Assembly (NCBI GenBank): GCA_951406725.2 | Contig: OX597826.1 | Location: 2,976,001 to 3,040,000, forward strand | Length of the DNA stretch: 64,000 bases | Source: Octopus vulgaris | Taxonomy: Eukaryota | Direction: 5' to 3' | In this document: positions 1 to 64,000 of the stretch, one piece after another | How positions within the stretch are numbered: position 1 is the stretch's first letter | Layout of the letters: each line of letters starts with the position of its first letter | The notes under the pieces: model-generated | The model's input: only the letters and a program-made list of their open reading frames with translations | What the model was told of the DNA's origin: nothing | Databases searched by the model: none | Position numbers and translations under genes: made by a program

Positions 1-137
1 TTTTTTTCCTAAAACACAGATGGCTCTCACATATGTGGAGAGTCATATTTCAGCTGCAAATGAAATGAGACGGAATAGATTGGAAGTTTGAGGAGTACAT
101 ATTTGCATTGCAGCGCTTTACCATGTATATATGTATG

Positions 138-235
<98 letters not shown>

Positions 236-454
236 TTTGTGTGTGTGTACGCGAACGTATGTTTCTGCGTGGGTGTGATCCTGACTTATTTTTATTTCTT
301 CTGTGGATTGAGAAAACCTAAAAATAATACCGCCGTTACATAATGGCATATGCAGCCATGTTTTAAAATAATCAATTTTCCTGTTCATTGCATTATACTC
401 ATACTGGGTGTATGTTTGTACATATAAATATCATCATCCACCTTCATATTACTA

Positions 455-486
<32 letters not shown>

Positions 487-615
487 ATCTATAAAAGTAT
501 ATACATGTATAAATATATATAAATATATCTTACCGTTTTATCAATATATATATATATAACTATATATGTATACATATATATCTATAATATATATGTATAT
601 ATGTATATATATATG

Positions 616-653
<38 letters not shown>

Positions 654-1249
654 CATGTACATATACACACATACATATATATATATATCCTTTGTGTTCT
701 GTTTTTTATTTCATTTGATACATATATCCTCTCACCTCTGCTACTAGCTGGCATATACTGGTGCTTATACTTATCAAGCATTCACCCTGAATTATATACA
801 TATATATATATATATATTCGTGTGTGCAATTTACCTTTATATCAATCTCTCCAAAAATTATGTCAATTGCTTCGTCTTTTTTTCACATCATTAGTAGTTT
901 GATTCAAACCGTGTTAATCGTAAAACCTCTCTCTGTGTTATTTTGCGCGTGTTTTGTGTAAATGATGCCTGACCAAACAGGAGTTGCTCGTCATTGAATT
1001 TCGGATGTGCACTAACTAAATGAATCTGGGTCAGACATACAAAATATACTACCGTCGCCATGGAAGGCGTGGATGTATTTCTTATTCCAATCTATATTCC
1101 ATGTTTGAGTGTAAGTATATATTTATATGTATCTTACTTACTGTGTGTCTTTCTGAACCTCTTCCATTTTAACAATGACAAACTCTTCTACGAACGTACA
1201 CATACATACATTGAGGGATTGGGTAATTAGAGAATGATATATATATTTT

Positions 1250-1292
<43 letters not shown>

Positions 1293-1353
1293 ATACATGT
1301 ATACATATATATACACATATATATATACATACATACATATATATATATATGTG

Positions 1354-1396
<43 letters not shown>

Positions 1397-1695
1397 AAGT
1401 ATATATATATATATACATACATATATATCTATATATACATTATATATATAGGCATGTATCATATGTGTGCGTATATATATATATGTGTGTGTGTGTCTGT
1501 GTGCGTGCCTATGTCTGTCTATGTATCTGTGTGTCTGTGTGTCTGTGTGTATGTGTGCATATGCCCGTGTTTCTCTTTGTGTGCATTTAGTGCATTTAAC
1601 ATGTCTTTCTTCTTGTTGTTTTTAACTGTCTGAGAAAGATTAATCACGAAACGCAGTGCACTCCTTTTTTGACCGTATATAAGTTCCTGTGTGTG

Positions 1696-1728
<33 letters not shown>

Positions 1729-1783
1729 GCGAGTGTGTGAGAATGTGTTTGTGAGTGTTTGTTTATGTATGATATCTAATATA

Positions 1784-2002
1784 TAGTAATCCTTCCCCTA
1801 TCGCGGTTCACCTATCGCGGTTTGTTATTCAACCTTACGTCGATTCCTCTGTTGTGTTGTTTTGTATTTACACTAAAATAAATACATACAAATCATAAAT
1901 ATAATAAAAATAATTATTATACAATACTGTTTCTACTGCGCGTATTTTGACCTACCGCGTGTGTTTTGGAACGCAACACCCGCGATTGCCGAAGGATCAC
2001 TG
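1784..2002. mobile_element. MITE, Tc1/mariner or pogo(Tigger)-like non-autonomous element
   Basis: Imperfect terminal inverted repeats (tagtaatccttcccctatcgcgg ... ccgcgattgccgaaggatcactg), TA on both sides, ~220 bp, no ORF. Confidence 0.7.
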
Positions 2003-2430
2003 TATTTTAGAAGAAGGACAAAAGCACGCATTCTACACAATCGACATAATATATTTATTGAACTACAACATTGTCAACCTATCAGAAGTCTATGTTAGTT
2101 TATTATCATGCGGAGGAAAGACTTGAGTCTTTCATCACGTCGATGAGATGAATTGATTTGACGAAATATTGCTGAGAACTCAGTACCTTCTCGTTTATTT
2201 CTATTAGGCATAAAACAGGGAACATCTTTGGGAATATATTTTGTACAAAAGATATTTTGATTTTGATATTTTTAATAAAGAGGAGAAATTTCATTTAACT
2301 TTTTTATATTTATTTTACAATTCGGTTTTAGCTATACTTTATTGCTCTCTCACTCACACAGAACATACACACACACTCTCTCTCTCTCTATGTATATATA
2401 CACACACACATACACACACACACACGCACA

Positions 2431-2472
<42 letters not shown>

Positions 2473-2499
2473 CATACATACATACACACACAAATATAT

Positions 2500-2681
2500 A
2501 ATGAGAATTTACGAAAAAAACAGAAGACGAAGACGGGTATGTAAACAACAAACAGGTGTATTAGTTTAACGCACGGGAAGCAAGAAAGTCTTTTACGTTT
2601 CTAGCCTACGCTCTTCAACAGAAAGGGTCGCAGAAATAAACAGAGAGGTAATATCAAAAAAGGGTTACTGGCTAGCGATCT
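2500..2681 (-). mobile_element. Short (TA)n-embedded repeat (family H1) with a minimal hammerhead-like motif; probable Penelope-like pseudo-LTR derivative
   Basis: Reverse complement aligns by eye to 9750-9930 and 44372-44542; contains cttt-CTGTTGA-AGAGC-gtag-GCTA-GAAACGTA-aaag. Confidence 0.65.
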
Positions 2682-2829
2682 ATATATATACACACAGAAC
2701 CTTTTATAATATGGTATGTTGACTTCCACATCTGTTACATTGACATGTATTCCTGTTTATTCTATATTAGTCTATCCCCTCTGTGCGATAAAGTCTAGCG
2801 CAGCTTAAAATGTAACGCTATTAAAAGTA

Positions 2830-3150
2830 TTCTAGTTTTGGTGTTGTAGAAAGTATCTTTCTATTAATGAAAGGGCGAGGAAATCTACGACTACGTTTAT
2901 ACATTGGGACCTCCACATAATAGTGTGGGACTCTCCATGTATTATTGTTGTCGTGAATGACAACCTGGTTGGTGAGATGATGTTGTATGATAAATTCAGG
3001 TATACAAACAGATATATTCGTATACTCGTATGTAACAAGCTTGCGATATAAAACCTGAATATTATACGAAGATTCACGTGTCGTTTAGGAAAACTGCTAA
3101 TGGTTTTATACGTTCATCTAGAGGCAATCGGATATACACATCATATCTAC
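2830..3150 (-). pseudogene. Highly degenerate GIY-YIG endonuclease remnant of a Penelope-like retroelement
   Basis: Minus-strand fragments DCL(PLD)E, EYICL, GESHTIMWR and LSLIERYFL follow the order of the PLE endonuclease motifs CPL.G.C / YIG / I.W.I / LCL.EK..I; many frameshifts. Confidence 0.45.
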
Positions 3151-3627
3151 TCTTGGGGACTTTAATCGAGCAACATATCCAGGATGTGGCAGACGCTGGG
3201 TTAAAGAGCGGCACCGGTGCTGAAGAGACACGCATATTCTGTTGAATAAAACCGAGAAAATTGATATAAACTGCATTCACCATTGGCATATATCTCCATA
3301 CTGTCTCGGTAGGTATTGACTCCATGAAATAATAACTGTGAACCTGAAACTTACACACCTACACACACGCAAACATATATATATATATACATATATAGAT
3401 ATATACATATATATATATATACATATATATATGCATATGGGGGCGTGCCAGGGGATGTGTGTACGTACGCATGTATGTGTTTCTATGCAAAATCTGTGAA
3501 GTTTTAATTCAAGAAGAACCATAAATGTTTACATTTAGAGAAATATTAAAAAAAAAGAAATTAAGTGAATCGTTCTATGGAAAATGTTGCAATAATTATT
3601 AGTTATTAAATATGAAAAATAGCAAAC

Positions 3628-3858
<231 letters not shown>

Positions 3859-4303
3859 AACATATTTCTTTTTTATCGCTATTGTATTTTAGTTGTTGGT
3901 AAAGTTAAAGCTATCTCCAGCATCAATATTATTTTTATTAACGATTATCTGCACACTTATTATCATTATCGACAGCGCTATTCTCTCGACAATTAAGAAT
4001 ACTAATAAAAGATAAAACAATGATTTTAGAGTGAATAATAATAATAAGATATAGAGAGTAAAACAAGCAGTTAAGGAACTTAAATTTGATGCAGGAAAAC
4101 ATAAAAACAAAGATGAGAGTTAACTGGAAATTAATAGTTCAATGCAAGAGTAAAAGTTAAATATCAGATGAAAACGTCACACAAAAAATAAATGTATGGC
4201 GGCTGTTTATATATAATGTGCAGCCTATGTAGGTATATATAGAGACAAATCTATTCGTGCAAGCATATACACGGGCGAACGTAGAAGCGTGTGTAATTAA
4301 GTA

Positions 4304-4358
<55 letters not shown>

Positions 4359-4479
4359 CTGTGATTGTGCGTGATTGTGTCTGTGTTTGCGTATATAAAT
4401 GCATGTATTTATGTATGAATACACCAACGCACATATAATGTATATGCAGACATTTAAATATATATTTTAGATACATACA

Positions 4480-4692
<213 letters not shown>

Positions 4693-5543
4693 TCACTTTA
4701 TCACTCTTTCTATACATATATATATATGTTTGTGTGTGTGTTTATATATCAGTATATGTTTATATATATATATATATATTCAATTCGGGAAGAGAAATAT
4801 ACACATGCACAGGCATATGCGTAATCTTTTGGCTGTTTCGTATCCTACATGAGTATGTATCTTTTGACAGCAACTTTGTGATTCGAAAAAAAAGGTAAGT
4901 TTAGAGTAACGAATCGAAACAGAGAGCATACACCCATATCAACCGTAACAGAAATGGCAACAACATATCTCAAAATACACAACAACAACAACGACAACAA
5001 AAACAACAATAATATCTGTAGAGCTAGATGCAACAATAAGGAAAATTCTAATACATTCTAATACAACTGTATCGCATTCAATCATAGAAAAAATTGCAAC
5101 AAAAACAATAGAATCTATTGCAGGAACAACAACAACAACAATAACAACAACAACAGAAACAACAGCACCAAAAACTTACAATGACAACGCCACCAACACC
5201 ACCACCGTTCTTATCATCATTATTATCGTCGACATCATTCAGAGCATCATAATCTTCATGATCGTCATCATCACCCTCGCCGCTGACACTATCATCATCA
5301 TCATCATCATCATCGTCGTCATCATCGCTAACAACAATACGAATGCGTGTGACAATGAACGGGCTGTTATTAGAATGTCCAAGTGTACTCCTGCAATATG
5401 AGAACGTAACAGCTGCGCTTCTGGTAGCAATTATATATTATTTATTTCTCTTTTATCGTTCCCCAATTTATTTTCAGCTCAAATTAAACTTTTAGAAAAT
5501 TCTTAAGAAGCATAAGTAAAATTGTAACAAATAATAATAATGG

Positions 5544-5758
<215 letters not shown>

Positions 5759-6050
5759 TTGATAGGTGTGTCAACATCTTACGCATAGAAACACGTTCAA
5801 AGATATGTATACACGAGTATATAAACTGTTTCTGTGTGATTGTGTGTGGGTGAGATTGTGTATGTCCTTATGCCTATATGTGTTTCTATATTACTATGTG
5901 GGAACGAAAGTGTGGAGTTAGAGGAATAATAAATGATGCATTAGAGAAATGTACGTCTGGAGCAACATATATACGTGAGCGAATGTGTTGGTGAGTGCGT
6001 ATACACACACACACACACATATATATATACATATATTTATATATATATAG

Positions 6051-6127
<77 letters not shown>

Positions 6128-6539
6128 AAGACAATGGAGTAAATAAACAAATAAAACTGCTTTGGTTAGATTATGCAGCCTTTACATATATTTATATATA
6201 TATAAATTGAGGGAAAGCAAAGATTGAAAACATTCAGTCGATGAGTATTCATGTATAAATACGTAGATATTTATATATTAACACAGCAAAATTACAGAAC
6301 GTTAAAATACGCAGCAAATTAAAGGGAGGTAAGTATCAGAGGTCCGACAGCCGTTTCTAGGGCTTGGAATTACTTCGTAATATCGACAGATGTAGTTTAC
6401 ACAAATATGGAACCAGGAGTGGAAGCATTAGGTATATTAGGCATTAGGTATATATGGAAGCATTTAGGCATTAGGTATATCCGGCCTCTTTCTTCAGGGT
6501 GGATATATATATGTATATACAACCAAGTCTGGTGATATC

Positions 6540-6930
6540 GAGCAAGAGCAAGAGATCGTGTATACTTTCTAGTGAAGATTAGGGCTTTCTTTAACATGAA
6601 AGTTTATATGGTAGCATAGTCATTAGAAATATGAAGCTGGAGGAAATGGATGCGTGGTTTATAAGAAAGAGAGCGGAACCAGGTGACGATATCACCTGTA
6701 CAATTCCAAAGTGAATGCTTTACGTTATGCCAAAATTGAGGTAGGTTTGCTCGATTATGTCTTTGTTAATTCGACCAATGTGTGATTTTGAGGGTCAGAT
6801 TAATCTAATAGGTTTGGTGGAGAAATTTGATTCACGATCCTTCAGGATGAAATGGCTAGTTTGGTGTGCATGGTTCACTTCTATTTAGTAGTTCGAAGTC
6901 TGAGATGCTTACAATGAAGGTTGTTAATGT
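6540..6930 (-). pseudogene. Penelope-like element reverse transcriptase fragment
   Basis: Minus strand reads HFILKDRESNFSTKPIRLI*PSKSHIGRINKDII, then LWNCTGDIVTWFRSLSYKPRIHFLQLHISNDYATI, then LKKALIFTRKY. This matches the PLE RT pattern LKDHK.NF...RLINP.KS.IG.ISK / W..T..V..WF / F.QFDI..FYPSI. Confidence 0.8.
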
Positions 6931-7120
6931 TAGATATTGAAATCTCCATCCTGAAGAAGAACGGATCTACATAATGTTTACATTAATTTGCATATTTTGG
7001 GGAACTAAAACTGCAAATATTATGAGACCCCCGAACCTGTAACACTACGCCTACTCCCCTTAATGTACCGACTCCATTTATTTTGTGTAAATTTGCTAGG
7101 TTGATATTAATATCTTTATA

Positions 7121-7236
7121 AGGCGGCGAGCTGGCAGAAACGTTAGCATGCCGGGCGAAATGCTTAGCGCTATTTCGTCTGCCGTTACGTTCTGAGTTCA
7201 AATTCCGCCGAGGTCGACTTCGCCTTTCATCCTTTC
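7121..7236 (+). mobile_element. SINE family A, 3'-truncated copy
   Basis: ggcggcgagctggcagaaacgttagc head, gagttcaaattcc B-box-like motif, gcctttcatcctttc central motif; shared with many copies in the window. Confidence 0.85.
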
Positions 7237-7274
7237 AAATCATTTAAGCGCCAAATTGTGATTTCTATATTGAA

Positions 7275-7358
<84 letters not shown>

Positions 7359-7538
7359 TATGTATAACGAGACAAATAGGTTAGTGTAGAACTCATTATA
7401 CTGATGGTCCAAGCACAATGTTATATGAGTGTAGAGTCGTAACAGAAAAAGAAATAAGAAATAAGAGCGGAAAAACAAATGTTATGTAATGAATTTCCCT
7501 ACTCTACAACTGTTTCTGCCATAGGGTTTAGTAGTACC

Positions 7539-7596
<58 letters not shown>

Positions 7597-8279
7597 TGCA
7601 GGTCTTATTTAACGAAATAAAGGACCATGCGATGAATTTGTTATAAGTTTGACTACATATATTTTTCTCCTGATATTTACGTATAGTATGCAAAGCGATA
7701 CAATCAGACTATCTAGCATGTCATCCTATTTCTGCTCGCACCGATTCCTATTTCCTCTTCCTTTAATCCTTGTACTCTTTCTTGCGTCTTACGTCTCTGC
7801 CTCTCCTACGTTTCATTGCATGCACACGCATATATATATACAAGTATACACACATACAGAGAGTTGAGTGTACCTATCTCTTATATATTTATACTGAAAT
7901 GCATACATTACTAGTGTGAGCAATACCACGGATGTTTTATTGCAGATACCCTTTGTTGTTATTACGCGTGATTTAAGAAATCTAGATCTGACCGATCTAA
8001 GCACGGGTCTTACAAGTACTAGGGAGAAACTATTTCTTTGAGAAAGTGAGACAGACTGTAAGAAAGAAGTGACAGAAAGAGGATATTCCACTTCAGTTCA
8101 GAGCTTTTTTTTATCTACTGTTCTCGAAAGTATATAAATGTGACATTGACTAAATGTCATTTCCGATCGCATGCCTGCAAATCGACCGATAAACTCTAAC
8201 CATTTTATCTAATGCAGTAATACCTTACCCAAACATTCCGTACAGTATATCGTAATTTATAATACCCGTATCATAATTC

Positions 8280-9064
8280 GGAGAGCTGACAGAATCAAAA
8301 TGCTTCGAGTTATTCTGAGTTCAAATTCCGTTGAGCTCAATTTCACCTTTGATCCCTTCGGAGTCAACAAAATTGATAACAATGAAACGCTGGAGTCGAT
8401 GTAAATCAGTATAATATATTTGTAAGACGGCGAGCTGGCAGATTCGTTAGCACGCCGAGCGAAATGCTTAGAGGTATTTCGTCTGCCGTTACGTTCTGAG
8501 TTCAAATTCCGCCGAGGTCGACTTTGCCTTTCATCCTTTCGGGCTCGATAAATTAAGTACCAGTTACGCACTAGGATCGATGTAATCGACTTAATCCGTT
8601 TATCTGTCCTTGTTTGTCTCCTCTATGTTTAGCCCCTTGTGGGTAGTAAAGAAATAGGTATTTCATCTGCTGTTACGTTCTGAGTTCAAATTCTGCCGAG
8701 GTCGACTTTGCCTTTCATCCTTTCGGGGTCGATAAATTAAGTAGCACCTGCGTACTGGGGTCGATCTAATAGACTGGCTCCCTCCTCCAAAATTTCGGGC
8801 CGTCTGTCTAGAGTAGAAAAGAATATAATATATTCGTATTAAGGTGGCGAGCTGGCAGTGTCGTTAGCACACCGGACAAAATGCTTAGAGACATTTTTTT
8901 CCTTCTTCATGTTCTGAGTTCAAATTCCACCCATGTTGATTTTGCATTTCATTCTCTTGGGGGGGGGGCAATAAAATGAGTACTAGTTGAGCACTGGAAG
9001 TCAATGTAATCGACATACCCCTTTCCTCGATATTGCTGGCCATGCGCCAACATGTGAAACCAAT
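8280..9064 (+). mobile_element. Cluster of SINE family A: old copy (8280-8408), dimeric copy (8426-8825), monomer (8843-9064)
   Basis: Repeated head/central motifs; the dimer is flanked by a probable TSD tataatatatt(t/c)gta. Confidence 0.85.
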
Positions 9065-9686
9065 TTATACTACACATGGATATTGAAATTACGATCAACA
9101 CCAGCGTAAATATTTACTTCCTCCGTACGTTTCACTGTTGAAATAATTTTCAGTTGGTTTGCAGTTACCTGCGTCCAAATTAGCATTTGACTACATCACA
9201 CATACAAAAACTTACAAGCAGAAAGTTGTCTGTTGAGACAAATCGCATTAGAAACGGATATTTTTTTCTAGAGCTTTTATTAACAAGTAACTAAACATTT
9301 TCATGTTTGGTTCGGATTTTCTTCTTCAATTTACAATTATTTTAACGATAAACTATTAAATTTTCTTTTTATTTAATTGAAACTGGTCTACCACATATCT
9401 GAAATTTCGCAAAAACAGATTACTTAGCAGACTTTCAATTAATTTTAATGAAATAGACTATAAAATGAAGAAAGATAGAAAGGATTACAGTGAAGTGCCA
9501 GTGACCAGGTGTTGGTTTGTTAAAGTTGAATCTAACAAATTAAGATTCTGACTGAAATAACATTATCAATTTCAAAATAACAGAATTGAATCCTGTATAA
9601 AGTAATGTGTGCAAACTTTTTAACAGTGAAGAACCAAAACATTCGGTGACTTGGTATGTGTACCACTAAATAGAAATGAAAGACAA

Positions 9687-9742
<56 letters not shown>

Positions 9743-9749
9743 TCGAAAT

Positions 9750-9930
9750 GATAGATCGCTAGCCACTACACATTCTTTATTTTCTCTCCTTGTTTCTTTC
9801 TGTGTTCCTTTTCTGTGGAAGAGCTTAGGCTCGAAACGTTAAAGACTTTTTCACATCCCGAACGTTATACTAATACATCTGTTTGTTGTCTACACCACCT
9901 GTCTTCGTCTTTTTGTTTTGTAAACGTCCC

Positions 9931-9931
<1 letters not shown>
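9750..9931 (+). mobile_element. Family H1 repeat with minimal hammerhead-like motif
   Basis: Between (TA)n tracts; tttt-CTGTGGA-AGAGC-ttag-GCTC-GAAACGTT-aaag at ~9809-9844. Confidence 0.7.
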
Positions 9932-9974
<43 letters not shown>

Positions 9975-10021
9975 GCATATATACACATATACGCATATCT
10001 ATATACATGCACGCACATATA

Positions 10022-12706
10022 TGTAGATTTGTGCAGTGTCAGAGTATTGCCAGGTTCTGATTGTGATACTGACCAAAATATTCTTGGGGCCAAATTCAAG
10101 TTCAAGATCCACAAGAAATTTCGTAGTGCAGGCGGACGAGTACCAAAGAAAATTTATGTAGATCAGCTAAAACATCCACGAGTTTTGCAGTTATTTCGGA
10201 AGAGATGCAGCAATGTTCATTTTCAAGGTTCATAGCAATCTTTCCGTGATGGAATATATAAAATGAGATCAGAGTTGTTAGGTTTTAAGAGGAGACAATA
10301 CCGAGACTGGTTTGATTCTAATGATACACTGATAAATGAGATTTTAGCAACAAAGTGGTCCACTCATGAAAAGACTCTTGACCCAAACGTTAAGAACAAA
10401 ATGCAACTAGAGAAGTTTTAAAAGTCTCAGAAAGCAGACATGCATAAGACTCAGGTGGCTTAAAAACACTTGGTGGAGACATTTGTCTGAGGAAGTACAG
10501 GCAGCCTATGACAGGAAAGGCATTACTTTTTTCTATAGTTTATTGCGGCATACTTTTGGACCGAAATCTTCATCATATGTTCCCTTGAAGTCGAAAGAGA
10601 GCACTTTGCATATCTTTTCCGCGATCCGTCTGTAGTGAACATGGATATCATAAACAATATTTCGCATAGATAGTGCAACACATGAATGATACACCTTGCA
10701 TTGCAGAAGTGAATCCGGCATTATGTAAACTGAGATCAGGTAAAGCTCCTGGATTGGATGGTATTCCATTTGAAATGTGAAAGCAGGTGGGGATCATATT
10801 TCATCTGAAATTCATAACCTTATATCTCGAGTTTAGAATGGATAAATGGTATCCTAATATTTGTATACAAGGGTAAGAGCCTGAAAGCAGTATGTAGTAA
10901 TACTAGGGGGCCAACTCGTCTGGCGCATACGGGGAGGATACTTTCAAAGACCATGGTAGATCGTCTTGTTGAGAATGTCTGTCCACATGTGTTTCTTGAA
11001 ATACAGTGTGGTCTCAGAACTGAGCGAGGAACAATGGACATTATATTTTCTGTGAGGCATGTTCGAGAGAAATTCTTAGAGGGACAAATGCCACTATACC
11101 AGGTCTTCATAGATTTAACTAAGACGTTTGACACGGTACACAGGGAGGCACTGTGGAGTGTTTTGTCTAAACTTGTCTGTACAACACATTTTGTGACCAT
11201 TTTTTAGGAACTACACAGAAACATGAAAACTCAGGTAGTCTTTAACTGTGCGCTGCCTCATGAATTTTCGGTCTACAACGGTGTCAAACAGGGAGATATT
11301 CCTTCCTCTAAACTTTTCTCTATTTATTTTGCTGCATTAATTTGGTATGCTTTCAAAGATTGCAACGGGGGAATCGGAATCAGATTTCGGACAGATAGTC
11401 GTAATCTTAATTTGACCTGGTATAACTACAAAGGAAAGGCTTTCAAAACACATGTTAGAGAATTACTTTATGCTGACGATGCAGGTGTGTTGGCGCACTC
11501 AGAGGGGGATATGCAACTTTTAATGGACAGATTGTCCACTGCATGTGTACATTTTGGACTCAGAATTAATCTGGGGAAGACGAAAGTAATGTTTACTCCC
11601 GCGCCAGGACAAACATATTCTGAGCCAAACATTTTTACCTATGGAAGAAGTTTAGCTAGGAAGCCTACTGTCAAGAGATGGTAGTATTGATGCAGTGGTG
11701 TACTATCGAATAAAAAAGCGAAGTGTTGCATTTGGAAAGCTCGAAAAGCGAGTGTGGGCGGATATAGGTTTTTCCCTGAAGTCAAAAATCAGTGTCTATA
11801 AAGCGTGTGTATTGTCTGCACTTTTGTATTCAAGTGAGACATGGACGACTTACAAGCGTCATATAAAAATGCTGGAGAGATTTCATCAAAAGTCCCTGAG
11901 ACGTGTGATAGGAGTCAAGTGGGAATGTTTCATTCCAGATACAGAGGTTTTGTGCATGGGATGTTGCATCTCAGTTGAACAACATGGTATATTGGCTAAA
12001 ATAAGATGGATTGGCCATGTTATGAGAATGAAAGACAAGCATTTGCTAAAGCGTCTTTTTTATGATGAGCTCAACTCTGGTAAGCGATCACAACATAAGC
12101 CGAGGATGAGGTATAATGACTGTGTGAAAGATAACCTGAAGAAACTAGGTATGAACATAGGTGACTGGGAAAATGATGCTCTAGCTCGGAACAGGTGAAG
12201 TGCCGTTAGGACAGATTGCAGTGTCTGGGAGGAAAAGATAATTGAGCACTCTGAATTTAAAAGGGCTTGTCGCAAAGGAACAGTTGGAACTGTAATCAAC
12301 AGGGAACATTGGATATGTATTATACATCGCCGTGTTCTATTGTCAAATGCAGGACACGAGGAATCATATCAAGTCACATGAAAATCATAATGCTCAGAGA
12401 GGTAATGATCGTGGGAACCAACCATATATTATGACTGGTATCGTGTCAAAAAACTAGTAAGACAATATCTGGACTTAAAAGACGTACACTAGTTCACAAT
12501 GATAGTCCTTCAGAATAACATTCCAAAGGGCAAATTTATAGAAGATTCTTGAATAATATGTCACTTGGGTTTTAAACACCGTAAATCAGCAGCTGGTTTT
12601 AAAAGCCATCTAAAGGCTCATCAACAGAGTGACTGGACTGTGTGATGGTGTATGGTATGTGTGTTGATGGGATGGCTATCATCTCTCAAGATGAAGCAAT
12701 CATCAT
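10022..12706 (+). mobile_element. Degenerate 5'-truncated non-LTR retrotransposon (LINE), RTE clade
   Basis: End of APE endonuclease (RVLPGSDCDTDQ), then RT motifs QCGLR..RGTMD, FIDLTKTFDTV, GVKQGD, ELLYADD, GLRINLGKTKVM, then LLYSSETWT and RWIGHVMRM; stops and frameshifts; ends in atcatcat before a microsatellite. Confidence 0.93.
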
Positions 12707-12828
12707 ATGTATATGTATATACATAATGTATACATATATATATATATATATATATATATGATAAATATAATAAAGAATAAAAGAATATAATATATATATA
12801 GGTAATATATATGTATATATATCATATC

Positions 12829-13195
12829 AGGAGTGACTGTGTGGTAAGTAACTAGCTCACCAACCACATGGTTCTAAGTTCAGTCCCACTGCGTGGCACC
12901 TTGGGCAAGTGTCTTCTACTATAGCATTGTGAGCGGATCTGCTAGACGGAAACTGAAAGAAGCCCGTCGTATATATGTATATATATGTGTGTGTGTGTGT
13001 GTGTTTGTGTTTCTGTGTTTGTCCTCCCCCTCAACATTGCTAGACAACCGATGGTGGTGCGTGTACGTCCCCGTAACCTAACGGTGCAGCAAAAGGTCCG
13101 ATAGAATAAGTAGTAGACTTACAAAGAATAAGTCCAGGTGGTGATCCAGTATGGCCGCAGTCAAGTCATTGACATAATAAAACGAATAAAAGAAT
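12829..13195 (+). mobile_element. SINE family B (tRNA-like head, CORE-like ccttgggcaagt motif, internal microsatellite)
   Basis: ggagtgactgtgtggtaag...gttcagtccc...gcaccttgggcaagtgtcttctact...(TA/TG)n...taaaagaa tail; homologous to 49682-50152. Confidence 0.85.
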
Positions 13196-13220
13196 AAGTA
13201 ATATATGTATAATACATAAA

Positions 13221-13294
<74 letters not shown>

Positions 13295-14480
13295 CGCCAG
13301 TGTATACTATATTCGATAGATATATTGTGTTTCGCCGGATAATCGTAGACTAGTCAATCATTTCGCATCACTAGGTGACAATAAACGCGATCACTTTTCA
13401 CACTAATTTATGAGTTTCTTTCTATGGAAATAGGCAAAGCAAGTTTCCTTGAATCTGAAACGTTTAAATATTTAAACAAATTTATGAATTTGAAATTACC
13501 ACCATCTTCCAATGAGAACAGGATAAAACAGAAAGTCATTTCAATCTACTAAAGCGAATCGTCGTTGCGATGAAATTCTTTACGCTTATGGCGTTGTGGT
13601 ATTCCAAATTAAGTGATTCCATCGATCTATTTGAAATGACATGGAAATTATCATCAATTCCTAACTTGTCATATTCCAAAATACAAAGTGCTATACTTTT
13701 TAAGCATGGTAGATTTTTGACATACATATCTGATAGTGGAGTGACTGGTTGTAGCTGGAACTTATTGATCGATGAGAAAAGAAAATGAAGAGACAGTGAC
13801 ACAATTGTTTTCATGTGATTACTTATTTGTAATCACAGCCGTTGGAGCGTCGGGAAAAATGTCTTGCGATATTTGGTCCATTAGCTTACACTCCATGTTT
13901 ATAACCCATTTACCTTTCATCCTTCCAGGATAGGTACAAGAGTGTAGCAGTCAAATATTTATTGGATATTATTGATTTATATGCAACAATAAAAAAATTG
14001 TTAGATTTGTACCTTAACAACTTTTTATGTTATTCTATGTTCTACAATTTTACAATTGTATTACGTCACCATTTTGTAAGGCAATTTTGGTTCCATGTTA
14101 TGGTTCTACTCGTTAAATATGTGTACAGTTGTTAAATTCACACAGCTGTGATTCTCTTGTTCTGAATTCGATCTTGCAATTTTGTTTATTACTGACAACA
14201 TTTGTAATTACACATATTACCCAGTTAACCTACCATAGTGAAAATATTGCAGAAAGTATACCAGAAGGCAAGGAAACATTAATATGAAATAAAGCCTATG
14301 TTTGCAGAAGGCTTAGCAATAAAATACCATCGTAAATCTCAGGAGAATATAATAGTGTTGTTTTGTGTGGTCAATATACAAACGACACGTGCAGCTGTGC
14401 ATCTTTTCATATACTAATACCGAATGCAGTCTAATATGTTTCCTGTATATATATGCATATATACATGTATATATATATAT

Positions 14481-14538
<58 letters not shown>

Positions 14539-15439
14539 TTGTATGTATGTGTGTGTGTATGTTGGGGGTTATCCATATATACGTAAAACTATACACGCCT
14601 ATAAATATGTTATATATACATGAATGCAAGCATGCACATACGGCACTATTCATACATAAAGACATACATGCATGCAATTTTGGAGACTTCAACATATCAT
14701 GCTGGCTATTAGTGGCATAGAAAAGAAAAATAATAGCCGAAAACAGGGCACCCACATGACGTACAAACTATTTCCCAATTGCGTGCTTCGATCTCATGTG
14801 TAAAATAACTTTAAAAATCTCTATTAATATCATTGTTTTGGAAATAATAATACCCTCACAGGTTAATTGGCAGTAGTAAGGATGGTAGTTTGGTGAATAT
14901 GGATAACAAATCTTGACAAACATTACTGATATTAGAGGTACGAAGAAAAACATGGGCCACAGTCGCGATCTGGATGGTTTACAGGAAAGTATTCCATTTT
15001 GTACTTCACTCGTAGATGCTGGAGTTAAATTCCGTATATTTTTTAGAGCCGTAGCAAACCTGAGTTTCTTGGTGTCACCGATCTTATGTTACGTACCGTG
15101 AGTGCTTCTATTTCCTCCGATAGCATTCAGTGTTGCTGCAGAATATTTCAAGTTTAGTCTTTCGATTTGTCATAATTGTAACTCCTCGCTAGGAATTTTA
15201 AGAAAACCTGAATTATAAGCGACTGAGGCCTTAACACTAACCTAGCATAGAACTGCCTTGGTGACCCTCTGAAAATATAATTGAAGGTATGGAGGAAATG
15301 AAGGCAATCCATGGTCGATGTACGATATTCTCAAAACATAGAAATAGACTTTATCCTCGATAAATGTTTTCCCATAATCGCAGTAGAAGGAAAGACTATA
15401 AGCCCGTTTAGTAATATTGGTATCATAGTTTGGTACAAA

Positions 15440-15612
15440 GTCAGCATTTTCGGGGAAAAGCGTCAGTCTATTACATCGACCCCACTGGTACTTATCTCAT
15501 CGTTCACGAAATGATGAATGCCAGAAAAGACTTCGGTGGAATTTAAACTCAGCGCGTGAAGACGAACGAAACGACACTAAGAATATTACCCAGCGTAATA
15601 ACGATTCTGCTG
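15440..15612 (-). mobile_element. Old SINE family A copy
   Basis: Reverse complement shows the degenerate head, B-box and agtaccagtggggtcgatgtaat motif. Confidence 0.65.
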
Positions 15613-15765
15613 AAATATCGTTCAACCAATTTCACATGACAAATAAGGCACTCTTCTGTTTATTTCTCTATAAATTCTGGAGGAGTTACTTCAGTCCTAT
15701 ATAATCTTAACAAAAATACCGTGCTGCCTCAGTCCGTTTAATGATATTACTATAAATGGCTGCAT

Positions 15766-15977
15766 GGTGCGTTAGCAGAATCGTTAGCGCACCTGGCAGA
15801 AGGGTTAGCGTTATTCCGTCCGTCTTTACGTTCTGCGTTCAAATTCGACTCAGGTCGAATCTGCCTTTCACCACTTCGGGATCTATAAAATGCGTCCCAG
15901 TTGAGCACTTAGGTCGATGTAATCGACTTAAACCCAACAAGAAAATTGCTAGGCTTCAGGCAAAATTTGATTCCAAT
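15766..15977 (+). mobile_element. SINE family A monomer
   Basis: gcagaatcgttagcgcacc...gttcaaattc...gcctttcac...ggtcgatgtaatcgac...aaaatttga tail. Confidence 0.75.
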
Positions 15978-16356
15978 ATCACAATTAATGGCCTCATTAT
16001 TTCTCCCACATGTGATGATCATATTATTAATACTTAGAAGTAGAACATATTTTTTACTTGCTGGGATCTGAACCAAAGAGAATATGTCCCTACTCTATAA
16101 TGCTATAGAAAAGCAAATATTGTCCTTTGAACTTCCGCATGCAATAGATCAATAACATACAACGTGTTTACTGTTCTAATCCTCACACGAACATTTGAGT
16201 TGCTACATTGTATTGTTGATGAGGTCTGCGTTACTGAGTTTAAAATCCAAAGATTGTCATCACAAACTGGGAATTTCTTTTTAAAAAAAGGAAGGAAGAT
16301 TGCTTTTACGTAAAATGAAAATAAATCACCAAACAAATAAAATCATCCTGGTTTTC

Positions 16357-16413
16357 CTGGCCCAGTGGTTAGGGCAGCGGATTCTCAGTCGGAGGATCGC
16401 GGTTTCAATTCCC
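16357..16413 (+). mobile_element. tRNA-like head of SINE family C
   Basis: tggcccagtggttagggcagcggattctcagtc...ggtttcaattccc (A and B boxes); matches the minus-strand head at ~45160-45232. Confidence 0.65.
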
Positions 16414-17010
16414 TTTATTTATAGAAATGTATTCTTTCATACACCAAATTTATTTAAGACACTTTGATGTTATTGTATTGTGGTTGATAATGCTGTTTTT
16501 TCCGTTGCTGTTCCCAGCAAGTAATGAAAGGAAGCTGGGAAAAATTATTTTTCTGAATGCTTTCCCAATATCTATCTGTAGACTTGTTCTTTTGTAATTT
16601 TAAAATAATCGTGAAGTATGAGCTAAATTAAAGAAATCTCTTTGAAAGAGCCAAAACAAAGTGAACCAATCATTTGTTTCCTATAATCCTTCACTGTTCA
16701 GCAACACAAAAACAGATATTTTACAAGAGATCTCTTCTAAAAACAGTTTAAGAAGTACCGATGCAAAAACAATAAGAACAAGCTCGAGCTGCGGATTTTC
16801 GTGGCGTAGGCTACCCGTACACGAATCTTATAATATCTCATATGTAAAGGAATAATCTCCGCTGCTACGAAGGAGACGGCACTGAAAGAATTATTTCAAC
16901 ATAAAGCAACACATGAAATGCAAGAGAACGTTCTGACGCAAACATTACTGTAAGATAAATTCTTGTAAAAATATTTTGGTGAAAAGTTGTGATGAGGTGT
17001 CGCTGTATAC

Positions 17011-18333
17011 ATCAGGTTGGTGCCAAGGTAATGGCTGACTTTAAAGTCTCTATTCAAAATGAATTATCCCATCATTAAGCCTATGTTCATTCGCTAATGT
17101 AGTTTTCATTGCTTTGTAGAATTTCATTCCATCTGTCACCAAGCTTATAAATACTACGCTTCTAAAATTGTTGAGGTTTTGATGTGAAATAGGAACCCAA
17201 CGCATTTTCAACCTTTCCGCTTAATGTCACACTAAGCCCGTTTAAATGGTTCTGTAGTCCCCGAAACAAGTGGTAATCAGAATGAGCAAGGTCTGGAGAA
17301 TATGGAGCATGAAGTAATATTTCCCAACTAATCTCTTCCAAAAGAGATCTTTGGTCAGTCGAGCTGTTTGAGGACGAACATTATCATATTGGAAGATGAC
17401 ACCTTTTCTGTTGACTAAGCGCAGCTGCTTCCTGTTCGAAGCAGCTTTCAAACAGCGAAGTTTACCACAGTGGAGATTAGCAGTAATCGTTTAAATGTTA
17501 TCGAACAGTCCATAATGGAAAACTCCTTCAATTTCCCACCATACACTCAGCAGTATCTTCCTTGGTTGAAGTGTTCATCTTGGTTGTTGAAAAAGTTTTC
17601 CTCCTCGACCAATCAACGATTGGCGTTATTTCACGTTATGGTAAATGATCCACTTCTTATCGCTTGTAACAAGACTTCCTAAAGCTGGTTCCCTAAGGTG
17701 TTGTGAAAGCAATGATAGACAACAAACAACACGCTTTTGCATTTTATCTGGAGGCAGTTCTTGCGGGACCCATTCTCGAACATCACTGAAACTCTTCCAA
17801 TCCTTTTCAGTTGGCGTAGAACAGTTGTACAGGTTGCGTTAAACTGTTCTGTAAGTTCTGTATAATTAGGGGTTGGATTTTCTCTGACAACAGCTTCCAG
17901 CGCTTTGGAATCAAGTTGTTTTGAACAACCTTCTTTTGGTTCCTCTTTCAAACTCAAATCCCCACCTCTGAAGCGAGAAAACCATCTCCTGCAACGTATT
18001 TCACTCACTACATCATCCCCATAAAATCTTTGAAGAAACTTTGCTGCCGAGCTTGCATTGACATGTTTATGAAACTCATAGAGTAAGACAAGTTTAATAT
18101 GACCTTTAGACGGGACGAAAATGGGTGCGAATACAGCAGAAGAGTATGGCCAATACAATCAGAATCTGAAAGAAAAATATAGAAATTTCTCATTGTGACA
18201 GTCTTAAACATTGCAAAAAGCAAAATTTTAAAAATAGCATCCAAAACTCATCAGAAATATTGTATTTCTAAATATCGCAGAGAGACTTATAGAGTAGCAA
18301 CATAATAAAGTGATGGCTTGTTACCAACTTAAT
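17011..18333 (-). mobile_element. Full-length but degenerate mariner (DD34D-type) DNA transposon
   Basis: ~1.3 kb with TIRs atcaggttggt...ccaacttaat. Transposase remnants: HTH (HIKLVLLYEF...RCRRWFSRFRGGDLSL), WVPQEL, FQYDNVRPQTA and PYSPDLA.SDYHLF; frameshifted. Confidence 0.92.
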
Positions 18334-18420
18334 GTGGCAGCACCAGGAAAGAGAAGAATAACCACAGGAAACGCCGTTTCCAGTTGGTTATGTGATGCAA
18401 GCGTTCTGTGTCCTTAAGTG

Positions 18421-18548
18421 TTCAAACAGGGGAGATAAGCACCTCAACCCAGCAAAGCCAGCAACCAGAGACTAGTTTCAGTGTCATTGCTCTTCATCAT
18501 TCTGGAGTAGCTTGGCTTGCTAGTTGTTGATGCTTATTCGCCTTTGAA
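18421..18548 (-). ncRNA. Long imperfect hairpin capped by a degenerate type-I hammerhead ribozyme motif
   Basis: Minus strand: ccaga-ATGATGA-agagcaatgacact-GAAACTAGTC-tctgg, with flanks that keep pairing for roughly 40 nt. Confidence 0.6.
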
Positions 18549-18680
18549 AACTTACAGAATTTCAAAAACTATTTTGCAAAAAATCGTTCATTACTTTTGC
18601 ACCAAACTGATACAACATTTTCAGCTCAAATCTCATCCCTGTCATTAACGACTGCTTGTGATAGAAGTAGAACAATTGAG

Positions 18681-18739
<59 letters not shown>

Positions 18740-20940
18740 TACACACACACATATAAATTTAGAAATTACGCGATTGAGCTAACGATTCACCAATGCAATA
18801 TCTTACAGAATAATTTAATTTCCTAAAACCCATTTACGATTCATGAAATTGCTCTCCGTGTATGTTCTGGATTGATGAGTCTTTACCAGTAAATGATGTG
18901 GTAACTTGATCCCATCATGACCACTGGCAAATGGGCAGAATGGGCGCACACGCTAACGTACTAACAGAATGAAAAGAAAAATTATAATATGATATTAGAA
19001 ATATAAAACAGTATTTTAAAAAGAATGAAGGAAAAGAAGAAAAATAAAGAATGGGAATAAAAAGATATATCACAACACCAAATAGAAAAATAAAGATATG
19101 ATTCAGTTTTAAGAGATAAAATTTTGTTTTGACGAAAGACAATGACGTATTCTTTTGCCATAGATTGACATCACGCAGATGAAAGAAAATATAATTTAGG
19201 CAGTAAAACAAATGATTTACAGAGACCAATAGAATCCGGTAAATTTCCAAGTAGACAAAAACTTTAAAAAACAGGAACACATACATAGTCAAGTTAATTA
19301 AAGCAATGAGGTAGGCGTTGACGCTTCGTAAGCGCTGCAATCGGATAAGGTGTTAGGAAACTGTCATTATGCTAGATATATGAGGAAATTATGTGCATTG
19401 CAGCAGAAAAACAGAATCAAAAAGGTCTAGTTAGCAAATTATTTATGTCGTTATAGCATTGGCTGCAATATCTCGCAGTTCAATTTTATTCTCAATCTCG
19501 GCAGTCTGAGTTCAAATCGTGCTGCAGTTAACGATGCAATTATTCAATCTTTTTTTACATTAATTTTTTTTTATTTTATATTCTTTTATATTTTTACATT
19601 TTTACATCAGAAAAAAATACCAATCCAGCGTAGGGTGCCTTTCCAAAACTATAAGAGCTTAAAAGGGATGCCATATTTTAGCTGATGTCGTTTTTATTCA
19701 AACATCTTTGTGGATCGTTTGTATAGGGGCCGTAATCTACCGATCGATTTTACTATGTAGGGTGGCCTTTGGGTGCTATAAAAAAGGTTATTTCAGACAT
19801 TTAAGTCAGATCCTCCGACTGAATGTCCCTCCCTACTTTTCTTTCACTAGACTTTGATGATATTGGAGGCAATGTAAAAGGTCATGGTCCCTGCTTTCTA
19901 ATTTTACTAAACAGAGAAAATGGATATGATATTAACGCAAGTATGTTTCGAGAAACTTCGAACCACAAAGCACTGTGCCACAAGCAAGGCCCTCAGAATA
20001 ACATTATATTTATTACTAAACACATGTTTATTTAGTATCTAGTAGAGAAAGCATTTGCATTGGGTACCTTAGGAAAAATTATTCCTTGTAAAAATAATTA
20101 TTTTCTCTATTCCTTTCAGGAATATATTACTTGTAAGAGGCCATAGGCATTCTGATAAAGGTTATATCATTTAATGAATATATATATATTTAAAAAGGAA
20201 ATTATCCACGAGTTTACATGTTTTTTCTTCCCGATAAAAATAGCAGTCGAAAATACTGCTACGTGTTTTTAGAGGAAAATAATCTTTGTTCATAAAGATT
20301 AAGGGATGGTCATCCCTAGAATACCTTCAATCATAGGTAGACAAAATCGGTGCTGAGATGTGGTAGTTAAACATAAAGAAGAACAACAAGAGAGAGGAAC
20401 TTTTCAATATTATTTCTAACATCCTCAGGGTAACAAAACAAACGAACCTGAATTCTATACCAAGGTAAATGGATACTTTTCCAGAATCCCTCTATTTTTG
20501 CGTATTCACTCCTAAATTTAAAATTTCTCCGGCCAAGTTAACATATCAACATAGGCTTCGATTTTCGCTTCTCCCTCTCACAACATTCTCTCTTCTTTAC
20601 TCTTTGCTGTTCTTCCTTATTCAGTCACTCCTGATAATTCATCATAACGTTGTTTATTTCCATCTTACTGTCATTCTTAGAGTTGATCTCACAAGAAATC
20701 AATTTTGGGGCGTATGGAGGGGTCTTTTACTTATCTTATCACCCTATCTGTCTTCCATTTAGTTCTTCCATTTTGTACTAAAGATTTTTTGCTCCCTTTT
20801 CCTCTCACCCCCCATTTCTCTCCCATATTGCATGCACACACGCGCACACACATGCATATGCTCCTATATAATATACAAATTTGTATACGTATATAGATAT
20901 GTACATTTATGAAGGCAGGAATATACACACGTAATCTATC

Positions 20941-21073
<133 letters not shown>

Positions 21074-22184
21074 GCGTTTGCACCTCCCACATATAATAGT
21101 AATACACACATTTATCTCTCTCTCTCTCCCCACATATATATATATATATACCTACATACATACATATATGTACATACATATGTATACATACTTAATATAT
21201 ATAATATATATATATATATATACATTTGTGTGCGTGTGTATGTATGCGTGTATATACGTATGTATTCATTTGTTAACACAAGTCCATGACACATTTGACA
21301 TTCGATTTCAAATATCTTAATCCCAGATATTGTCCTTTTACGTTCTATGCTGAGAATCTCTCTCACTCTCCTCCCCTCCTTCTCTCCTTGTGTACATGAA
21401 CCTACATTCTCCATACATTTACGCATTTTCTCATATTATATTCTTCGTTCAACTCTTATTTTCCTTTTATTTTTGCTCCCTCGTGTCATCTCTCCACTTC
21501 GATACCTTCCGTCATCCTTTCCTTCCTCTCTCTCTTCAAATCGACTGTTATTTACGAAATTTGCCATACAAATACATAGATATTTTGGCAACTTTATTCT
21601 TTAACCGGAAACTAAATTCCATACAACTGCACGAAAATGAACCTTACATATGAGAAGTAGAAAAAAAAACCTCAACAAACAAAGACTAACTTTATCACAA
21701 TACCATTAGTATCCCCGATAAAATGTATATTGTGAATTATTTAGATGAGTAGGCGAACATTTCGGATTTTCGTGAGAGAAGGACAGACCTTTTTTTTTCC
21801 AGGTACTCTTACTCCCCATCGTAATCTATAAAATATATTGAAATATGCTTTTAACTTCGTTATTTCTTATTTTTATTTTACATGTCCCCATTTTTTGGTC
21901 GCTGTAGAAAATTCGATGTTTCTCTGTGAAGAAGGAACAGCTGTGTTCAAAATCTTGCAAAGTAATATGCATTTTCACAACAATAGTTACCAATACGAAA
22001 GCGTAAAAAGAGAAATTTCCCGTTAAGTATTTACAGGACTACTGACGTAGATGTCTTTAATACTTATTTTATTTCCATTTTATTAATCTTCTTTCCCGGG
22101 ACGTGAGTTGGCGTCCTCGATTTAGATGGCATATTGTGTAAAGTTTATCTCTTGCATTCAACAATGCATTTTGGTAACATTCGA

Positions 22185-22246
<62 letters not shown>

Positions 22247-22335
22247 ATCATACATATATACATATATATATATATGCATATATGTTTATATATGTATGTA
22301 TGTATATATATGTGGGTTATATGCATATATGTATG

Positions 22336-22367
<32 letters not shown>

Positions 22368-22793
22368 CGTTTATATATATGTATATATGCACATGCACAT
22401 TACGTATGCACATATATATACATGTGTGTGTGCGTTTGTGTGTTTGTGTGTTTGTGTGTGTGTGTATGAATGTATGTATGCTACTAGGCGTCCATTTATG
22501 TATGTTTTCGGTAAGAAATAATTGGATAAAGAGCGGGGAAGACACAAAGAAAGAATAGAAATATGAAAGTAGACGAAATGGAAATAAATAACGTGAGAGA
22601 AAGTAGGGAGATGTGAGAGGGGAAAAGAAGAAGAGTGTGATACGTATAGGTGGAGAGAGGGAGGGAGTTGGAGACTTAAAGGCAAAGGGTGAGAGAAGTG
22701 GAGAGAAATAATCTCAGAAAAAATAACATCGCATGTGACAGGAACTTAAAGAAAATGCACATGGATATTCATACATATATGTATATACAGACA

Positions 22794-23059
<266 letters not shown>

Positions 23060-24493
23060 GTAGCTGTGTATTTTTCTACATCCATATGCGTGGCATATGC
23101 ATATAGAAATACATACATGCATGTATGTAGAGTGCGTACGTTATTTTTGCTTTAATTTTTTTCTCTTTTTCGCAGGATATTGAAAGACGAATGTTTGGAA
23201 ATGCGAAAACGAATTGAAGAAAAAACATTATATACGAGACGTAAGAATATAAAATGAAAGACGAGTGTGACAGAGAGGTTGAGAAAGATAGAGGCGTGAA
23301 AGAGAGAAAGAGAGAGAGAGAGAGAAAGAGAGAGAGATCTTGATAGAAATAAAGAAGGGGAACATTTTGCGTGAGTGAATGAACGAATGTATTTCGATTA
23401 AAGAAATTTCGGTATGGATTTGCTAAAAGATGAAAGAGAAATTTAGAGGGAGAAATTTAATAAAAATATATAGTTATTTTGAGAAAGGAAAGATAATCAA
23501 TTTAGGCTACTATATAATGAAATTGTGTTGAGAGGGTTTCAAATATTTATGAAGTATACACATTTAAAGCATCAGATAGCAACTGACAAATGTAGTGAAG
23601 GTTTGCATTGAGATATGCGCGAAACGGAGAAATGAAATTCAAGAACACTTTAGCAGATGATTTAATATATAATGCGTTGCGGTTCGCGGTTATTTTGAAA
23701 TTTCTTATCATCATATATATGAGTAACTAATTTTTGCTCGGTCATTCAACGTTTAAATGTGAGAGGGATGGTTGTGGTCAATAGATAATCAGATGTGCAT
23801 GAAATTAACGGTTTTCAACAGGTTTGATTGTTCTTGTTTTTCATTTTGAAGTACATCTAATTCAGAAGTTTTACATGGTATGTAAACTTCGGTCATAAAC
23901 CTGTGAATTCAGCCACCACCTCAGCCAACCATCGGATAGTAATGTATTGTAAAGTGATTGTATGGTGATATCATATATATGATAACATAAAGAATTACAT
24001 CTGTTCCGCTGTAAAGTTGTATTCACCTAGTGAGTCTTAACCTCTTTCTCTAGAAGCACGAAAACGCATGAACGCAACAGAGTAGTCTAAGAAATCCCTC
24101 AACAATAGTACATTACAAATAAGAACATTCAACCATTGTAAATTCATTTCTTCTTTCACAGGGTACGAAATACAAAATCGGAGTACGAACTACAAAATTA
24201 CCAATTGGAAGTACATACCCGAACTACTCAGCATTAAAATCAAGGCTGCATAACATATATGCTCAGTGACGGTTGAGAAAATGGAGACAGTATAATCAAA
24301 TAGAAATATTTCTGAAAGCTTACAGCGAGCAAAGATAAACTATTCCCGCATTTCTGTTTTATGAAAGCATTCGTGAATGTTTAAGGTTAATTTCTTTTCG
24401 CAAAATTTCAGTTTTTTCTTGGCATCGGAGACAAGGAGCACAAATCTATCCTTAGATACGAGCTAGATTTAAAGAGGAGAGGATTGCATACTG

Positions 24494-24572
<79 letters not shown>

Positions 24573-25160
24573 GATAGATAGAGAGAGAGAGATCTAGAAA
24601 GTTCCTAAAGCTGATAATATGCCTATATCTTTATATCTTCCGCGTATTTTGAAATACATTTATAGACGCATTTCACGGAATCGAACACAGAAATCATGCA
24701 GTGGTTATTGGATATTATATCAGTTTGCTTTCACCTGAAGCTCAAATATTATTATCAAAACTTTAAGCATGTACACATCATATAACTATTATTATCACAG
24801 ATTTTATGTAAGGAGACGCTGTTACAAAACGGTAATAACTGTAGAAATAAATGTAAATGGATACACAAAGTAGTTTGACCGTAAGACAAAACGGAATAAG
24901 TGGGAAGATAACAAACAAACAATACTGGAATACCGTAGAGAATTCGAAACAAATTGTAATATAGCGTAATTCGTTTTCTATATTATTATTTAATATCCAT
25001 GAAAAATTATTTCTAATACTTCAAGTAATACAGTGTGTTTTATGATCTATCATTTTTACTTACACTGAGAGGGTTAAAATGATTAGAGAAAACGTGTATC
25101 AATTACAATGGAAATATATTATATAAATTACGAACATTGCCCATACATGCACATCTATAA

Positions 25161-25211
<51 letters not shown>

Positions 25212-25739
25212 TATATCTACACACAGACACATGCGTACATATATTTATATATATATAGGCCTACCTATGCAAACTTATCCTTTCATATATAATATATATG
25301 TAATTCTGAAGCCGTAAGGAAAATAAGATTACAGAAGGAAGGAATATAAGAAATATATTTTGTTATATTATTTTGCAATTTATAACGCAAAAGATCCTGA
25401 AATTAAAGCACTCAAAAGGAATCATTTTATTGGTCATATTATTCTGAAAAACAGAACAACAATTAAGTGTTTCTGTGGAGAACAAAGTGGACCATCACTA
25501 AAATTTCAAATTATGATACTATTAACTCAATTAAGGACTTCGTATATTTGGAAACAGGCAAAATATGCTATCACGAAAAACATCATACAAACAAATCTCT
25601 ATATACCTATACGTATATATACACATGTTTAAAATGTATATAAGGATGTGTATCTGTGTGTGAATGTGTGAGGTTGTTTACATTAATGCATATTGTATAT
25701 ATACACACATGCATACACGAAAGCTCACATATATATACG

Positions 25740-25800
<61 letters not shown>

Positions 25801-25819
25801 GTACTTGTATAATACATAC

Positions 25820-25850
<31 letters not shown>

Positions 25851-26317
25851 CATATAGATAATTGTTATATTTTTCCATTTGTAATCCAACTATGTAGATA
25901 TATATAATATACATACACACATACGCACACAAATACATATATCTACACACATACACACACATATATATGCTTAAATACATATGTGTGTGTATGTGTGTGT
26001 GCTTGTTCATGTGTGTGTTTGCGTATGTGTACGTGTATATGTGTTTGTTCGTGTATGTGTTATACTTACATCATTGGATAGTAGATGCAAAGAAAAAGAA
26101 CAAATGAGACTCTTTATCCCCCGAAATGTTTTCAACAATAATCGTAATTTCATTGGAATGAGTTTATGTTAAATCACAGTTAAAGCTGCTCTTCGATGTT
26201 ACAGATTATATGTTAGGCGTATTCTTATAATGACATCGGGGTACATAATCTCACTTGATGTTACATGCTCACATATTAACACGAAACACACACATATACA
26301 TACATATATATATATAC

Positions 26318-26400
26318 ATGCTTACATATTATATGTCCAGCTAAACTTATAAATGAAATATATTTATTCACATTCTCAATTACAATCGTACAAGAAATAA

Positions 26401-26460
<60 letters not shown>

Positions 26461-26543
26461 TTATTTCTTGTACGATTGTAATTGAGAATGTGAATAAATA
26501 TATTTCATTTATAAGTTTAGCTGGACATATAATATGTAAGCAT
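26318..26543. repeat. Perfect 226-bp palindrome: 88-bp unique arms around (AT)25
   Basis: 26318-26405 is the exact reverse complement of 26456-26543, and the spacer is self-complementary. Confidence 0.95.
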
Positions 26544-26569
26544 TTAAAGTGTTATTCTGATATTCGTTT

Positions 26570-26945
26570 CAGTTATTTGATCGGGACCATGCTGGAGCAC
26601 CGCCTTGAAATATTTTAGTCAAAGAAATCGACACCAGGACGTAATGTCTTAAGACTTGTGCTTATTCTGTAGCTTTCGTTTGTAGAACCGTTATGTTACG
26701 AGTTACGTCGTCGTAAACGCACTAACACCGGTTCTCAAGCGGTGGTGGAGGGACAAATCATATAAAAAAGACAGACAGACAGATAAATATACACACACAC
26801 ATATGCATATACAGCAGTCTTCTGTCAATTTCCGTCTACAAGATCCACTCAGAAGGCTTTGCTGGCTTTGAGGCTATAGCAGAAGACATCTTTTAAAATT
26901 TCCATGCAGTCAGACTGGACCCGGAACTATGTGGTTGGGAAACAA
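26570..26945 (-). mobile_element. Old SINE family B copy
   Basis: ccatgctggagcaccgcctt, gctatagcagaagacatc and other motifs are the reverse complement of family B. Confidence 0.75.
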
Positions 26946-28542
26946 GCCCATATTAAGATAAATGTATTTGAAATGTTAAGGTGTTTCCATTATTTTGTCC
27001 AACCCCATCACCGTCATCATTATCATCATCATCATTGTCAACGTCATTCGCATTGTATCGCAGCCGATGTTTCGATTGAAAAAAAAACTACTTCCATTCC
27101 TGTTTCAATTGCTAAATTCTGCTATCATATCCAAAAATGCTCCCTTCTTGCTCAGTAAATGACAAGAGCACTTAAATATTTCTTTGTCTAGAAGAGCGAT
27201 ATTTTGTATAATATCAGTATGCCTATTACCAAATACATTTTTGAGGCAAAACACAACTGACGACAACTAATAACACTGCGATACATAGTATGTATCATTA
27301 CTCGTGATACTTGTTATACGTTACATATAAAACCAGTAAAATCTTTGTGATTTCTGTCATGGACAGAACACCACGCATTTCCTTCGAGAAAAGAGACGAT
27401 CAACAGAACTTCGGTTTAATTTGTACTTCATTATTGTAGGCTCTCGAATGATGAATCGAAAAAGCTTGATAATAACAATCATTTTAAACATTTTCAGAGG
27501 GTTGCTGGTTTAGCGGTCGGCGATTTCAGCTTTTAAATATTTTTCAAGATTTTACACGTAGCTGTATTATACATGGCAATGAAGAGAAGCTAATACGTCT
27601 TCAGTGTTGTTTAAGCGCAGAGTTAAGACTGTTGCGAATAAATACAATTAAATCATTTGATTCATACATTCTTATCACGATTACCCTATGACATGGAGTA
27701 CTTACATTAAGACCGAACAGTATATTTTAGGTGATAGAAACTATAGAATTTTGTCCTTAACACACAGTATGGCTGGTGTTTATTTCCGCGACTAAAAGCT
27801 TTCAAGACGGTGCTCGAGCATGGCCGAAATCAAATGACTGAATCAAGTAAAATATAATATATAAAAGATAATCTTTACTTTCTGAGGAAAAGAAAAAAAA
27901 TCATTAGTGGTTACACTTTCCAGATCCCAGAAACTTGTGGGAACTGTTTATCATTCGATCGCATTACAAGCACCCAATACGCACACGACAATATTAAACT
28001 GGGCGATGGACTAGCTCTAGAACACAGCTTGATATTTATATACATCCATATATCTTTAATCGAATCCAAAATGATGAAATGTAAAGCAATCCACGTCCAA
28101 CTGCGTACTGGATTCAATTTTCAAGCATCCTATCAATTTTGCCATCCAAGAACAAATTCATAATTATCAATATTTAAAACTAACAGCTGTAACTGAACGT
28201 TCTTGGACATATTCATACCTAAAATGAAGATAATCATAGGACTTCACTATATTTTAACAGGTTCATTTAAAAAGATAATAACTGTGTTAAGTTAGTCTGA
28301 GATTGAAGGCTTTCTCGGAATTCTTATAGCCTGACCCTCTAAAGGGTCTAAATAAAGATATAAGACTTTTCTGTTTCGATCTAAAAGTAACAAGTGTGAC
28401 CAAACGCCACCACATTGTGCTCTTTTCTTTGAAAGTCGCACGCCTTTGTAAAAGTTCAGCTACGCTGGTGCAAAACAACAGCGCACAATTCCGAAGGAAG
28501 TTATATGCTTTCATTATACGCTTTTATTAATCAAGATAATTA

Positions 28543-28665
28543 TTGGTTTCAAATTTTGACACAAATTCCGCACTTTCGGTGGCTAATCAATTACATCGAT
28601 CCTAATGTTTGACTGGTATTTATTTTATCGACCCGAAAGGATTGAAAGCAATGTCGACCTCGGTA
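28543..28665 (-). mobile_element. SINE family A 3' fragment
   Basis: ttggtttcaaattttgacacaa...ctggtatttattttatcgacccgaaaggat...gtcgacctcgg. Confidence 0.75.
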
Positions 28666-30091
28666 GTATTAAGATTATCATTGAAAATATATAAAGTATA
28701 CGAGCATTATAACAGAACAAGCACATATCTATAGGTAAGGGGTTAACGCACTGGAAGCCATCTTCTGGGCAATCTTTTTTGTTTTCATTCATTTATCCTT
28801 CTTGAAGATGGAATTCTCTTGAAGTGATGTGAATTCATTGCCAAAGTGAACATAAACAAATACTACAGAAATATTTGATTTGTATATAAATACTGGAAAA
28901 GTATTCAGTTGCATTCTCTTGTGTTCTTGGCTTTCTTAAATACTCAGAAAGTTCTTTGTTTATACAATGCAAATGTCAATAATATTTTTGTGATTTTCTC
29001 ATGGAAAAGTTCTGGTGAAATTGAAAAATCATATTATCATTACCAATAACTTGTTTCCCTTTTCATGTTTCTGGAAAGAAGAAACGAGAACAGTTGATCC
29101 CATTATAAATTATAGATTATAGAAAAACTACCGTATGACTAGTATGAAATGGAAAGGAAATATCTAAACTCCGAATTGAAACTGTGTTTGAAAATCAGCT
29201 TATTGGGAGCCTAGAGTCATTTAACGACATTAGCGTCTTGCTGAGAATACATATGTGTAAATATAAACCACGCTTCGCATTTGTATTATCCATTGTTGTA
29301 TTGTAGATAGGGCTGGGTTTCTGCATTAGAATTTCAATCAGCCCTTCATTAAAGTGTATTGATTTATTGAGACTTGAACATAATGATATTGCGAATTAGT
29401 AAAAGTAAGAGCGGAGTTTTCGTACAGTAGTTCCTATCTGCGAACTACTCATGTCAAACCAAGACATCGCCTAGAACATCGTATCGACTTTTGATTCAGA
29501 TCACTGTCGATAAAGAACTTTGTAAGAGTGATTGCATGACGAGAATACTAAATACAGGCTTCTTAGAAGTCCGGCAAAAACTAATCGATATTTTTGCTTT
29601 TCCCTCCTTACATATGTGTTCTCAATACAAACAAGCGTCAATTGAAAAGAACGTAAGATAACCGGATGTCACGATAAGCTAAAAGACCGTCAGTAAACGA
29701 AGCTTAGAAAATCTAATATTATAAGACTTTCAATAATATTTTTCGAATTAACATCACCATTTCTATTAGGCTTCACAGATATATTTAAACACACATGCCA
29801 TCTGGCGTGTATGGTTTTCTCATATGGTGAGGTTGCATAATAATTAAATAGAGGAGGGTATGGGATAATCAGTGGAACAACAGAGAATCGAAAGAGAATC
29901 AGAGCGAGAGAGAACGAAGAATATAGAGATTAGGTTACAGGAATATAGGACTTGTATTATATATTTTCACACTTCTTTAGTTTCAGTTCTAATCATGCAC
30001 ACATATATATGCCTGTGTGTGTGTGTATGGTGTATGTGAGGATATATGCATATATGAATACACTCACACACACACATGCATACATATATAA

Positions 30092-30138
<47 letters not shown>

Positions 30139-30981
30139 CACATGTACATACATCTACATATACACAAATACATATTCTTTCGAATGACGTAGAGTGATTC
30201 ACTGCTGCCAAAGACCGTCAGAGAAGATATCTCATGCTATGGAGTTCAGAAGCACCGTTGGACGAATATCCATACACGCACATTCACAGACCGATGCACA
30301 CACATACACAAACGCAGGCACTACCACGCACATACACACATACAGAGACAGAAATACATACACACATGCGTACATACGCACATAAATATATGTGTGTGAA
30401 TATACATAGGCAATTGCATATCATCGTCAGTACTTCGTTGTTACAAAAGAGTAATGGAATCTAGGGATACTGTTACAGCTCCTATATAGAGGTTAACAGA
30501 GCTATGCGGATGTGGCATTACAGTAGACTCGCTGTCAATAACCAAACGCTAGGACGTCTTATATTATCAACAACGCATTGTTTTCTTATTATGTGTCAAC
30601 TTGAAAATGTTTCGTTATGCATAGCGTTTTCATTACGTATGTCCCATAATGTATAAGAAACGGAGTTTAATATCTAAACTAAATGTTATTTTCACATGTT
30701 TTTGCCACTATATTGTGAAATCATGCAAATGTATTACTTACCGCAATTTCCATACATTTTTATAGGGCGAGAGTTTGTAATTTGTGTCACCACCATAACG
30801 TTATGTCTCTTTAATTTAATGTCCACGTTTTTGCTTCGCTCTGCAGTATATCTAATATTAATAATGCAGTTTGGTCTGATATTTCTGTTAGATTATATGT
30901 TCCGTCAACAGTATCCATCAGCTTTTGTTTGTGATTCTTGAACGAAAGAAAATCGTAATGCAGCAAATATTACAAACAAAG

Positions 30982-32175
30982 GATGGGAACCAACTGCGCT
31001 ACAGAAGTTAGAGACCTCGGGGTTACATCGTATACTCAGAATAATAAGTTTATAGGATCTAATTCTGAACACTGAAGAGTGTTGAATCCTTAAACGAAAG
31101 ACTTAATTATGCGCATTTATTACTCAACTGGCATGAGTACCATTTCAAAAGAGTTATAAGTTTCTATCCCCCAATGTCAAAATCCGGATGTTCCGATAAA
31201 ACAAGCGTACCGGGAGGCTGCCGTTCTCAAGTAGTTATCACCTGGTATCATTTACCATGATTATAGTTAGCAAGGTTAGACAAAAGAATGCCAAGCACCG
31301 AATAAATCCAATAAGATCGAAAACAGGTGATCTAGAGGTCCGAGAGCTAGCTTGGCAGGTGTTCCCTCCCGCTTGCAATAAATAACCAACTGGGGGAGAC
31401 GTCTTTCTGGGGTCGAAACAGCAGAATCGTCACATCTTAGAGAACATCCACGTTTAAGTGGCGATAAACAGTACCTCTTGTTTAGTTCGTACACTGCTTC
31501 TATCTCGAAAAGATGTTTTCTAACGGACTAGATTCTGATAGAGTCGGGTAATGTCTGTGGTTCTGGCTTATGGTTGGTGAGAGTCGAAATATCAGATAGG
31601 ATATTTCGATTCTGTACATAAAGAAAACCAACCCAATGAGTATTTAACGCGTAAGCGACGCGTCCAAACTACCAAATTACGCGTATCTTGAGTAGTACGT
31701 TGCTGGTATACTCTAGGTTGTCAGACAAGTCGTAAATCTCTGGGGTATTGTAATCAAATAAATAATAACATACGACAGATAATCGTCAGCTCATCATAGC
31801 TATTTCTTCCGTCAGTTTTTAATACCAGAATGAGAACATAATATCATTATTTAAAAAAAAACAAAAACTAATTAATAGATTTTTGATGTACACAGATAGA
31901 AATGCGTTTCACAATGGAGTAAAGAGTGAAGAGTATGTTTTAGATAGTCGACTTGTTTTATCGGAACATCCGGATTTTGACATTGGGGGATAGAAACTTA
32001 TAACTCTTTTGAAATGGTACTCATGCCAGTTGAGTAATAAATGCACATAATTAAGTCTTTCGTTTAAGGATTCAACACACTTCAGTGTTCAGAATTAGAT
32101 CCTATAAACTTATTATTCTGAGTATACGATGTAACCCCGAGGTCTCTAACTTCTGTAGCGCAGTTGGTTCCCATC
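30982..32175. repeat. 224-bp inverted duplication (30982-31205 vs 31952-32175)
   Basis: The arms are reverse complements with two mismatches found by eye; spacer ~746 bp. Confidence 0.93.
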
Positions 32176-32413
32176 TGATGAGAAATAATTTTACAAAAAT
32201 AGGAATATATCCAGGAATGCAACCTCGACAGATTTATCCCTGCTCTGTGATTGGATATCATTGTAGTTTGTAAATCCACATCTGATGACTAGCGTCTTTT
32301 ATGACGATGTAATGTTCTCATTATTCAATTAAAAATTACGTAAGGAATAGTTCTAATGAGCTGAGCTGACAATTATCCACCGTATGTTATTATTCATTTG
32401 ATATATATATATA

Positions 32414-32656
32414 CAGAGAGGGTAGCCCAATCTTAAGCTTACAGTTATCACGCAGGCACCTTAAAAATTTTTTTAACATTTTGTTATATTTAAATTTCTA
32501 TCTTACACACTGAAAAGGGATGTTCACAAAATGAAGTAAATTAGCCTGGAATAATGGTTTTCCAATTTTTTTTTTTATACTTAAGATTTAAACCGTTAAT
32601 ATATGAATGCGAGAAAGAGATAGATGAATATCGGTAAACTTACTTTTGTACCACCC

Positions 32657-32658
<2 letters not shown>
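32414..32658. mobile_element. Tc1/mariner-type MITE in (TA)n
   Basis: Degenerate TIRs cag(aga)gggtagcccaatcttaagcttacag ... cggtaaacttacttttgtaccaccctg. Confidence 0.6.
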
Positions 32659-32754
<96 letters not shown>

Positions 32755-34187
32755 AAGATTGTTCTGCGTACAGATGACCTGTTAAAATAATTGGTTTATG
32801 CAGCGAAAAAGTATCAGTAAATATGAGCCTGCTTGAAAACATTCCACTAATAACCATAAATACCGAAAGAAGTTTGAATAAGAATACTCATACAGTAAGT
32901 TACTGTTGCCAAACTAGCATATATAAAAAAAATCATGAGCCAGTTCTATCAGATAAGCTAAGCATTATATGCAAGATTTGCAACGCATTCTCACACAAAC
33001 AGGCATGCAACGCTCAAATGGTTGTAGTTGGAAGAAATAGCACATTTACCGTTCTTGTTTCTGTTAAAGCTTCGTTCATTGTAGTGTTTGACCAGGTTGT
33101 ACCCCTTTCGGCTTTATAAAGTACCAACCACTGATAATGTTTTAGTGACAGTCGAGAACATCATAGTCAAATAGAACTCTGATCTTCTGATATTCTTGTG
33201 CCTCATCCTCATTCTCCGGGTATATTATATTTTTGTGGCCTAACATTTTTAACTTACCATGTTTATAATTTTAAAAAAGAATGAAGTTAGAAAACAATAG
33301 AACCTAACCTAGCTTGGACATATAGAAAATGTTTTATAAGATAGGCTGATATTAATATTTTAAAGAATAAAAATTATTACATGCAATACTGAATATTTCG
33401 TTCGTTTAATTAATAAATTTTTGCTACACAGAGATAGAAATGCGTTTCACAATGGAGTAAAGAGTGAAGAGTATGTTTAGATAGTCGACTTGAGAGTATA
33501 AACCTGAATAGCTATATTTTGTCACAAAAGAAACAATTTAATTCTGGAATATCAAATACTACTTTTGTTTATTTTTTGCCGCAAAAAATCTCTGCATTAA
33601 TGAATGAGAAAATTATCTCTCATCTGTTTAACGAACGAATATGTGGAGTTAAGTGCCGGTCCTTTGACCGGGATATGGTTAAAGGTTTAAATTAACTAAC
33701 TGATGAGGTTAACTCAGACATTGAACTAATTATATAAACAGTAAATGAATTTCACTAAATTATAAAGTCAAAAAAGTTACATTAGATTTTATTTAATTAG
33801 CTGAACACTCACTTTGAGATAATGTATTTAGAGTAATTTGCACCTCACGTATAATTCAATTAATCTAAAATGGGCATACACAAGCGTATTAGGCTAATTA
33901 ATACATGCGATAGCGTTAGTATTGTTATCATTGCTGTTAGTGCTGTTGCATTGTATGCGTTCTAGAATGAGATTGAAGACCATATGTTCAATCCAATCTG
34001 ATTTTATTACATGAACGGCAAAAAAATATTAAACTTCGGTTCCACGAAACAATTTTTAGTTGAGAGATATGTGTATTAACGATAGCTTTTTTGTGAACTG
34101 CATGAACTTAGGTGATACAGAAGAACCGTATATACCGGTTTCGATATAGAATAATTCTCTACGCTAAAGCTAATATACGCTGAAGCT

Positions 34188-34601
34188 GGCGGCGAGTTGG
34201 CAGACATGTTAGCGCGCCGGGCGAAATGCTTAGCGGTACTTCGTCTGCCGTTACGTTCTGTGTTCAACTTCCGCCGAGGTCGACTTTGCCTTTCATTCTT
34301 TCGGGGTCGATTAAATAAGTACCAGTTACTCACTGTGGTCTATATAATCGACTTAATCCGTTTGTCTGTCCTTGTTTGTCCTCTCTGTGTTTAGCCCCTT
34401 GTGGGTAGTAAAGAAATAGGTACTTCGTCTGTCGCTACGTTCTGAGTTCAAATTCCGCCGAGGTCGACTTTGCCTTTCATCCTTTTGGGGTCGATAAATA
34501 AAGTACCAGTTACGCACTGGGGTCGATGTAATCGACTTAATCCGTTTGTCTGTCCTTGTTTGTCCCCTCTATGTTTAGCCCCTTGAGGGCAATAAAGAAA
34601 T
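34188..34601 (+). mobile_element. Dimeric SINE family A with 13-bp TSD
   Basis: Head plus two tandem body units; TSD atatacgctgaag at 34173-34185 and 34602-34614. Confidence 0.92.
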
Positions 34602-35122
34602 ATATACGCTGAAGTTGATGCTTCCATTACAATATGTGGGTGATATCAATATTCAATGAAATACTATTCCTACCATTTCTGCCACCTATCTGAAACAAAG
34701 TATTTATATGTAAGTTCTATTTTTCTCTGAAAGATGAAAGAGTTTCATATATTGAATTATAATTTTCTTACGTTCCATTTTCTAAGTGGAATCCTCTCCT
34801 GGAATGTGTAACAAGAACACACGCTACGTAACCCTCTCTAAAAACTATACAGATATATTCTTTTTCGGGTTGTTACGTGTTAGTCTACTACTGGATGTTG
34901 ACCTTTAAACATGGATACAATGTAATACCGCTCACAGGGTAAAAACCTTTGACCTTTTATACAGAAATATGTTACTCACCGAATCCATGACCAGCGATAT
35001 TCTTTGTAAACAGAAATTCTTCGTAAGAAAAAAAAAGAAACATAGTATTCAATATAATCACGCTGAAGTAAACCGAAACTGCATGTGGTTTTCATGAACA
35101 AATACCTCTGAGCGTAGTTACA

Positions 35123-35178
<56 letters not shown>

Positions 35179-36327
35179 CTATATATATATATATATATAT
35201 ACACATATATATATATAGCTATATTCGTAGAGGTTGAATTTAATCACATCTTGTACATATTCATGGAGGATAGACTAGAATATAAATATTTTAAATGAAA
35301 TAGAAAACGTTTTGCAAGTAGTTGGCTAAGGATATATATTAAATGCAATTAATTTGCTCCCAGGAAAAATAAGCGGAATTGTTTAATTTCTTACGAGCAC
35401 AGATATCTATTTCTACATTATTGTCTGTATTGACTTACAGTTCATCTAGTCTAACACAAATTTCATTTCAGTCACACCAATGGAAGGAAATGTTATCAGT
35501 AACACGTGTTCATGGAATCCTGTTCAAATTTACAGTTCCGTTGCAAAACGGTAGATATTATGGCGCTATGATATCGACGGAGACTAGATTTGTACAGCAA
35601 TTAGACATCTTATATTTCAACACAGCGCAGCACCAGCGATTATATACGAACACGTAGCTCCCCAGTTGATTCTCTAATAAACAATTAAATACCGAAATTC
35701 TTTAAATGAACTACATATTTAATTTATTCGTGTATTTTGACTTTTGTTTCTCATACACACATATTTACTATATACAAGTATCCCTTTCAGAATTAATTTA
35801 ATGACAAATCCACTATTCTTTTAACTTAAACATTAAAAAAAAACGATGAATCGGACAGTATAGTTGGAGCAATAATTTAAATTACAGTAGACGCACTCAG
35901 GTGCGTTCGTATAACAAAAGAAGTTCAGTGTAAAATGAAAAAAAGTCGACATTAAAATTCAATGACCTCAAATACGAAGAGCTTGAAATAAATCCATTTT
36001 CTTGAGGTGTTAAAAGATCACATTTGCTGCCAAAATATTGACAGATACTGATCTGTCAATTGTGAATTTCTTTGAATGTTTCGTTTGTGCATGCATCTCG
36101 ACATCAGCTTCACTGCTGTGAGCATTTAGAATTAAAGACTATACCATCAGGTATTTATTCTGCATCATATATACCCGAAAAAAAAGGTACCTGTGCAATG
36201 GAGCGGACGTATGTTAAAGTATGTAAATATTTTCTTGAGTATATATTATACACCATGCAATATGAAGCACCTATTACAATCAACAATCTGATCAAGATCC
36301 CTTGCTATAATTTGAGTTTTATATATA

Positions 36328-36531
36328 CAGGGTGTCCCTGCAGTCGCGCACCATTCTGCTTTTCATTAAAAATTATTAAAGCAATTTATTTTATTATATT
36401 TTTTCGGCATGTTTTATTGTTAGGGTGCTCAATTTGAGCATTTGTTATGATCAATTTGAAACAACGTGTTTATGAATTCAGTAAGGGTGTATTCTTTTAA
36501 TAAACCAGGGTGGTGCCCGAATTCTGGGACC

Positions 36532-36536
<5 letters not shown>
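36328..36536. mobile_element. Tc1/mariner-type MITE
   Basis: TA-cagggtgtccctgcagtcgcgcacca ... tggtgcccgaattctgggacccccta-TA inverted termini. Confidence 0.7.
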
Positions 36537-36585
<49 letters not shown>

Positions 36586-36699
36586 TAAAACGAGGGTGAG
36601 AAATTTGATATTAATTTAATTAATATCAATTTCACAGCAGTGGTCTAACATATAAAAAAACTGAAGGTTCAGTAAAATTGTATTATACATACATACATT

Positions 36700-36858
36700 T
36701 ATACGACGGGTTTCTATCAGTTTCTGCCTACTAAATTCACTCACAAAACTTTGGTCACCCCGTGGCTATAGTAGAAGACACTTGCCCAAGGTGCCACGCA
36801 GTGGGACTGAACCCAGAATCAAGTGGTTCGTATGCAAGCTAATTACCACATAGCCACT
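36700..36858 (-). mobile_element. SINE family B, 5' half
   Basis: Reverse complement gives gtggctatgtggtaattagcttgc...ggttcagtcccactgcgtggcaccttgggcaagtgtcttctactatagcc. Confidence 0.85.
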
Positions 36859-37279
36859 ATATTTGTTTACAAATAATTTATCTCAATGAAGGGTTAATAT
36901 AGTAATTTGTTACAGTATAATTTTTAAAAAAAATTTACAAACGTATTTGAATACTAAAACACTTAATTAAAAATAACGAGCTTCCAGAATAGCTCCAGGA
37001 ATCAAATTGGAGAAACAAAGAAGTATTAAGTGAATTTCCATTTTCATTACAATTATATTCCTTTCCTAAATTGGCGAGCATGTATCTCAACGATATACTG
37101 TATTGCAATCAATGTAAACCAGACCAAAATTTGATCTTAACAACCAGGTGAATGCACAAGAAATAGCGCACCGAATAAAATAATCATGAAACATTTAGTG
37201 CAATTAACCTCACTGAACATGTAGTTCATCTGGTGATTATTCATCTTGGCTACTAGTATATCCTTAAAAAATATGTGTA

Positions 37280-37620
37280 GAATTTGAATGTCTTGCTTCT
37301 CTGGGCATGGACATATTAAAACTCCGACATCTGGCGACTGAATTGATGAACACCCACAAGGTTATCTATCATCTTTTCAACGAAAAGCTTGGACACATTT
37401 TTGAATTTCATATGTATATCAATCGTGATACAGGTTTACAAAATCAAAAAAGAAAAAAATACAGAACAGCGCCTATGACTTTCGGAAACCTTCTCTCACG
37501 CTCAGAATTGCCGAAGTCTCGAATAATCTCCCCGTAACAGTTGTTAGCTACCGAGACGCTACAATCTACAAAATTTCCATGCTCTTGAAATCCGTCAAAA
37601 GTACACCTGATGCCCCCTGT
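37280..37620 (+). mobile_element. 3' end of a CR1/L2-like LINE (degenerate)
   Basis: LKLRHLATELMNTHKVIYHL...IFEFH; shifted frames give HDFRK.F..LR.AE..NNLP, typical of CR1-group C-termini. Confidence 0.65.
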
Positions 37621-37697
37621 TTCTTCTTTAAATCTTTTGAGTTGTAGTGCAAATGAGAATTGTGTATATAGAGATCAGAATATATTATATTATATAT

Positions 37698-38086
37698 TAG
37701 TTTCAAATTTTGGGAAAAACCCAGCAGTGTCGTGGGGCCGAGTGAGTCAATTAGATCGTGCCTAGTGCTCAACCGGCGCTTATTTTATCTATCCAAAGTT
37801 GCCCTTAGCGAAATTTGTGCGGAGAGATGTGAACATGCAAGTCTCACCTCATACACACAAATGCACACACACTTACACAGACATAATACGCACATACACA
37901 CATATTTACATATTTGTTTCAAGATTTGACACAAGGCCAGCAATTTTGCGCGAGGAGTAATTCAATTGAATATATCCTAATGCTCATCATATACTTATTT
38001 TTTCGACTGAAGAGATGAATTGGAGGAATTTGAACATAAATCGTAAAGACGAACGAAATGATAACGATTCTGCCAGCTGGCCGTCT
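37698..38086 (-). mobile_element. Two old SINE family A copies
   Basis: tttcaaattttggg.../tttcaagatttgacacaaggccagcaattt tails and the aacgattctgccagctggccgtc head in reverse orientation. Confidence 0.7.
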
Positions 38087-38880
38087 TACGCACATTTAAA
38101 TATTAAACAAAATCAAGGTAACAGAAATAATTCTGGGCCAGCCACTGGAAAATGTGTGTTTACATAAGTGTACTTGCGCGCGCTTGTTAATCTTATGTAT
38201 ATATATATATATATGAAAGTGTATGTTGATAAACTCGTGTAAATATTTTGTCGTGAGTATATTTCATACAATTTAATGATGAAAACATTGCGAATTTTAT
38301 ATCATGGTATGTTTCTACGTGTTGTGTGTGTGTGTGTGTTTTCTTTTTTTCTTTGCAGATTTGGAATAACGTGTTATAATACTATATTAGTAGGAGCTCA
38401 ACTAAACATTATAACCTAAGGCAGCATGATGAAATATTTAGAGTTTGATAATGAAGGGAGGAGAAGAAACCAAATGTGAGACATTTAGAAAAATTACAAA
38501 TCAATAGAAAAAAAAGAAAGAAAAAAAAACTATTTTACATGAGAATAAAATGAGAGGAACAATTTAAAAAAATAACAATATGTACTAAACACATCAAAAT
38601 TCACAGAAAATTTCCTAAGAAAATATCCCGATAAAATAAATGGTGGTGGGATCTTAGATATTCTGTGGGAAGTTTTTAAACATGAAACAAAATAAAATAT
38701 TAATTTTTTTCGTCAAATTTTAGGTTTTTTTTATCATCCAGAAGATATGGAGGAAGACGGAATAAAAGCTTAACAATGTTGCGTTGTTGCATTCCTCAAG
38801 GTTATGGGATGTTTCTGCTGTTAGCATCATGTGTTTACACACATATGCACACACGCATACACACATTCACTAATACTCAG

Positions 38881-38912
<32 letters not shown>

Positions 38913-39179
38913 GTACATATACATACGCAGACATACACGTATGTATGTATTTTATACATACATATACGCGCGCGTGTGTGTGTGTGTATTTCTACTTTCT
39001 CTTTTGCTTTCTTAATTTAAATTTTCATTATTCAAAACAATCTTTACAATTTTATGTTTGCTTTATATTTTCATTTCAATTTTCATTCAATAGATTTATT
39101 TATATTAAGAACATCCCACTTTCTCCACGGAAAACGAAAAAGCAAGAGCACTGGGGGGATAAGAAGAGTGAGAGTAAAG

Positions 39180-39351
39180 AGCAGTAGTAGTAGTAGTAGT
39201 AGTAGTAGTTGTAGCAGTAGTAGTCGTAGAAGAAGAAGGAGAAGACGAAGAAGTAGTAGTGGTAGTAGTAGTAGTTGTTGTAGAAGAAGAAGAAGAAGAA
39301 GAAGAAGAAGAAGGAGAGGCGAAGAAGTAGTAGTAGTAGTAATAGTAGTAT

Positions 39352-39396
<45 letters not shown>

Positions 39397-39566
39397 AAGA
39401 AGAAGAAGGAAACGCACTACGATGACTTGAAGAAAAAGATGATGATGACGATGATGATGATGATGAAGATGCTGATGATGATGATGACAACGATGACGAT
39501 GATTATGATGATGCTGACGACAACGATGATGATAATGATGATAATGATGATAATGACGATGATGAC

Positions 39567-39600
<34 letters not shown>

Positions 39601-39775
39601 AAGCAAAAACGCAGAAGAACATTAAGGAGGAGAAGAAATACAAAAATACAACCCGGAGAAGAACAAGAATATGGGGAAGAATATGAGGAAGAAGAAGAAG
39701 AAGAAGAAGAAGAAGAAGAAGAAGAAGAAGAAGAAGAAGAAGAAGAAGAAGAAGAAGAAGAAGAAAAGAAGGAGA
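39180..39775. repeat. Compound trinucleotide array (GTA)n/(GAA)n/(GAT)n
   Basis: Directly visible; source of the homopolymeric ORFs. Confidence 0.95.
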
Positions 39776-40092
39776 AGGAAGATAAACTAAACGAAAAGCA
39801 ATAAAACATTATTTGTGTAATCTCATACGTTTTTGTGTCTTTTTTTTTGTCATTTTTCGAAATAGCTCAAGGAATTCATTTCATGGAAACATTGAAGACT
39901 CTGGCGTTTATCATTCTTTTTGTTCTCAATTTAACAACACATAGGATGACTCCATTTTCTGCGGGCAACAGCTTTTCAATTTCCACGCCTGTCTATCATT
40001 ACGAGCGATCATTCTATATGAATGCGATTATTCTTTTCCTATTTGGCTTCTCTAGCTCGCAGCAACAGTTTAGTTTATTCGTAGCAATTATC

Positions 40093-40226
<134 letters not shown>

Positions 40227-40517
40227 TGTATGTATATATACAATTTCTCTCGTATATTTACATTATAATTACACACAGTCGTTCTCAATCTGTGACATCC
40301 TACACTGCTCAAACGCTGTTCTCTCTGCCTATTCAATCTTTTTTTAATTATTCGGTTATTGAAAGATCACGTCTACACAAACAAATATATTTCTCATTAC
40401 CAACACATACATATTTATACATGCATACCTACATACATACATACATACATACATGTATGCACACATACATATACACATACATATATACATACATATATAT
40501 ACATACAAGCATGCATA

Positions 40518-40548
<31 letters not shown>

Positions 40549-40562
40549 AAACACACACACAC

Positions 40563-40643
<81 letters not shown>

Positions 40644-40644
40644 G

Positions 40645-41345
40645 TAATTACAGTTTGAATTCCAAAGGAATTTTTGACCATTCTTCAGCTAAAACAGTCT
40701 CCAATTCCTTTAGTGATGATGGTGGAGGATATCGACTCCTCACTTATCTGTGGTCGCCAGATAAGACGTTCAACTACACTAGAATGTTCCTCGTGCTATT
40801 CAATAACAACTTTAGCTATTTGGATTAAGGTAAATAGCTAACGTTTCCCTCCTGCAACAGTTCCACAAACATAGGATGAATTTGATCAGATAAAATGCTT
40901 AAAAAGTATTGACTATAAATTCTGAAGGGAAACCGTTAGGCCGGCGGATTTCCAAGATGTAGCACAGATCATCAGAGATCCACCTCAATGTTTAACAGTT
41001 GGAAGAACGCAGTCTGGGTTAAATGCTTCTTTTGACTGTCTCCACAAGTATCCTCGGCCGGTGGTCGGAAATAATTTAACTGATGACTCCTCCGACAAAA
41101 TAACATCGTTCCGCCGCTCTAGGGAGCAATTATGTAGGTTTTTACTCCACTCCCTACACTTTGCGACGTTTATTTTTGAAAGTAGTGGTTTTCTGATGGC
41201 AACTCTCCCGTGAAATGTGGGTTTGTGCAGCTCCCAGTAAACAGTTTTTTGTTGTAACTGGGTTCTTGAGGTGGTCATTAATCGCTGCGGCAATTTTGGG
41301 AGCTGTACTTTTGTGATGGATTCGTTATTCTTTTCTCTTTACTTT
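40645..41345 (-). mobile_element. Tc1-like transposase fragment
   Basis: KTVYWELHK..FHGRVAIRKPLLSK.NVAK.REW...VILSEES..LFPTTGR.YLWRQ.KEAFNPDC.LPTVKH then GGSLMI; truncated, no paired TIRs seen. Confidence 0.85.
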
Positions 41346-42429
41346 CGTGAGTTGGGAGTATTGATGCCTGGAGGATATCTTATGGTAGTGAAATAGTAGT
41401 TTAACTGCTATTTCTAAATTTCAACTAGATCTCATTATGCAAACATACAGTTGCATAACCAAGTACCTGTATTCTTTTAGAACTACTTCGCGTCGAAACA
41501 ATTGTAGGGAATAATAGATAAATGTGCAACCCTGCTCTTTCTTTCTGACCCCATTTTATTCACACACACACATACACACATACACACACACACACACACG
41601 CACACACACATACATATACACACACATGTATATGGTCATTAATAGGATACTTTTTGTCCACATGCTCGTAGCGGTTTTCACATATATTTGAGTGTAGATA
41701 CCAAGGTATATGCATCCATACTTCTAATAAAATACACTACATATACTCAAGATTCTGCTGCAAGCATTTTTATCCATTAATATCGAAAAAGTTTATTTTC
41801 TGGTAATCTACCTGCTTTCTATCTCTCTCTGTATCGCTCACCCCTTTTCTATCTGTTGGTCTCTGTCTCTGCCTCTGTCTTTCTCTCTCTCTCTCTTTGG
41901 ATATATCCATATTCTTTCCTACATGTATGTACGTTCGCATCCCTCACACACATATTATTCAATTCAAAAACATAAATTATCCCTTTCATATTCTCTCTAC
42001 GTGTGTTTGGAATGAGTCTCTCCTCCGACTGGCAATGTAGTCTACGTGTTTGAGATAACGCGTACTCTCCTCTAGGACGTCATATGCGATTTATTGTTTC
42101 TTACTTAAACTGAGTGACAGGTTATGTGTTCCACACCAAGAATTAGTGTCAAAATTGCAGTGAAAATAATGCCAGTGCTTCCTGTATATTTATCGATCCT
42201 AGAAACTATATGTATAAAGAAAAGAAACGCGACCATATTATAGAATATACGTAGTGGCTAATATCTCATTCATTATAGACCAAAATGGGAATTCTAAAAG
42301 ATAAAAATCCCTATCACTAACGTGGGTTTGTGAAGTAAGGTAGTTAGGACAATGACAATATGCATATATATTAAGGAGAACACGAAGAGATATCTAACAT
42401 TTCCTTATACAGGTCTCAACGCTACCAAT

Positions 42430-42700
42430 CGGATAACCTCATAATTTTGACAACTTAAGACAACGTCACTACTTCCATCTGTGTGAAACAACTTTACGAA
42501 ATGTAGTCCGGCGCTGTTTGAGAATAAAGTAACAAGACTTGTACCAAGAATAAACAATCAAACGTACATCTCAAAATAGTAAATACATAAGGCGAATAGT
42601 AAAAAGACAAGCGTTTGGCTAATGAGATGAAAAAGAAGTGGCTAAATATTTTAAATAATGAAGTAGACGCTATGAAGATTTCGTATGTTCAACACTCTGG
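42430..42700 (+). mobile_element. Possible ancient RTE-like LINE C-terminal relic
   Basis: A short match, RRCLRIK*QDLV, resembles the LR.IL.I.WQD motif. Confidence 0.3.
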
Positions 42701-44371
42701 ATTGCTCATATCGACTAAGAAATGGATGCATTTGTAGCTCACAATGTATTTTTCTCCAGTCTGTAACTTATCGAGAGAAAATCGTTTTAGGGAAATTCAG
42801 TATATGTCGAGCGAATTTATTTTAATAGAGCGAAAGTTAGCGGTGCGCAGGATGGGAGAAGCAAAGCAAAGAGCCTCTTCCAGTGATGGAGCAACAGTCC
42901 GTAGCTAAGTTGGAAGCAATGTGGGAAGGAGGATTAGTGATTTGGCCTCCACGGGGGATCTGCAAACTGGAGGTGTTACCTTTCAGGGCCTTAACAACCA
43001 ATGATTTTAGTATTTAGTTTCATGATATAGATTCTTCCAAGTGGTGAAAGCCACATCCAGCAGAGGTCAATGCCGAAAATGAACTTTTTTTCGTATGACA
43101 TAGCAATGCATGTCATTAATAGATTATCCAGCTGATGTAAAAGTTAATAGTACCGACATATTTCATCTTATGTTACACAGACGCATTAACTTTCTCTCAA
43201 TCGCCATAAAGTTACTACTTGACCTACTAACAGTTTACTACTCGTAGTGACCTTATTTAACAATCACTTCGCATCAACAATCAACTTGGTATTTTAGACT
43301 CCGTCAAATGATTCCTAAAATATCGGTAGAAACACTGGCCATAGTACTGAATCTGAACCAGCATAACTCTCAAAGTACACCAAAACCTATATGTATCTAT
43401 AGAAGATCCCGTTGAATATCAATCGCATTGATCTGCATGTATTACGCGGCAAAGGGGGCAAGGTTCGTTATCGCATGTATTCCTGTAAAATAGCGGCATT
43501 AAAATACACAATATTCTACATATCTAAGGATCGATTATTCCCTCTCTCACTTTCTCTATTCCACGAAATCCCTCTCTCCATCTCCCCCCTCTATCTCTAC
43601 TTTTCTACACACACGCACAGACACACACACATACACATGTATGTGTGTGTCTGTATGTATGTATGCATGCCTGTATAGAATATATGTATGTGTATGTATG
43701 TATGTGTGTATGTAGTTATGTATGTATGTATGTATGTATGTATATACAACCGTGCAGCGTGCGCGTTCATTAGACTCAAACTGTGTTGCTATGTGTCTTA
43801 TGTAAAATATTGTAAAAATCTTAAGTTTCATTTTCATAGGAAACTTAAGATTCTATCCATGGAATAATTGAATGGAAAACTACAGCGATAAAAAAGAAAT
43901 ATATATATATATATATATTACTAGATGTAATATCTTGTCATGTATTGATCTAGTCTGTCATATAAAAATCATATTTTATCAACAATCATTAACCGGTTGC
44001 TTAGTTACATCTTCCTCAAAATTATGTCAGTTGACAACAAAACTGTTACTGCGATGTGAATGGTATCTCAGAAACGCATTGTTTAAATAATTATGTATAT
44101 ATATATATGTGTGTATGTGTGTGTGTGCAATCATTTTCAACAAACATTCTCTGGGATCTGCTTGTATGTTGATATAATCGAAAATATATTTGTTTCTTTG
44201 ATTATTTGAATGTCTTACACTGTATAAAATGAACTGTTCGCCTTCAGAAAAGCATAGCTCATGCATACATGGGCAGACATACGCTATACATATTCGTGGG
44301 CTCAAATATACATACATGTGCATATGCACATACCCACATGTAAGTATGTATATATATATATATATATATTC

Positions 44372-44542
44372 ACAAAAAAAAAAAGTCGCAGACAGGTGGT
44401 GTAAGCAACAAACAGATATATTAGTTTAACGCTCGGAAAGTGAAAAAGTGTTTAACGTTTCGAGCCTATGCTCTTCCACAGAAAGAAGCACACAAAGAAA
44501 CAAGGAGAGAAGAAAAATACAGAATGTTTAGTGGCTAGCGAT
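44372..44542 (-). mobile_element. Family H1 repeat with minimal hammerhead-like motif
   Basis: Reverse complement: cttt-CTGTGGA-AGAGC-atag-GCTC-GAAACGTT-aaac; colinear with 9750-9931. Confidence 0.7.
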
Positions 44543-44659
44543 TTTGCTTGTTGCTTGGTGACTTAGGAAAAGTTCTATACGAATATCGTAACCCAAACGT
44601 CTTCTATTTACATAATATCGAGGTCTCTTTCATTCTTTTGTTGTCTTGCCATCTCTATC

Positions 44660-44730
<71 letters not shown>

Positions 44731-44904
44731 GTGTGTGTGTATGCATATAATGCAGGCAAATTTATATGCATATATACATATACATGTACGTAAATATATA
44801 GATGAATACATACATGGCATGTATATAAATATATATATACATACACATACACACACACACACACATATATATATACATACATATATACATATGTTACTAC
44901 TACA

Positions 44905-45235
44905 GTTACGACGACGAGGGTTCTATTTGGTCCGATCAACGGAACAACCTGCTCGTAAAGTTCACGTGCAAGTAGCTGAACTCTCCACAGACACGTGTAC
45001 CTTTAACGTAGTTCTCGTCGTTGGCTCGTTTGAAAAACAGAAACAGGAAGTAAGTGTAGAGAAAGGTGTGATGAAAGATTTCAGCAAAGTTCACCATCAC
45101 TTGCTGCCGGAACATCGTGGAGATTTAAGTGTTTTCGCACAATAACCACAGCGCCTCGTCTGGGAATCGAAACTGCGATATTATGACTGCGAGTCCGCTG
45201 TCCTCACCACTGGACCACTGGGCCATTGCGCCTCC
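44905..45235 (-). mobile_element. SINE family C with tRNA-Arg-like head
   Basis: Minus strand ggcgcaatggcccagtgg...gcggacTCGcagtc...gtttcgattccc (TCG in the anticodon position), followed by a non-tRNA body. Confidence 0.75.
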
Positions 45236-45264
45236 ACTATATATATTAAAAATGTTACCGCGTG

Positions 45265-45455
45265 TGTACCATTGGCGATTTTTTCCCTCCGACTTCCCTT
45301 CCTTGGATCTTTCCTTTTCCTATGTTTCTGACGAATAGCTCCGCTCGAAACTTTAAATCCCCCTTCTTTCTTTTCCTGAGCGTCCAATAACACTATACTT
45401 GTTCCACGTCCTCGAGTTGATGTGTTTTCTCTTTGTGTTTTCATGTTTGTATCAA

Positions 45456-45457
<2 letters not shown>
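45265..45457 (+). mobile_element. Divergent relative of family H1 with a canonical CUGANGA core
   Basis: gttt-CTGACGA-ATAGC-tcc-GCTC-GAAACTTT-aaat, then ctgagcgtccaataacac...ttgt, similar to H1; abuts (TA)n. Confidence 0.6.
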
Positions 45458-45509
<52 letters not shown>

Positions 45510-46138
45510 TGTGTCTGTGTATGTATATGTGCGTGTAAGTGTATACATGCTATGTATATACATGATTTGCCTATAGATAGTAGGTTTTTCAATTTTTTAT
45601 GACGAGGTGGTATTAACAAGTTGAATTTGAATTTGAATTTGAGAAATAACGACGAAAAAGATGCATAAGATGACAAAACGTTTACGTTTATTCACTGAGA
45701 CGTTATTGCAATTTTCAGTTTATAGTAATCACGTGCAGCGTTATTTCATTTTTACAAATCATGAGCAGGATATAACATGCTATTCATTAATTAATACGAA
45801 ATGGCGCATATCATGAAGGATGAAAATAATTACAGTTCAGAGGAAGTTCTGGGAGGATTTTCTTTTTAAATTTATTTCTTTTCTTCGCAGTAAATTAGCA
45901 ATAAGAAACAGAGAGAAATGAAAGAACGTACATATGTAGTGTTTACATACAGAATATCAATTTATTCCAGGAGACTTCTACCTTGTGAATAAGTCGAACT
46001 GTAGCGGTTAATTACATCTTTAGTTACAAACAACTCAACCAGCCGTTTCCCGATATATTCTAAGCAGAACAGACAATCTTTCCCAGCCGTCTTCTCATGT
46101 TAGTAATATATACTTGCATACAAGTACATGCATACTAC

Positions 46139-46188
<50 letters not shown>

Positions 46189-46201
46189 AGATATATAGAT
46201 A

Positions 46202-46260
<59 letters not shown>

Positions 46261-46901
46261 GTTTATATATTTGTTGTGCAAGATTTTTTTTATGTGAAGC
46301 CGTGTGCTGAAACATATATTGTTATATTTCGGAATGGTCATTTTGCCAGTTTAGCCAATAAAAACACACGCACTATATATTTGGTGTTATTTTGCTTCAG
46401 TGTTATTTATTTTTTACATTAATCTTAATCTTATTTCGGCTAGAGTTCTTTCGTCACACTCCTGTGACCGCATCAGTGGTGCTTTGTTTTCTTCTTTCTT
46501 ATTTGTGTCTCTCCTTACTAACCGTCAGCCATTTTGTATTTCTATTGTATGTCTTCATTTGCGCATGCTTGTATCTCTATGTGCGTCTATGTTTATTTAG
46601 TGTGTGTGGGGATGACTGTAATATTTGTATCTTCTGTTTATATACGTTCATGCAATTTGTTTTTGTTGTTGTTTTTGTTTATTCTTATTTTGTTCATGTG
46701 TTCACATCCACTTATTATTATCATTATATATGCTTGTATGTATGTATGTTTGTATAAAAACAAACTAGTAATAATAATAATAAATCAAAAAACAAACTGC
46801 CTTGTTTTTGATGTTGAAATCCCAGAGCCTTGGATCTAGGTTAGAAACTGGTTCTCTCCCTATTGGCAAGAAATATTGAAATAAATTAAATAAAATACAA
46901 A

Positions 46902-47744
46902 CAGGGTGCGGTGAATAAACTGTCGTCTAAAGTACACAAACATGAAATTAATAGACATGTCATTTTAGCACATATATTTATTAAAATTACATAAAAAAAA
47001 TATATTCAAGAAATTTATTCGATAAAATCGCATTTGACTTCAACCATGGCCCCCTGACGAGTTCGGAATCTCCTGCAACTCTTCTGGACAGTCTCCTTGT
47101 TTACGTTGTTGGATACTGCCAAGATCCTTGACTTCACTTCATCATTTGTTGATCTCTCGCGCAACTGCGCTTCACACATAATAATCAAGTGGGTTTGCAG
47201 TCTGGGGAGTTAGGTGGCCAGATACTATAGGTGGTGTGGTTGCAGAAATTGTCTAACATCTATGACTGGGTTCTTCTGTTCGTGTGGCATGGTGCAGATT
47301 CCTGTTATCAGACATAGGGTCTTCATCCAGAGCCGGTACTGCCTCCTCCAGTCACTGAATGTAAGTCTCCGAGTTGAGTCGAGGCTGTGTGGGAAGTTGA
47401 ATGGAGGCATAACTTCGCTATCAGTAGTGATCACTCCAAACACCATGATGGTGACTGGATGTTGATCTTTTATCCCGTTTGGTATGTCCTCAATTTGCAC
47501 TTTCCTCCGAGTGGCACCCAAACACACTGAAATATTCGTATTGAAGCGCTCCGGCGGGAATGCCAACCAGCACAGCATGGCGATTAAAAAATTCTGGCTG
47601 AGTGAATTGCTTCATGGGGCTGCTTTTGTTAAAGACGGTGACCAAATGAACCTACCACTCTGTGTAGACGACTAAATCGAAAGCAAACAATGCGCATGTG
47701 CAAAATAAGAAAATATAAATTAGCGAAAATTTACCCATCGCACC

Positions 47745-47747
<3 letters not shown>
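46902..47747 (-). mobile_element. Internally deleted Tc1/mariner-superfamily transposon (maT/DD37D-like)
   Basis: TIRs cagggtgcggtgaataaa ... tttacccatcgcaccctg-TA; minus-strand HPVTIMVFGVITTDSEVMPPF.FP and WPPNSPDC.PLDYYV. Confidence 0.88.
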
Positions 47748-47795
<48 letters not shown>

Positions 47796-48984
47796 CACAC
47801 ACACACACACACACACATAAATATATACATATATTGAGAGAGAAAAAGAGAAAGAGAGAGCGACACTGATTCAAATTATTTTTTCGTGCTTTGGGTTTGA
47901 TAATTTTCGCAGTAAAAGTTTTATAGTTCCAAAGCACTCCTTTAAGATGAATGAACTCTATTATTATATAACACATATAGTGATATAATAGATGTTATAC
48001 AATAATAGCGTTCATTTAAAATATATCATTCGCTGAATCGGTGCAATTTAATATAATTGTGATTCATAATATTAATTCGTGTTCTGTGGTAAGGAGAAAT
48101 TCCAAGGGAGGTAATCAGATGTTTGACAAGTCAGCTAATAACATAATGTAGGTATTAGAGGTATTTGGAGAATAAGAATTTATCCTTATCTATGCATGTA
48201 TCACTTTTCTCGTCTCGTTTATACATATATATATATATATATATATGTATATAGGTGTGTCTGTGAGTCGCCTAAGCGAGCATAAGTCAGGGAGAAGATG
48301 CACTCGTATATCTGCCAATAGAGTGGGTAGGTTATAGTATGCGAAATCGACAATTAACAATCCGTTTCGCGCAACGAATACAAAGGAATGTTAGGTAACA
48401 ATCCGATTAAATACTCTTAGTGACGAGCGTAAAGTTATATAGACGGATTCTTACCTAATACTCCATTCTATTCGCTGCACGAAACTGCTTATTAAGATCA
48501 GCCTTGATGGATATATAAAACTTTAATTTCAGATAACACACACACACACACACATATATATATATGTATACATATATATATATATATGCAATTTTATAGA
48601 TGTGTGAATATGCAATATACGTATGCATACACATGTGTGCGCGCAATTTTGACTGTGCGTAAACAATTATTCATTGAAAGCTATCACTTTGTTTATATAA
48701 TATTATATTATAGTGTTAAATCCATTGTAAATCGATATAATGAAATAAACAATAAACTTAGTACATTTTGCATGAAAATACATTAGCATTGTATTTGTAC
48801 GGATTTATACTCAGTTTTAAGTTATATATAAGGGAATTCACAAGATATCTGTACTAACTTTATACACTCGAAACAAGAGTCTTTGAAATACGCCTAATGT
48901 AGTGTTTGAGTGTATAAACTAGAATTGCATGCATTCAACTCTATGCGGCTTTTGATGGAAGCAACATATGTCCTTTCAATATAT

Positions 48985-49032
<48 letters not shown>

Positions 49033-49325
49033 CATGCATATATATGTATAGATGTACATGTATGTGTGTGTTTGTGTGTGACAATTACATATTTGAATAT
49101 GTATATTTACATAAATTTAAATAAGTACAATTCTGTATTTGTGTTTGCGTGTACGTGAACAACATAAGCGCGTACAAAATATATATATTTCAATATGATT
49201 TGAATTGTTTTCATGTGTCACTCGACTCTCATTCTCACTCATGCACCCTCTTTCTCTTTCTCTCTCTCCCTCTCTTTCTCTGTCCATATATATATATATA
49301 CATACGTATATATATATATGCATAC

Positions 49326-49379
<54 letters not shown>

Positions 49380-49681
49380 GTGAGCTGCTCCTATTGGGGT
49401 TTTTATTTGTCCTCCAACACCGCTTGGGACCCGGTGATTCTTTGTCCACGTACCAATAACATAGCGTTTCAGCCATTAGAAACTTATAAGAAAAGCATCA
49501 GGCTTAAAAATTAAGTCTATTTCTTCGTCTAAACCGTTCAAAGTTTTACACTTTATGATCGCAGTCCAATAAAGAAACAAAAGATATATAACTTGTGTGC
49601 GCGCGATTTTGCTTGTAAGAGATTATATACATTGAATCATAAATGCATAAATTAATACATAAATATGATAAATAAATGAAT

Positions 49682-50152
<471 letters not shown>

Positions 50153-50399
50153 GAGGGACATGCAAACCTGGATTCCGGACGCTTAGCATAGCAAAAATCG
50201 TCTATGAATTGTTATGTGTCTTAAAAACTTGAAGAAGACAGTAATACTCCCATAAATCGAAGCCCATCTTGGACTCGTGAACGATACATTACATCACACT
50301 TCAAAGATTTTGGACTTACAATCCAATAACAGAGAATCGCTGCTGAGTACGTAATAAACATTATAGAGCGCGTAGACTTTGGAGCTCTGTATCGCAATC

Positions 50400-50950
50400 G
50401 AAAATGTAGATCATGCCATATAATAGTGATTAGCAGCTGTCGATAAACGTTTTGAAGTTATTACTCGTTCTGCGACTTTGTCGCAAAATGCAATATTCAG
50501 TGCCATCTGGAAAAAAAAAGACCGCTCCGGAATAAATTTAAAGAAACACATGTTCCTCAATATGTACCCAACCATCAGCACAAGGGAAATGAATAGGACA
50601 TTGAAACCAAAATATCTACCGAGTACAAGCATAACAGGCCGTGTAATTTTGTTTGGGGCAGACAAGGAGAATTATGTACCGTCATCAAGATCATCTGCTT
50701 TGTAGATGTGAATAAGAACTTTGAAACAAAGAGGAAGACAATAATTATCAACAACTGCTTCGAAACGTACAGCTGTCTATATCCGAATTACAAATTTGCA
50801 TTTATACCAATAATAAATGGTGCTCTGATTTTTCTGATGAAATCTCTAACTGGCAGTGTAGATAAGGTTGGATTTTCAGAATAAGAAATCAACCAACAAA
50901 CTCGCACATTACAAGTGCAACCATCAAGTGGAACAGTATATATATGCAAG
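50400..50950 (+). mobile_element. Possible ancient LINE RT relic
   Basis: Ordered weak matches AIWKKKDRS, IICFVDVNKNFE, YIRITNL and DKVG...NKKST to RT subdomains. Confidence 0.3.
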
Positions 50951-51102
50951 ACTTTTCTCAAATTTAAAATGTGGTTTTGTTTTTGTTATCTACATTCCAA
51001 TCTTATGAATCTTTGTCTGAGGCCAGCTCCTTTCTCAGACGATGAATTTAAATGATTTGAAACAGAAGAGTACATACATGCTTGCATACATACATACATA
51101 CA

Positions 51103-51134
<32 letters not shown>

Positions 51135-51488
51135 ATATGAAATACGAGAACAGGATTCAAATTGCCAAGGGGGAAAATGCAGAACAGATATATATATGTA
51201 TTAGCATATACATATATGCGGTCATGTATGTCTGTGTTTGAGTGTGTCTGTGTATCTTCGTGTGTATCACTCTGCAGATGACTGAGATTGGAGAGTAAGC
51301 TTTTATCCTACTCTGATGCAATCATTATATCCACGTCACTGAACGTACCGTTTATTTCATTTTTGATGAAGAAACAACTTAAAAATTACATTTACCAACA
51401 TACATATTTATACATACCTAGACACGAATACACAATAAAGATCTCTGTCTATGTGCGCGCGAGTGTGTGTGTGTGTGAGTGTGTGTGT

Positions 51489-51541
<53 letters not shown>

Positions 51542-52154
51542 CGTGTGTGTATGTGTCAAAATTTGTTGTCTTACTAAGATTTTGTCTTTGCAAGCGATCG
51601 ATGGCAACAAGTAAAAATATGAAAGTATATTTTGTATTAGTCCCTAGTCGCTATTATTATATAACATCTATTATATCACTTTCTACTGCTACACTCCAAT
51701 CCTCATTGCTTTAGGTTCTACAAGTACAAAATCTATTACATCTAAGTTTAAAATTTGCTCTCTTTTATTTTCGTTTTTCATTTTATATCTTCTTTTTATA
51801 GACTAAGTATGATATTTAAAAATTGTATTTTCGTTTGTCATGAACATTTGTCAAACAGAAAGTAAAATGAAACAACACAGAATTATATAGTAAATAAATA
51901 AACAAATAATATGATCTCGAAATATAAACGAAGTTATACTGAAATAAAATTTTATAAAACTTTCAAACATTTTCCATTGCTTACACATCGTAATGCCAGT
52001 GGATTTATTTTTAAATTTAATTTTTATGAGTCATATTTCTATTTCAGTTACCAAATGTTATATCGGTGGAAAACAGACTATGTGTATGTATCTATTTATG
52101 TATAGAATTGTGTTTGTATGTGTAGGTATGCATCTATCTCTCAACCCCATCTGC

Positions 52155-52201
<47 letters not shown>

Positions 52202-53084
52202 TACACATATATACATACACACATATATACATACACACATATATATATATATGTGTATGTATATATATATGTGTGCATGTTTGTATGCATATATGTATTT
52301 ATATATACATAAGAATATTACACTTATATATGCTCATATAATATCTATTTTTTACATACAAATGTACATTTATCTATCTCTTTGTATTTGTATGTTTATA
52401 TATATGTGTGTGTGTGTGTTTGTGTGTGTTTAACTAGCCTAAAAGCCGCTCGGTAGGGTGGCCTTTACGGTAGCCCCTGTGGAGAGCTCTCCATTGGGCC
52501 TTGAGCCTTATAATGACACTTCATGCATTAAGTACATATTACATTTTTTTTAAAAAAAACTGACCACTATTTTTTAAACAATGAGCAATTTTCATCAATG
52601 ATATAATATGTAGACTTGGAGCGTATTGCAAAACTTTATGATAAACGGCATTTTTTGTCTTTTCATTCGAGCAGTACAATTTCTTTTTCTCTCTAACCTC
52701 TCTCTTTCTGCTGATTCTTTCAACCATCACCATCACCAGTGCCACCACCATCGTCACTACAATATTGCACACACCATTCAGACTTCTGACTTCTCGTTAC
52801 CCAATGTCTTTTCCGGCAAGGATTTGGAAACTGATATTCTAGGTCCTAATAACTTCTGAGAATTAGTGTAGATTTTTCTTCGTTGCATTTTATAACTTTG
52901 CTCCTTCCAATATTTTCCTGTAGTGACTCGTTTATTCTTGTATAAGCCAAGTAAATTCTAGAGGTTTTCAGTCGATATCATTTACTCCAGAATTTGATTG
53001 AAACTTCATTCTTGCCGTGAAGGAGGATGGCCGGTAGATTCACAGAATCATTGTACCATCATGCTTTTTTTTACATTCTGAGTC

Positions 53085-53300
53085 CGTTCATGACGGGAAC
53101 GAGCATCCTCGACGATGACGGGCACATGAGAACGAACGGAGGCAAGCTATCGGTCGACGACGGAAGCAGGCGAGGGGAAGCAGCGGCGTCCGGCGTCCGT
53201 GACGGAGGTCACAAACTCGGCCGAGCGAAACTTACCCCTTTGAAGTAGTCCGGAGCGCCTTGGCGAGCGACGCTCAATTGGAGCGTGGCTGTTCCTGTCT
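53085..53300 (-). other. CpG-rich island-like segment of unknown origin
   Basis: Abrupt GC/CpG enrichment against the AT-rich flanks; GG|GTAAGT donor on the minus strand at ~53230-53237. Confidence 0.5.
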
Positions 53301-53989
53301 TTCAATCTCACGAAGTCTCTGAAATACTTTAGTTGATAATATCCAGTCTCCCATCCCGTACACTTTCCTGACAGTGTTATAAGAAACAATTGCATCATGC
53401 ATTTCTCATCTTAATCTTGCATAATCATCTTATATTTTCTTTCTTTCTCATGCTGTTATCCTAACAAACATGTAATAAGGAAATTCATATTATTCATAAT
53501 AGTTACAATATTTGTTGAAACATTATTTGCCAGTATATATTTTTAAATTCTATGTATTTTCTAGATATAAAAATAAATGTGAAATTCTTTTAATAATTTT
53601 GACTGTACATTGGAAACTAGCCAAACAATGGTTAATTATATAAAACTCCTATTCTCCCTCTGATGTATTGAAGTTACAGTCTTATATGCTACTTTATTAA
53701 ACAAAGACGTATAACGTGCCATTTTTTCTTCATGGGTAGTGCCAAGGTTTTGTGTAAATAACAAAGGAAACAGTGCTTGGCAAAATACGAGAATTGACAC
53801 TGCAATTAACTGCTATAGAACATGTATCCAATTTTATAGCAAATGGGGATATTTTTTTAATTCTTTTCGCAGTTGCATGGTTTCTGGCTGAATTGCTCTT
53901 CGGAAGTTTCTGGATGATGAAGTCTGTACCTCTTTAGTTGACGAACAGATCGTAAGTAGAACTTGATAGTCTATGTAGAAACGTGTATT

Positions 53990-54004
53990 CTATCCATCTA
54001 TCTA

Positions 54005-54075
<71 letters not shown>

Positions 54076-54107
54076 CTCTCTCTCTCTCTCTCTCTCCCTC
54101 TATCTAC

Positions 54108-54179
<72 letters not shown>

Positions 54180-54218
54180 ATATCTATCTATCTCTCTCTC
54201 TCTCTCTCTCTCTCTCCC

Positions 54219-54266
<48 letters not shown>

Positions 54267-54288
54267 CCTATCTATCTATCTATCTATC
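53990..54288. repeat. (TCTA)n/(TC)n compound microsatellite with a duplicated higher-order unit
   Basis: The block (tcta)n-(tc)n-cctcta occurs twice. Confidence 0.9.
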
Positions 54289-54439
54289 AAGCTAGATGAT
54301 TTACTCTCTCTCCTCACACTCCCTTTCCCTCTACGTACATAATATATACATATATATGTGGTTCTTCTGCAATTTCTTATTGTCCAACCACACAGATGAT
54401 TTCCTCATGGTGATCAAATGTTAAACTCACTCCCTCCAT

Positions 54440-54607
54440 GAAATCGACATTACCTGTACAGGTGCACAACGTGCTGCCTGCCAAATGACGAAATGAACAT
54501 AGAACAACGTTAAATGAATCGTTTTGCCGAAGAACATCACGCAAAGCTCGTCCTGGGAATCGAAACCGCGATTTCACAACCGTGAGTGCAATACCCTAAC
54601 CACTAGC
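54440..54607 (-). mobile_element. tRNA-headed SINE related to family C
   Basis: Minus strand gctagtggttagggtattgcactcacggttgtgaaatcgcggtttcgattcccagg (A and B boxes) followed by body sequence. Confidence 0.65.
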
Positions 54608-54692
54608 ATATACTCCTTCACACACACGCATACACACACACACACTCACTCACACATACATATCCATTCAGATATTCACACACCCACCCAAA

Positions 54693-54755
<63 letters not shown>

Positions 54756-55143
54756 TCCTATATTTATTTACTTCTGTATGTATGTACCCTTGTTATGCTT
54801 GTTTGCTATTTGTACATATTTTTTCTATTGAATGTGAAAGAGATAAAGCCTAGCAAGAAAATCTCCACAGCGTTGCTTTTCGGTCATTGTACATTCCTGT
54901 ACTTGTGACATACCAAGTCACATGCTTACATTGTTGCTATCGCCATCAAAAATATAGGCAACTAGTGGATGGTCTGCTGAAAACGTTTAATTAGTTACAC
55001 CATCGTTCATCAAATCTGCGTCTGATAAACACAAAACCTTGCAGTGAATTGGAGCGTTTGATTTAGTTAATTTATTGCGCACATTGTAAATGATCAACCT
55101 TTCGATATAGGTGTCACATATAGTGAAATAAAGATATGTAATT

Positions 55144-55681
55144 ATTAAAGGAAAGAAAAAGGTCAATAAATACTTGCCATTACATTTTTAATCAATCAAA
55201 TATGAACCATTTTGTTGCACAATGCGTCCCCATCTTTCCTTTAACTTGTAAATACACTCTTCCAGGAACTGAGATGGTTTCATGGCAAAGAATTCATCAA
55301 GGTATCTTTTTACGTCATCCAAGGAATTGAAATTTTTGCCATTAAGACTATTCTGTAGAGACGTGAATAAGTGGAAATCTGAAGGAGCAATATCTGGTGA
55401 ATATGGAGGGTGGGGTAACACATCCCAGACGAGTTGCAGCAATTTTTGGCTGGTCCCCAAGGAATCAAGTGCCGAAAATGAACTTTCTTATCTTCCATTT
55501 TAAAGGGTTACAGAATTAACAAAGGTTATAGGAACATAAACCTTCTTCCACGAAAAGATAGCTTAAACTGTGCTCTAAATGGAAGTGTCGTCAAATCGTA
55601 TTTTATGGACTCAACCATGTTCTAAAATAAGTCAAGAGGTAAGCTACTATAAAACGGCACGAACTTTCCGGACAACCTAAA
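55144..55681 (-). mobile_element. Internally deleted mariner element
   Basis: 5' TIR ttaggttgtccggaaagttcgtgccg; N-terminus MEDKKVHFRHL joined directly to C-terminus WDVLPHPPYSPDIAPSDFHLFTSLQNSLNGK...LKERWGRIVQQNGSY. Confidence 0.9.
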
Positions 55682-56265
55682 TAGTTGCATAATAGTTCCC
55701 CAACTGGTTTCAGACCTTACAGGATCTACTTATTAATATTCTTAAATATGAAATTGTATTTTTTTAAATACAATTCTACTAGAATCTTCTATAACAATCC
55801 TTCCTTTTTTTCAGACATTAATAGCTTTCTTTCAACTTACATGTTATTTCACAATGATTGTATTTAGACTTATATGGAAAAACAATGGCGAATTTTTGGA
55901 AAATATATTGCCGGTTATAGTCCAATCGCTACATCATTATATATAATTTAATTTTACAAACAATGCTATGCTTAGTTGATACATTTTATTTCACTCGACA
56001 AATCCTATACCAACCTATTATATTCACCATTTATACGTATGTTCTTCTCTTTGTTGTATATGTCACCTTATATTAAGAGGAATATTACAACAACAGTTTA
56101 ACTTTCAGTTCTAATACAATGATTATAATACTGTCTTGCGGATGATTATTCTAAATATAACGACGTAATGTATGAGATGAATTTGCCTGTGTGTGTCACT
56201 CAGCTATGAATCATATGGAAGATACAAACGAATGGAAACTAAAATCTATATTATTTCTTTTGTTA

Positions 56266-56710
56266 AGGTGGCGAGCGGGTAGAATCGTTAGCATATCGGG
56301 CAGTATACTTAGCGGCATTTTGTCCACAGTTTGGTCCATCATAATTTCAAGCACCGCCGCGCTCGACTTGCCTTGTATTTTTATGATCGATGAAATAAAA
56401 TATCGGTTGATCAGTGGGTCAATGTAATCGACTTACTCATACGCTTACTTTGCTGGCCTTGTGTCAAATTTTGAAACCAATATTAACACTCATCGTGAGG
56501 CGACAGCCGGGCAGAATGATTTGCACGCCGGGAAAAAGGCTTAGCAGTATTTCTTTCAGGTTTACATTCTGTGTTCAAATTCCGCAGAGGGTGCATCTGC
56601 TTTCATGCTATCTCGGTCGATAAAATTACTACCAGTTGAAAAGTGAGATGGATCTAATCGTCTTCCCTTCTCCTTCAATTACAGCCCATGTCACAAAATT
56701 TGAAACGAAT
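56266..56710 (+). mobile_element. Two tandem old SINE family A monomers
   Basis: Heads at 56266 and 56498, each ending in an aaatttgaaac tail. Confidence 0.75.
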
Positions 56711-56987
56711 ATTATTTCTTATAGTCATTATTTTACATTTAAATCTCACTTTTAGTTTCAGGGAATGTGAGAAAAGTATTCACTATTTCTTTGCATTTAG
56801 CACATTTTAAATTAGGGGGGAAAAAAACAATAAACCGTTTACTTCTTTACGACCAAAATCACCACATGCGGATTAACGTCCTAAATATCTTGTTTTATAC
56901 CGTATTAATGTTCATTTCCATAACATGGATAGTAAGTATTTATCCAGTATAAATATGTATTTCATCTATTCATAAATACGTGTCCAA

Positions 56988-57385
56988 ATATTCTTTTTTA
57001 CTCTAGGCACAAGGCCCGAAATTTTGGGAGGAGGGTCCAGTCGATTAGATCCACCCCAGTACGGAACTGGTATTTAATCTATCGACCCCTACAGGATGAA
57101 ATGCAAACTCGACCTCGACAGAATTTGAACTCAGAACATAAGACAGATAAATACCTATATCTTTACTGCCCACAAGGGCTAAACAGAGAGAGGACAAACA
57201 AGAACAGACAAACGGATAAAGTCGATTATATCGACCCCAGTCCGTAACTGGTAATTATTTAATCGACCCCGAAAGGATGAAAGGCAAAGTCGACCTCGGC
57301 GGAATTTGAACTCAGAACTAACGGCAGACGAAATACCGCTAAACATTTCGTCCGGCGTGCTAACGTTTCTGCCAGCTAGCCGCCT
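56988..57385 (-). mobile_element. Dimeric SINE family A
   Basis: Reverse complement has the same head, unit 1/tail X and unit 2/tail Y layout as 8426-8825. Confidence 0.9.
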
Positions 57386-58006
57386 TTCATAGCCTCATAA
57401 TCACCAGTCACACATCCTGGTTCCTATGTACATGAGTGGCGCAATCTATGCTAATCATTCCATAGCTGACAACACTGTTTTATTTATTCAGCAAGTGAAA
57501 CTGCACTCTGAAAGCATCATCGTAGAATCGACATACAAAACCTTTGGCTTCTACTTGTTAATAATACACGATGAAAATATAAATATTAATTCATTTGTCA
57601 CATAATTGAACAGCATCTAAGATAATGTAATTAATTTATGAATGGACTATATTAGAAGTAATTAAACCTAACGCAAGTAATAGACAACTTCAGCGGAAAT
57701 GTTGTAAGGTGAGATGTGCAAGGCACATAAAGCTCTACTTTTATTGGTAATAGTTTTATCGTAGACGAGTTCAAATTATACGTAGAAGAACAAATAGTTT
57801 CACGCATAAATGTTACGTCTCTGTTTTGCAGTCGCCAATAAATGCGCAACTTATGTACGGCTTAGTTTTCTTTGAACATAATTAGGTTATGAAGAAACAG
57901 TAATGTATGCATAATTGAATATAAACAGAATGAAGCAACACTAAAAGTGTATGTGTGTGTGTATAGATGGATAGATAGGTAGATATAAATATAGATATGT
58001 TAATGT

Positions 58007-58485
<479 letters not shown>

Positions 58486-58510
58486 ATATATATATATATA
58501 TATACACACA

Positions 58511-59300
58511 CACTGTGTGCCAAATTATTAGGCATTTTTTCGAAATAACAGAGTATTTATCCGTTCTAATCCAGATATTTTTTCACTGAATGATGGCAAC
58601 ATCTGCCTGCGCATAATGTACTAAAATATCGTGGATCCGCGCAGATGTAAACAAACGGCGGCCATTTTCATGAAACGGTAACTATTTTACCCTCCTAAAT
58701 TATTAGGCAAGTTCCACATAAAAATGTTATTATGGGTCAAAAACGTGATTTAACATAAAGGGAGAAGTCCACCTTCGTCTCAGAGCTTGGATACACAAAA
58801 AACGACATTGAAAATATCAAAGATCCTGAGAGGAGATCATTGAACCGTGAATAAATTTGTGGAGTCTTCTGCTGTCTGTTCGAGGACTGACAAGGGGAAA
58901 TCGAGGGTTGTTTCCAGGCGTAACCTCTCACGTATAACGAGGGCAGTTGCAAAGAACACGTGTCTGGCTAGTCGAGAAATGTTCAAGCGTTGTGGCATTT
59001 CGAAATCCATCAGGTGTCGCCTCCTGAAGCAGCTAGCCAATAACATAAAACCTGTTACAAGATCCCCTCTGGAATCCAACATGAAGATATATTTTTTTTC
59101 GAAAGTCGGCTTTACTGACGAATGCCGTGCTACCCGGGACAGACCAGATGGGTGGAGTAAAAGATGGATTGAAATTGGCGGAAATTCTCCTCATCGTTTG
59201 AGACGCCAACAAAAGGAAGACGGATTCATGATTTGGGCTGGAATTATTGGAGATAAGTTGGTTGGTCCTTGGAAAATTCCTGAGGGGACAAATTTGTATT
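58511..59300 (+). mobile_element. 5' part of a Tc1-family transposon
   Basis: Left end cactgtgtgccaaattattaggca with internal direct repeat aaattattaggca at ~58697; ATG at 58732; KVGFTDECRATRDRPDGWSK.W...RRQQ..GFMIWAGIIGDKLVGPWKIPEG; truncated. Confidence 0.88.
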
Positions 59301-60444
59301 CATTGCTCAAGCATAATCAGCGGCCTTAGCAACAAAAACCTATGTGAATAAGTCAATTTGTGTACAAATGTGTATCTATGTATATATATGTACACACGTA
59401 TCCCATATGTTGCTACTTGTACGCACGCATTCATAAGAGACTTATTTTTGTGAACGCGTATGCAGTCACGAATGTTACTGAAAATGTAGATATTCATGAT
59501 TTGACTTATGCATATGTATGGATGCATTTGTTTCCATATCGGAAATTGTGTATGAACACTTATCACGTGTAAGCCTTTTCGCGATTGGTGCTGCGTTACT
59601 TCGGAACGTATCCAAGTTCCCTTATAATTATAACCATAAATCTAAAGGTAGAGTCCATGTGGACTGACTGCAATTTTCTCATTATTTCCGATTAGTGGAT
59701 TTCATGTTCAGTATATGTTAACATTACGTTAATATTTACTGGTGACCTGATTTCTTCCACTCTGCAAAATTACCTACCTCCATTTGTCTCAAATCAATAT
59801 GCCTTCTCTCAAATGCTTGCATATTACTTCGGTCATGAGAGAAACATTCCACCAATAATCTTTCATATTATGCGCGATAATGTTCTCTATATTATTGTGG
59901 CTTCCTATAATTGCATTATGATGTTTTGAAGCTCTCTACATACTGCAATATACAGTATACTATCATCCACATCATGTCATACATATATATAGACAAAAGA
60001 TAGATCAAGTTTTCTGATATATACTGATGATGTAGCGGTTTCCTCAGCTTAAATTCTTTAGAAAAATATTTCAGCTGTCGAATCTAGTTTGTAACACGCC
60101 CTGGTCTAATAGGTATTTTCATTACGACTAAACACCCTTCTAAGTGGTTATAGAAGAATACTAGTGTTATCTATTTTTGTTGTGTTTATACGATGCATAT
60201 ATGTATGTATGCTCATCAATGAATATATGTACATGACGCCTACATACATACATACATACATACATGCGTAAGTAGCTAAATACATATACACATATATGTA
60301 TATACCTATGGCGTTCAAATAAGGCCGCAAGCAAATGACTGAAACAGGTAAAAGTATAAAATGATATATATATATATATATATATATGCAGATATATGCA
60401 GATATATGCAAAACATATTTGTGTCTCTCTCACTCGATGTGTAC

Positions 60445-60502
<58 letters not shown>

Positions 60503-60552
60503 CTATGTATATGTATAATATATATATTTATAATAAATATATATAAATATAC

Positions 60553-60597
<45 letters not shown>

Positions 60598-60631
60598 TAG
60601 ATAGATAGATAGATATGTATATATATATATG

Positions 60632-60685
<54 letters not shown>

Positions 60686-61426
60686 AGTGGAAATATTCGA
60701 AGGACAAACGTGAGCCAAAGTGTTTAAGTATTTTAATAAAACGTTGTTGTTTAAAAAAATAAACAGTCAGTAAAAAATTACTCCCACAAATTCTGAAACC
60801 AAACATAATACGCGAAATAGCGTGAGTGATTGCTTCAATATTATTTGCATTTTCTATTAATATTCGCATCTCCAAACTCAGCTGTAAAGCGGGATGTTTA
60901 ATTTAGCTGGTGTTCCCTCATTAGGTAAAAACACTTAGAAACTATTCACGCAAAAAATGAACGACAGAGATTTTATACATACAAAGCCGTTTTTCAGAAA
61001 TGCCGATATTGATATAAGTATATGTAGCTTATATAGAGGGAATCAATATCTGTAGGAATGGTTCAGTGGCGAAAACAACAATTATCAGAGATCGCAGTGA
61101 ACTGAGACCTAATGCCAATCAGAGACCTATAGATTGTTGATTATGAGTTTTCGTGCTATTCAAGCAAGAAATTATTGTATGTACAGCCAAAGATGTTGCT
61201 AGTTGGCCTGAGTTCAAAACTGAATGAGTCTACAATTATGACATCTTTGCTTTTGTTTCGTGCATTATATGTTATTTTTTTCCCTTTCATTTAATATCGA
61301 TGTCATGTCGAATTATTTGCTAAAGTATCTCCACCTCTCGTTCTCTCTCTCCCTCTCCCTCACTCTCCCCCTATGTTTGTGTATATATATATATACATAT
61401 ATGTATATATACATACATATATATAC

Positions 61427-61457
<31 letters not shown>

Positions 61458-61533
61458 CATACAAATATATACATATATATACGTATATATACATAGATAT
61501 GTATATATACATATATATAAATATATATGTATA

Positions 61534-61577
<44 letters not shown>

Positions 61578-61647
61578 CGTATATATATATATGTGTGTAT
61601 ATGTATATAATATTTATATGTATATATATATATAAATATATATATAC

Positions 61648-61678
<31 letters not shown>

Positions 61679-62526
61679 CTATATATATATATATATATAT
61701 ATATATAGGTGTGAGTGTGTATGTATATGTATTTCAGCTACAGCCTCTCGCAAGTTTTATGTTCGTAGTCACGAATTCAGGAGCGCATATACACTTACAC
61801 ATGCAAGCATACACAGTCGGAACACAAGCGTACACGTATATACATTTACGCGTAAACATACACATATACACAAACTAACAAAAGCGTTATGATGCATTTC
61901 TTTCTTTCGTCTCCCAAACCAGCGAAACAATATTTATGAGCCAGCCATCCATACATCCATTACATCCAGCCAGCCATACATCCATTCTGTCTAAACTTTC
62001 TTTGCTCGGTGATCTTTACATTTCACTTAATGAATATATTTTTTCCAGTTATTTTACGTGTGATATTTGTTGCAAATCTGTTTTCTTCCCTCTTTTTAAA
62101 CATGGATAGCGGTTCTTAAAAAGAAATATATAAGAAAAAATGTGAATGTTTAAATACGTAATTTGTTTTTAAATGGAAATCGCTAAAAACAACCAACTCA
62201 CTTAGTCAAATCAGTTTTATAGTTTGCCGTTTAATTATCACGAAAAGCTCATTTTAACAACTAAAGCATGTAAGCAACTCGAACAAAAATTGATCTAATT
62301 CGGAACGTATGGCAAGTGATAATGATATTGCTTGTACATTTATATTGAGTTCTAAGATGCATGGAACGAGAGAAAAGTTTACAGAAATGCAGAGAGCGAA
62401 ACGGTTTCGGTTCCAGATTGAACACAATTCTATTTATGCAACAAACAGAAGAGGATCGCAACAAACAGAAGAGGATTGAAGAGAAATAAAGCTGAGGAGC
62501 ATATAAAAAATATGGTGTGAATATGT

Positions 62527-62561
<35 letters not shown>

Positions 62562-62617
62562 GTGACTGTGCGGTAAGAAGCTTGCAATAGTTCCTGGTTC
62601 AATCCGGTTCACACACA

Positions 62618-62681
<64 letters not shown>

Positions 62682-62989
62682 CATATATGTATGTACACAT
62701 ACAACCACATATAAATATGCATATACACATATGCATACTTGTACGTGCTCCTTATTCACATTTCTAAGCGCTCCTAATTCTGAGAAAAGAACTGAAAATT
62801 CTCAGAAGAGAAATCATAGTTTATAGGAGATAAAATGTTATGGGAAACGTGATTATTTGTGTTGTCAGAGTTTTGTCGTCCTTATGAAGGAATGGTAAAC
62901 ACGGTACATTCTGTCAACACTGACACTCCGAACACGTGCTTGCACTCGCTTGTTTACCATTTTTATTTGCTATATACATAAATAGTTTC

Positions 62990-63030
62990 ATGACGTTACC
63001 ATGGAACGATACGTTCCATGGTAACGTCAT
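62990..63030. promoter_or_regulatory. Perfect 19-bp-stem hairpin made of two inverted RFX X-box-like sites with TGACG half-sites
   Basis: atgacGTTACCATGGAACg-ata-cGTTCCATGGTAACgtcat; the hairpin is certain, the regulatory role is inferred. Confidence 0.45.
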
Positions 63031-63818
63031 TATAGAAACAGGTTCGTTGGACAATTTCAGGGTATATTTTTGTTCCATTTCCCTGGTCGTGTCACCAAGC
63101 TTTGCGTTACATTCGGGATGCTCGTGTAGCTGTCAGCCAGTTTAATACACTCGGTACCCCCGAGAATTTACTTGTAACGTATCAATGCATTGGTGAAATT
63201 ATCTGATATATGATACCGTCACCTTACGGTAGTCCTTATTGCATTACGTCAATCTTGTGTATAAAACTATCGTTTAGGCTTCCTTTAAAAAAATAGCTCC
63301 ATCAAGCTTACAGAGATTAAGATAGCTATGGTAACATGACAAATTTAAGGATTAATAGATGCACACACACACACATACACACACACTCTTTTTCCGGCAC
63401 ACGTGAGAGTGTCAGTATATATAAGTAGAATAAGACATACATAATCCTTGGTAAAGTATTATATATTTCGTTAAATTATCAGAAAAGTAATTTCTTTTCG
63501 ATTTTTCGAATACACACACACAAAAGAACACACATATATAAAATATATATATATGCATGTATGTGTGCGTGTGTTTTGTGTGTATGAAACGGACAACTGA
63601 AGAAGGAGAATATTCTTCATGATGTATGTCTCGTTTCTCTGTCTGTTTTTTCGTTGTTCGAAGAAAAGTTCGTTTCTATGTTTTTGTTTTTATGTTTTCG
63701 TTTATCATTGTGTTCAACGTTTTGTTTATGTCCTGTACCCATATATGCATGTATGTATACATATATATGTAGGTATGTACATATATACATGTATATATGC
63801 ATATATTTATATATTATT

Positions 63819-63855
<37 letters not shown>

Positions 63856-63956
63856 AGTATATATATATATCTATCTATCTATATACAAGCACACACACAC
63901 ATACACACACACATACACACACACACATACACACACACACATATATATATATTACA

Positions 63957-63996
63957 TTAGGCTCGAAACGTAAAATAATTTTCTATTCTTGAGCGC
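63957..63996 (+). mobile_element. Truncated family H1 fragment
   Basis: ttaggctcgaaacgtaaa...ttcttgagcg matches the 3' half of the H1 motif. Confidence 0.55.
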
Positions 63997-64000
63997 TATA

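Follow-up and report, generated by a model that had tools for sequence, protein, structure and literature searches.

A family-wide U6 variant of the Penelope-like minimal hammerhead motif in a (TA)n-associated repeat of Octopus vulgaris

The minimal hammerhead ribozymes of Penelope-like elements (PLEs) are recognized by an extra nucleotide after A9, a G10.1-C11.1 pair, and a 15.2-16.2 palindrome (PMC4209133). In metazoans they occur mainly in solitary truncated copies, as does the motif described here (PMC4209133). A6 is present in each of the 56 representatives shown in Fig. S3 of Cervera and de la Pena (2014), whose descriptor demanded it; the first row of this figure, from a Neptune PLE of Acropora digitifera, has the present scaffold (PMC4209133). 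PLE hammerheads are conserved, poor cutters in vitro, and dispensable for insertion in one reconstituted system (PMC4209133, PMC11167929). Four described systems are close to the repeat reported below. (i) The hammerhead of phage Bcep176 likewise has a natural pyrimidine at position 6 of an otherwise intact core, but this is a C in a single phage example that was assayed as active, whereas our repeat has a U in a high-copy retroelement family known from its sequence (PMC3088659, PMC7151607). (ii) The U3-A8 core of the Schistosoma PLE Cercyon is likewise an amplified nonconsensus core that the standard descriptor missed; it is a tolerated compensatory pair swap, whereas U6 comes without a visible compensating change (PMC4209133). 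(iii) In PAc, the Poseidon PLE of Anolis, AT-rich DNA is nicked by the protein, and reverse transcription starts 111 to 118 nt into the open reading frame (ORF); since the ribozyme cuts at 26, our own subtraction puts this start 85 to 92 nt past the cut. Uncut RNA of catalytic mutants is inserted normally, and cutting by the ribozyme requires the protein (PMC11167929). (iv) Animal non-LTR retrozymes resemble our repeat in being short, high-copy, noncoding, and low in GC and in having a type I motif, but they form tandem 150- to 450-bp units with canonical motifs and circular RNA, whereas the U6 copies are solitary, minimal, and 5' variable (PMC7229834). PLE minimal hammerheads and natural U3-A8 and A6C cores are thus known already; what appears to be new is a family-wide U6 in combination with a conserved remaining core.

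The window analyzed here, i.e., the whole stretch of 64 kb of O. vulgaris DNA, has a GC content of 33.6% and is dense in microsatellites. A BLASTN search of the window with the copy at 9746-9932 retrieved matches at 44375-44542 (minus strand, 87% identity, E = 1.5e-46), 2508-2683 (minus strand, 79% identity, E = 8.7e-36), and 63957-64000 (plus strand, 76% identity, E = 0.002). The pairwise identity among the three whole copies amounts to 77 to 88%, and all copies in the window are solitary. The preliminary description of this DNA had listed three copies and one fragment, all of which were found in their places; absent from its list was a sister repeat with a canonical A6 core (Table 1), which is 64% identical over 145 nt to the U6 repeat, has a decayed stem II and palindrome, and ends 3' at a (TA)n tract. 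Judged by its sequence, this sister is PLE-tail-like and may serve as a same-genome A6 comparator for the U6 copies. Neither the 121 ORFs of the window nor a tblastn search revealed a PLE ORF, no host gene was recognizable among these ORFs, and the translation of the repeat had no match among longer proteins.

Table 1. Positions of the repeat copies, the hammerhead motif, and associated features in the window
Feature	Position	Strand	Basis or remark
Copy 2	2500..2683	-	Motif at 2590-2625: U6, U7, broken G10.1-C11.1 pair (GCUA), cleavage base A
(TA)n tract preceding copy 1; likely half of the target site	9689..9739	none	Window sequence
Copy 1, likely a PLE 3' end truncated at its 5' side, with a (TA)n tract on either side	9741..9931	+	5' limit from fit to the loose-end consensus of contigs
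Minimal hammerhead motif, copy 1	9809..9844	+	Stem I, 9809-9812/9841-9844
C3-A9 of copy 1	9813-9819	+	U6 at 9816, N7 at 9817
Extra A after A9 in copy 1	9820	+
Stem II of copy 1	9821-9824/9829-9832	+
G12-A15.1 of copy 1	9833-9836	+
Palindrome ACGU of copy 1	9836-9839	+
Putative cleavage base of copy 1	9840	+
(TA)n tract at 3' end of copy 1, 91 nt after cleavage base	9932..9973	none	Window sequence
Copy 3	44372..44542	-	Motif at 44450-44485: U6, G7, cleavage base U, outer stem I pair lost
CGAGC, complementary to stem II 3' strand and G12	44431..44435	-	19 nt after cleavage base; candidate off-fold
Sister repeat with canonical A6 core CUGACGA at 45328-45334	45262..45458	+	BLASTN; 5' limit approximate
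Diverged fragment with 3' half of motif, without position 6, running off the window end	63957..64000	+	BLASTN

The whole copies have the layout of a minimal type I hammerhead with the core CUGU-N-GA: the six other core letters of CUGANGA are present, and A is absent at position 6. All copies carry GAAACGU-H, that is, GAAA and the palindromic 15.2-16.2 without a stem III, followed by the UH site, and the stem I that closes the motif comprises 3 to 4 bp. A minimal-hammerhead descriptor with position 6 left free matched exactly three sites in the window, which are the three whole copies, and no site in 60 block-shuffled windows. G10.1-C11.1 opens stem II in 11 of 12 aligned sequences, the exception being copy 2. 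The earlier reading of the core, with U6 in all three whole copies, G or U at position 7, the loops GUAG, UUAG, and AUAG, a cleavage base A or U, and GCUA in one copy, proved accurate in these respects; the stem I it had drawn is present in the other copies but lacks its outer pair in the copy at 44372, which reads AAAC there. The extra A after A9 had been regarded as unusual; it is an ordinary feature, since PLE minimal hammerheads are characterized by an extra nucleotide at this place (PMC4209133), and at 9820 it showed no variant among 40 of the 46 pile-up rows listed. Rfam returned nothing at E values up to 10 for 9745-9930 and, for the whole window, no hammerhead among the best 150 of 364 matches, most of which were microsatellite-driven miRNA models. 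A longer stem I (9802-9804 paired with 9852-9854) was considered, as copy 2 has one double change there, and rejected, as the variant frequencies in the pile-up do not match.

Relatives of this scaffold were retrieved from metagenome contigs by an exact-pattern scan in which positions 6 and 7 were free. The scan gave 69 loci in 60 distinct contexts, and all 69 have CUG-N-N-GA-A, a GAGC/GCUC stem II, GAAACGU-H, and A6. U6 was found in none of the 69 primary matches, although the pattern allowed it; one decayed secondary motif within these loci carries U6. The A6 relatives are linked to PLEs in other animals: at 14 of the 69 loci, PLE endonuclease peptides match on the same strand directly upstream, and most of these matches end some 80 to 135 nt before the core. 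The GIY-YIG match of these peptides (E = 0.0018) is under Pfam's curated cutoff, and the CxxxxCxxC linker before GIY-YIG is present in the relatives L004 and L034 only. An inverted piece of the locus's own repeat lies directly upstream in 17 of the 60 A6 contexts; such inverted pieces often accompany PLE insertions. None of the 69 A6 loci ends at TA. In an alignment of the U6 copies with nine PLE-linked A6 loci chosen by hand from the 69, 22 of 38 columns were invariant (23 with one stem I base). Covariation in both stems had been suggested as a check on the fold, and the outcome was divided. Stem I changes on both sides (U-A in the U6 copies versus C-G and G-C in the A6 loci, 7 double-change cells, and 0 of 500 shuffles in a control that ignores kinship, which inflates the result), whereas stem II is invariant and shows no covariation.

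The motif had been assigned to the PLE-type minimal hammerheads, and this assignment is borne out by the Neptune motif of Acropora digitifera, which has the same scaffold save position 6 and stem I. The two share a U-rich 5' flank, a stem I of 3 to 4 bp, the extra nucleotide after A9, G10.1-C11.1, a near-identical stem II, GAAA, the C-G palindrome, and the UH site; in contrast to the Neptune motif, the U6 repeat has U at position 6, a U-A-rich stem I, (TA)n ends, and no ORF in the window (PMC4209133). The U6 motif can thus be read as a PLE minimal hammerhead that fails one defining letter. The supplement text of PMC8557442, in which line breaks could mask single motifs, does not contain six short motifs of the repeat for the octopus Naiad and Hydra-1 PLE families, and the hammerhead motif given there for Hydra-1_Obim differs from the U6 motif and has A6. 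The viral contigs and prokaryote genomes scanned held no further copy of the U6 repeat. A loose U6 pattern matched 120 viral loci, of which one had both stems at 3 bp and was taken as chance. By eye, the 3' untranslated regions of the coral-type loci L033, L004, and L003 are, about 70 nt upstream of the core, faintly like window positions 9741-9775, a likeness that alignment does not establish. The literature searched contained neither a natural U6 core nor a cephalopod example of the U6 motif; a large variant survey outside the scope of this search (Lunse, Weinberg and Breaker, RNA Biol) might include a U6 core. That survey reportedly describes many PLE-linked hammerhead variants. The sole literature match to "A6U" concerns twister ribozymes (PMC11662667) and was discarded.

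To assess variation across the family, we placed contigs of 4 (X1, X8, X12, and X15) of 24 listed public runs, none of which is annotated as RNA, on positions 9742-9930 at 80% likeness; 33,920 contigs were placed, 40 of the 46 variant rows are listed, and changes were also tallied by kind. Several conclusions can be derived from this pile-up. (i) U6 is family-wide. In none of the four runs does A at position 6 reach 2%; all T>A changes of at least 2% belong to positions other than 9816. In run X15, 9816 is free of any change, since no T change is left over in its tally; in the other runs, changes without an assigned position could fall on 9816, namely, a T>C in X12 and X8 and, in X1, one T>G and three T>C. 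The core of two loose-end consensuses likewise reads CUGU. Decay after insertion as the source of U6 was therefore rejected. (ii) The variation falls on positions that a hammerhead tolerates, as had been proposed from the window copies. Position 7 is the only one with four letters among the 40 of 46 variant rows listed (A, 4 to 25%; C, 12 to 15%; U, 16 to 35%; the remainder G). The cleavage base is A (25 to 75%), C (0.3 to 6%), or otherwise U, with no G among the rows listed, and the first base of the stem II loop is G, A, or U. At 18 sites, a minor letter accounts for at least 10%; three of these lie within 9813-9840, all on free positions (p 0.006 to 0.011), and among the constrained positions none of 30 is polymorphic, compared with 18 of 110 elsewhere (Fisher p 0.009), statistics that are post hoc and depth weighted, with subfamilies that are not phylogenetically independent. 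No variant was present at G5, G8, A9, A13-A15.1, and U16.1 among the 40 of 46 rows listed, and the low-level changes (≤3%) at G12, 15.2, and 16.2 sit in CpG pairs. Some changes run counter to strict conservation: in stem I, an outer G>T change reaches 2 to 7%, and a one-base deletion in the U run, which leaves the pairing intact, 25 to 35%. Since the rest of the core is conserved, the pattern of variation argues that catalysis, or at least the catalytic fold, may still be under selection. (iii) U4>A at 9814 also departs from strict conservation; it amounts to 4.1% of the depth in X15 (32 contigs) versus 0.1 to 0.2% in the other three runs and possibly marks a small subfamily with a second core change. 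X15 also has frequent variants of its own (9792, 9880, 9881, and 9890), which suggests amplification after the lineages split, with U6 still kept. (iv) At the core, the depth in X1 adds up to 2.8 million versus 20 to 58 for single long contigs; although summed contig depth is no copy number, it points to roughly 10^4 to 10^5 copies, and four copies per 64 kb agree with this estimate in order of magnitude. The allele profiles of X12 and X8 are near-identical (r 0.998) under different organism labels, and for the most part their cores are less affected by CpG decay than those of X1 and X15.

The ends of the repeat are informative as to its nature. TATATA starts 91, 93, and 85 nt after the cleavage base in the three whole copies, the 3' end thus being fixed at TA; for comparison, a TA run of at least 8 nt follows within 10 nt at only about 2.8% of all window positions, and copy 2 meets a 7-nt TA run inside a compound microsatellite. 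In the contigs, 3' loose ends pass a U-rich stretch into TA, and 5' ends vary. Head-to-tail (3'-to-5') joints were absent among the 15 of 17 contig joints listed, the sole exception being an 80-nt back-jump in a single contig, and all whole copies span the putative cut site. The copies are 3' anchored, 5' variable, and solitary and are therefore like truncated PLE ends and unlike retrozymes; from these features, they most likely represent truncated PLE 3' ends. Retrozyme traits are lacking in the U6 repeat: the window copies and the 15 of 17 joints listed show no tandem units of 150 to 450 bp, and in place of a canonical type I motif with stem III and loop-loop contact there is a minimal motif that has no stem III. 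Several statements of the preliminary description need adjustment in this light. The contigs carry common sequence further 5' of 9748, so that the unit is not one of about 180 bp. That all copies abut (TA)n holds for the 3' ends of the whole copies but not for the 5' end of the copy at 44372, and the fragment runs out of the window before its 3' end; the proposed targeting of (TA)n fits the fixed 3' ends. Of the two readings it had offered, a nonautonomous ribozyme-processed element agrees poorly with the absence of head-to-tail joints among those listed, the copies that span the cut site, and the variable 5' ends, and a solo pseudo-LTR is the better one. The (TA)n insertion bias found for the U6 repeat is not diagnostic of the Neptune clade, because it is common to the Naiad and Hydra clades too. 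PAc resembles the repeat in its AT-rich insertion site, a 3' end about 90 nt past the cut site, and copies that span the cut site; unlike the U6 repeat, it has a canonical core, a demonstrated protein-assisted cleavage, and a known ORF (PMC11167929).

As to catalysis, changes of A6 strongly reduce hammerhead activity (PMC3088659, PMC7151607, PMC9901934). In pairwise mutagenesis, changes of the CUGA turn other than the C3-G8 swap resulted in low activity (PMC9901934), and the natural A6C core cuts slowly in Mg2+ (<0.1 per minute) but readily in Mn2+ (PMC3088659, PMC7151607). Since A6 changes are harmful and the natural A6C core is slow in Mg2+, U6 is, by analogy, most likely a slowed hammerhead core. 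ViennaRNA predictions for the window copies gave probabilities of 0 for stem I and 0 to 0.24 for stem II, and folding z-scores ranged from -1.3 to +0.35; the hammerhead fold is not favored. Six motifs, among them A6 controls, were cofolded, and none yielded the active dimer. A (C/U)GAGC sequence 19 to 23 nt past the cut site is predicted to pair with the 3' strand of stem II (probability 0.44 to 0.51). Besides copy 3, it is found at about 45377-45381 (plus strand) in the sister and about 63990-63994 (plus strand) in the fragment; in copy 1 the site (9859-9863) is mutated. (C/U)GAGC is the majority reading of the pile-up, and C>T at 9859 keeps the pairing as G-U. It is kept in three diverged lineages (copy 3, sister, and fragment) and present in just 2 of the 69 A6 metagenome loci. 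According to these predictions, the downstream sequence may act as a conformational off-fold or off-switch.

Our preferred reading, to which we assign a probability of roughly 0.55, is that the repeats are 5'-truncated 3' ends (pseudo-LTR pieces) of a TA-targeting PLE and that their family-wide U6 hammerhead motif probably cuts slowly. The PLE endonuclease would nick a (TA)n tract, reverse transcription would begin about 90 nt downstream of the ribozyme cut site, and copying would run backwards through the uncut motif, usually halting after some 170 to 250 nt and leaving stubs. A dimeric ribozyme would arise in a full tandem transcript by pairing of two motifs via the ACGU palindrome. A single A6-to-U change would have taken place in the lineage, with selection maintained on the remaining core letters while subfamilies diverged at free positions; the slowed ribozyme would be tolerated or favored, because uncut RNA would be the insertion template. 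The U6 repeat of O. vulgaris would accordingly be of PLE origin, with a dimeric active form and some residual cleavage. A bolder version, which we put forward tentatively and hold to be possible rather than probable, is that U6 is a working natural core. The lineage would have swapped A6 and amplified to some 10^4 to 10^5 copies in several related animals, with catalysis still selected; a brake, relieved by the element's protein or another metal ion and helped by a strand competing for stem II, would leave most RNA uncut for insertion.

With the same PLE origin, U6 might instead have killed the ribozyme, the fold being retained as a protein-binding or folding signal or the core appearing conserved merely because few master copies founded the family. 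Such a loss would be in line with the strong effect of A6 changes on hammerhead activity, with PLE insertion in vitro that is independent of cleavage (PMC11167929), with the cut site spanned by every whole copy, with U4>A at up to 4% in run X15, and with PLE clades that thrive without canonical hammerheads (PMC8557442). We nevertheless consider it rather unlikely. A dead ribozyme accounts poorly for variation on catalysis-tolerant positions: among the 40 of 46 rows listed, position 7 alone has four letters, the cleavage base is never G, and G5, G8, A9, A13-A15.1, and U16.1 are without variant, while the G12 changes stay at the level of CpG decay (≤3%).

Still less probable is a nonautonomous retrozyme or SINE-like short unit, processed by its own ribozyme into circles and mobilized by a PLE in trans. 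The retrozymes described so far have canonical motifs and a tandem arrangement (PMC7229834), whereas the window copies are solitary, no 3'-to-5' joint occurs among the 15 of 17 listed, and 3' loose ends enter TA while 5' ends vary. What speaks for such a unit is the very high abundance of short copies with no ORF nearby, the proposal that animal retrozymes arose from PLE pseudo-LTRs (bioRxiv 10.64898/2026.07.22.740005), and the upstream sequence, which could be a short noncoding body. That the repeat is an unrelated SINE or other repeat with an accidental likeness to a hammerhead is very improbable and largely refuted. The absence of an Rfam match, the weak predicted folding, and the missing A6 would fit chance, but 22 of 38 columns are invariant with the nine PLE-linked A6 loci, the descriptor has no site in 60 shuffles, stem I covaries, and an A6 sister is present in the same window.

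The carrier element is ordinary; a family-wide U6 with a conserved remaining core is not. The U6 repeat on the one hand and A6 in the coral Neptune family and in the sister repeat of the window on the other form a natural pair on one scaffold, and a cleavage result either way bears on the role of hammerheads in PLEs. If U6 cuts, there are more viable natural cores, and searches based on CUGANGA miss whole high-copy families. If U6 is dead, a PLE lineage has spread massively while keeping catalytic letters, which points to a noncutting role of the fold.

A search of the window for tRNA genes found none. Among its other features is a broken LINE reverse-transcriptase ORF at 10818-12195 (plus strand) with RVT_1 matches in two frames, which we take to be RTE-like; it lies 0.9 kb downstream of copy 1, to which it is apparently unrelated. 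Mariner/Tc1 transposase remnants are located at 17682-18158 and 40988-41338 (minus strand, both with Pfam HTH matches) and, as judged by eye, at 55191-55487 (minus strand) and 58844-59326 (plus strand). Furthermore, 30982-31205 and 31952-32175 form a 224-nt inverted repeat that is 99% complementary, with 746 nt between its arms, corresponding to a young MITE-like element.
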